Of a DNA stretch of 41,221 nt, positions 1 to 41,221 are shown in pieces (within the stretch, counting starts at the first letter, position 1; the number at the start of each line of letters is the position of its first letter). Source of the DNA: Smithella sp. (GTDB taxonomy: Bacteria > Desulfobacterota > Syntrophia > Syntrophales > Smithellaceae); assembly GCA_039679325.1 (NCBI GenBank), contig JBDKVD010000132.1, forward strand, positions 1 through 41,221, read 5' to 3'. The position numbers and the translations under genes were made by a program. The notes under the pieces are model-generated. The model saw only the letters and a list, made by a program, of their open reading frames with translations, was not told the DNA's origin and did no database searches.

Positions 1-548
1 CAGCCGGGGCGCAGATATTTGTAAATATCGACCGACGTCGTTTCTTGTTTTAAAAGATAACGCTGCGCTCCCGCCTTCTGAAAAGACTGATAGTCGGCAG
101 AACTTCTTTCGCCGATGGATAAAGTAATAATAAGGCCGGTTTCGTCTCTGATGCGTTCAATAATTTTGCAAATAATTTCTGTAGAATAAAATGAATCTTC
201 GCCGGACTGGAGCACAACAGTAGGAATGTGCAAATCTTTTATCTGTTGAGCTGTGGTGATGATCTCCTCGCTAGTCATTCTGTAACGGCTGAGCTTCCGG
301 TTGCCGTGCCGCAGCCCGCAATAGAGGCAATTGCGTTCGCAGTAATTAGAGAATTCAATAATACCGCGCAGGAAAATTTCGTCACCGACCTGTTCTTTTC
401 TGACTGCGTCGGCGGCGGAGAAAAGATCAAACGAATATTCGCCGGGCATTTTCAAAAGTTCAATAATATCTTTCCGGCTTAAGGCATTTTCCGTTTTTGC
501 TTTGGCAATCAGGTCTTCAATATGGGCGCTGAATTTAGATATAGACAT
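1..548 (-). CDS. hydE: [FeFe]-hydrogenase maturase HydE (radical SAM), N-terminal ~182 codons; the gene runs off the left window edge
   Basis: Absent from the ORF track because it is truncated. My manual minus-strand translation from ATG (548-546) gives MSISKFSAHIEDLIAKAKTENALSRKDIIELLKMPGEYSFDLFSAADAVRKEQVGDEIFLRGIIEFSNYCERNCLYCGLRHGNRKLSRYRMTSEEII.... This is a CX3CX2C radical-SAM motif in the BioB/HydE-type context. The start overlaps the hydG stop by 14 nt, and hydG/hydF are nearby. Confidence 0.85.
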   Translation of the reverse strand, partial: MSISKFSAHIEDLIAKAKTENALSRKDIIELLKMPGEYSFDLFSAADAVRKEQVGDEIFLRGIIEFSNYCERNCLYCGLRHGNRKLSRYRMTSEEIITTAQQIKDLHIPTVVLQSGEDSFYSTEIICKIIERIRDETGLIITLSIGERSSADYQSFQKAGAQRYLLKQETTSVDIYKYLRPG

Positions 549-1947
549 CACGTTTTCCATCTGCAATTTGCTGAAGTTTGTTCATAACGGATTTTTTTCG
601 CTGCGGTTTAAAATTTTCGTCAAGAGTTTGTTGGATCAGTTTTTCACCGGCGATACGTGTTTGAGGACTGGCGTAATCGAGAAGATATTCCTTAAAAGTG
701 AAAATGGCATTGGTCTGGCAGAATTTCTGAATGAGGCCGGGTTTAGCCAGATCCATAAAATCTTTACCGGTGCGACCGAGGCGGTAGCAGGCTGTGCAGA
801 AGCTGGGAATATGGCCGCGCTCGGTGATATCCAGAATAACTTCGTCCAGCGTGCGGGTGTCGCCCAGATTAAACTGGGCGGCGCGGAAGGCGTCGCTGGA
901 GTCTTCCTGATAGCCTCCGGGATTAGTGCGCGAGCCGGCGCTGATTTGAGAAACTCCCAGAGCAAAGGCTTCGGAGCGCATCGATGGATTTTCTCTGGTG
1001 CTTAAGATCATGCCCGTGTAGGGAACGGCCATGCGGATAATGGCGACAAGCTTTTTGAAATCATGATCGTTTACCGGATGCGGTGGTTTGATTGCCGCCG
1101 GAGCATTGAAGGCCGGTTCCAGTCGGGGTATGGAAATAGTGTGCGGCCCGACGCCGCAGTCTTTTTCCAGCTGCTGGGCATGCAAAAGCAATCCCATAAC
1201 TTCATACTTGTATTCATAAAGTCCGAAAAGGGCGCCGATGCCCACATCATCGACTCCGCCCTCCTGTGCGCGGTGCATGGCGGTCAGACGCCAGGCAAAG
1301 TCTTTCTTGGGACCGCTGGGGTGCATTATCTTGTAAGTTTCATGATGATAAGTTTCCTGAAATAAGACAACTGTACCGATGCCTGTTTTTTTTAGTTGTT
1401 TGTATTCGTCGACCTTCAGCGGGGCGATTTCCACATTGATCCGTCTGATCTCACCGCCTCTTTCCGTTTTAACGGAGTATGCCGTTTCAATGGCTTCCAT
1501 GAAATATTCCAGGCTGGAGCGGGTAGGATGTTCTCCGCAAAGCATCAGCAGTCGTTTATGACCTTCGAGTTCCAGAACCTGTACTTCCTTGGCTATCTGT
1601 TCCATCGTCAAGGCGACGCGATTAAGTTCCTTGTTGTCGCGGCGGAATCCACAGTAAAGGCAGTTGTTGGAGCAGAAATTGGCGATATAAAGCGGAGCAA
1701 ATAAAACAAGGCGGTTGCCGTAAATACTTTTCTTGATTCTGTGCGCCGCCTGAAAAATCATGCCGATAAGCTCGTCATCCTCCGTTTGCAGCAACACGGC
1801 GACATCTTCGGGAGAAAGACCTTTGAGCTCCAACGCCTTGTCTATAATCTCCCGGACTCTCCCGGGATCGGGGTTTTTGGCGTTCTCCAGTATGGCTTCA
1901 ATTTTTGTGTCATCAATAAAATCTTTAATCATGTTAATACACCTCAT
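535..1947 (-). CDS. hydG: [FeFe]-hydrogenase maturase HydG (radical SAM tyrosine lyase, CO/CN synthase)
   Basis: ThiH/HydG-type radical-SAM motif CSNNCLYCGF. HydG-specific C-terminal cluster motif CTACYRLGRTGKDFMDLAKPGLIQKFC (CX2CX22C). An alternative start is M6 at 1932, behind GAGGTG. Confidence 0.95.
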   Translation of the reverse strand: MRCINMIKDFIDDTKIEAILENAKNPDPGRVREIIDKALELKGLSPEDVAVLLQTEDDELIGMIFQAAHRIKKSIYGNRLVLFAPLYIANFCSNNCLYCGFRRDNKELNRVALTMEQIAKEVQVLELEGHKRLLMLCGEHPTRSSLEYFMEAIETAYSVKTERGGEIRRINVEIAPLKVDEYKQLKKTGIGTVVLFQETYHHETYKIMHPSGPKKDFAWRLTAMHRAQEGGVDDVGIGALFGLYEYKYEVMGLLLHAQQLEKDCGVGPHTISIPRLEPAFNAPAAIKPPHPVNDHDFKKLVAIIRMAVPYTGMILSTRENPSMRSEAFALGVSQISAGSRTNPGGYQEDSSDAFRAAQFNLGDTRTLDEVILDITERGHIPSFCTACYRLGRTGKDFMDLAKPGLIQKFCQTNAIFTFKEYLLDYASPQTRIAGEKLIQQTLDENFKPQRKKSVMNKLQQIADGKRDVYI

Positions 1948-2192
1948 GCTTTGGTCAGAGCTGATTTAACTTGTACTCCCGCTAATGTTCCGAGTTTGCC
2001 GGTCAAAGCGCCGATTTCATCTGTGGAGGCATGAACAATAAGAGCAATAATATTGAGATTCTTGGGAGCGTGGGGAATACCCATTCGGGCAATAATTATA
2101 TTGCCGAATTCACTGAGAATCCTGTTGACATTTTCCGACTGGGCGGCCCTGTTGGTGATAATGATCGTAATAGTTCCAATTCTCTTATCCAT
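1944..2192 (-). CDS. TM1266-like putative iron-only hydrogenase system regulator (small ACT-like protein)
   Basis: 82 aa; the pattern ...NRILSEFGNIIIARMGIP...IIALIVHASTDEIGALTGKLGTLAGVQVK matches my memory of the TM1266/TIGR03959 family. ATGA overlap with hydG. SD AAGGGGAGA upstream. Confidence 0.7.
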   Translation of the reverse strand: MDKRIGTITIIITNRAAQSENVNRILSEFGNIIIARMGIPHAPKNLNIIALIVHASTDEIGALTGKLGTLAGVQVKSALTKA

Positions 2193-2236
2193 ACTGTCTC
2201 CCCTTTTTTGCCTGTTGTACGGAAATGGTTGTTATC

Positions 2237-2283
2237 GTGAAAAACAAAAAAGGTTTGATCCCGGAAGAATCAAACCTTTTTAT
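2237..2283 (-). terminator. Rho-independent terminator after the MBL/cNMP gene
   Basis: Perfect 11-bp stem AAAGGTTTGAT (2249-2259) / ATCAAACCTTT (2269-2279) with a 9-nt loop. On the minus strand it is followed by TTTGTTTTTCAC. It is also T-flanked on the plus strand (bidirectional shape). Confidence 0.6.
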
Positions 2284-2401
2284 TAAAGATTATTTACTTC
2301 CCTCAAGATCAGAAATACCCTCTCTCTCAGGTAAAATTATTCGTGTTTACAGGTGGTAATTGACACAACTACACCGTTTTGTCAACTCCTATCAGTCGTT
2401 T

Positions 2402-4609
2402 TTATATTTTAAGGCCCCGGGAACGGGCCAGTTCTTTTATCTTAATTTCGATATCAGGGCTTGCCTGCATCAGCCGTTGGAGATCATTGCGGGTTATTTT
2501 GTAGGCTGTCGTACAGTCTTCCGCAGCCCTGATGTCGGCGGTTCGTTGTTCGGTGAAACCGGCAGCGGTGAATTCACCGACCATGGAGGGAGGAGTAAAG
2601 ACAATGTCTGTGCCCGGAATTTCCAGCGTTCCACGAGATAATACATATCCGCAGTTTTCCGTCTCTCCCTTTTTAATTAAATAATCTCCCGCTCGCAAAG
2701 AAAGCTTGTTAAGAGACAGGGCAAGATTTGTCTTTTCCGTTACGTCTAATTGCCCGAACAACAGAGTCCGGCTCAGAAGCTCTCTTGCCTCCGCCAGATG
2801 ATAAAAACGTTTCTTAACGTTCGGATTGTCATTTAGAAACTCGTTAACCACATCGGCATTGAGTCCGACGACGATCCCGTAGGTTAACGCCTTTACGTGG
2901 GCCGACCTCTTTTTATTACCGGTGATAAAAACACTTTCCCCGAAAAAGTCGCCCGAATGCAAAACAGCGACTTCCTGGTTATTGCTGATGACCGAAAAGA
3001 GACCAAAGCCGACAATAAACAGGAATTCGGATTCTTCCATCTTTTCCTGCAGAATCAACTGTCCCGTTGCTATGGGGCGATAAATTGCCGCTTCCCTCAG
3101 TATTTGGGCCCATCGACCCACATCAATGTCGGGGAATGGTTTCAAAAAACTGTCTATTGCCCGGCTGATTGTTGAGGCAATGCTGAGGTTCTCAAACGGA
3201 AACAGATGGTAAGGCTCTACGAATGAGAAATGGAGCGGCACATCGGTCGCTTCATCCTGCCGATGCCCCAGAAAAGTCGCCCTGACGTCATGTCCCATAA
3301 AGTCCTGAAGCGCCGGATGCAGGCCGGCTTCTCCGCCGTCGGCAATCGTAACGTCGCCTTCAAAGACGCTCATGATTTGAATATATCTGTGGTCGGAAAT
3401 AACCCCCTCGGTCAGCATCTTGCGGGCGCAGGACAGGCCCACGGTGTCGGAAGTTATTTGAATTTCAGTCGGCAGTACGTCACTGCGCTGTTTTTTTCGT
3501 ACTTTGACGGCGATGCAGGGTATGGGATGCGACGTATATTGAAAGAAAAAGTCAATTCCGTAGATCGTTGTCCATTTTTCTATCGGTATGGGATGAAACT
3601 CAAAGTATTGTTTGATCACTTCGGGCGAAACATCCAGTTGCCAGGATAAAATATCCAGCATCATTTGATAAATATCTCTGGCAGTGTATATCCTGATTTT
3701 TCTTCCCCGGCGGATAAGCTTCAGCAGACCTCCCATATGATCTTCATGACAATGGGTAAGAATTAAAGCGTCGATCTCGGCGACACTGATTCCTGTTTTG
3801 AGGGCAAGTAAATCCCAGAAGGGGCAGCAATCAACCAATACCGCAAGACCGTTCAAGCGGAGAACCATGCAGGTGGTCGGACCTTTGGATTGAAACGGCG
3901 ATCCATATCCCAGCACCTGGAGAGAGAAGGCAAGGGCGGCGGGGAATCCGCCATAATTAGGAGGAACTTTCCAGACCGGTTTTATAGTTTCCTTTTCAGT
4001 GGGCGAGATGTCCAGCTCCTGACACTCGCCGGTTTCCAGGTCACGAATTATGAAGAACATGTTTCTTGTTCTTTCCACGGACCATTTGTTCGGTAAGGCG
4101 CTGCCGAGCTTATGGCATGACAGCATTTGTTCCAGAGGAATCATTTTCCCCTTTTTATTTTTAAGGGAAAAATATTTTTTTTCTTTAAGGTACTGATTGA
4201 ACCAGTTGGGTTCAACTCCAATGCTTTTAAAAAAGGTTTTCTCCGGCCCCTGAAACGTAAAATTTATTAATTTAAGGACGCGATCCAATTCCGATTCCGT
4301 AGCGCACAGGGCAATCTTCTTCTTCACCGACATATCGACAAGATCAAAGCCTCCGCCTTTAAATAAACTGCAAAGAAACATAAAGTCGCAAGGGTTTAAA
4401 AGCCTGTCTTCATAAGAATTCATGCCTCCATGAACCAGGATCTGGGGCCAGGGCAGATTTTCTTCAATAATATTTTGATGATACCCGGCAAATCCGCCAA
4501 AAAGAACAATATCTCCCTTGATCTTGCATAAGGCGGTACAGGGTTTACGATCCAGAATTTCAAAATCTTGCATAGATTTCCCGGTTATAGTTACACTCTT
4601 GACGGTCAT
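2402..4609 (-). CDS. Multidomain protein: unassigned N-terminal region + MBL-fold metallohydrolase + two cyclic-nucleotide-binding domains
   Basis: HxHxDH motif in LILTHCHEDHMGG. Two CNB phosphate-binding cassettes: FFGESVFITGNKKRSAHVKA and MVGEFTAAGFTEQRTADIRA (GE...R[ST]A). Confidence 0.8.
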   Translation of the reverse strand: MTVKSVTITGKSMQDFEILDRKPCTALCKIKGDIVLFGGFAGYHQNIIEENLPWPQILVHGGMNSYEDRLLNPCDFMFLCSLFKGGGFDLVDMSVKKKIALCATESELDRVLKLINFTFQGPEKTFFKSIGVEPNWFNQYLKEKKYFSLKNKKGKMIPLEQMLSCHKLGSALPNKWSVERTRNMFFIIRDLETGECQELDISPTEKETIKPVWKVPPNYGGFPAALAFSLQVLGYGSPFQSKGPTTCMVLRLNGLAVLVDCCPFWDLLALKTGISVAEIDALILTHCHEDHMGGLLKLIRRGRKIRIYTARDIYQMMLDILSWQLDVSPEVIKQYFEFHPIPIEKWTTIYGIDFFFQYTSHPIPCIAVKVRKKQRSDVLPTEIQITSDTVGLSCARKMLTEGVISDHRYIQIMSVFEGDVTIADGGEAGLHPALQDFMGHDVRATFLGHRQDEATDVPLHFSFVEPYHLFPFENLSIASTISRAIDSFLKPFPDIDVGRWAQILREAAIYRPIATGQLILQEKMEESEFLFIVGFGLFSVISNNQEVAVLHSGDFFGESVFITGNKKRSAHVKALTYGIVVGLNADVVNEFLNDNPNVKKRFYHLAEARELLSRTLLFGQLDVTEKTNLALSLNKLSLRAGDYLIKKGETENCGYVLSRGTLEIPGTDIVFTPPSMVGEFTAAGFTEQRTADIRAAEDCTTAYKITRNDLQRLMQASPDIEIKIKELARSRGLKI

Positions 4610-4756
4610 AGTAATTAAGAATTACCTTTTCTCTGTCAGAATCTAAATGCATCGTTATTCACTTTTATCACATGTCAAGTTATAGTTCAGCTATTTTTAA
4701 ATGAACAATTGCAACAATTGCAGAAATCGGAACGGACTCTTCATCAGCGTTCGCTA

Positions 4757-6001
4757 TTATTCTTTCATTTTCTTTTCCAGGGCGTAGAGAGCTGAAGGGA
4801 AGGGGGCAAGACTGCGTTTGATCACGCCCTGCAGAAAAGAGATTGCAACCCCGTAATTGGTAATTCCAACACCGGCTTCCTGGGCCTTTCGCAGACGGCT
4901 CAGCATTTCCCGGCGTGTCAGCATACATGCCCCACAGTGAATGATAAGCTTGTATTGATCGAGGTTCGCCGGATAATCCCGGCCTGCGGAAATATCAATC
5001 TGTACATCAAAGCCCAGATATTGCTTCAGCCAGCGTGGAATCTTCACACGGCCGATGTCATCTTCCAGAGCATGGTGCGAGCATGCTTCGGCGATTAAAA
5101 CTTTATCACCGGGCTGTAAACGATCAATGACCGCCGCTCCGCGCGCCATGGCGGCCAGATCCGATTTCTGCCTGGCGAATAATATGGAGAAGGTGGTGAC
5201 GGGGATTTCACTCGGCACATCGGCGGTCACCTTGAGAATAGCCTGGGAATCCGTCACAACAATTGCAGGTGGACTTTTCAGGTTGGCGAGCGCTGCGGAT
5301 AATTCCCGTTCTTTGACAACGAGAGCTGCCGCATCATTATCCAATGCATCGCGTATTGTCTGTACCTGGGGCAGAATCAGTCTGCCCTTGGGAGCCTGTA
5401 AATCTATGGGAACAACGAGGACAGCCAGCGAACCGGGTGGCAGTAAATCACCGATGAGCGGCGGCGCGGCAATAAACTCATCAGGTATAATTTCGCTTAT
5501 GCGCTGTTTTAAATCGTTGAGGAATGTATCGCGGCTGGACATGTCGGCGCAGGAAACACTGATTGCGCGTCCCGTTTTTTGTTGCAATGCTTCCAGGAAA
5601 TCTGCCGATGGTGACTTTAAATCAATTTTATTGATAATGGTCAGAATGGATATTTTTCTTTTTTTGGCCTCGTTGAGAACCGTATCTTCAAAGTTGGTCC
5701 AAATATCAGGTTCCGTGAGGAGAAAAATAACGTCGGCCCGGTCGAAAATTTTTGCCGTTTTTTCCAGCCGGGCGTCGGCAAGTTGAGAGGTATCATCAAG
5801 ACCGGCGGTGTCGAGAAAAAGAACCGGTCCCAGCGGTAAAAGCTCCATGGCCTTTTCTACAATATCGGTTGTTGTACCGGCTACGGGAGATGTAATTGCT
5901 ATGTCCTGTCCGGCCATCAGGTTAAGCAGGCTGGATTTACCGACATTGGTGCGCCCCATGAGAGCTATGTGCAGTCTATTGCTTTTCGGTGTCTTTTCCA
6001 T
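4757..6001 (-). CDS. hydF: [FeFe]-hydrogenase maturation GTPase/scaffold HydF
   Basis: P-loop GRTNVGKSSLLN, DTAG, NKID. C-terminal cluster motif EACSHH...IIHCGACM. Start overlaps the aspA stop by 26 nt. Confidence 0.9.
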   Translation of the reverse strand: MEKTPKSNRLHIALMGRTNVGKSSLLNLMAGQDIAITSPVAGTTTDIVEKAMELLPLGPVLFLDTAGLDDTSQLADARLEKTAKIFDRADVIFLLTEPDIWTNFEDTVLNEAKKRKISILTIINKIDLKSPSADFLEALQQKTGRAISVSCADMSSRDTFLNDLKQRISEIIPDEFIAAPPLIGDLLPPGSLAVLVVPIDLQAPKGRLILPQVQTIRDALDNDAAALVVKERELSAALANLKSPPAIVVTDSQAILKVTADVPSEIPVTTFSILFARQKSDLAAMARGAAVIDRLQPGDKVLIAEACSHHALEDDIGRVKIPRWLKQYLGFDVQIDISAGRDYPANLDQYKLIIHCGACMLTRREMLSRLRKAQEAGVGITNYGVAISFLQGVIKRSLAPFPSALYALEKKMKE

Positions 6002-7376
6002 AATTTCTGTGTCCTAGAGCAGTTAAGCTGGAAGAAGAAAAAAGTCTTTCTACAAGGGATTTCCCCATTTTTTCTTCTAAAAATTTCCGCATATTTTTTG
6101 TGCCGGTTTGCTTAAACTCCGTCAATAATCGGGTTGCCTGTTCATAACCGGTTACGGGTAAGAGGGCGGTAATAATCATCGGACTGTGTTCAAAATATTC
6201 CCGGCATTTCCGGCTGTCCTCAGTTATGCCGCGTACATGAGCAGCAAGAAGTATATTGATATTGATCAGCAGATCGAGCGATTCCAGGAGGGCGTGTGCC
6301 AGAAGCGGGAGGAATTCATTAATCTGCAATGTCCCTCGGGCAGCGGTTTCGGTTATGATGCCGTCATTGGCTATGACTTTAATGCCGGTTTGCATGGCAG
6401 CCTCCAGCATAACAGGATTTACTTTCCCGGGCATGATTGATGACCCTGCCTGCAACTGCGGAAGTTTTATTTCTCCCAGCAGGTTCATTAAACGCAGGTC
6501 GTTGGCGATTTTCTGCAAATTGACGGCATGAGCCTTGAGAATTCCGGAAACTTCGACAAAGGAATCGGCATTGGCTGTTTCCGCCGGCAGGTTTTCCGCG
6601 CGTGACAATCCCAGTCCGGTTACTTCTCTTAATTTTTCAATAGCCAGGAAAATATAATCTTTGGGTGCGGTAAGGCCGGTGCCTACAGCAGTTCCTCCCA
6701 GGTTGACCACGCGCAGACGCTCCTCGCATTTGAAAGTGCGCCAGCGATCGCGGGAAATTGCTTCAGCGAAAGCTGAAAATTCCGCTCCCAAAGTAATGGG
6801 AACAGCTTCCTGCAATTCCGTCCTGCCGATTTTAACGGTACCGGCAAATGCTTTTTCCTTTTCCTGAAAAGCACCCTGCAGATCGGCAATGGATTTCGCC
6901 AAATCACGCAAACGGTAAATTCCAGCAACTTTCAGCGCCGACGGATAGACATCATTAGTGGATTGATGGAGGTTCACATCGTCGAGGGGATTAATTAAAG
7001 AATAATCACCTTTATTGCCGTTCAGAATTTCAATTGCCCGGTTGGCGATGACTTCATTAAGATTCATATTTGTTGATGTTCCTGAGCCGCCCTGCAATGC
7101 GTCAACAGGAAATTGATCGGCGAACCGCCCTTCAGCAATTTCATCACAGGCCATGATGATCGCGTGGGCTTTTTCGGCATTAAGGTAACCGGTTTCGTAA
7201 TTGGCCAGACAGCAGGCTTTCTTAATCAGCGCAATACTTTCAATAAGACAGGGATTGACTTTGAAGCCGCTTATAGGGAAATTGGCAACAGCTCTTTGTG
7301 TGTGAATGCCCCAATAGGAATCAGCAGGCACATCCATTTTACCCAAAAAATCATCTTCGGTTCGCATAGTTGGCAT
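5976..7376 (-). CDS. aspA: Aspartate ammonia-lyase (class II fumarase/aspartase superfamily)
   Basis: GSSIMPGKVNP signature. The aspartase-type variants FPVDALQGGSGTSTNMN and HQSTNDVYPS differ from fumarase QTGSGTQ / SQSSND. The likely true start is M4 (MRTEDDFLG) at 7367. Confidence 0.8.
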   Translation of the reverse strand: MPTMRTEDDFLGKMDVPADSYWGIHTQRAVANFPISGFKVNPCLIESIALIKKACCLANYETGYLNAEKAHAIIMACDEIAEGRFADQFPVDALQGGSGTSTNMNLNEVIANRAIEILNGNKGDYSLINPLDDVNLHQSTNDVYPSALKVAGIYRLRDLAKSIADLQGAFQEKEKAFAGTVKIGRTELQEAVPITLGAEFSAFAEAISRDRWRTFKCEERLRVVNLGGTAVGTGLTAPKDYIFLAIEKLREVTGLGLSRAENLPAETANADSFVEVSGILKAHAVNLQKIANDLRLMNLLGEIKLPQLQAGSSIMPGKVNPVMLEAAMQTGIKVIANDGIITETAARGTLQINEFLPLLAHALLESLDLLININILLAAHVRGITEDSRKCREYFEHSPMIITALLPVTGYEQATRLLTEFKQTGTKNMRKFLEEKMGKSLVERLFSSSSLTALGHRNYGKDTEKQ

Positions 7377-7456
7377 AAAGTCGATTCACTTTTGTTGTAG
7401 AACAAGGGGTCTTGCCACCCTTTAGCGGTGGTTGTAACCTCTTGTTCCGTTAATTG

Positions 7457-7497
7457 GGAAAAAAAAGAGGTTTGCTCTGGCGGAACAAACCTCTTTT
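7457..7497 (-). terminator. Rho-independent terminator after hndD
   Basis: 10-bp stem AAGAGGTTTG (7465-7474) / CAAACCTCTT (7486-7495) with an 11-nt loop. The A-run at 7459-7466 gives a U-tract on the minus strand. It lies about 30 nt past the hndD stop. Confidence 0.65.
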
Positions 7498-7524
7498 ATC
7501 AATAACTCTCATTAAAAATGATTC

Positions 7525-9285
7525 TTAATTATCTTTCTTCTGAGGCAGTTCAGTTCCTCTCTGCTTATATTTGGTATGCAAGAGCTCATGAGATTTATGT
7601 CCCAGAGGTTCTTTCAAGAACTTTTCATAAAGGTTCTTAACAGAAACATTCTCGTGTGACTGGCGCGATTTCTGTACCTGGCCATCATCACGATAGAGGG
7701 CGGCAGAACGCAGCATCCTTATTTCGTTATTTGTCGGGATCGGTTCACCGCCGCCGGCAATGCAGCCTCCCGGACAGCACATGATTTCAATAAAAGCATA
7801 ATCGGCGCTGCCCTCACGGATCTTATCCATAAGTTTGCGGGCATTACCTAATCCATGAGCCACGGCAAATTTCACGTCGCCCAGTGCTCCAACTTTAACC
7901 GTTGCTTCCTTCACTCCTTCTAATCCGCGTACAGGAGTAATATCGAGGCTCGGGAGATTTTCTCCGGTAACGACGGCATAAACGGTGCGCAATGCTGCTT
8001 CCATGACGCCGCCGGTAGCTCCGAAGATAGTGGCGGCACCGGTATATTCGCCCATGGGGGCATCATAATCTTCATCCGCCAGATTGAGAAAATCAATTCC
8101 ACCCTCTTTAATCATGCGGGCAAGTTCTCTGGTTGTCAATACGTAATCCACATCCTGGTAACCGCTGCTGTTCATTTCGGGACGCTGGCATTCAAATTTT
8201 TTCGCCGTGCACGGCATAATCGAGACGGAAACGATGTCTTTGGGATCAATACCGGCTGTTTGGGCGTAATAGGTTTTGGCGAGTGCCCCGAACATCTGCT
8301 GCGGTGATTTACAAGTGGAAAGGTGACCCACTAATTCGGGATAAAAATGTTCGCAGAATTTAATCCAGCCGGGGCTGCACGAGGTTATCATCGGCAGTTT
8401 GCCGCCTTCTTTCACTCTCTTCAGTAATTCGCTTCCTTCCTCCATGATCGTTAAGTCTGCGGTGAAGTTTGTATCGAATACTTTATCAAAACCAAGTCGG
8501 CGTAAAGCTGCAATCATCTTTCCGGTAACCAGAGATCCCGGAGGCATACCGAACTCTTCGCCCAGTGCTGCTCGAATCGCCGGAGCTTCCTGAACGATGA
8601 CATGTTTTGTCGGATCATTGAGAGCTTCCCAGACTGAATTTATATCATCTTTTTCGTATAATGCTCCTACGGGACACGCCATGATGCACTGACCGCAGGC
8701 AACGCAATTGGATTCAATAAGCGGTAGGTCAAAAGCGGGGACAACTTTAACTTTACTGCCGCGATTAGCCGGAGTCAAAACACTGACGGTTTGGATCTGT
8801 TCACAAACCGTCACACAGCGATGGCATTCGATGCACTTGCGGCTGTCCCTCACAATAGAAGGGCTGGAGCGGTCGATCACGCCTTCTTTGGGGAACTCAG
8901 TATAATCAAAGCGAACCTCTCTTAAGCCCACAAATTCGGCGACTTTCTGCAGTTCGCAATTACCGTTGCGTATGCAGAAATTGCATTCCTGGGGATGATT
9001 GGCAAGCAGCAGCTCCACAACCATTTTTCTGGCCATACGAACTTTTTGCGTATTTGTATGGATCACCATACCTTCACTTACGGGAAAAACACAGGCTGCA
9101 ATCAAGCTGCGCTGACCCTCAACCTCCGTCATACAAACCCGGCAGGCACCGGGAGTATGATTCGCTTCCGTCCAGGCACATAAGGTGGGGATTTTAATTC
9201 CATGCTGTTTGGCAGCTTCAAGAATTGTAACGCCCGCCTCTACTTCGACTTCACGATTATCAATTGTCACTTTAACAGTTGACAT
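7525..9285 (-). CDS. hndD: [FeFe]-hydrogenase catalytic subunit (HndD/HydA, M3-type domain layout)
   Basis: N-terminal 2Fe-2S (CAWTEANHTPGACRVC). His/Cys cluster region (HPQECNFCIRNGNCELQ). Two ferredoxin motifs (CIECHRCVTVCE, CVACGQCIMACP). H-cluster motifs TSCSPGW, MPCTAKKFE, EIMCCPGGCIAGGGEP. Confidence 0.95.
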   Translation of the reverse strand: MSTVKVTIDNREVEVEAGVTILEAAKQHGIKIPTLCAWTEANHTPGACRVCMTEVEGQRSLIAACVFPVSEGMVIHTNTQKVRMARKMVVELLLANHPQECNFCIRNGNCELQKVAEFVGLREVRFDYTEFPKEGVIDRSSPSIVRDSRKCIECHRCVTVCEQIQTVSVLTPANRGSKVKVVPAFDLPLIESNCVACGQCIMACPVGALYEKDDINSVWEALNDPTKHVIVQEAPAIRAALGEEFGMPPGSLVTGKMIAALRRLGFDKVFDTNFTADLTIMEEGSELLKRVKEGGKLPMITSCSPGWIKFCEHFYPELVGHLSTCKSPQQMFGALAKTYYAQTAGIDPKDIVSVSIMPCTAKKFECQRPEMNSSGYQDVDYVLTTRELARMIKEGGIDFLNLADEDYDAPMGEYTGAATIFGATGGVMEAALRTVYAVVTGENLPSLDITPVRGLEGVKEATVKVGALGDVKFAVAHGLGNARKLMDKIREGSADYAFIEIMCCPGGCIAGGGEPIPTNNEIRMLRSAALYRDDGQVQKSRQSHENVSVKNLYEKFLKEPLGHKSHELLHTKYKQRGTELPQKKDN

Positions 9286-9309
9286 ATAAACATTCTCCTC
9301 AATTAAATA

Positions 9310-12300
9310 TTAAACAGCGGCATCGCAACGCAGGCAGCGGCAAGCTTCCTTAATAGCGTCTTCAGCGCTGAATCCTAATTCCACTTCCGCAAAACTGACT
9401 TTGCGCAATGCAGCTTCCATTTCCGGCATGGCCATCTGAGGCATTTCTATTGATTCTTCATCAATAACCAGCGGTACATCTATTATTTCCGCAGCAGGTA
9501 TTTCGTATGCAGGTTCACCGTTTGCTGCGCGAATAGCGGCGTCGATATCCTCGCAGGCCTGATGACCGGCGGCAATGGCGGCAATGACTGTATCGGGGCC
9601 GGTTACGGCGTCGCCGCCGGCAAAGTAGCGCTCATTCGGTGTACGTGTTTTATAAACGTTGCCGACAGTGAAATTATCCCACTTGTTAACACCAATGCTT
9701 TGTCCTTCGGCAAAGCTCATATCCGGCACTTGTCCTACGGCTGCGATAACTGCATCAACGTCCAGCGTAAACTCGGAGCCCTCGATAACAACAGGTTTCT
9801 TACGGCCGCTGGAGTCAAAGTCACCCAGTGTCATTCGCTGGCAGGTAATGGAACTGACCTTATCGTCTGTTGCGTTGATTTTCAATGGAGCAACAAGATA
9901 TTCGATCTTGATTCCTTCGTGTTCAGCAGCAATAATTTCTTCTTCAGCTGCAGGCATATCCTGTCTCAAGCGACGATAAAGGATGGTCACTTCCGTACCA
10001 AGACGAAGCGCAACACGCGCGGCGTCAATGGCCGAGTTTCCACCACCGATAACGGCCACTTTCTTGCCTAATTGTTTTTCTCCTTTAAGCCACTTTTCTT
10101 CATCGGCATTGAAGTCACGCAGAAATTCGACTCCTCCGAAAACATTCTTTAAATCTTCTCCGGGTACCTTCATTCTCTGACTCTTGTGGGCGCCGACGGC
10201 AAGATAGATATAATCGAAATCTTTTTCCAACTGGGCAAATGTTATATCGCGCCCCACTCTTGTGTTTAAATTGATTTCTACTCCCAGAGCCTTAATATCA
10301 TCAATTTCCCCATTTAAAATATTGCGGGGCAGACGATAAGCCGGAATACCCCAGCTAAGCATACCACCGGCGAAATTGAGTTCTTCGAAAACTGTTACTT
10401 TGTAACCGCGTACTGCAAGGTCACGGGCGGCGGTAAGTCCTGAAGGACCTGCGCCGACTACGGCGATCTTTTCTTTTCGAGTTACTGCGACGGGCTCAAT
10501 CTTAGGCCGCGGAGCGTTATCGGTAATAAAGCGTTTCAGGAATTTAATTGCCAATGGCTCATCGAGATTGCCGCGGCGGCACTTGGATTGACATTTGTGG
10601 TCGCACACTCTACCGCAAACGGACGGGAAAGGATTGGTTTGCAGTAATATTCTATAAGCATCTTCAAATCTACCCGCTCTGATGAGAGCAATATAAGAAG
10701 GAATATCCATCTCCACCGGGCAGGTATGCTGGCAGGGTGACTTAAAGAGAGCGGAACAAACGGCTGCTGAACAACGGTGATTGTGAATATGATCTTCGTA
10801 TTCATTGCGGAAATACCGGAGCGTGCTCAAAACGGGATTGGGAGCAGTTTGTCCCAGTCCGCATAAAGCCGCGTTTTTAATGACTTCGGCCATTTCTTCC
10901 AGAAGTTCGATGTCTCCTTCTTTTCCCTTGCCCTGCGTAATATTGGTCAAAATGTCCAGCATGCGCTTGGTGCCTTCACGGCAGGGGGTACATTTACCGC
11001 AGGATTCATCCTGGCAGAAATCCATGAAGAAACGCGCCATGTCCACTGCGCACTTGTCTTCATTCATTACGATCAAGCCGCCGGAACCCATGATTGCTCC
11101 CAATTCTGCAACTTTTTCATAGTCAACGGACGCATTGAGGTGCTGAACAGGAATCATACCGCCGGAGGGACCGCCAAGCTGAGCGGCTTTAAATTTCTTT
11201 CCTTTGGGAATGCCGCCGCCGATATCATAAACTATCGTGCCTAATGTGGTTCCCATGGGAACTTCGACGAGACCTACATTGTTTACATCACCGGTCAGGG
11301 CGAAAACTTTTGTTCCCTTGCTCTTATCGGTGCCGATAGATGAATACCACTTGGCGCCGCGCAATATAATCTGACCGACATTGGCCAGAGTTTCCACGTT
11401 ATTCAGGATACTGGGCTTCTGCCACAAACCGGCTACGGCGGGGAAGGGCGGCCGGGGGCGGGGCATGCCTCGTTTGCCTTCAATGGAAGTCATCAATGCT
11501 GTTTCTTCACCGCACACGAATGCGCCGGCTCCCTGATAGATTTCCAGGTGGAAATCAAAGCCGGTACCTAATATGTTTTCACCCAGAAGACCTGCTTCCT
11601 TAGCCTGAGCGATGGCTATAGTTAAACGATGAATTGCCAGAGGATATTCGGCGCGGCAGTATATATATCCCTGGTGGGAGCCGATAGCTTTGGCTGCAAT
11701 TACCATTCCTTCGAGAACTGCATGGGGATCAGCTTCCAATACGCTTCTGTCCATGAAGGCACCGGGGTCTCCTTCATCAGCATTACATAAAACGTATTTA
11801 ATATCGTTTTTGGACTGGGCGGCAAACTTCCATTTCATACCGGTGGGGAATCCTGCACCACCACGGCCACGCAGACCGGAATCCAGCATTTCCTGAACGA
11901 TTTGCTCCGGTGTCATTTCGGTTAATGCTTTGGCCATACCGGCATAACCGTCACGGGCGATATACTCTTCCAGTTTTTCGGGATCGATTAAACCGCGGTT
12001 CCTCAATACGCGCAATTCCTGGAGGGCAAAGAAAGGAATGTCCTGCATTGTAGGAATAATTTCGTCGGTATCCGGTACCCGATATAAAAGACGTTCTAAG
12101 ATTCTTCCCTTGACCAGGTGTTCTTCCACCAGTTCGGGAATGTCGGTTGCTTGGATTGAAACGTATATGATACCCTCCGGATAAACAACTATGATGGGTC
12201 CCAGGGCACAAAAACCATTACATCCGGTTTCCACAACTTTAATTTCACCGGTGAGGCTTCTCTTATCAAGTTCATCTACTAAAGCCTTTTTTACAGCAAG

Positions 12301-12363
12301 ACTGCCGGAAGATTGACAGCCGGTGCCTCCACAAATTAGTAAGTGTGAACGAAAAACTTTCAT
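9310..12363 (-). CDS. hndC: HndC/HydB-like NuoF-type flavoprotein fused to a C-terminal GltD/NfnB-like FAD/NAD(P)H oxidoreductase module (1017 aa)
   Basis: N-terminal thioredoxin-like 2Fe-2S (CGGTGCQSSG...CNGFCALGP). NuoF FMN/NADH site GLRGRGGAGFPTGMKW. N3 cluster ESCGKCTPCREG. Then a GltD Fe-S region CQHTCPVEMDIPSYIALI...NPFPSVCGRVCDHKCQSKCRRG. Two Rossmann motifs: VVGAGPSGLTAARDL and VIGGGNSAIDAAR. Confidence 0.9.
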   Translation of the reverse strand: MKVFRSHLLICGGTGCQSSGSLAVKKALVDELDKRSLTGEIKVVETGCNGFCALGPIIVVYPEGIIYVSIQATDIPELVEEHLVKGRILERLLYRVPDTDEIIPTMQDIPFFALQELRVLRNRGLIDPEKLEEYIARDGYAGMAKALTEMTPEQIVQEMLDSGLRGRGGAGFPTGMKWKFAAQSKNDIKYVLCNADEGDPGAFMDRSVLEADPHAVLEGMVIAAKAIGSHQGYIYCRAEYPLAIHRLTIAIAQAKEAGLLGENILGTGFDFHLEIYQGAGAFVCGEETALMTSIEGKRGMPRPRPPFPAVAGLWQKPSILNNVETLANVGQIILRGAKWYSSIGTDKSKGTKVFALTGDVNNVGLVEVPMGTTLGTIVYDIGGGIPKGKKFKAAQLGGPSGGMIPVQHLNASVDYEKVAELGAIMGSGGLIVMNEDKCAVDMARFFMDFCQDESCGKCTPCREGTKRMLDILTNITQGKGKEGDIELLEEMAEVIKNAALCGLGQTAPNPVLSTLRYFRNEYEDHIHNHRCSAAVCSALFKSPCQHTCPVEMDIPSYIALIRAGRFEDAYRILLQTNPFPSVCGRVCDHKCQSKCRRGNLDEPLAIKFLKRFITDNAPRPKIEPVAVTRKEKIAVVGAGPSGLTAARDLAVRGYKVTVFEELNFAGGMLSWGIPAYRLPRNILNGEIDDIKALGVEINLNTRVGRDITFAQLEKDFDYIYLAVGAHKSQRMKVPGEDLKNVFGGVEFLRDFNADEEKWLKGEKQLGKKVAVIGGGNSAIDAARVALRLGTEVTILYRRLRQDMPAAEEEIIAAEHEGIKIEYLVAPLKINATDDKVSSITCQRMTLGDFDSSGRKKPVVIEGSEFTLDVDAVIAAVGQVPDMSFAEGQSIGVNKWDNFTVGNVYKTRTPNERYFAGGDAVTGPDTVIAAIAAGHQACEDIDAAIRAANGEPAYEIPAAEIIDVPLVIDEESIEMPQMAMPEMEAALRKVSFAEVELGFSAEDAIKEACRCLRCDAAV

Positions 12364-12428
12364 TTAGTCAACATCCTCCTTAAGAAATGATCATGCTCTG
12401 TTATTTGATATGCATGATGACAATAACT

Positions 12429-12812
12429 TTACTTTATTATTTCAGCGCCTCTTGCCAGAACGAAAGGCATTTGAATTTCACCCTCTAAAATGTGCCGTTT
12501 GAATATCTGTCTCATTTTACTGGGATTTACGTATTCGTATTTGATCGGTTCCTGATTTATTATTTCCACCGTGACCAACGGTTCTCGGCTGCAAAGCCCC
12601 ATACAGCCTGATGTTGTCACAAAAACATCGGTAGATTTGGCTTCATCAATTTCCTGGAGTACCGTGTCCAGAACTTCTCTGGCTCCGGAAGCAATACCGC
12701 AGGTTCCCATGTGCACGGTAATTTTTGCTCTGCGTTCGCCATCTCTTAGAGCCATGTCCGCATGTACTTTTTCCTTTATCTTTTTCAGATCATCTATAGT
12801 AATCTTCGCCAT
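12429..12812 (-). CDS. hndB: HndB-like thioredoxin-fold [2Fe-2S] ferredoxin subunit
   Basis: 127 aa with MGTCGIASGAREV...TTSGCMGLCSREPLV. Position between the NuoE-like and NuoF-like genes is as in Hnd operons. Confidence 0.8.
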   Translation of the reverse strand: MAKITIDDLKKIKEKVHADMALRDGERRAKITVHMGTCGIASGAREVLDTVLQEIDEAKSTDVFVTTSGCMGLCSREPLVTVEIINQEPIKYEYVNPSKMRQIFKRHILEGEIQMPFVLARGAEIIK

Positions 12813-12850
12813 CGGCGGTTCCTCCTTAATTATTCTAACTCGTAAAGAAA

Positions 12851-13360
12851 TTATGTGTATTGACTCAATATTTCTTTGACTTTGGCAGGTTTAACCCGTC
12901 CATGCACATTTTCATCGATGACAATTACCGGTCCGAGGCCACAGGCGCCCAGGCAACGCACAGTTTCCAGGGTGAACATCCTGTCCGGGGTAGTCTCACC
13001 TTCATCAATACCAAATTCCTTCTTTAACGTGTCGGATAGTGCCTTTCCGCCGCGAACATAGCAGGCTGTTCCCAGACAGATGCGTACCGTATGTTTGCCT
13101 CGCGGTGTCATGGTAAAGAAAGAGTAAAAAGTAACGACTCCATAAACACGACTCAAGGGCAGATTTAACCCTTCGGCAATCTTTTTTTGCACGGAAATCG
13201 GCAGATATTCCAATGCAACTTGAGCTTCTTCCAACACCGGGATTAATCCTCCAGGTTTCCCCTTGTACCTTGCAATAATTGCATTGAGCTGGTTTACCTG
13301 TTCGGGTGCAAACTCTTTCAAAAGTTCAGTATCTTCCGCTTTCATCCAATCCCTCCTCAA
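12851..13360 (-). CDS. hndA: HndA/HydC, NuoE-like [2Fe-2S] subunit
   Basis: CLGTACYVRG...VRCLGACGLGPV four-Cys NuoE pattern; 169 aa. Confidence 0.9.
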   Translation of the reverse strand: MRRDWMKAEDTELLKEFAPEQVNQLNAIIARYKGKPGGLIPVLEEAQVALEYLPISVQKKIAEGLNLPLSRVYGVVTFYSFFTMTPRGKHTVRICLGTACYVRGGKALSDTLKKEFGIDEGETTPDRMFTLETVRCLGACGLGPVIVIDENVHGRVKPAKVKEILSQYT

Positions 13361-13370
13361 TATATTTCAT

Positions 13371-13940
13371 TTAGGCTTCTATTTTAATTTCGCGAAGTCC
13401 TTCTTCAATAACATCCCGGATGTACTTTATAATCTCGGGATGATAAATTGGTATATCTTCAATTTCATTACGTATTAGTCGCGTGTCCAGTTTGAAGTGC
13501 CGGTCATTATGCCTGTGGTCGTAAACAAAATCAACGTCTGAATTCGTGGCTATGAGACTGACTAATGTAGACGAAATGTTGCCCAATGGCTGCCTGTCTA
13601 TATGGTCCAGACGAAATGTCGCTGTGACTTTTGTTCCTTTACCGGCTTCTGAATGTAAATCCAGTCGACCGCCCGACATCTGGGCGGCATCCGTTAACAG
13701 AGGCAGTCCCAAACCGACGCGCCGCACATCTTTTGTTGTATAAAATGGATCCAGAGCCTTTTTTATTTCTTCTCCTTTCATTCCACATCCGTCATCTCTT
13801 ATTTCGATAGTCAGCAGATTCCTGTCTGAATCTTCAATGACGGAGATGCCGATTAATTTCGCGCCGGCCCGGATGGAATTTTCTGCAATATCGAGTATGT
13901 TCTGAGCGAGTTCAAGCATTTTATTCCAATTCCAAATCAA
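13371..13940 (-). CDS. Stand-alone GHKL/HATPase_c ATP-binding protein (no DHp/H-box)
   Basis: N-box AENSIRAG, DDGCGM, GLGLPL, GKGTKV. The track start is TTG (13940); the ATG at 13919 (MLELAQNILD) is more typical. Confidence 0.75.
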   Translation of the reverse strand: MIWNWNKMLELAQNILDIAENSIRAGAKLIGISVIEDSDRNLLTIEIRDDGCGMKGEEIKKALDPFYTTKDVRRVGLGLPLLTDAAQMSGGRLDLHSEAGKGTKVTATFRLDHIDRQPLGNISSTLVSLIATNSDVDFVYDHRHNDRHFKLDTRLIRNEIEDIPIYHPEIIKYIRDVIEEGLREIKIEA

Positions 13941-14045
13941 GCGCTACCTTTGTTGGCGTCGTCGTCGGCTTCCTCAACGTATGCATAATACGCCTCGTCG
14001 CCTCCTCCTAGCCGCCGCGGTATCATCTATGATTTGGAAATGGAA

Positions 14046-14783
14046 TTACTCCAAAACATAGCGGCCATTTTGTCCGGCAAAGGCCATTTTCAATTCGGCA
14101 ACTGATAGCTCTTGTATAATAATTTTCGTTCTCGCCTTGCCGATGTCTTTTAAGAAATGAGCATCCGAAGAAGTTATAAAAGAATAATTGCTCAATTCCT
14201 GATATTTTATTCTCGCCTTTTCAATTCCGGTTAATGGCGTTACTTCCAGGGCGTCAAATTTTACCTTTTCATCGATAAAGCCCAGCTGACTCAAAACGCT
14301 GAAGCTTTCTCGGTCGATATGAGCCGCTATGGCCAACCCTTCAAACTCATGAATGTGGCTTATTAATTTATCCAATGATAAATCGGTTGCCCCAATCAAT
14401 AATTTATCATTTAGACCTTCTACTTCGCCAATTTCATTAACGATTGCCTGGACACCGAAAAGTGCTTCATCGTTTTCTCCGTCAAGATGCTGATAAACCA
14501 GCTCTTGAAGCCGGGCCAGATTATCAAGCGAATCAAAAATTGCGAGTATGTGTACTTCTTCGCTTGTTGTGACCTCCATGCCCGGCAGGATATTCAAATT
14601 TTTGCCCCGGGCTGCATTCATTACGAATGGAACATTTTCCGAGGAATTATGATCGCAGATAGCTGCAACATCAAGCTTCGCTTCCAGTATTTTTCCCACT
14701 AATGCTTGGGGATGCATATCCAGGTCGGCACAAGGTGAGAGGCAGGTGTGAATATGAAAATCACAATTGAAAGTTTTAAGCAT
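14046..14783 (-). CDS. PHP-domain metal-dependent phosphoesterase
   Basis: DFHIHTCLSPCADLDM...AICDHNS...AHIDR...SSDAH, a His/Asp pattern of the PHP superfamily. Confidence 0.8.
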   Translation of the reverse strand: MLKTFNCDFHIHTCLSPCADLDMHPQALVGKILEAKLDVAAICDHNSSENVPFVMNAARGKNLNILPGMEVTTSEEVHILAIFDSLDNLARLQELVYQHLDGENDEALFGVQAIVNEIGEVEGLNDKLLIGATDLSLDKLISHIHEFEGLAIAAHIDRESFSVLSQLGFIDEKVKFDALEVTPLTGIEKARIKYQELSNYSFITSSDAHFLKDIGKARTKIIIQELSVAELKMAFAGQNGRYVLE

Positions 14784-14839
14784 CGTCTTTTGCCGGAAAA
14801 ATTACCGGGAATTATTGTCGTTATAACCGTAACCGAAAA

Positions 14840-15181
14840 TCAATCTTTTTTTGCCAGAAGGTTATATACCTTGGCTGATAATTCAAATGCACTCAAATCC
14901 GAAATCATAATCGGAATATTTTCCCTGGCGGCTTTTTCCAGAGTGTCATTTGCCGGTTCGCAGGAATTGACTAAGATAATGCCTGCATGATCTTTAAGGC
15001 TGGCGACAGCGACAATATTCTGGTGCACTTGTCTGGTTATCCAGATATCTCCTTCACGTGAATTGGCCATAACATCGCTTAATAAGTCTCCTGTGTAACC
15101 TCCAGAAACATTTTTTTTAAGGTTAGCTTCCGCAGATCTTACCTTTAAATTTAAAGCTTTAATTATCTCTTCAATATTCAC
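14840..15181 (-). CDS. DRTGG-domain protein
   Basis: 113 aa; GDLLSDVMANSREGDIWITRQVHQNIVAVA... resembles the small DRTGG proteins that accompany hydABC operons. Confidence 0.7.
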   Translation of the reverse strand: MNIEEIIKALNLKVRSAEANLKKNVSGGYTGDLLSDVMANSREGDIWITRQVHQNIVAVASLKDHAGIILVNSCEPANDTLEKAARENIPIMISDLSAFELSAKVYNLLAKKD

Positions 15182-15200
15182 AATATAACCCTTAGGAACC

Positions 15201-15662
15201 TTAATGTGTCTTAATTACCATTCTCAAGGAAGTCCCTTTGCCGATTTCTGAAGAAAGATCAAACTGATCAGAATAATTTTTAATATTACATAGTCCCATA
15301 CCGGCGCCGAAACCCATTTCTCTTATTTTGTTGTCGGCTGTGGAATAACCCTCCTGCATGGCAAGTTCAATATTGGGTATCCCCGGGCCTTCATCAATTG
15401 CCTCTATCTGTATAACATCAGTAAATACGGTTAGTTTTATTACTCCCTTTCTGGCATAGGAAACAATATTAATTTCCGATTCGTAAGAAACAAGGGCGGT
15501 TTTTCTTACTATGTCATTGGGAAAATCCATTTGTTTGAGGATGGATTTTATACTTGTCGATACTATTCCGGCGTAACTAAAATTGCCGCCTTCCACATAA
15601 AAACTGCGCTGATATGGTATATCCTCAGTTGCTTCTAATGTCATCATTTTCCAAACTACCAA
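15201..15662 (-). CDS. RsbW/SpoIIAB-like anti-sigma-factor-type serine kinase (HATPase_c)
   Basis: EAIDEGPGIPNIELAMQEGYST...GFGAGMGLCNIKNYSD...GKGTSL. Confidence 0.75.
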   Translation of the reverse strand: MVVWKMMTLEATEDIPYQRSFYVEGGNFSYAGIVSTSIKSILKQMDFPNDIVRKTALVSYESEINIVSYARKGVIKLTVFTDVIQIEAIDEGPGIPNIELAMQEGYSTADNKIREMGFGAGMGLCNIKNYSDQFDLSSEIGKGTSLRMVIKTH

Positions 15663-15993
15663 CTATCCCCTTTGTGTAAAGCCGCCCCGCCGTGTCAAAG
15701 AGTATATATTTAGTTGTCAAAATAGGTATTTTTAATTCTTTAGCTAATTTAATGGCTTCAGGAGACGGCTTTTTACCGCGTACAAGGATGATAGCAGCAA
15801 TCTCAATGATGTCTGCAGTTCTTACGACCTGGTCATTGGTGAGACCGGTAAGCAATAGACTGCCCGGTTTTGCAAACGCCAGGACATCACTCATTAAATC
15901 GGCTCCAAAAGCCGTCTTTACCTCCATATCCAACATCTCTTCGCCGACAAGTACTTCTGCATCAAGGATTTCTTTTACGTCGCGTAGCTTCAA
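15625..15993 (-). CDS. DRTGG-domain protein
   Basis: 122 aa; GADLMSDVLAFAKPGSLLLTGLTNDQVVRTADI...; paralogous to 14840-15181. First gene of the cluster. Confidence 0.7.
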   Translation of the reverse strand: MKLRDVKEILDAEVLVGEEMLDMEVKTAFGADLMSDVLAFAKPGSLLLTGLTNDQVVRTADIIEIAAIILVRGKKPSPEAIKLAKELKIPILTTKYILFDTAGRLYTKGIVGSLENDDIRSN

Positions 15994-16271
15994 AAGGTGC
16001 TCCTCTTAGAAAAACAAAACCGACAATTTTTCGAATGCTGAGTATGGTTAATAATATTTTAAGACTATTTATTAGCGTGTTTTGCTATCATAAGGCATTC
16101 TTTTTTGTCAATAAAATTGTATATGAAAATTACAAATAAAACTATGGATTTTTAATAAACAAGGGAACAAATTTGTGCGATTAAAATTAACACAAATGTA
16201 TATTGCCGGACGGCAAATGTGATTGCTCCTGTAAGTAGCGGTCTCGCACTGTAAATTGCCGGAAATTTATC

Positions 16272-17513
16272 CTAAGAACTTCTTATCCAGTCTCTGCCCC
16301 CGAGCATTCTGGCGACTAACATGCTGGCGACGTTATCTCCGGTAGCGTTGAGCATTGTGGCCGGAGCGTCAACGAGAGTACCGATCATTGTGATCACCGG
16401 AAACGCCTCCGGCGGAAAACCGTATAGCGATATAATTAATAATTCGCCAATTGTGCCGCCCCCCGGAATGCCGCTTACAACAACGCCGGTCAGAAGAGCA
16501 ATACCCAGCGCAGTGAGAATTGTTCCTGCTCCTGTAAAGTCCATATGAAATAAACCAAATAAAAAGGCAATTTTCAAAATAGCGGCAAGACAGGAGCCTT
16601 CCATATGAATTGTAGCCCCGATGGGAATGATCACTTCACTGATATCTTTGGGTATTCCCGTTTTGTTGGCTGCGGCCAGATTGGCGGGGATCGCCGCCAT
16701 GCTGCTTCCGGTGGCCAGAGCGGTGAGCGCCGGAGGGATGATATTGCTCCAGAATCTGCGCACACCCGTCCCTTTTCCGGCAATAAATGCGTAAATTGTA
16801 AAGGCAATAAAGAAATATAAAATGGCGGCGGGATAATACAAAATCATTGCCCTCATGTAAGAACCGAGCAATTCCGGGCCGAAAGCACCGACCAGATAGG
16901 CAAAATAGGCGCAAAGACCTATGGGAGCATAATACATGATGAAGGAAATCAGCTTCATCATGACTTCACTGCCGGAGTTTAAAAAGCCGGCAAAAATTTT
17001 CCCCCGCTCACCGATAGAAGAAGTTGCAAGTCCCATCAGGATGGCGAAAACAATCAATGCGAGCATGTTTTTCTTGGAAAGCAGATCCGGGAAGTCGGCA
17101 ACGGCAAAAGCCTTGACAATCTGTTCGGAGGTTTGAAAGTGTTCTATGTTCATTGCGGCCGGCAGGTTGATGCTTGTGCCCGCGGTCGGCGGATAGAGTT
17201 GAACCCCGATAATCATGACAATGGAAGCGATAAGCCCGGTAATAATAAATACCAGCATCATCGCCGACATGATTTTGCCCAGACGCCGGATATCCGTCAT
17301 CGAAGCAACGGCGGAAGAAATAGAAAAGAAAACCAGGGGAATAATTGCCGTAAAAAGCAGATTGAGGAAGATATCTCCGAACGGTTTGAAAACTATGGCA
17401 TCTTTTTTATAAATAAATCCCAGAACCGACCCGAGAATGATGGATACGATCAGGATTATCGAAAAGCCATAAGAGCGAATAAAAGACGGCAGCTTGATTT
17501 TCATCTTATTCAT
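16272..17513 (-). CDS. Dicarboxylate/amino acid:cation symporter (DAACS family)
   Basis: 413 aa polytopic membrane protein. DAACS-type segments SSMAAIPAN, PIGATIHMEGSCLAAI, DAPATMLNATGD. ATGA overlap with the upstream gene. Confidence 0.85.
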   Translation of the reverse strand: MNKMKIKLPSFIRSYGFSIILIVSIILGSVLGFIYKKDAIVFKPFGDIFLNLLFTAIIPLVFFSISSAVASMTDIRRLGKIMSAMMLVFIITGLIASIVMIIGVQLYPPTAGTSINLPAAMNIEHFQTSEQIVKAFAVADFPDLLSKKNMLALIVFAILMGLATSSIGERGKIFAGFLNSGSEVMMKLISFIMYYAPIGLCAYFAYLVGAFGPELLGSYMRAMILYYPAAILYFFIAFTIYAFIAGKGTGVRRFWSNIIPPALTALATGSSMAAIPANLAAANKTGIPKDISEVIIPIGATIHMEGSCLAAILKIAFLFGLFHMDFTGAGTILTALGIALLTGVVVSGIPGGGTIGELLIISLYGFPPEAFPVITMIGTLVDAPATMLNATGDNVASMLVARMLGGRDWIRSS

Positions 17514-18274
17514 TCGATCACGAAATCGAAGTAAGTATTTGGGAAAGGTTCATTGTTAAGCGTATAGTGCCACCATTCCTTTTCAAAATTCCGGAAACCG
17601 TATTTCGTCATCAGCGATTTCAGAAGCATTCTGTTGATTCTTTGCTGGAGGCCAAAGCTTTTATTTTCGGTATGGGACAGCTCGGAGAAACAATCAAAGC
17701 CGGTTCCCATGTCAATGCTGTTGTCCCGGAAACGCTTGTCTGCGGGCATGCAGCAGGCCGATAATTTTTGTCCAGGTATGTAGTCCTCCTGTTTGGGGAC
17801 GGGGACCGGAACAATGGTCAAATCAACCGTACTGCCGCGGCTGTGTCCTGATCTGCTGTCGATATAGCCGTCTTTGAACAGATTTCTTTTGTCGAGCGTC
17901 GGATAGAATTCTTTTTTTGTTTTAGTATTTTCAATTTCTGTTGCCCATTTGACGAAATGATCGACAGCCCGCTGCGGACGATAACAATCGTAGATCTTTA
18001 AGGAAAGAGAAAATTGGCCCAGATCCTTCTGCACTTTCGACAGTGCGGCCGCGGCTTCTTTTGTAAGGATGCATTTTCCTGCATTGTAGCCGTTAACCGG
18101 TTCTCCTAAAAAATTATGCAGACCGAAATACCGGATATCAAGTTCGACATCCGGGATTACGCTTTTTATATCGACAAAACCTTCAGGCATCTTTTCGAGG
18201 GCGGCACAGGTACCGGCTGATTGTAAAGTTAAAACGGCAAGTAAAAAGAAACCGAATATAAACTTCGTTTTCAT
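17510..18274 (-). CDS. ddpX: Secreted D-alanyl-D-alanine dipeptidase (VanX/DdpX, peptidase M15D)
   Basis: SGHSRGSTVDLT (SxHxxGxxxD) and EWWHY motifs. N-terminal signal peptide MKTKFIFGFFLLAVLTLQSAGTCAA. Confidence 0.85.
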   Translation of the reverse strand: MKTKFIFGFFLLAVLTLQSAGTCAALEKMPEGFVDIKSVIPDVELDIRYFGLHNFLGEPVNGYNAGKCILTKEAAAALSKVQKDLGQFSLSLKIYDCYRPQRAVDHFVKWATEIENTKTKKEFYPTLDKRNLFKDGYIDSRSGHSRGSTVDLTIVPVPVPKQEDYIPGQKLSACCMPADKRFRDNSIDMGTGFDCFSELSHTENKSFGLQQRINRMLLKSLMTKYGFRNFEKEWWHYTLNNEPFPNTYFDFVIE

Positions 18275-19071
18275 TGAATTAACCCTTCTATTGTATTTTT
18301 CGTTCCCATAATGATCAGAGGCCTCGCCTGCGGATCAAGCCAGTCGAGAATTTTGATCATATTATCTTCGGAAACGGCGACGCAACCTTCTGTAGGTATA
18401 TTTTCCCCGCGCCAGATATGGAAAAATATAGCGCTGCCATAGCCTTTAATGACGGGGGCGGTGTTATACTCAATAATAAATCCGTATTTATAAAGATTGT
18501 CGTCCCGCCTCATTTTTTCATAAGATACGGCTTTCGTATCAAATTTTTTAACCCAGCGATTGTAATCATCAGCGTTGACATCATCAACCCACAGATCATC
18601 AGCCAGTGCCTGACGGTAGGGAATCTTTGTCCGAATGGATTCGTTATAGCCAAAAGCCGTTTTGACAGAGAAAATGCCGGAAGGGGATTTGCCGTCTCCC
18701 TCCCTCTTTTCACCGGGGGCGGCAAAGCCATTTTTACCTATTACTCCGTCAATTGATTCCTGAATGTTTTCCCATTGGCCGCCTTTTTTCCCCAACTTAT
18801 AAACATTGACAAATGAAGATCCGGAACAATTATTAGTGACAATTATGACCTGTGAAGAATATTTGATCTTCAAAGATTCGGCGATTGGTTTGATATCAGT
18901 CACCCGGGTGAACGGTGTGCAGGAAGCGGATAATAATAGAAACGTAAGGGAGATGATATATGAAGTTATAATTATAAGGGTATTCTCTTTTTTCACGGAA
19001 AAATTTGATTCCTTTGCCGCTGATCTTATTGAAAGCTCATGTATTAAATATGAAAATACAAATTGATGCAA
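18271..19071 (-). CDS. L,D-transpeptidase (YkuD domain) with N-terminal membrane/signal segment
   Basis: Catalytic pattern FFHIWRGENIPTEGCVAVS (His ... xGC[IV]). Hydrophobic N-terminus IIITSYIISLTFLLLSASC. Confidence 0.8.
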   Translation of the reverse strand: MHQFVFSYLIHELSIRSAAKESNFSVKKENTLIIITSYIISLTFLLLSASCTPFTRVTDIKPIAESLKIKYSSQVIIVTNNCSGSSFVNVYKLGKKGGQWENIQESIDGVIGKNGFAAPGEKREGDGKSPSGIFSVKTAFGYNESIRTKIPYRQALADDLWVDDVNADDYNRWVKKFDTKAVSYEKMRRDDNLYKYGFIIEYNTAPVIKGYGSAIFFHIWRGENIPTEGCVAVSEDNMIKILDWLDPQARPLIIMGTKNTIEGLIQ

Positions 19072-19102
19072 GTAAAAGAGAATAAGAAAAGTGATAAAAT
19101 AA

Positions 19103-19131
19103 TTGACTCTTAATTGTAATAACAGTATAAA
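19103..19131 (+). promoter_or_regulatory. Sigma70-like promoter candidate upstream of the carboxylase operon
   Basis: TTGACT (19103-19108), 17-nt spacer, TATAAA (19126-19131). A second weaker candidate is TTGACA at 19217 with CATATC. Confidence 0.4.
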
Positions 19132-19307
19132 ATAACTTTCAATAAAACGAGAAACTGGTGACAGCCTCTCTCGCTCATATCACAAGCTGTTTTCAGTGAA
19201 ATCATTTCGAATTTTCTTGACATGCGTTGTCTCTCACGGCATATCTGCATGTAAAAATGATGGGTGATATTTTTCGGAATTATTAGTTTATTTTAAGGAA
19301 GGAAGTC

Positions 19308-20768
19308 ATGTCTGTAAAACAAAGAAACATTAAGAAGGTGTTGATTGCCAATAGAGGCGAAATTGCTTTGCGTATAATCAGGACAGTGAAAGAGCTTGGT
19401 CTTGAGGCAATAGCCGTTTATGAAAAACCGGATTCTGAATCAAATTATATTCGGTCTGCCGACGATGCGATAATGCTCGGGGATCGGCCCCGTAAGGAAT
19501 ATCTGGATATCGATAAGATAATCTGGGCTGCCCGCAAAAGCGAGGCTGACGCCATTCATCCGGGTTATGGCTTCCTCTCGGAAAATGCCGATTTTTCGGA
19601 AGCTTGTGAAAAAGCAGGTATAATTTTTATTGGTCCTCCAGCGCAGGTAATCCGTGACATGGGCAATAAAGTTGTTGCCCGGGGAATTATGGAAAAAGCA
19701 GGCGTACCGACGATTCCCGGCACAGGCGACCTTGCTGCGGGAGATGCCGGAACCTTGCAGGCAAAGGAATTCGCTGAAAAATATGGCTATCCGCTGATGC
19801 TGAAAGCCGCCGCCGGCGGGGGAGGCAGGGGGATCCGCAAGGTCGGCAGTGAGGAAGAACTGAAGATACAACTGCCGCTGGTCCGGGCCGAAACGCGCAC
19901 CGCCTTCAATGATGATAGAATTTATATTGAAAAGTGTATTGAATCTCCGCGCCATATTGAAATTCAGATTCTTGCCGACTATCACGGAAATGTAATTCAC
20001 CTGGGATCACGTGACTGTTCGATCCAGCGCCGTCATCAGAAGCTGCTGGAAATAGCGCCGGCCGATTTGCCCCAGAACGTGCTCGAAGCCATGTACGATG
20101 CCGCCATTAGAGGCGCACGCCAGGCGGCGTATGTAAATGCTGGAACAGTGGAGTTTCTGGTTGATTCCAGGACCAACGAATTCTGGTTTATGGAAATGAA
20201 TACACGCCTGCAGGTTGAGCATACGGTGACGGAGGAACTGACGGGAGTTGATATCGTCCGTCAGCAAATCAAGATCGCCGAAGGAAACATTTTGGATATT
20301 CCGGCGGAGCGTGTGCACATGCTGGGCAAAGCTGTTCAGGTCAGAATTAATGCCGAAGATCCGAAGAATAATTTTATGCCGGAGGGAGGCAAAACTCTGG
20401 AAGTATATCACTCACCGGGAGGCCCGGGGGTAAGACTGGATGGTGTTGTTTATCAGGGTTATCGCATTCCTACCGATTATGATTCATTAATGGTTAAGAT
20501 GACTGTACGCGGTTATAACTGGGAACAGACTATCCAGAGATTGAAACGATCTCTGAATAACTTCCTGATTGTCGGGCCGAAAACAACGATTCCCTTCTAT
20601 CTCGCTATTTGCGATGAACCGGATTTCCAGGCGGGGAAATTTGATACAAGCTACCTCGAAACACATCAACAGCTGTTTGATTATCCCGAACAGGAACGAG
20701 AAGTAGCAAAACTGACAAAATTAATTGCGGAGATTCACGCCCGGGCAATGAATCCTTACGCATATTAA
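19308..20768 (+). CDS. accC: Biotin carboxylase (AccC-type; by context pyruvate carboxylase subunit A-like)
   Basis: ATP-grasp biotin carboxylase: KVLIANRGEIALRIIRT, GYPLMLKAAAGGGGRGIR, EMNTRLQVEHTVTE. SD AAGGAAGGAAG. Confidence 0.9.
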   Translation: MSVKQRNIKKVLIANRGEIALRIIRTVKELGLEAIAVYEKPDSESNYIRSADDAIMLGDRPRKEYLDIDKIIWAARKSEADAIHPGYGFLSENADFSEACEKAGIIFIGPPAQVIRDMGNKVVARGIMEKAGVPTIPGTGDLAAGDAGTLQAKEFAEKYGYPLMLKAAAGGGGRGIRKVGSEEELKIQLPLVRAETRTAFNDDRIYIEKCIESPRHIEIQILADYHGNVIHLGSRDCSIQRRHQKLLEIAPADLPQNVLEAMYDAAIRGARQAAYVNAGTVEFLVDSRTNEFWFMEMNTRLQVEHTVTEELTGVDIVRQQIKIAEGNILDIPAERVHMLGKAVQVRINAEDPKNNFMPEGGKTLEVYHSPGGPGVRLDGVVYQGYRIPTDYDSLMVKMTVRGYNWEQTIQRLKRSLNNFLIVGPKTTIPFYLAICDEPDFQAGKFDTSYLETHQQLFDYPEQEREVAKLTKLIAEIHARAMNPYAY

Positions 20769-20800
20769 TTTATTTTTAAGAAAGCAGGGTTTAGTATTTT

Positions 20801-22765
20801 ATGGAAAAAGTATCACAAAATGTATTTGACGAACGAGTTACTCCCCGTGAATTAAAGGAAAAGGGCGCAAAATACATCATCGATAAACTCAAACGCAACA
20901 AGGGTTACTATGTTACAAACACGGAAAGAGACCTTTCTCAGTCCGATTTTAAAAACAGAATCATGCCCCACACTCAGCTACTCGTAGCCAAGGAACGCAA
21001 CACTTCCGGTTTCTTTTCCATCGAAATATCGGGAGGTGCGTCCGTGCATGTTGATATGTTGCGTAAGCAAATGAACCCGCTGGAGAAGTTGCAGGTTTTG
21101 GCGGAAAATATGCCGGATACTTTGTTTCAAAATCTTTGCCGCGGTATTAATATGTTTGGCTACCGGCCCTATCCGGAAAATGTTATTCGTTTGACCGTGC
21201 AGAGTTTCGCCCGTTATGTTCATGTTTGGCGGGTCTTTGACTTTTTGAATCATATTCCCAATATGCTGGCGGTCTTTGAAGAAGTTAAAAGAGCGGGTTG
21301 CATTTTGGAACCGTCCATCTGTTTTTCTACGGGCCCGGAGCACACCGATGAGTATTATGTGAAAAAAGTCGGCGAAATCTTAAACGTTACCGGAGAAGAT
21401 ATAATCCTTTGCATTAAAAATCACGGCGGTCTGGGAACACCCCGCCGGATCGGCCAACTGGTTAAAGCGATTTTGAACAAATATCCGGATTTGCTCATTC
21501 AATACCATGGTCATAACTCTGACGGCAATGATGTGGGAAGAATAATTGAAGCCGTCATCAACGGAGCGAAGATTGTTGATGCCTCCGATCATGCTTTTAC
21601 AGGTTTCTTTGGTCCGCCGCCGATTATTACGGTGGTGGATACGCTGGCCGAATACGGCTACAGAGCCGTGGGTTTAGACAGGCAGGCCGTTATAGATACA
21701 TCGAATATTTTACGTCCGGAAAGAGAATATTATCGTGATTTTGAATCACAGTTTCTTGGTTTTGATCCTACAGTACAGATACACAAACTTCCCGGCGGGG
21801 CAACCGGATCCAGCTTTGAACAAGCCGTCAAGGGTGGCTTTTTATCTCGTATGCCGGAGATATTACAGAAAGAATTACCCCGTGTGCAGGTGGAATTGGG
21901 TAACTGGTGGAGTGTGACACCGGGTTCGCAAATACTTTGGACAACGGCAGTGAATAATGTGTTGAAAGGTGTGCGATACAAAGATGCCAGTGATGATTTA
22001 AAAAATTTAATGTTGGGAAGGTATGGTGAACTTCCGTTTTATAAACCTTCCAATGAAATTTATAAGGCGGTATTCGGAGCGGATTGGGAAGAATATGTGG
22101 ATTGTAATTACTGCTACCAGAAGATAGAAAACATTGATCTGGATGTCGAGAAAAAGATTTTAGAGCGTCGTCTTGGGCGGCAGGCAACCGAGGACGAACT
22201 TGTATTATATCTGCAACATCCCAATGATGCCGTCAACTTTTTCAAATTTGAAAGCAAGTACGGCAAAACATGGGTATTGCCTCCTAATATATGGTTCAGG
22301 AAGGGCGGCTTCAGCTTAGGGGAAAAATTTGAAATCACCGATGTCTACGGGAAAATACATTCAATTGAAATAGGACCGCAGCGAAAAACAAAGAGCGGCG
22401 ATGCCGTAACTTATTTTGTCGTCGATCATCATACCGAGCCAATCTATACGGAAATGGAGCAGGAAGGCGAAGGAAAGACAGGTTCCGGCGCTCAGCTGAA
22501 GAAAAAAGTGTCTATTTCCGTCAAGGAGCTTGCCGATCTGGCCAAAGCAGGTGACATACGTTCTCAAATGTCGGGAACCGTGAATGAAGTACCGGTATCT
22601 GAAGGCAATGAAGTGTCGGCTGGGCAGGTTTTAATCGTCCTGGAAGCAATGAAAATGCTGACAAACATTATTTCTGAAATAAATGGAAAAGTCACCGAAG
22701 TCATAGTTTCACCCGGTGATAAGGTTGAGATCGGCGATTCTTTGATGACAATAACCAAATCATAA
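20801..22765 (+). CDS. Carboxyltransferase + biotinyl-carrier subunit (pyruvate carboxylase subunit B / oxaloacetate decarboxylase alpha-like)
   Basis: HMGL-like TIM-barrel elements ERDLSQS (cf. RDAHQS), IKNHGGLGTP (cf. IKDMAGL), YHGHNSDGN (HxH). C-terminal biotinylation site LEAMKM. Confidence 0.75.
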   Translation: MEKVSQNVFDERVTPRELKEKGAKYIIDKLKRNKGYYVTNTERDLSQSDFKNRIMPHTQLLVAKERNTSGFFSIEISGGASVHVDMLRKQMNPLEKLQVLAENMPDTLFQNLCRGINMFGYRPYPENVIRLTVQSFARYVHVWRVFDFLNHIPNMLAVFEEVKRAGCILEPSICFSTGPEHTDEYYVKKVGEILNVTGEDIILCIKNHGGLGTPRRIGQLVKAILNKYPDLLIQYHGHNSDGNDVGRIIEAVINGAKIVDASDHAFTGFFGPPPIITVVDTLAEYGYRAVGLDRQAVIDTSNILRPEREYYRDFESQFLGFDPTVQIHKLPGGATGSSFEQAVKGGFLSRMPEILQKELPRVQVELGNWWSVTPGSQILWTTAVNNVLKGVRYKDASDDLKNLMLGRYGELPFYKPSNEIYKAVFGADWEEYVDCNYCYQKIENIDLDVEKKILERRLGRQATEDELVLYLQHPNDAVNFFKFESKYGKTWVLPPNIWFRKGGFSLGEKFEITDVYGKIHSIEIGPQRKTKSGDAVTYFVVDHHTEPIYTEMEQEGEGKTGSGAQLKKKVSISVKELADLAKAGDIRSQMSGTVNEVPVSEGNEVSAGQVLIVLEAMKMLTNIISEINGKVTEVIVSPGDKVEIGDSLMTITKS

Positions 22766-22811
22766 TTGGCTGTCAGTAGAGTATAAGTTTGATATTTATG
22801 ATTCCTTTTTG

Positions 22812-22851
22812 CTTCCCATTAACGCATTGGAAACGATGTGGTAATGGGAAG
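22812..22851 (+). terminator. Strong hairpin 46 nt after the carboxylase operon; possible terminator with a weak U-tract
   Basis: CTTCCCATTA (22812-22821) pairs with TAATGGGAAG (22842-22851), with extra inner pairs (CG/CAT with ATG/TG). Followed by TATCTGTTT. Confidence 0.35.
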
Positions 22852-22908
22852 TATCTGTTTAATATCAGGTTTTAAAACGGAAATAGCCCTAATTTAATTA
22901 GGTAGTTC

Positions 22909-22937
22909 TTGACTTTTCGGCTTTTTTTATGGATACT
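22909..22937 (+). promoter_or_regulatory. Sigma70-like promoter candidate for the secA leader
   Basis: TTGACT (22909-22914), 17-nt spacer, GATACT (22932-22937). Confidence 0.3.
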
Positions 22938-23086
22938 GCGTTGTATTTATAATAATAAAATGCCGGTCAATGATCGAAGGTGTTTAAAATAAATATCTTA
23001 TGGGATATAAGTCATAATCAATGTAGCGGTGAGAATCTTACCATTGAACTAATACTTTTAGTAATATTTATTAAGATGTTAAATTC

Positions 23087-23112
23087 ACCGGTAACATTAC
23101 CGGTTTTTTTTT
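23087..23112 (+). terminator. Intrinsic-terminator-shaped hairpin + U9 directly abutting the secA Shine-Dalgarno (attenuator candidate)
   Basis: ACCGGTAA-CA-TTACCGGT (23087-23104) followed by nine T (23104-23112). Then AAGGTGAG (23113-23120) and TTG/ATG at 23121/23124. Confidence 0.6.
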
Positions 23113-23120
23113 AAGGTGAG

Positions 23121-25643
23121 TTGATGCTGGAAAAGTTATTAAAAAAGATTATTGGCACAAAAAACGACAGGGAATTAAAGCGGTTATCGTTTCTTTTAAA
23201 AGAAATTAATAATTATGAATCTACAGTGATGTCCTTGAGTGACGCCGAACTGCGAGCAAAAACGCCGTATTTCAGAGAGAAATTAAATGCAGGTTCCAGT
23301 GTGGATGATATTCTCCCGGAAGCATTTGCCGTGGCCAGAGAAGCATCACGTCGCACACTTTTAATGCGTCCGTTTGACGCACAGGTAATCGGCGGTATCG
23401 TCTTACATGAAGGCAAAATAGCGGAAATGAAAACAGGCGAGGGAAAAACGCTGGCCGCTACAATGCCTTTATATCTTAATGCCCTGGAAAGAAAGGGTTG
23501 TCATGTCGTCACCGTCAATGACTATCTGGCCAGCAGAGATGCGGAATGGATGGGGCCGATTTATAATTTTCTGGGGTTAAGCGTGGGAGTTATTGTTCAT
23601 GGACTGGATGATGATGAAAGAAGAGAAGCTTATGCCGCCGATATAACTTATGGTACGAATAACGAATTTGGATTCGATTATTTACGCGATAATATGAAAT
23701 TCGGCCTGGAAGATTACGTCCAGCGAGAGTTTAATTATGCGATCGTTGACGAGGTAGACAGCATTCTGATTGATGAAGCCCGTACCCCTTTGATTATTTC
23801 AGGAGCATCGGAAGAATCAACTGATAAATATTATAAAATCAATCAGATAATTCCGCGATTAAAAAAAGAGCGGGATTATGTAATTGAAGAAAAAAGCCGT
23901 ACCGTTGTCTTAACGGAAGAGGGCGTTGCCCATGTTGAAGAGTTTTTAAATGTAAAAAACCTTTATGAACCACGCAATATCGAAATTGTTCACCATGTCA
24001 ATCAGGCGCTGAAAGCACATACACTGTTCAAGCGTGATGTGGATTATCTCGTGAAAGACGGAGAGGTTATTATTGTCGATGAGTTCACAGGAAGGGTAAT
24101 GCCGGGAAGGCGATACAGCGATGGCCTGCATCAGGCGCTGGAAGCCAAGGAAAAGGTAAAAATCGAGAAGGAAAATCAGACGCTGGCTTCCATCACTTTT
24201 CAGAATTACTTCCGAATGTACAAGAAACTTTCGGGTATGACGGGGACTGCGGATACGGAAGCGACGGAATTCAAGAAAATTTATAATCTGGATGTAGTTG
24301 TTGTTCCGACAAATATGCCGATGATCCGCAACGATGAAAATGATTTGATTTATAAAACGGAACGGGAAAAAATTAATGCCGTCATAGAAGAAGTTAAAGT
24401 TTTAAATAAAGAGAAACGTCCCGTGCTGATAGGAACAATATCAATTGAAAAATCCGAATTATTGAGCAAATACCTTACTCGTGCCGGAATTAAGCATTAT
24501 GTTCTGAATGCAAAAAATCATGAAAAAGAAGCGGAAATAGTTGCTCAGGCCGGCCAGGCGGAAATGGTGACCATATCAACAAACATGGCCGGTCGTGGTA
24601 CGGATATTAAGTTAGGTGAAGGAGTGGCGGAGCTGGGAGGGCTGCATATTTTAGGCACCGAACGTCATGAAAGCCGCCGCATTGACAACCAGTTGCGCGG
24701 TCGGGCCGGACGTCAGGGAGACAATGGCTCCTCGCGCTTTTACCTGTCTCTGGAAGATGACTTGTTGCGAATATTCGGCGCGGATAGAATTTCGTCGATT
24801 ATGGAGCGAGTTGGAATTGAAGAAAATGAACCCATTGAACACAAGTATATTTCCCGCGCGATAGAAAACGCACAAAAGCGCGTGGAAGGGCAGAATTTTG
24901 ATATCCGCAAGCATTTGCTGGAATACGACGATGTAATGAACAAGCAGCGCAAAGTGGTATATGAACAGCGCAAAAAAGTATTGCGTGGCGAGAACTTGTG
25001 GAATGATGTTGAAGAGATGGTTGAAGAAATTACGGATGATTTTCTATTTGAATTTGTGGATGAGAAAAAACATTCCGAAGAATGGAATCTCAAGGGCCTT
25101 GATGAAGCCATTCTCAAACAATTCAACCTGAAGTTGAATATTATGAATTCGTCGGAGATAACATCCGTCGATGCGATACGTGAACACATTAAACAAAAAG
25201 TTCAGGAACTTCTGCGCGCCAAGGAACAAAATTTCGGCAAAGAACTGATGGATTACTTGTTGAAAGTGATCATGCTGCAGTCAATCGATTCCCATTGGAA
25301 AGAGCATCTTTTGTCCATGGATCACTTGAAGGAAGGAATCGGTCTGCGCGGCTATGGTCAGAAAGATCCTGTTCGTGAATATCAACGTGAAGGCTACGAG
25401 ATGTTCATGGAAATGATCTCTCAGATGAAAAAAGATACTTTAGAAAAGTTGTGTCTGGTGCAAGTTCAACGTGAAGAAGAAGTTGAAGAAATCCGGCACA
25501 AACAAAAACAGGATTACATACTGAGCCGTGGTGAAGATGTGCCGGATGTGCAAACTGTGAAGAGGGAAGGGCATAAAGTCGGTCGTAACGATCCCTGTCC
25601 CTGTGGCAGCGGGAAAAAATATAAAAAATGCTGTGGTGCTTAA
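23121..25643 (+). CDS. secA: Preprotein translocase ATPase SecA
   Basis: Walker [13 protein letters not shown]-like [29 protein letters not shown]-terminal zinc finger [14 protein letters not shown]. The ATG at 23124 is probably the real start. Confidence 0.97.
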
Positions 25644-25667
25644 GGGCTATCAAAAGGAGCAGGCATT

Positions 25668-26867
25668 ATGGTGAATGAAAAAATGAAGATAAATGTCCCG
25701 GGGTTTTTGGCTAATGGAATTTCTGTTGGAATAAAGGACGGCCAGAAGAAGGATGTTGGTTTGATTTACTCCACTGTCCCGGCAAAAGTCGCCGCCGTCT
25801 TTACAAAAAATTCATTTAAAGCGGCGCCGGTATTAATTGATATGGAGCGTGTTAAAAAAGGCCTCGCCCAGGCAATTATAACAAATAGCGGCTGCGCCAA
25901 TGCCGCGACGGGAAAAGAAGGCTATCAGGATGCTCTGGCTGTATCCGCTGCCTTAAACAGCCAGCTAAAAATAAAAGAAGAACATATCCTGGTTTGCTCC
26001 ACAGGCGTAATCGGAAAAAGATTGCCTGTCAAAAAGCTGGAAAGCGGGATGGGTAAGCTGGTAAAGGGTTTGAATGAATTCGGGATCGTTGATGCTGAAG
26101 AAGCGATGATGACTACCGACAAGTACCCGAAAATCGCCATTCGCAGGGGTATTGTCGGCGCCAAGGATGTCACCATCTGCGGTATTGCCAAAGGGGCGGG
26201 AATGATTGAACCCAATATGGCGACTTTGCTGATCTACGTAATGACGGATGCCCTGATTGACGCCAAGGCTTTGAATACAGTGTTTCACCAGGCAATTGAC
26301 TCCACATTCAACGCGATAAGCATTGACGGTTGCATGAGTACCAATGATACGGCCATTATTCTGGCTAACGGTTTGGCCGGTAATAATCCACTCGAAAAAG
26401 CGCAGGCGCGTTTACAGAGATTCCGCGATATGTTGTCCGACGTCTTAATGGAGCTTGCCCAGTCGGTAGTAAAAGATGGTGAAGGTGCAACGAAATTCAT
26501 TTCAATTACGGTGGAAGGCGCAAAAACACGATCAGATGCAAGAAAGGCGGCGTATTCCATTGCCAACTCCAATCTCGTTAAAACGGCGTTTTTCGGCGAA
26601 GATCCCAACTGGGGAAGAATAATTGCCGCCCTCGGTTCTTCGGGGATACCTCTGGAAAAGGAAAGAGTCAGTCTGTCAATTGGCGGCTTACAGGTGTTTG
26701 CCCAGGATACACCCGCCAATTTTAGTTTGAATAAATTAAAAGGGATATTTGAAAAAGACCGGATTGATGTTCATGTTCAATTGGGCGGCGGCGATAAATC
26801 ATATTGCGTTTACACCTCCGACCTTACATATGATTATGTGAAAATTAACGCCGATTACACAACTTGA
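25668..26867 (+). CDS. argJ: Bifunctional glutamate N-acetyltransferase / amino-acid acetyltransferase ArgJ
   Basis: GIAKGAGMIEPNMATLLIYVMTDA (autoproteolytic Thr region) and DGCMSTNDT; 399 aa. Confidence 0.93.
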   Translation: MVNEKMKINVPGFLANGISVGIKDGQKKDVGLIYSTVPAKVAAVFTKNSFKAAPVLIDMERVKKGLAQAIITNSGCANAATGKEGYQDALAVSAALNSQLKIKEEHILVCSTGVIGKRLPVKKLESGMGKLVKGLNEFGIVDAEEAMMTTDKYPKIAIRRGIVGAKDVTICGIAKGAGMIEPNMATLLIYVMTDALIDAKALNTVFHQAIDSTFNAISIDGCMSTNDTAIILANGLAGNNPLEKAQARLQRFRDMLSDVLMELAQSVVKDGEGATKFISITVEGAKTRSDARKAAYSIANSNLVKTAFFGEDPNWGRIIAALGSSGIPLEKERVSLSIGGLQVFAQDTPANFSLNKLKGIFEKDRIDVHVQLGGGDKSYCVYTSDLTYDYVKINADYTT

Positions 26868-27044
26868 CGGCAATAATTTAGAAACAAATTAATAACCGTT
26901 GTTTGAACTTGAATAATTGATTTATTTATGTTAAGTGCCGCCCAACTTCACACGTCCCCGGATTGCGGGCATGTTGCTTAAATTGTTAAGTGTGCCCGGC
27001 AAGTTGAAGGGGATGGAGGAAAAAAACAAATTAAGGAGAAAAGT

Positions 27045-27842
27045 ATGTCAGCAATTTCAATGAAACTGTTACTGGAGGCCGGTGTCCATTTCGGGCATCA
27101 AACCAACAAATGGAACCCCAAAATGAAACCGTTTATTTTTGGGGCAAGAAACAATATTTATATTATCGATCTTCAGCAGACTGTAGGTATGTTTCAAACT
27201 GCTTACAATTTTGTCATCGATACAGTCACCGAAGGCAAGGAACTTCTCTTTGTGGGAACCAAAAAGCAATCGCAGGAAGCTATCAGAGAAGAAGCTACGC
27301 GTTGCAAAATGCCCTACGTCAATCAGCGCTGGCTGGGTGGCATGTTAACTAATTTTGTCACAATTAAAAGAAGCATCGACAGACTCAATACGCTGACCAA
27401 AATGTTTGAAGACGATTCAATTAAAGCTTTTCCTAAAAAAGAAATAACAAAGCTGCAGAAAGAAAAAGAAAAACTCGAAGACGTCCTGGGCGGCATCAAA
27501 AATATGAAGTCCCTTCCGGCGGCAATTTTTATTGTTGATCCCAATCGTGAACATATTGCCGTTCAGGAAGCAAAGAAACTGGCGATTCCTATTGTCAGTA
27601 TTGTTGACACAAACTGTGACCCCGATGATATCGATTACATTATTCCCGGTAACGATGACGCCATCAGAGCGATCAAACTTTTCTCTTCACGATTTGCCGA
27701 TGCGGTTATCGAAGGAAAGAAACGTTTTGAGGAGAGACTGACTGCAGAATCCAATAAAGAAATGCAGGCGACAATGGAACCAAATATGGCCGAAACAGAC
27801 GTTCCGGAAAGCGTTGAAATGGGAAAAGAATCAGCAGATTGA
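27045..27842 (+). CDS. rpsB: 30S ribosomal protein S2
   Basis: [19 protein letters not shown]..., [27 protein letters not shown]. Confidence 0.97.
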
Positions 27843-27913
27843 AATTAGGGATGAAAAATACTTTCATATAAAAAAATATACATGATCTTAATAGTTTTCA
27901 GGAGGTAAGGAAA

Positions 27914-28519
27914 TTGGAAATATCTTCAGCAATGGTTAAAGAATTGAGAACAAAAACCGGTGCCGGAATGATGGATTGCAAGGAAGCGTTGGCAGCGTCA
28001 GAAGGCGATTTTGAAAAAGCTATAGATTTCTTAAGAAAAAAGGGGCTGTCGGCAGCAACGAAGAGATCTTCCAAGGCGGCAAAAGATGGAACCATTGCCT
28101 CATATATCCACATGGGAGGCCGTATAGGAGTAATGGTTGAGTTAAATTGCGAAACGGATTTTGTAGCGAAAACAGATGCTTTTCAGGCGACGGCCAGAGA
28201 TATAGCCATGCATGTTGCAGCATCCAATCCGCTTTATGTACGTTCGGATGAAATTCCGGAAGATGCACTGGATAGAGAAAAAGAGATTTACCGCAGTCAG
28301 TTGCGTGAGGAGAAAAAACCGGAAAAGATTTGGGATAAGATAATCGAAGGCAAATTGAAGAAATATTACGAAGATGTTTGCCTTACCGAGCAAAAATTCA
28401 TTAAAAACACCGACATCACGGTAGGAACTTTGATCAGCAACTTAATTGCCAATACCGGTGAAAACATCATTATCCGCCGGTTTGCCAGATTTCAGCTGGG
28501 CGAGGAAATCAACAAGTAA
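27914..28519 (+). CDS. tsf: Translation elongation factor Ts (short form)
   Basis: MVKELRTKTGAGMMDCKEAL... with TTG start 8 nt after AGGAGG. NCETDFVAK. Confidence 0.95.
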   Translation: MEISSAMVKELRTKTGAGMMDCKEALAASEGDFEKAIDFLRKKGLSAATKRSSKAAKDGTIASYIHMGGRIGVMVELNCETDFVAKTDAFQATARDIAMHVAASNPLYVRSDEIPEDALDREKEIYRSQLREEKKPEKIWDKIIEGKLKKYYEDVCLTEQKFIKNTDITVGTLISNLIANTGENIIIRRFARFQLGEEINK

Positions 28520-29245
<726 letters not shown>

Positions 29246-29246
29246 T

Positions 29247-29804
29247 ATGAAAGATCAGATTTTTCAAAAGCTGCAAGATGATATGGAAAAAATAATATCC
29301 GCCCTGGATAAATCATTCAGCAGGGTTCGCACAGGAAGGGCTTCCGTTTCGTTGCTGGATGGGATCAAGGTTGATTATTACGGCGCGCCAACACCTATTG
29401 CTCAGGTGGCAACACTTTCCGTACCGGAAAGTCGTTTAATTGTTATTACTCCCTGGGATGTGACGGCACTGGGCGCCATTGAAAAAGCAATTCAAAAGTC
29501 GGATTTGGGTTTGGTGCCTTCTAATGACGGCAAAATCATTCGACTTTCCATCCCGCCGTTGACTGAAGAACGCCGCAAGGAACTGGTTAAAGTTGTAAAG
29601 AAAATGGCGGAAGAGGCTAAAATTAAACTGCGCAATGCCCGCCGGGATGCGAATGAAGAATTAAAGGATGCTAAAAAGAACAATAAAATGGCGGAAGATC
29701 AAATTTATACGGCGCAGGATGAAGTCCAGAAATTAACGGATGCCGGTATTCAAAAAACTGATAAAATTCTTGCAGCAAAAGAAAAAGAGATAATGGAAAT
29801 ATAG
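29247..29804 (+). CDS. frr: Ribosome recycling factor
   Basis: [29 protein letters not shown]; 185 aa. Confidence 0.95.
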
Positions 29805-29822
29805 AATTAGATGTATACATTT

Positions 29823-29859
29823 AAACAAATGGGGAGCCTTCAGCTCCCCATTTGTTTTT
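29823..29859 (+). terminator. Rho-independent terminator of the rpsB-tsf-pyrH-frr unit
   Basis: 15-bp perfect stem AAACAAATGGGGAGC (29823-29837) / GCTCCCCATTTGTTT (29843-29857) with loop CTTCA, running into TTTTT. Confidence 0.8.
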
Positions 29860-29885
29860 GATGATCCGGAATAGAGGTTCATTTT

Positions 29886-30632
29886 TTGATGAATATTAAC
29901 ATGGATAATTTGCCTCAACATATTGCAATTATTATGGACGGCAACGGCCGTTGGGCAAAAAAACATGCTATGGGAAGAATTCGCGGTCATAGAAAAGGTG
30001 CTCAGGCAGTAAGAACCGTTGTGAGAACATGCCGTGAAATCGGTATAAAATATCTTACCCTGTTTGCCTTATCTACAGAAAACCTGGGACGTCCTGAAGA
30101 AGAAGTCTCAGCATTAATGTCGCTTCTGGAAGAGTATTTAACAAAAGAATTGCTGGAATTGCAAAAACAGGAAATAAGACTCACGACGATCGGCAAAATA
30201 GATAATTTAAGCTCAAATGTTAAAGAAAAACTTTTAGAAACGAAGGAGCTAACGGCAAAAAATGATCAAATGATTTTAAATCTGGCGTTGAGCTACGGCG
30301 GCAGAGACGAAATTATCGTTGCAGTAAAAAAGTTGGCTCAGGATTTGAACAATGATAAACTTACAATAGATGACATTAATAAAGATACGTTTGGCCGCTA
30401 TCTCGAGACATCCGCTATGCCTGATCCCGACTTGCTGATACGTACAAGTGGAGAGCACCGCATCAGTAATTTTTTGCTGTGGCAACTGGCTTACACGGAG
30501 CTTTATTTTACTGATGTCCTTTGGCCCGATTTTAAAAGGGAAGATATTTTGCAGGCGATTGCCGCTTATCAACAGAGAGAAAGACGTTTCGGCCTGACCA
30601 GTGAACAGTTGGAAAAAGATATTAAAAAGTAA
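29886..30632 (+). CDS. uppS: Di-trans,poly-cis-undecaprenyl-diphosphate synthase
   Basis: HIAIIMDGNGRWA, LIRTSGEHRISNFLLWQLAYTELYF. The ATG at 29889 is the likely start. Confidence 0.93.
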   Translation: MMNINMDNLPQHIAIIMDGNGRWAKKHAMGRIRGHRKGAQAVRTVVRTCREIGIKYLTLFALSTENLGRPEEEVSALMSLLEEYLTKELLELQKQEIRLTTIGKIDNLSSNVKEKLLETKELTAKNDQMILNLALSYGGRDEIIVAVKKLAQDLNNDKLTIDDINKDTFGRYLETSAMPDPDLLIRTSGEHRISNFLLWQLAYTELYFTDVLWPDFKREDILQAIAAYQQRERRFGLTSEQLEKDIKK

Positions 30633-30658
30633 CAAACCAATTAAAAAAAGAACAAACT

Positions 30659-31468
30659 ATGGTTAGTATCCTGGCAAAAAGATGGCTCACAGGTTTAATA
30701 TTAGCGACTGTAATCTTTGGAATTATTGTTTTTGCCTCATCCTTTGCTCTGGCGGTGTTGATCATTATCGTTGCGGTTGGCGGAATCTGGGAATACAATA
30801 ATATCGTTTTGGGTAAAGGATTTCTTAAAGAAAAGATTGAAGGAACGTTTTTTGCCGTCATAATTCCACTCGTCATTTTTCTGGGCGGAAGTCAGTTTGT
30901 TGTGCCTGTCCTGGCTTTCTGCATATTACTTACATTCATTTTATTTCTGTCTTCCGTTAAAGACGCATCATTCGATGTCATGACAGTTGCCAAAGTTGTT
31001 CTGGGTGTAATGTACATACCGTTTTTGTTATCTCATTTTATTTTGCTCAGAGGTTTGGAAAAAGGGATTTTGTGGATTTTGTTTGTTTTAGTACTGGCAT
31101 TTGCCGGAGATATAACAGCTCTCTATGTAGGTAAGTATTTCGGCAAACATAAATTAAGTCCCATAATCAGCCCGGCTAAGACGGTGGAAGGTACAATCGG
31201 ATTAATTTTGGGAAGCACTATAGCCTGTTTGATCTTCCGTTATTTTATCTTTCCCGAAATTTCTTTGGCGAAAACAGGTATTCTTGCCTTTACAGGCAGC
31301 ATTATCGGTCAGTTGGGAGATCTCAGTGAATCCGCAATCAAGAGAAATTATGGGTTGAAGGATGCAAGTTCCCTGTTGCCCGGTCATGGAGGCTTGTTGG
31401 ACAGACTGGATTGCATTCTTTTTATCGCTCCCTTTGTTTATTATTATCGAATTTATGTGATTGGCTGA
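30659..31468 (+). CDS. cdsA: Phosphatidate cytidylyltransferase
   Basis: Polytopic membrane protein with GDLSESAIKRNYGLKDASSLLPGHGGLLDRLD. Confidence 0.9.
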   Translation: MVSILAKRWLTGLILATVIFGIIVFASSFALAVLIIIVAVGGIWEYNNIVLGKGFLKEKIEGTFFAVIIPLVIFLGGSQFVVPVLAFCILLTFILFLSSVKDASFDVMTVAKVVLGVMYIPFLLSHFILLRGLEKGILWILFVLVLAFAGDITALYVGKYFGKHKLSPIISPAKTVEGTIGLILGSTIACLIFRYFIFPEISLAKTGILAFTGSIIGQLGDLSESAIKRNYGLKDASSLLPGHGGLLDRLDCILFIAPFVYYYRIYVIG

Positions 31469-32632
31469 ATGAAAAAGGTAACTGTTTTAGGATCAACGGG
31501 TTCAATTGGAGTCAGTGCTCTGGATGTTATAGAGAAAAATCCCGGGCGTTTCCGTGTTGTGGCTTTGGCTGCAGGAAAAAACATCAAACTACTGTATAAG
31601 CAAATTGAGAGATTCCGGCCTAAAATAGTTTCCGTAAGTGATGTTCAAAGCGCCGCTGAACTCCGCAACCGGCTAACTCCAAAAATCAGGACAAAAATAG
31701 TCGCAAGTCAGGAAGGATTGCAGGAAGTTGCTACGTTTACCGATGCCGACATTGTTATTTCGGCCATATCCGGTGCCGCCGGTTTGCTTCCCACACTGGC
31801 GGCAATTGACGCTGGAAAACATATTGCGTTAGCCAATAAAGAAACAATGGTTATGGCCGGAGACATTGTTACGGAAAAAGCAAAAGAAAAAGGAGTTAAC
31901 ATCCTGCCGGTAGATAGTGAACACAGCGCAATTTTTCAATGTCTGCAGGGACAAAAGCATGAGAATATCAAAAAGATTATATTGACGGCTTCCGGTGGTC
32001 CATTTTTAAATTATAAAAGAAGTGAGCTTAAAAAGGTAACCATAAGCCAGGCGCTCCAGCATCCCAGATGGAAAATGGGAAAGAAAATCACCATCGACTC
32101 CGCATCCATGATGAACAAAGGATTGGAAGTTATTGAAGCCAAATGGCTTTTTGACTTAGAAATGAAGCAAATCGATATCTTGATTCATCCGCAAAGCGTT
32201 GTGCATTCCATGGTGGAATTTGTTGACGGCTCCCTTTTGGCCCAAATGGGCATCCCGGATATGCGAACACCGATTGCCTATGCCTTGACTTGCCCGCAAA
32301 GAATAATAAATGGTTTGCCCCTTTTGGATCTTGTAAAAACAAGAAATCTGGAATTTCTTAAACCGGACATAAAGAAGTTTCCCTGCATCCGGCTGGCCTA
32401 TGAAGCCGGAACTTGCGGAGGGACATTGCCGGCTGTTTTAAATGCAGCCAATGAAATAGCTGTTGAGGCATTTCTCGAAAAGAAAATTAAATTTGTTGAT
32501 TTACCTGAAATAATTGATAAAGTTCTCTCCAGGCATAAGACTGTAAAAAAACCAGCCTTGGAAGAAATACTGCAGGCAGACAAATGGGCGAGAATGCAAG
32601 CAAAAGAAATAATTGAGAGGGGAACATATTGA
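31469..32632 (+). CDS. dxr: 1-deoxy-D-xylulose-5-phosphate reductoisomerase
   Basis: VLGSTGSIGVSALDV, LANKETMV, PVDSEHSAIFQC, HPRWKMG. Confidence 0.95.
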   Translation: MKKVTVLGSTGSIGVSALDVIEKNPGRFRVVALAAGKNIKLLYKQIERFRPKIVSVSDVQSAAELRNRLTPKIRTKIVASQEGLQEVATFTDADIVISAISGAAGLLPTLAAIDAGKHIALANKETMVMAGDIVTEKAKEKGVNILPVDSEHSAIFQCLQGQKHENIKKIILTASGGPFLNYKRSELKKVTISQALQHPRWKMGKKITIDSASMMNKGLEVIEAKWLFDLEMKQIDILIHPQSVVHSMVEFVDGSLLAQMGIPDMRTPIAYALTCPQRIINGLPLLDLVKTRNLEFLKPDIKKFPCIRLAYEAGTCGGTLPAVLNAANEIAVEAFLEKKIKFVDLPEIIDKVLSRHKTVKKPALEEILQADKWARMQAKEIIERGTY

Positions 32633-33720
32633 TCAGCTTAATATCAGTAATTGTACTACTTGGAGTCTTAATTTTTATTCACGAATTGGGGCATTTTCTG
32701 GCCGCCAGAGCCTGCGGTGTCGGTGTGGTGAAATTTTCGCTCGGTTTCGGCCCGAAAATAATCGGTAAAAAAATCGGGGAGACGGAATATGTACTCTCCT
32801 GGATTCCCCTGGGCGGATTTGTCAAACTGTTGGGTGAATCAGGGGATGAATTACTGCCGCCTGAAGATGAAAAAAGATCTTTTTTGAAGCAGGCAACATG
32901 GAAGAAGATGTTGATTGTCTTTGCCGGACCATTTTTTAACTTTTTGCTGGCCCTGGTTATATTCATCATTATTTTCATGTATGGCGTACCGAGCATGACG
33001 ACTGAAATCGGCGAAGTGCAAAAACAATCCGCCGCATACGAGGCGGGGCTGTTAAGCGGCGATAAAATAATTTCCATTGATGGTAAAACAATTAAGCGCT
33101 GGGAGGACTTGAGGCCTCTAATTGCCGAAGGAAAGGGCAAGGAAACGGAAATTGTAGTTGAGAGAAAAACTGAAAAGAAACGTTTTTTAATTAAACCCAA
33201 GGCAACGAAATCCCAAAATGTATTTGGCGAAGAAGTGGCTGCATACCTCATTGGAGTCTCTCCCTCCGGAAAAACAATTATAGAGAAAAAGGATCCCTGG
33301 GATTCAGTGATTGCAGCTTGTGAAAAAACCTGGGAGATCAGCAAGCTTACGGTTCTCGCCGTTGTCAAAATGGTGGAGGGTACAATTTCGCCGCGAACTT
33401 TGGGCGGTCCGATTTTTATTGCGCAGGTTGCCGGTGCCCAGGTAAAAGAAGGTATTATTCCTTTCATACTTTTTATGGCATTGCTGTCCATCAATCTGGG
33501 TGTGATTAACCTTTTTCCCATTCCCGTTCTTGATGGGGGGCATATTATGTTCTACGCAATAGAAATGGTCATCCGAAGAGAGATCAGTATAAAAGTGAAG
33601 GAGATCTCCCAACAGGTAGGATTTGCCATTTTAGCTTTATTAATGTTATTCGTTATCATGATTGATATCGAGCGAATGAACCTGCCGATAATTAATGATA
33701 TTTTAAAATACTTCAAATAA
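32629..33720 (+). CDS. rseP: RIP site-2 metalloprotease RseP
   Basis: HELGHFLAA zinc motif, central PDZ-like region, NLFPIPVLDGGH. Confidence 0.9.
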   Translation: MISLISVIVLLGVLIFIHELGHFLAARACGVGVVKFSLGFGPKIIGKKIGETEYVLSWIPLGGFVKLLGESGDELLPPEDEKRSFLKQATWKKMLIVFAGPFFNFLLALVIFIIIFMYGVPSMTTEIGEVQKQSAAYEAGLLSGDKIISIDGKTIKRWEDLRPLIAEGKGKETEIVVERKTEKKRFLIKPKATKSQNVFGEEVAAYLIGVSPSGKTIIEKKDPWDSVIAACEKTWEISKLTVLAVVKMVEGTISPRTLGGPIFIAQVAGAQVKEGIIPFILFMALLSINLGVINLFPIPVLDGGHIMFYAIEMVIRREISIKVKEISQQVGFAILALLMLFVIMIDIERMNLPIINDILKYFK

Positions 33721-33721
33721 T

Positions 33722-34414
33722 ATGCTTACTCTCGCATTTGATACTTCTTTTAAAACCGTTGCAGTTGCAATAATGCAGGATGATCTAATTCTGTATGATG
33801 CTCTTATAAATTCAGGGTTGAATCATTCGGAAACACTGCTTCCCTCCATAGATCAGGCCCTGAGACAATTAAAATTGAAAATCGAGGATATTGATCTGTT
33901 TGCCTGCACTTTGGGGCCGGGATCATTTACAGGACTGCGTGTCGGAGTCAGCACGCTGAAAGGGTTACTGTTTGCCACCGGAAAACCTTCGGCAGGAGTA
34001 TCCTCCCTGGCGTCTCTGGCCTTAAATGTAACCGGCACTGACGACTTGATTTGTCCCGTAATGGATGCCGGCCGCGGTCAGGTTTATACTGCTTCTTACA
34101 GATATAATGATAATGGGCTGTTAAATCAAATATCACCGGAAATTGTCGTTGATCCCCAGGATATTTTGCCTGATGTGGATCAAAATATAATATTTGTCGG
34201 CGAAGGCGCGATAAAATACCGTGATCTCCTTACACAAAAAGCAAAAGCAGCAAAAATTGCCTCCATTTCGCATCAGCATATCCGGGCTTGTACTGTCGGT
34301 ATTTTAGGGCGTGAAAAATATCAGCAAAATGAATTGCTTGATCCGATTGCTTTTATTCCCGTTTATCTCAGAGCTGTCGATGCCAAACTGGGAAGGAGGT
34401 TGTTTGAAAAATGA
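33722..34414 (+). CDS. tsaB: tRNA t6A37 biosynthesis protein TsaB
   Basis: LAFDTS..., GPGSFTGLRVGVST; 230 aa. Confidence 0.85.
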   Translation: MLTLAFDTSFKTVAVAIMQDDLILYDALINSGLNHSETLLPSIDQALRQLKLKIEDIDLFACTLGPGSFTGLRVGVSTLKGLLFATGKPSAGVSSLASLALNVTGTDDLICPVMDAGRGQVYTASYRYNDNGLLNQISPEIVVDPQDILPDVDQNIIFVGEGAIKYRDLLTQKAKAAKIASISHQHIRACTVGILGREKYQQNELLDPIAFIPVYLRAVDAKLGRRLFEK

Positions 34415-35439
34415 AAACAACAATTCAATTTCAGAAATGCTCCAATACTGAAGAATCAAGACTAAAGGCGTTGAAAACTGTTTTGGAAAAAACAAAAAAG
34501 CCGTTTAAAAGCGGCGACAACGTAGGAATCAAGCTGCACTGGGGTGAAAAAGGCAACGAGAATTTTTTGCCGCCGGTATATACCAGAGAAATTGTCAGAT
34601 GGCTTCAGGCGGAAGGAATAAAACCATTTGTTGTGGATACGACGGTTCTATATTCCGGCGGCCGCCGCAACGGCTGTGATTCTTTAAATACGGCCGCACA
34701 GCATGGTTTCACGGAGAAATATTTAGGTTGCCCCGTAAAAATCGGCGACGGATTGAATGGTAAAAGCGTTATTGATCTTGCTGCCGGTTTTAAGCATTTT
34801 GAAACGGTGCAAACGGGAAAAGTTGTAGAGGATGCCGACGGTTTTGTGATCTTCTCGCATTTTAAAGGCCATATGGAAGCGGCATTCGGCGGTTCGATCA
34901 AGAACATCTCTATGGGCCTGGCATCCCGGGCGCAAAAACAGCGCATGCACGCGGACGCAAAACCGGAGCTCATCAAGGATTCCTGCCTGAGATGCGGAGA
35001 ATGTGTTGATGTCTGTCCGACCGGCGCCGCCGCAATAGCCCATAATAAATATCCCACTTATGATCTGGAAAAATGCATCGGCTGCGCCCAATGCATCGCC
35101 CTGTGTCCGGTATCGGCAATAAAGATAAGATGGGATACCGATATTGATGTGTTCCAGGAAAAACTGATCGAAACCGCCGCTGCAATCTGGAAAATAATTT
35201 CGAATAAGACAGTGGCTGTCAACGCCTTGATCAATATTGTGACGGAATGTGACTGCCTGCCGGGAAATCACCCTGAAATTTCCGGGGACATTGGATTTCT
35301 CAGCGCTTATCATCCGGTACTGGCTGATGCGGAATCCATCTCTTTAGTAGGCGCAGCTCATATTGATCAGGCCCATCCCGGTATACCCTGGAGGCGGCAA
35401 TTTGAATATGCCAGGGAAATCGGGTTTGTTGATTTCTAG
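34411..35439 (+). CDS. DUF362-domain protein with inserted 2x[4Fe-4S] ferredoxin motifs
   Basis: VGIKLHWGEKGN DUF362-type start. CLRCGECVDVCP and CIGCAQCIALCP. ATGA overlap with tsaB. Confidence 0.7.
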   Translation: MKTTIQFQKCSNTEESRLKALKTVLEKTKKPFKSGDNVGIKLHWGEKGNENFLPPVYTREIVRWLQAEGIKPFVVDTTVLYSGGRRNGCDSLNTAAQHGFTEKYLGCPVKIGDGLNGKSVIDLAAGFKHFETVQTGKVVEDADGFVIFSHFKGHMEAAFGGSIKNISMGLASRAQKQRMHADAKPELIKDSCLRCGECVDVCPTGAAAIAHNKYPTYDLEKCIGCAQCIALCPVSAIKIRWDTDIDVFQEKLIETAAAIWKIISNKTVAVNALINIVTECDCLPGNHPEISGDIGFLSAYHPVLADAESISLVGAAHIDQAHPGIPWRRQFEYAREIGFVDF

Positions 35440-36249
35440 ATGAGATATTTACGTTCTTATTTTTTGATGTCACTGATATTATTATTTATCAGTTTGACGC
35501 AGGCAAATGCCGAAAATCAGAAAATATCGACATTCAATCTTTTAAAAAATACAAAAGCGCCAATATCAAAAATTAATGTTAGCAACATCTTTCCCCATGA
35601 TCCGGAATCTTTTACCCAGGGTCTTGTCTATCATCGGGGATACTTATATGAATCCACCGGCCTCAATGGCAATTCGGCTTTAAAAAAGGTCGAATTGAAT
35701 TCAGGAAAAGTAATTAAAAAATTTGAACTCGGCAAAGAATACTTTGGCGAAGGCATGGCGATTTTTGATAAGAAAATTTATCAGCTCACCTGGCTTAATC
35801 AAACCGGTTTTATTTATGATTTGAGCAGCTTCAAAAAAACAGGAAGATTTTCCTACCAGGGCGAAGGGTGGGGATTAACATCCGATGGAAAATCTTTAAT
35901 TATGAGCAACGGAACACCGGTTATTACTTTTTCAAATCCAAAAACATTCAAAGTTATCCGCAGGATTCAAGTCCGGGACGGAAAAATGCCGGTAAAATAT
36001 CTCAATGAGCTGGAATTTATTCGGGGCGAAATCTGGGCCAATGTTTTTACGACTGATGTTATTGCCCGAATCTCGCCGCAGACAGGAAAAGTATTGGGCT
36101 GGATTGATTTAAGTTCTTTGCAGGATTTGCTTCCTCCATCAGGAAGAAGAGACGTTTTAAACGGAATCGCCTACGATCCGGAAGGTGATAGAATCTTTGT
36201 TACCGGCAAATTATGGCCAAGAATATTCGAAATTAAAGTTATAAAATAG
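35440..36249 (+). CDS. Secreted glutaminyl-peptide cyclotransferase (beta-propeller type)
   Basis: Signal peptide ending QANA-E. FTQGLVYHRGYLYESTG, GEGMAIFDKKIYQLTW, EGWGLTSDG, LNELEFIRGEIWANV. Confidence 0.8.
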   Translation: MRYLRSYFLMSLILLFISLTQANAENQKISTFNLLKNTKAPISKINVSNIFPHDPESFTQGLVYHRGYLYESTGLNGNSALKKVELNSGKVIKKFELGKEYFGEGMAIFDKKIYQLTWLNQTGFIYDLSSFKKTGRFSYQGEGWGLTSDGKSLIMSNGTPVITFSNPKTFKVIRRIQVRDGKMPVKYLNELEFIRGEIWANVFTTDVIARISPQTGKVLGWIDLSSLQDLLPPSGRRDVLNGIAYDPEGDRIFVTGKLWPRIFEIKVIK

Positions 36250-36286
36250 TCCGGCAGTTAAGCTTCGTTTTTTATACGGCAGTTGT

Positions 36287-36697
36287 TTATTGGATTGCCG
36301 CCATAACTTTTTGGGCTGCGTTAAGTATTCCTTTTGGTTCTCTGGACAGGACAGCAACTGCCAGATCAACTAAGGCACCGGCGATATTGATGGCTTGTTT
36401 GATTGTATTCACCTGCTTAAGTGTTTTTTTGCCTGCCTCAACAGCATTTCTTAGTTCAACTGTTGCTTCATTGGCCTTTTTCCCGATTAACTGAATGCCG
36501 TAATTTCTGAACAAAACAACCAGCGCGTCCAGGCTGTCTTCATATTTTTCCAATTCGGCGGCATCTTCGTCGGATAAAGGCGGTTCCCGCTTTTCTATAC
36601 GAAATTCCAGTATTTGAGCTGAAATAAGCGCAAATTTATCCGCGATCTCATAGGCTTCTTTTTCTGGAAGAATTGTCTTTTCTGCCATTTGGCTCAT
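36287..36697 (-). CDS. Hypothetical small all-helical protein (about 133-136 aa)
   Basis: Clean ORF 17 nt after the upstream gene. AAAGGAG lies 9 nt before the second ATG (36688). I recognise no motif. Confidence 0.5.
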   Translation of the reverse strand: MSQMAEKTILPEKEAYEIADKFALISAQILEFRIEKREPPLSDEDAAELEKYEDSLDALVVLFRNYGIQLIGKKANEATVELRNAVEAGKKTLKQVNTIKQAINIAGALVDLAVAVLSREPKGILNAAQKVMAAIQ

Positions 36698-36714
36698 CTC
36701 CTTTCATAGGAAAA

Positions 36715-37644
36715 TCAGAAGGCTTCACTCATTTGTTTACGTAATTTTGATACTTCATTTTTATAGTCTATCAACTGCGTTACCAGGTCTTTGGCATCAA
36801 TCGTATTAAAATTCTTCAAAAGCTCAGAATGCGATTTCTGGAGTTTGTCTACGGCATTGACGAATGTGTCCACCAGTTTGTCTCTCGCCTCGATCTGCTT
36901 TTCCTCGGTTAACAATAAAGTATCCAAATAGTTCGAAGCCAGAGGTTCAGTTTTTGCTGTATCTTTCAACGATTTGCGCAAGACAATAATCTCTCTTTTC
37001 TCATCCTTCAACCAACTTCTGTAATTGAGGGTGGCGTAATCTTTGAGCGCATCGGTGATATTTATAATCGCCTCTTCGTGATTGAGAAGATCACGGATGG
37101 CGGCCTTTTGCATACGCTGTGTAACGACGCGGCTCAAGAAATCGGTAAGTGATACAATAGATGCAAGTTTCTTTTCATCGATCAGACTCTCCTGAGTACC
37201 GGAGCGCTTCACTTTGCTCAAGGAGTTCTGGATGCCCCCGAGTTCCTTTCTGTAGGAAGGAAGTGTGTCATTAGCAAGAGCCGCCAGCGTGTCGGCATAC
37301 TGCTCGAGGAGCGAGTTGGTATCGGACATAATTTTGTTGTTTTCATCAATGGGCCCGCAGAGCAATCTTGCTGTCTGCTCCGCCGCCGCCGCATCAAAAT
37401 TGCGGGAAGTGAGCATCTTTTTTAGCTTGAATTTCTCCACACAACTTGAGGTGGATCCGGCAAGCATGGGTTCAAATGCGGCCGAAAGCTTTTTAGTTTC
37501 GTCAGCATAGGTTCGAACGGCAGATAAATTGGCGCAGCCTGACAAAAATGTTGTGCCAAGTAAAAAAGCGATAAAACATAAAACAAAACAAAGATGTTTT
37601 GTTCCGTCCTTTTTTACTGGAGCAGTCTGGAATCCGGAGCTCAT
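36715..37644 (-). CDS. Hypothetical lipoprotein, helical/coiled-coil rich (~309 aa)
   Basis: The track ORF extends to 37758. An internal ATG (37644) starts a canonical lipoprotein signal: MSSGFQTAPVKKDGTKHLCFVLCFIAFLLGTTFLSGC (lipobox LSGC). The upstream 38 codons are low-complexity and overlap the previous gene. Confidence 0.55.
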   Translation of the reverse strand: MSSGFQTAPVKKDGTKHLCFVLCFIAFLLGTTFLSGCANLSAVRTYADETKKLSAAFEPMLAGSTSSCVEKFKLKKMLTSRNFDAAAAEQTARLLCGPIDENNKIMSDTNSLLEQYADTLAALANDTLPSYRKELGGIQNSLSKVKRSGTQESLIDEKKLASIVSLTDFLSRVVTQRMQKAAIRDLLNHEEAIINITDALKDYATLNYRSWLKDEKREIIVLRKSLKDTAKTEPLASNYLDTLLLTEEKQIEARDKLVDTFVNAVDKLQKSHSELLKNFNTIDAKDLVTQLIDYKNEVSKLRKQMSEAF

Positions 37645-37747
37645 AATGCACCCGCCTTTCATCATATTTAAGACAATGTTATCACTCCCAATCTGAAGTT
37701 CACCGTTGTGTCGGCTGTTGGGAGCTTGTGGATCGTTTTGTTGACGA

Positions 37748-38872
37748 CTAGGTGCCACCGTTGATAATACCGACTTTCTGGAGTTCAGTTTGGATCTTCA
37801 TAAGTCCTTCCGAGACATTATCGTGGAAGTCGATGCTCAGGATTCCCGCCAGGTCCGAAGGAATCTCTGTCTTGGACTTCTTAATGATACAGACGCGGTC
37901 TCGACCATAGCGTCCGTAAAACCACCCCAGCTCTAAGAGAACGTTCGGCCGTGCCTGAAAGTAACTCTTGCCTTTCTTCTGAACGAAGTCGTCCGGGGTT
38001 AGTATCGCGAAAGCATAACAACAATCATCCGCAAATTCCTCAAATTTTCTAATCAGTGTTTCACTTGCTCCCGGTTCCTCCTCGAGCACGATTGTTGTCA
38101 GATGGAGCTGATCCTCCAAAAGGTCGCGAAGTTCGCGCCACTTCGCTTCATCGTGACCATGGATAATGAATATCTTGTTACCACTGGGGATCAGGTAGCG
38201 TTGCTCCTGATCCGAGGCGAAGAAGTCGGCTCGAGTTTCCAGACGATCCGCTATAGTCGAGTACATGTTGACCAGTGTTAGAAACATCTGGTTGAGGCTT
38301 GATGGAAGCTTTTCTACTTGACGATACTTATGAACTGCTGTCCGAAGCAACTCTTTATACCGACGAATATTCCCCTGGTAACCGACGATGTCCGCTCGAA
38401 TGCAGGCGTCCATGCCACTGAAAAGGATCGGAAAGATGCTGAGGATCGGGCTGTACGTTTCGATCAGGTCTTTGTCCGCGCCAGGGAGCAGTGCATATTC
38501 CCGGATGATGGCGATAGCTTCGTTTGAGATGGCTAGACCTTTCGCGATTTCATCAAGGGCGTAAGAAAACCGCCCTTCCATTTGGAACACCATAGCCCGT
38601 GTTAAAGGAGTGTACAGGGTGGCTACGTGCCTCAGCATATCTAAAACAAGTTGTTCGTCCGGTGAAGTATGCACTTTCCCCTGGTTATACAGTGCATCCG
38701 CGGCGCGGGCTGTGATGTCTGCGTCTCGAATGTTCTGGGTCAAAAAGGCCATTAACGACTTCTGTATCACCTCGGACATATTGTCGAACAACGCCGCCAA
38801 TTCAGTGTCGTCGTCGGTATCATTAGTAACCAATTCTCCTTCCAATGGGACGATTTCTTTGTCTTCAGACAT
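37748..38872 (-). CDS. Protein with an unassigned ~230-aa helical N-terminal domain and a C-terminal TIR-like domain (CAP12/Pycsar-effector class, COG4271-like)
   Basis: C-terminus: KIFIIHGHDEAKWRELRDLLEDQLHLTTIVLEEEPGASETLIRKFEEFADDCCYAFAILTPDDF...ARPNVLLELGWFYGRYGRDRVCIIKKSKTEIPSDLAGI. This tracks the family consensus I remember (FIVHGHD...E.P..G.TIIEKFE...FA.VLLTPDD...ARQNV.FELG.F.G.LGR.RVC...PSD..G). Start chosen at the ATG 9 nt after AAGGAG; the track start is TTG at 38911. Confidence 0.8.
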   Translation of the reverse strand: MSEDKEIVPLEGELVTNDTDDDTELAALFDNMSEVIQKSLMAFLTQNIRDADITARAADALYNQGKVHTSPDEQLVLDMLRHVATLYTPLTRAMVFQMEGRFSYALDEIAKGLAISNEAIAIIREYALLPGADKDLIETYSPILSIFPILFSGMDACIRADIVGYQGNIRRYKELLRTAVHKYRQVEKLPSSLNQMFLTLVNMYSTIADRLETRADFFASDQEQRYLIPSGNKIFIIHGHDEAKWRELRDLLEDQLHLTTIVLEEEPGASETLIRKFEEFADDCCYAFAILTPDDFVQKKGKSYFQARPNVLLELGWFYGRYGRDRVCIIKKSKTEIPSDLAGILSIDFHDNVSEGLMKIQTELQKVGIINGGT

Positions 38873-38942
38873 GTTCCGGTTCTCCTTTATTAGACGTGTG
38901 GGTCGGGTCAAGCGCTCAAAGTCCGCACATAACCACGGGCTG

Positions 38943-41198
38943 TTAGACGACGTTGATCTGAACGGCTATGCCTCCCAGGATTCGCCTGCTTCTTACGTCG
39001 CGCTGAACGAGATCTGTACGAATTACGTCTCCCTTGCGTGCATTTGGCGGGACTTTCAGCCTCAGGCCAAAGGTCAATTGCTCCTGCCGGCGTACGGAGA
39101 TTGGTATTCTTGCTACAGCACCCTCAGGGAATTTTACTTCGACTCCCTTCGGAAGATTATTTTTCAACATTTCAGGATGTTCAGAAGTAAGCATCCGTGT
39201 CAGTTCTCCTGCACGATTGACTGTTGATGTCACTTGACCGGCACAGTCCAGATCTTTTATCCTATCCTTATCAATTGCAGAAGGCCTGTCTGCAAAGGGA
39301 GTGATTTCCAGGTCGGCGACACGTTTGAATACATCCGGTGAGGCATGCATCAGACTGGCCTCCAGCTTAAGTTGCGCTTTGGGCCTGATCAGCTCCATAT
39401 AAAAGCGCCTGGTCACCACGGAATGCATATTCGCTGCGACGAAAGGCAGCACAAACCACGTGTTGGGTTTCAGGTCAACAACGGTAAGATTCTTTTGAGC
39501 CAGATTATTTTGTTCCCACACATGACGACCGGCAAGAGGTTGATCTCCTTTTGTCAACACGGTGGCCAGCAGGCAGGCGTGCGCACCGGGAGGAGGTACA
39601 AGGCTGCGCGGCCATCGGGCCTGAAGTATCACGGAAGCGCCCGGCGCCAGATCGAAGCCGGAAGCGGCAGCGACGCAGGGCAGAAAATCATTGGGATAGA
39701 GAAATTCGGTTCCCGCGTATTGTTTTACATTAAATGTGACAACGAAGTGACGTACTGTTGCCGTTCCCCGGTTGCGAACTCGGGCGTAAAACCAGTTCGC
39801 CTGGCCATATTCCGGGGGCTGATGCGCAGTTCCGCCGTCGTCCTTGTTGCGCACCCAGAGATCCGGCGAATTCCAGAAAGCTCCAGACCACGCATCCGGC
39901 CCCGTGTGCCCCGGATCGTCGCGGAGCCAGACGTCAGGCGTCGCCGCCGGATTGGCAAATCCATAAACAAAGCGGTGAAACGCATCCACCAGCTGCGTAT
40001 TTCCCGTACGGCAGATGAGAAACTGCTCTATGTCGGTCGTGGTCACCAGTTTACGAAGCTGGAGCTTGTAGAAATCACTCATCAGTGCCTTTAAGGTATT
40101 TACACCGATTAATGCGGCTACGCCTCTCCAGAAGCGGTTGCCGAGATCATAAGCACCCTGTGCCGTGCTGCGAATCCATGGATTGCGCGAACACAGTGTT
40201 ACAGGGGGATCGGTAAAATTAAAGGCCTGGGATCCCGCAGCGCCTTCGTCATTGTAAACCGTCCAGGCCTCATCGAACCAGGCATCCGGCTGACTGGCGG
40301 GCTTGACGCCTCGTCCCCACCAGCTGTGAAATGCTTCATGCTGCAAAGAATCTGTTGTGGCTGTCGTTCCTCCATCGTATTCCATACCGCCGCGGTGCAG
40401 GAAAGCGACGAAGCGATTGCCGTGTGGGTAGGAACCATTAGAGTTTTCGTTGTTTGTGAGGTATGTTTTGATGTGATCTATTTCCAGGGGCAGATTAGCG
40501 CCGCTCGAAGGGCTCTGGGGATTGCCGGGAAGATTCCAGGCTTCAATGGAAACTATTTGACCTGATACAGGCAAGATTACCGTGTCGTTAGCACCGGCCA
40601 GTGTGTCCTGGGCGCGCAGTTCCAAAAGCGGCGAAAAAGCGGTAGAGCGTGCCGGCCAGTTAACTCTCCAGTGATTCGTGCCAAGCGATGACACAGTGCC
40701 GTTTGTAATGACGCTATGAACGACTGTTGTGTTTTGGAGACGCAATTCGATATCCAGTTCAAACTGATCGAAAATCAGATTCGCGGGCACCCATGATTCC
40801 AGATAACGTCCCGGGCCCAGATCCGTAAAACCGAAATTGAAGGCCAGTCTGGGGCCGGCGCTCCACTGGATTGCCGGAAGATATGAGCCTGCCATCGATG
40901 CCTGGGGAATACCGATCTGATATGTTATCTGCAGATTGTGCACGGAACCTGCCGCCAGTGATGTCTCCACAATGCGCAAATCGGCGTTTGCGCCTCCGCC
41001 GAAGTTATGCCAGGCAAGCTTCGCGACCGGTAAGGCGACTCCATCCAGCCACGCGGCGGTGATGTTCTGCCGAAGATCAAAAATGGGACAGCCTGCATAA
41101 CGCCCCATTTTAAACTCCATTGTAGCATCGCCCGTGCCCGAATTTGTCGAAGCATCGAAGGTCAGTGAAGCGGTGATGTTTTGGATATCGACGGGCAC
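38943..41198 (-). CDS. M1-family (LTA4H/aminopeptidase-N-like gluzincin) zinc metallopeptidase with a long unassigned C-terminal extension; no signal peptide visible
   Basis: GGMEY (GxMEN-like) then HEAFHSWWG...(X18)...E in WFDEAWTVY, i.e. HEXXH-X18-E, closely resembling LTA4H HEISHSWTGN / NEGHTVY. The track start is GTG and the frame stays open to the window edge (..LVDGLWA upstream), so the 5' end may lie beyond 41221. Confidence 0.8.
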   Translation of the reverse strand: MPVDIQNITASLTFDASTNSGTGDATMEFKMGRYAGCPIFDLRQNITAAWLDGVALPVAKLAWHNFGGGANADLRIVETSLAAGSVHNLQITYQIGIPQASMAGSYLPAIQWSAGPRLAFNFGFTDLGPGRYLESWVPANLIFDQFELDIELRLQNTTVVHSVITNGTVSSLGTNHWRVNWPARSTAFSPLLELRAQDTLAGANDTVILPVSGQIVSIEAWNLPGNPQSPSSGANLPLEIDHIKTYLTNNENSNGSYPHGNRFVAFLHRGGMEYDGGTTATTDSLQHEAFHSWWGRGVKPASQPDAWFDEAWTVYNDEGAAGSQAFNFTDPPVTLCSRNPWIRSTAQGAYDLGNRFWRGVAALIGVNTLKALMSDFYKLQLRKLVTTTDIEQFLICRTGNTQLVDAFHRFVYGFANPAATPDVWLRDDPGHTGPDAWSGAFWNSPDLWVRNKDDGGTAHQPPEYGQANWFYARVRNRGTATVRHFVVTFNVKQYAGTEFLYPNDFLPCVAAASGFDLAPGASVILQARWPRSLVPPPGAHACLLATVLTKGDQPLAGRHVWEQNNLAQKNLTVVDLKPNTWFVLPFVAANMHSVVTRRFYMELIRPKAQLKLEASLMHASPDVFKRVADLEITPFADRPSAIDKDRIKDLDCAGQVTSTVNRAGELTRMLTSEHPEMLKNNLPKGVEVKFPEGAVARIPISVRRQEQLTFGLRLKVPPNARKGDVIRTDLVQRDVRSRRILGGIAVQINVV

Positions 41199-41221
41199 AG
41201 CCCATAAACCGTCAACCAGCC

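Follow-up and report, generated by a model that had tools for sequence, protein, structure and literature searches.

A Smithella gene encoding a seven-helix, TPR-like domain fused to a predicted TIR-like NADase domain of the PF10137 family

The stretch of DNA analysed here (the window) comprises 41,221 nucleotides of Smithella sp. contig JBDKVD010000132.1 (assembly GCA_039679325.1). Its minus strand carries a gene for a 374-residue protein that is identical to NCBI entries MEN6331527.1 and MEN6488223.1, annotated as 'MAG: nucleotide-binding protein' of Smithella sp. The listing of open reading frames extends the same frame to 37748..38911 (minus strand), starting at an upstream TTG. Because an AAGGAG sequence lies 9 nt upstream of the ATG at 38872–38870, and because Met1 is kept in 92% of 79 homologues, the ATG at 38872 was taken as the start; this bears out the 374-residue frame (37748–38872) proposed in a first-pass annotation of the sequence. 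The GC content around the gene is 0.48–0.54, compared with ~0.42 in the window. Scans for terminators, promoters and repeats near the gene yielded nothing exceeding shuffled expectation, and no mobile-element repeats. The features of the locus are as follows:

37748..38872, minus strand: complete gene, stop codon included, for the 374-residue protein with a helical and a TIR-like domain (open reading frame listing, reading of the sequence, database identity)
38882..38887, minus strand: Shine-Dalgarno sequence AAGGAG (direct reading of the sequence)
38819..38872, minus strand: residues 1–18, acidic N-terminal tail with predicted disorder (pLDDT under 50 at residues 1–4 and 6–18)
38216..38818, minus strand: residues 19–219, seven-helix TPR-like domain, putative sensor or regulatory module (AlphaFold2, profile match to TPR designs, conservation, homologous domains in proteins P0124 and P0131)
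38177..38215, minus strand: residues 220–232, linker joining the seventh helix to the first strand of the TIR domain (lower pLDDT, 63–75)
37775..38176, minus strand: residues 233–366, PF10137 TIR-like domain, predicted NAD+ glycohydrolase effector (Pfam, PDB sequence matches, Foldseek, PHROG)
37931..37933, minus strand: GAG codon of Glu314 in NVLLELGWFYG, putative catalytic glutamate (invariance, alignment to the SfSTING and PycTIR glutamates)

The C-terminal part of the protein was assigned with confidence. Residues 233–350 match Pfam family PF10137 (CAP12-PCTIR_TIR) with 117.7 bits (E=3.7e-34; gathering cut-off 24.7 bits) over profile positions 1–118 of 119. The first-pass annotation had placed a TIR-like domain of the CAP12/PycTIR type at approximately residues 245–374 and had expected this Pfam family; the domain stands, and only its N-terminal boundary has to be moved, the match beginning slightly earlier. 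In the AlphaFold2 model, residues 233–366 display a beta-alpha pattern, and the top Foldseek matches are TIR domains (7un8, 9lmq, BtpA, AbTir and SARM1). When the TIR domain was searched, the TIR domain of SfSTING ranked best (E=2e-4), followed by BtpA, TIR-APAZ, AbTir and SARM1. The same part of the protein matches the phage family phrog_16442 (E=2.4e-35) as well as TIR-like genes in E. coli phages. Glu314, the glutamate of the LLELG block already singled out as conserved, is invariant in two alignments comprising 79 family members and 40 paralogues, and it aligns with the glutamate of NVVFEFG in SfSTING/Cap12 and of NVHLEFG in PycTIR. Asp294, Asp295, Gln306, Arg308 and Asn310 are likewise invariant in the family alignment, and the PSD..G block (Pro338, Ser339, Asp340 and Gly343), also highlighted beforehand, is conserved at 96–100%. 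To judge from these sequence features, the TIR-like domain is predicted to be an NAD+-destroying enzyme.

The closest characterized relative is Cap12/TIR-STING of CBASS (Sphingobacterium faecium SfSTING; 7un8, 9lmq), which shares the TIR family PF10137 and provides both the best sequence match (7un8; E=1.4e-7 with the full-length query, 3.1e-8 with the TIR domain alone) and the best fold match, with an rmsd of 3.3 Å over 136 columns. The two TIR domains have in common the catalytic-type glutamate and the D-D, Q-x-R-x-N and PSDL-G blocks. The order of domains, however, is reversed: in Cap12 the TIR domain is N-terminal and STING C-terminal, whereas the Smithella protein carries its TIR domain at the C-terminus and lacks STING. 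The NCBIfam Cap12 model, whose cut-off is 450 bits, yields only 51.0 and 46.8 bits, and the CBASS context differs in that no CD-NTase is found near the Smithella gene. PycTIR of Pycsar (8jsj; E=0.0011 with the full-length query, 0.00032 with the TIR domain alone) has the same order as the Smithella protein, a regulatory N-terminal part followed by a C-terminal PF10137 TIR domain. Yet the PADLOC PycTIR model matches only residues 203–353, the TIR part (E=9.5e-15); PycTIR-type models contain a cNMP-binding-like region where the Smithella protein has its seven-helix domain, and PF00027 is absent from the latter. No PycC cyclase of the Pycsar type occurs in the window or in related loci. Given the lack of a cyclase and of a STING, SAVED or cNMP domain, and the Cap12 score below cut-off, we rejected the assignment of the protein as a CBASS or Pycsar effector. 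As there is no cyclase partner, the helical domain does not serve an effector of either system as its input domain; it is part of a stand-alone protein.

The best match in a defence database is PADLOC PDC-S35, a single-gene 'phage defence candidate' obtained by guilt-by-embedding (10.1101/2024.01.29.577857), to which residues 187–369 align over profile positions 75–255 of 264 (E=1.9e-40). Both the candidate and the Smithella gene are stand-alone single genes. The PDC-S35 models are 231–278 positions long and have in common with the Smithella protein the segment from approximately residue 187 through the linker, that is the last helix and the linker; their first ~75–120 positions find no match in it, so that residues 1–186 lie outside these models. 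The stretch shared with paralogues such as P0110 begins at residue 167.

A TIR domain may also act as a producer rather than as an executioner, and in that case the protein would generate a cADPR-isomer-like messenger for a separate effector, in the manner of ThsB of Thoeris, instead of depleting NAD+. Signal generation is common among bacterial TIR proteins (10.64898/2025.12.03.692087), and for a two-gene TIR/TPR system the synthesis of a cADPR isomer has been reported (10.1101/2023.05.26.542521). The Thoeris TIR domain, however, belongs to PF08937 and not to PF10137, and neither a ThsA-like partner nor any other effector gene is conserved alongside the Smithella-type gene in 27 loci. Moreover, the proteins of the PF10137 clade with known roles are NAD+-consuming effectors, CBASS and Pycsar TIR proteins being listed as effectors in a survey that excluded stand-alone TIR proteins from Thoeris as non-signalling (10.64898/2025.12.03.692087). 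We therefore regard messenger production as highly improbable.

The N-terminal part was modelled by AlphaFold2 with high confidence (block pLDDT mostly 94–98) as seven antiparallel helices comprising residues 19–44, 48–66, 71–99, 102–127, 134–165, 169–188 and 195–219, in agreement with the all-alpha character anticipated from the sequence. The pTM is 0.82 for this domain alone and 0.69 for the full protein, the inter-domain geometry being uncertain. Conserved positions are Gln46, Glu99-Gly-Arg-Phe102, Ala105, Gly164-Tyr-Gln-Gly167, Tyr172, Leu176 and Ala208-Asp-Arg-Leu-Glu-x-Arg214. Residues 1–186 have no match in Pfam, NCBIfam, PADLOC or PHROG at the thresholds used, and over residues 1–232 no similarity to cNMP-binding, SAVED, STING, SLOG or CARF domains was found with Pfam, NCBIfam and PADLOC; PHROGs showed no known input domain there either. 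Pfam TPR models do not match the protein at E≤0.1. A profile of the domain, by comparison, matches designed consensus TPR proteins (7obi/3kd7; E=4.6e-6, 0.0023 and 0.005) over profile positions 77–132. Foldseek searches with the model against PDB and BFVD returned no match at E≤1e-3. Among real proteins the best superposition was obtained with the Bro1 domain of HD-PTP (TM 0.54–0.57, rmsd ~4 Å over ~175 columns), followed by the RNA-binding domain of SRP68 (TM 0.47); both E-values are non-significant and the resemblance is at the level of the fold only. The designed helical repeats that ranked top in the fold search were disregarded because of poor TM scores. Identity with TPR-S (PF20308), the sensor of neighbouring CHAT proteins, was likewise rejected, since hhalign gave a probability of 0.2% against the C-terminus of the giant protein at locus L029 and there is no PF20308 match. 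The helical domain looks like a divergent TPR-like solenoid, a generic protein-binding scaffold, and not like a fold of a new kind.

The full-length architecture is that of an existing family, as yet uncharacterised, with over 100 protein clusters, which carry the annotation 'nucleotide-binding protein' or 'TIR domain-containing protein'. Its homologues include WP_111670141.1 of Algoriphagus litoralis and proteins of Dechloromonas and Azoarcus. It is found in only about 27 of 185,579 species genomes, with members in Desulfobacterota, Acidobacteriota, Betaproteobacteria, Bacteroidota, Verrucomicrobiota and the archaeon Methanothrix; the 27 full-length loci span six phyla and an archaeon. This patchy spread is a horizontal distribution. 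Throughout the family the two domains diverge at different rates: mean pairwise identity is 26% for the helical domain and 58% for the TIR domain, which is the more similar of the two in every one of the 3,081 pairs.

The helical domain also recurs in other architectures. In P0131 it lies C-terminal to a canonical TIR_2 domain (whole-library E=4e-9), and in P0124 C-terminal to a DUF4062-like domain (E=5e-41) that bears a TEHE motif at residues 97–100 and matches PF13271 weakly (E=0.0017, 19 bits, below the Pfam cut-off of 24.7). Both proteins, which are metagenomic singletons, retain the EGRF-type (QGRF in P0131), GYQG and A[DE]xLExR motifs. Conversely, in the nearest TIR paralogues the N-terminal part is AbiTii or comes from one of at least three further families, none of them related. 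A search for further architectures with a profile of the N-domain alignment retrieved only 16 proteins, all already known, and one with the N-domain of P0064 retrieved none, both probably limited by the word index of the tool; plasmids searched by tblastn with the N-domain yielded no match. The module had been described at first as a new input domain for this effector class. It is indeed distinct and without match to the input domains known in the class, but the family to which it belongs already existed and its fold is TPR-like. The part of an input domain may be ascribed to it on the basis of its fast evolution, its shuffling among TIR-type domains and an analogy to the Swarozyc and Vulcan systems described below.

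The same observations bear on the idea that the helical domain serves constitutive oligomerization or scaffolding only, the protein being a toxin-like or housekeeping enzyme acting on NAD(P)+ or nucleotides that is controlled by its expression or by an unlinked antitoxin, with no sensing involved. TIR NADases require oligomerization for activity (10.64898/2026.05.01.722283), and the conserved motifs of the helical domain could be self-association interfaces; in addition, some loci have no defence neighbours and the database annotation, 'nucleotide-binding protein', is generic. If the domain were a scaffold and nothing more, however, one would not expect its divergence to be double that of the enzyme domain in all pairs, nor its replacement in the nearest paralogues by unrelated modules at the N-terminus. 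An NADase that is active at all times would be toxic, no adjacent antitoxin-like gene is conserved across the 27 loci, and the very sparse, patchy distribution disfavours a housekeeping role. We consider a scaffold without sensing unlikely.

No partner gene emerged from the genomic neighbourhoods. Clustering of open reading frames across the 27 full-length loci revealed no neighbour family common beyond close relatives, and no conserved signal-generating enzyme adjacent to the gene. CD-NTases, Pycsar cyclases and ThsA-type effectors were not found in the Pfam-annotated contexts of related loci, and neither a cyclase nor a CD-NTase is present among the 33 other open reading frames of the window. 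PADLOC PycC and PycTIR matches on the open reading frame at 2402–4609, 33 kb from the gene, were discounted as a sign of Pycsar elsewhere in the window: they stem only from cNMP-binding domains, of which this MBL-fold protein has two, without a cyclase domain, and the PycC match, the only one in the window, covers profile positions 3–118. The downstream lipoprotein and the 136-residue gene (36287–37758) were dismissed as partners since two Smithellaceae relatives lack both of them at the corresponding position, and the upstream 932-residue protein since its conservation is confined to Smithellaceae.

The neighbourhood gives no known system context, and many of the 27 loci lie amid conflict genes. 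These comprise MazE/PIN at one locus; TIR_2-TPR and SLATT at another; Barstar, SatD and TIR_2 at a third; an LCAT-CHAT-TPR-S giant protein together with TIR_2-TPR at a fourth; nSTAND1-pYEATS, Peptidase_C11 and Abhydrolase-TPR-S at a fifth; and a type III-A Csm module near two closely related loci. At several loci, among them this window, L094 and L095, the neighbours are mostly housekeeping or unrelated genes.

One neighbour, a type III-A Csm module with Cas10 located 1 kb from an Acidobacteriaceae homologue, raises the question of whether the helical domain binds, as its signal, a small molecule produced by a system at another site in the genome, such as a cyclic oligoadenylate from type III CRISPR, another nucleotide or a metabolite like NMN/NAD+, with the protein being a trans-acting, signal-dependent effector rather than a direct sensor of phage proteins. 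The PF10137 TIR proteins of known function, Cap12 TIR-STING and PycTIR, are nucleotide-activated by their database molecule names, and the invariant or near-invariant polar motifs (Gln46, EGRF, GYQG and Arg214) could shape a ligand pocket. A precedent is SARM1, whose helical-repeat (ARM) domain binds NMN/NAD+. Against this, a type III system lies near only two of the 27 loci, which are closely related, and similarity to CARF, SAVED, STING, cNMP or SLOG domains was not found; structural similarity to SARM1 is poor (TM 0.23–0.24), and the usual partners of TPR-like solenoids are proteins or peptides. A receptor function of this sort appears decidedly unlikely. In a more specific version, the seven-helix domain would be an all-helical receptor of a new type that reads a diffusible signal from a system encoded elsewhere (for example the cyclic oligoadenylate of type III CRISPR or an NAD-related metabolite) and acts as a plug-in module on PF10137, TIR_2 and DUF4062-like NADase domains. 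Nucleotide-based immune signalling would then gain a ligand-binding fold that is new to it; we hold this version to be very unlikely.

Single proteins that combine detection and NAD+ depletion have recently been described. Swarozyc (KpSwz) is a single-protein TIR-like NADase that phage portal triggers via a fused non-catalytic domain (10.64898/2026.05.01.722283), and Vulcan is a single-protein TIR-like NADase that combines NIR with HEAT repeats and whose trigger is lambdap79 (10.64898/2026.09.04.749371). Their logic, in which a TIR-fold NADase and a non-catalytic activation domain in one polypeptide bring about NAD+ depletion and abortive infection, is the one that we propose for the Smithella protein. 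The components differ: the NADase of Swarozyc and Vulcan is an N-terminal DUF4062 domain, whereas that of the Smithella protein is C-terminal, belongs to PF10137 and has no PF13271 match. The helical-domain homologue P0124, on the other hand, is fused to a DUF4062-like domain, the NADase type of these two systems. The KpSwz sensor has a winged-helix/HTH fold and the Smithella N-domain a helical repeat; the Vulcan sensor, considered here by its description alone, consists of HEAT repeats.

Taken together, we find it probable, with moderate confidence, that the gene encodes a self-contained, one-protein anti-phage system, an NADase that acts by abortive infection and detects a phage cue through its helical domain. 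For this protein we infer NADase activity, a role in defence, autoinhibition and the kind of trigger. Its stand-alone character is suggested by the lack of a partner gene shared across the 27 loci and of a cyclase in the window, and the sensor-like character of the helical domain by its faster evolution, its shuffling among TIR-type domains and the other N-terminal modules of the paralogues. A role in defence is consistent with the conflict-gene neighbours, the PADLOC PDC-S35 match, the phage-family matches and the patchy distribution, and Swarozyc and Vulcan set the precedent for a one-protein sensor-NADase.

In such a protein, the seven-helix domain would act as the regulatory or sensor module that holds the TIR domains inactive before an infection cue, most likely a phage protein, is bound. 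Binding may then cause a rearrangement or clustering via the last helix and the linker (residues ~187–232), yielding an active TIR oligomer, and the PF10137 domain, as the effector, would hydrolyse NAD+ via Glu314 and thereby starve the infected cell. The strongly conserved polar motifs (EGRF, GYQG and ADRLExR) count against a phage sensor, as they would suit a fixed interface, whether intramolecular or between subunits of an oligomer, or a site for a small ligand, no less than a variable surface that binds phage proteins. The housekeeping neighbours at several loci, the singleton status of P0124 and P0131 and the uncertain inter-domain geometry also weigh against it.

To our knowledge, the PF10137 class has so far been understood solely as a slave effector in CBASS and Pycsar signalling. 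If the phage-sensing reading is true, this NADase class can also act on its own by means of a sensor fused to it, and the family defines an unannotated helical module that has become joined, in the course of evolution, to at least three distinct domains of the TIR fold. Stand-alone TIR proteins were deliberately left aside in a systematic survey of bacterial TIR immunity (10.64898/2025.12.03.692087). The design principle is no longer surprising after Swarozyc and Vulcan, and the value of the present case lies in cataloguing and in a testable example rather than in a new concept: by analogy, the Smithella protein most likely follows a design whose function has been demonstrated in other bacteria, within a family itself previously uncharacterised. 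The hosts of this family comprise hard-to-study anaerobes (Smithella, Methanothrix), soil Acidobacteriota and Bacteroidota, so that the triggers recognised by its members may come from viruses of which model systems contain few examples.

The TIR gene encodes a protein 100% identical to the NCBI entry 'MAG: nucleotide-binding protein [Smithella sp.]' from a 41,221-bp contig; the source of the window is a Smithella sp. metagenome-assembled genome. An AAGGAG element lies 9 nt 5′ of the ATG and Met1 is kept in 92% of 79 homologues. The 374-aa frame is therefore right, and a 387-aa TTG-initiated ORF from a mechanical ORF listing was rejected. GC content is 0.48–0.54 in the TIR gene and its upstream neighbour, compared with ∼0.42 in the adjoining uppS-cdsA-dxr-rseP-tsaB housekeeping block. 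The window features discussed here are:

37748–38872 (−): TIR gene, ATG at 38872 to stop at 37748, 374 aa
36287–37758 (−): cassette of a lipoprotein-like ORF and a 136-aa helical ORF, between the TIR gene and a glutaminyl cyclase gene
38943–41198 (−): upstream ORF, encoding the last 751 residues of a 932-aa protein that the contig end truncates
2402–4609 (−): 735-aa protein with an MBL fold and two cNMP-binding domains, adjoining hydrogenase maturation genes

As the first-pass annotation had proposed, the C-terminal part is a CAP12/PycTIR TIR-like domain: residues 233–350 match essentially the full Pfam profile PF10137 (CAP12/Pycsar effector TIR domain; 117.7 bits, cut-off 24.7 bits, E = 3.7e-34). 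Sequence searches of the PDB yielded only the TIR parts of relatives, namely Cap12/SfSTING (7un8; E = 1.4e-7), a second TIR-STING (9lmq) and PycTIR (8jsj). The conserved glutamate of the LLELG motif, E314, aligns with that of the (F/L)E(F/L)G motif in all three structures and is invariant across the family together with D294, D295, Q306, R308, N310, G316, W317, F318, D340 and G343. Foldseek neighbours of the domain model are the SfSTING TIR (E = 2e-4), TIR-STING, BtpA, TIR-APAZ, AbTir and SARM1. Residues 187–369, comprising the TIR domain and the preceding helix, match PADLOC PDC-S35 (E = 1.9e-40), a single-gene phage defence candidate from 'guilt-by-embedding' (10.1101/2024.01.29.577857). The TIR domain also matches the phage protein family phrog_16442 (E = 2.4e-35; function not annotated). 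E. coli phages encode 253-aa 'TIR-like domain-containing' proteins that match it; the C-terminus of the one from Escherichia phage vB_EcoM-689R2 (ON470582.1; L093 3300–4061) is 31% identical to the TIR domain.

Candidate partner genes were sought by calling ORFs in 27 full-length loci and the window and clustering them by BLASTP. No neighbour family was shared beyond close relatives, only the TIR protein itself being common. Neither the window nor the annotated contexts contained a CD-NTase, a Pycsar cyclase or a ThsA-like gene, and the TIR protein scores 51 bits against NCBIfam Cap12, far below the cut-off of 450. We therefore conclude that it belongs to the PF10137 domain family and is not a CBASS or Pycsar effector; its reading as a Thoeris-like signal producer is also less well supported than a regulated NADase. 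All PADLOC PycC/PycTIR matches obtained with the remaining ORFs of the window lie in the MBL-fold protein, 33 kb from the TIR gene, and stem solely from its cNMP-binding domains; a Pycsar system in the window was rejected. The same protein shows a sub-threshold likeness to the anti-Pycsar nuclease Apyc1 (28 bits; cut-off 50).

Two Smithellaceae relatives (L009 and L010) lack the two genes downstream of the TIR gene at this position, the TIR gene there directly abutting the glutaminyl cyclase gene; both genes were ruled out as partners on this ground. The lipoprotein-like ORF has a signal peptide, a lipobox (LSGC), a coiled-coil-rich sequence and a likely start at ∼37644; neither gene of the cassette matches a family in Pfam, NCBIfam, PADLOC or PHROGs. 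The upstream ORF, 86% identical to L009:3131–5929, is conserved in Smithellaceae only, for which reason it was rejected as a partner, and lies 5′ of the TIR gene in that group alone. It carries an HEAFH (HExxH) motif with weak Peptidase_M1 similarity, has relatives with a HAD-like N-terminus, and differs in GC content from the backbone (∼0.54 versus ∼0.42).

An AlphaFold2 model of the full TIR protein, built on a 79-sequence alignment, was confident (mean pLDDT 89.2) and comprised:

Residues 1–18: acidic tail, predicted disordered
Residues 19–219: seven long helices
Between helices and TIR fold: short linker
Residues 233–366: beta-alpha TIR fold

The frame, the PF10137 match and this model bear out the earlier observation of a TIR-like domain behind an all-alpha N-terminal region. 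Modelled alone, the N-domain reached equal confidence (pLDDT 90, pTM 0.82), and neither the PDB nor the viral structures of BFVD contained a significant neighbour. Its best genuine superpositions were TPR-like solenoids, the HD-PTP Bro1 domain (TM 0.54–0.57) and the SRP68 RNA-binding domain (TM 0.47), and a 35-N-domain profile matched designed consensus-TPR proteins (E = 4.6e-6) across the region with the conserved FQxEGRFxxA motif. A divergent TPR-like helical repeat is thus the best description of the predicted fold. Identity with the conflict-system domain TPR-S was rejected, the two being unrelated in profile comparison (hhalign probability 0.2%). The suggestion of a new input domain for this effector class is partly right: the N-domain is covered by none of Pfam, NCBIfam, PADLOC and PHROGs, the protein is no CBASS or Pycsar effector, and the sensor role is putative.

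Several features suggest a regulatory or sensor role for the helical domain. Mean identity over 3,081 sequence pairs is 26% for the helical domain versus 58% for the TIR domain, and the TIR domain is the better conserved of the two each time. Scanned exhaustively with phmmer against 1.84 billion cluster representatives, residues 1–232 gave only 26 matches, two of them metagenomic singletons with other architectures. In one, P0131, the helical domain (residues 246–434) follows a canonical TIR_2 domain (residues 7–121); the other, P0124, has a weak DUF4062-like domain (19 bits) with a TEHE motif (residues 97–100), a Pro/Ala-rich linker and the helical domain (39% identity). Both keep GYQG, A[DE]xLExR and a motif of the EGRF type, which reads QGRF in P0131, so these motifs serve the helical module itself and not a PF10137-specific contact. 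In the 40 nearest TIR paralogues (TIR domains 47–53% identical), the N-terminal region is AbiTii or one of at least three further recurrent types that lack annotation; none has a known nucleotide-sensor domain. On its metagenomic contig (L089 1–9173), P0131 is accompanied by a patatin-like lipase, a WD40 protein and two TIR_2 proteins, in a cluster that looks like a dense conflict island.

The family is uncharacterised but already catalogued, and its design follows a principle that has now been demonstrated in related NADase classes. In Swarozyc, a DUF4062 NADase with an auxiliary domain and helical 'stalks' below its TIR-like domains, binding of the phage portal to the auxiliary domain activates the protein (10.64898/2026.05.01.722283); Vulcan combines a NIR domain with HEAT repeats and is triggered by lambdap79 (10.64898/2026.09.04.749371). 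Beyond domain identity, we infer every mechanistic step from such analogies: the helical domain would arrange the TIR domains so that they stay inactive until an infection cue binds; they would then assemble and hydrolyse NAD+, with abortive infection as the outcome. The candidate stalk is the segment from residue 167–187 onward, common to PDC-S35 and paralogues such as P0110. A small-molecule receptor, favoured by the conserved polar motifs of the helical domain and by a neighbouring type III CRISPR system in one lineage, is less well supported, as is a pure oligomerisation scaffold or toxin.

The full architecture is common to >100 protein clusters (90% identity); a set of 185,579 species (GTDB contigs, one genome per species) yielded ∼27 full-length loci. 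These occur in Smithellaceae, other Desulfobacterota, Betaproteobacteria (Dechloromonas, Azoarcus), Geobacter, Acidobacteriota, Verrucomicrobiota, Bacteroidota (Chitinophagaceae, Saprospiraceae, Algoriphagus, Bacteroidales) and the archaeon Methanothrix. Such rarity and wide scatter indicate horizontal spread. About half of the independent neighbourhoods contain conflict or defence genes; the others look unrelated. Those with such genes include:

MazE/PIN
Barstar, SatD and TIR_2
Methanothrix: TIR_2-TPR protein with a SLATT partner
Bacteroidota: 1,800-aa DUF7379-LCAT-CHAT-TPR-S protein and TIR_2-TPR protein
Acidobacteriota MAG: Abhydrolase-TPR-S protein
Acidobacteriaceae: type III-A Csm module
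Geobacter: nSTAND1-pYEATS protein and clostripain-like peptidase

At several Bacteroidota loci the gene just 5′ of the TIR gene, in the same orientation, encodes a giant DUF7379-LCAT-CHAT-TPR-S protein (∼1,600–1,800 aa), and an Abhydrolase-TPR-S protein takes its place in the Acidobacteriota MAG (L091 1571–6985; L032 134–4891; L034 520–5868; L011 4376–5974); both are possible conflict-system neighbours and not universal partners. In Acidobacteriaceae MAGs (L096 469–8155; L018 4987–7086), the TIR homologue adjoins the Csm module (Cas10, Csm2, RAMP, Csm4), and a gene for an Rce1-like (CPBP) membrane protease immediately precedes the homologue. A single 699-aa ORF without interruption spans the Rce1-like, helical and TIR parts in L018, either a fusion or a sequencing artefact. 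In the Geobacter MAG (L028 3883–8575), an nSTAND1-pYEATS NTPase gene and an overlapping clostripain-family (Peptidase_C11) gene flank the TIR homologue on the same strand, and the three may form an operon in that lineage.
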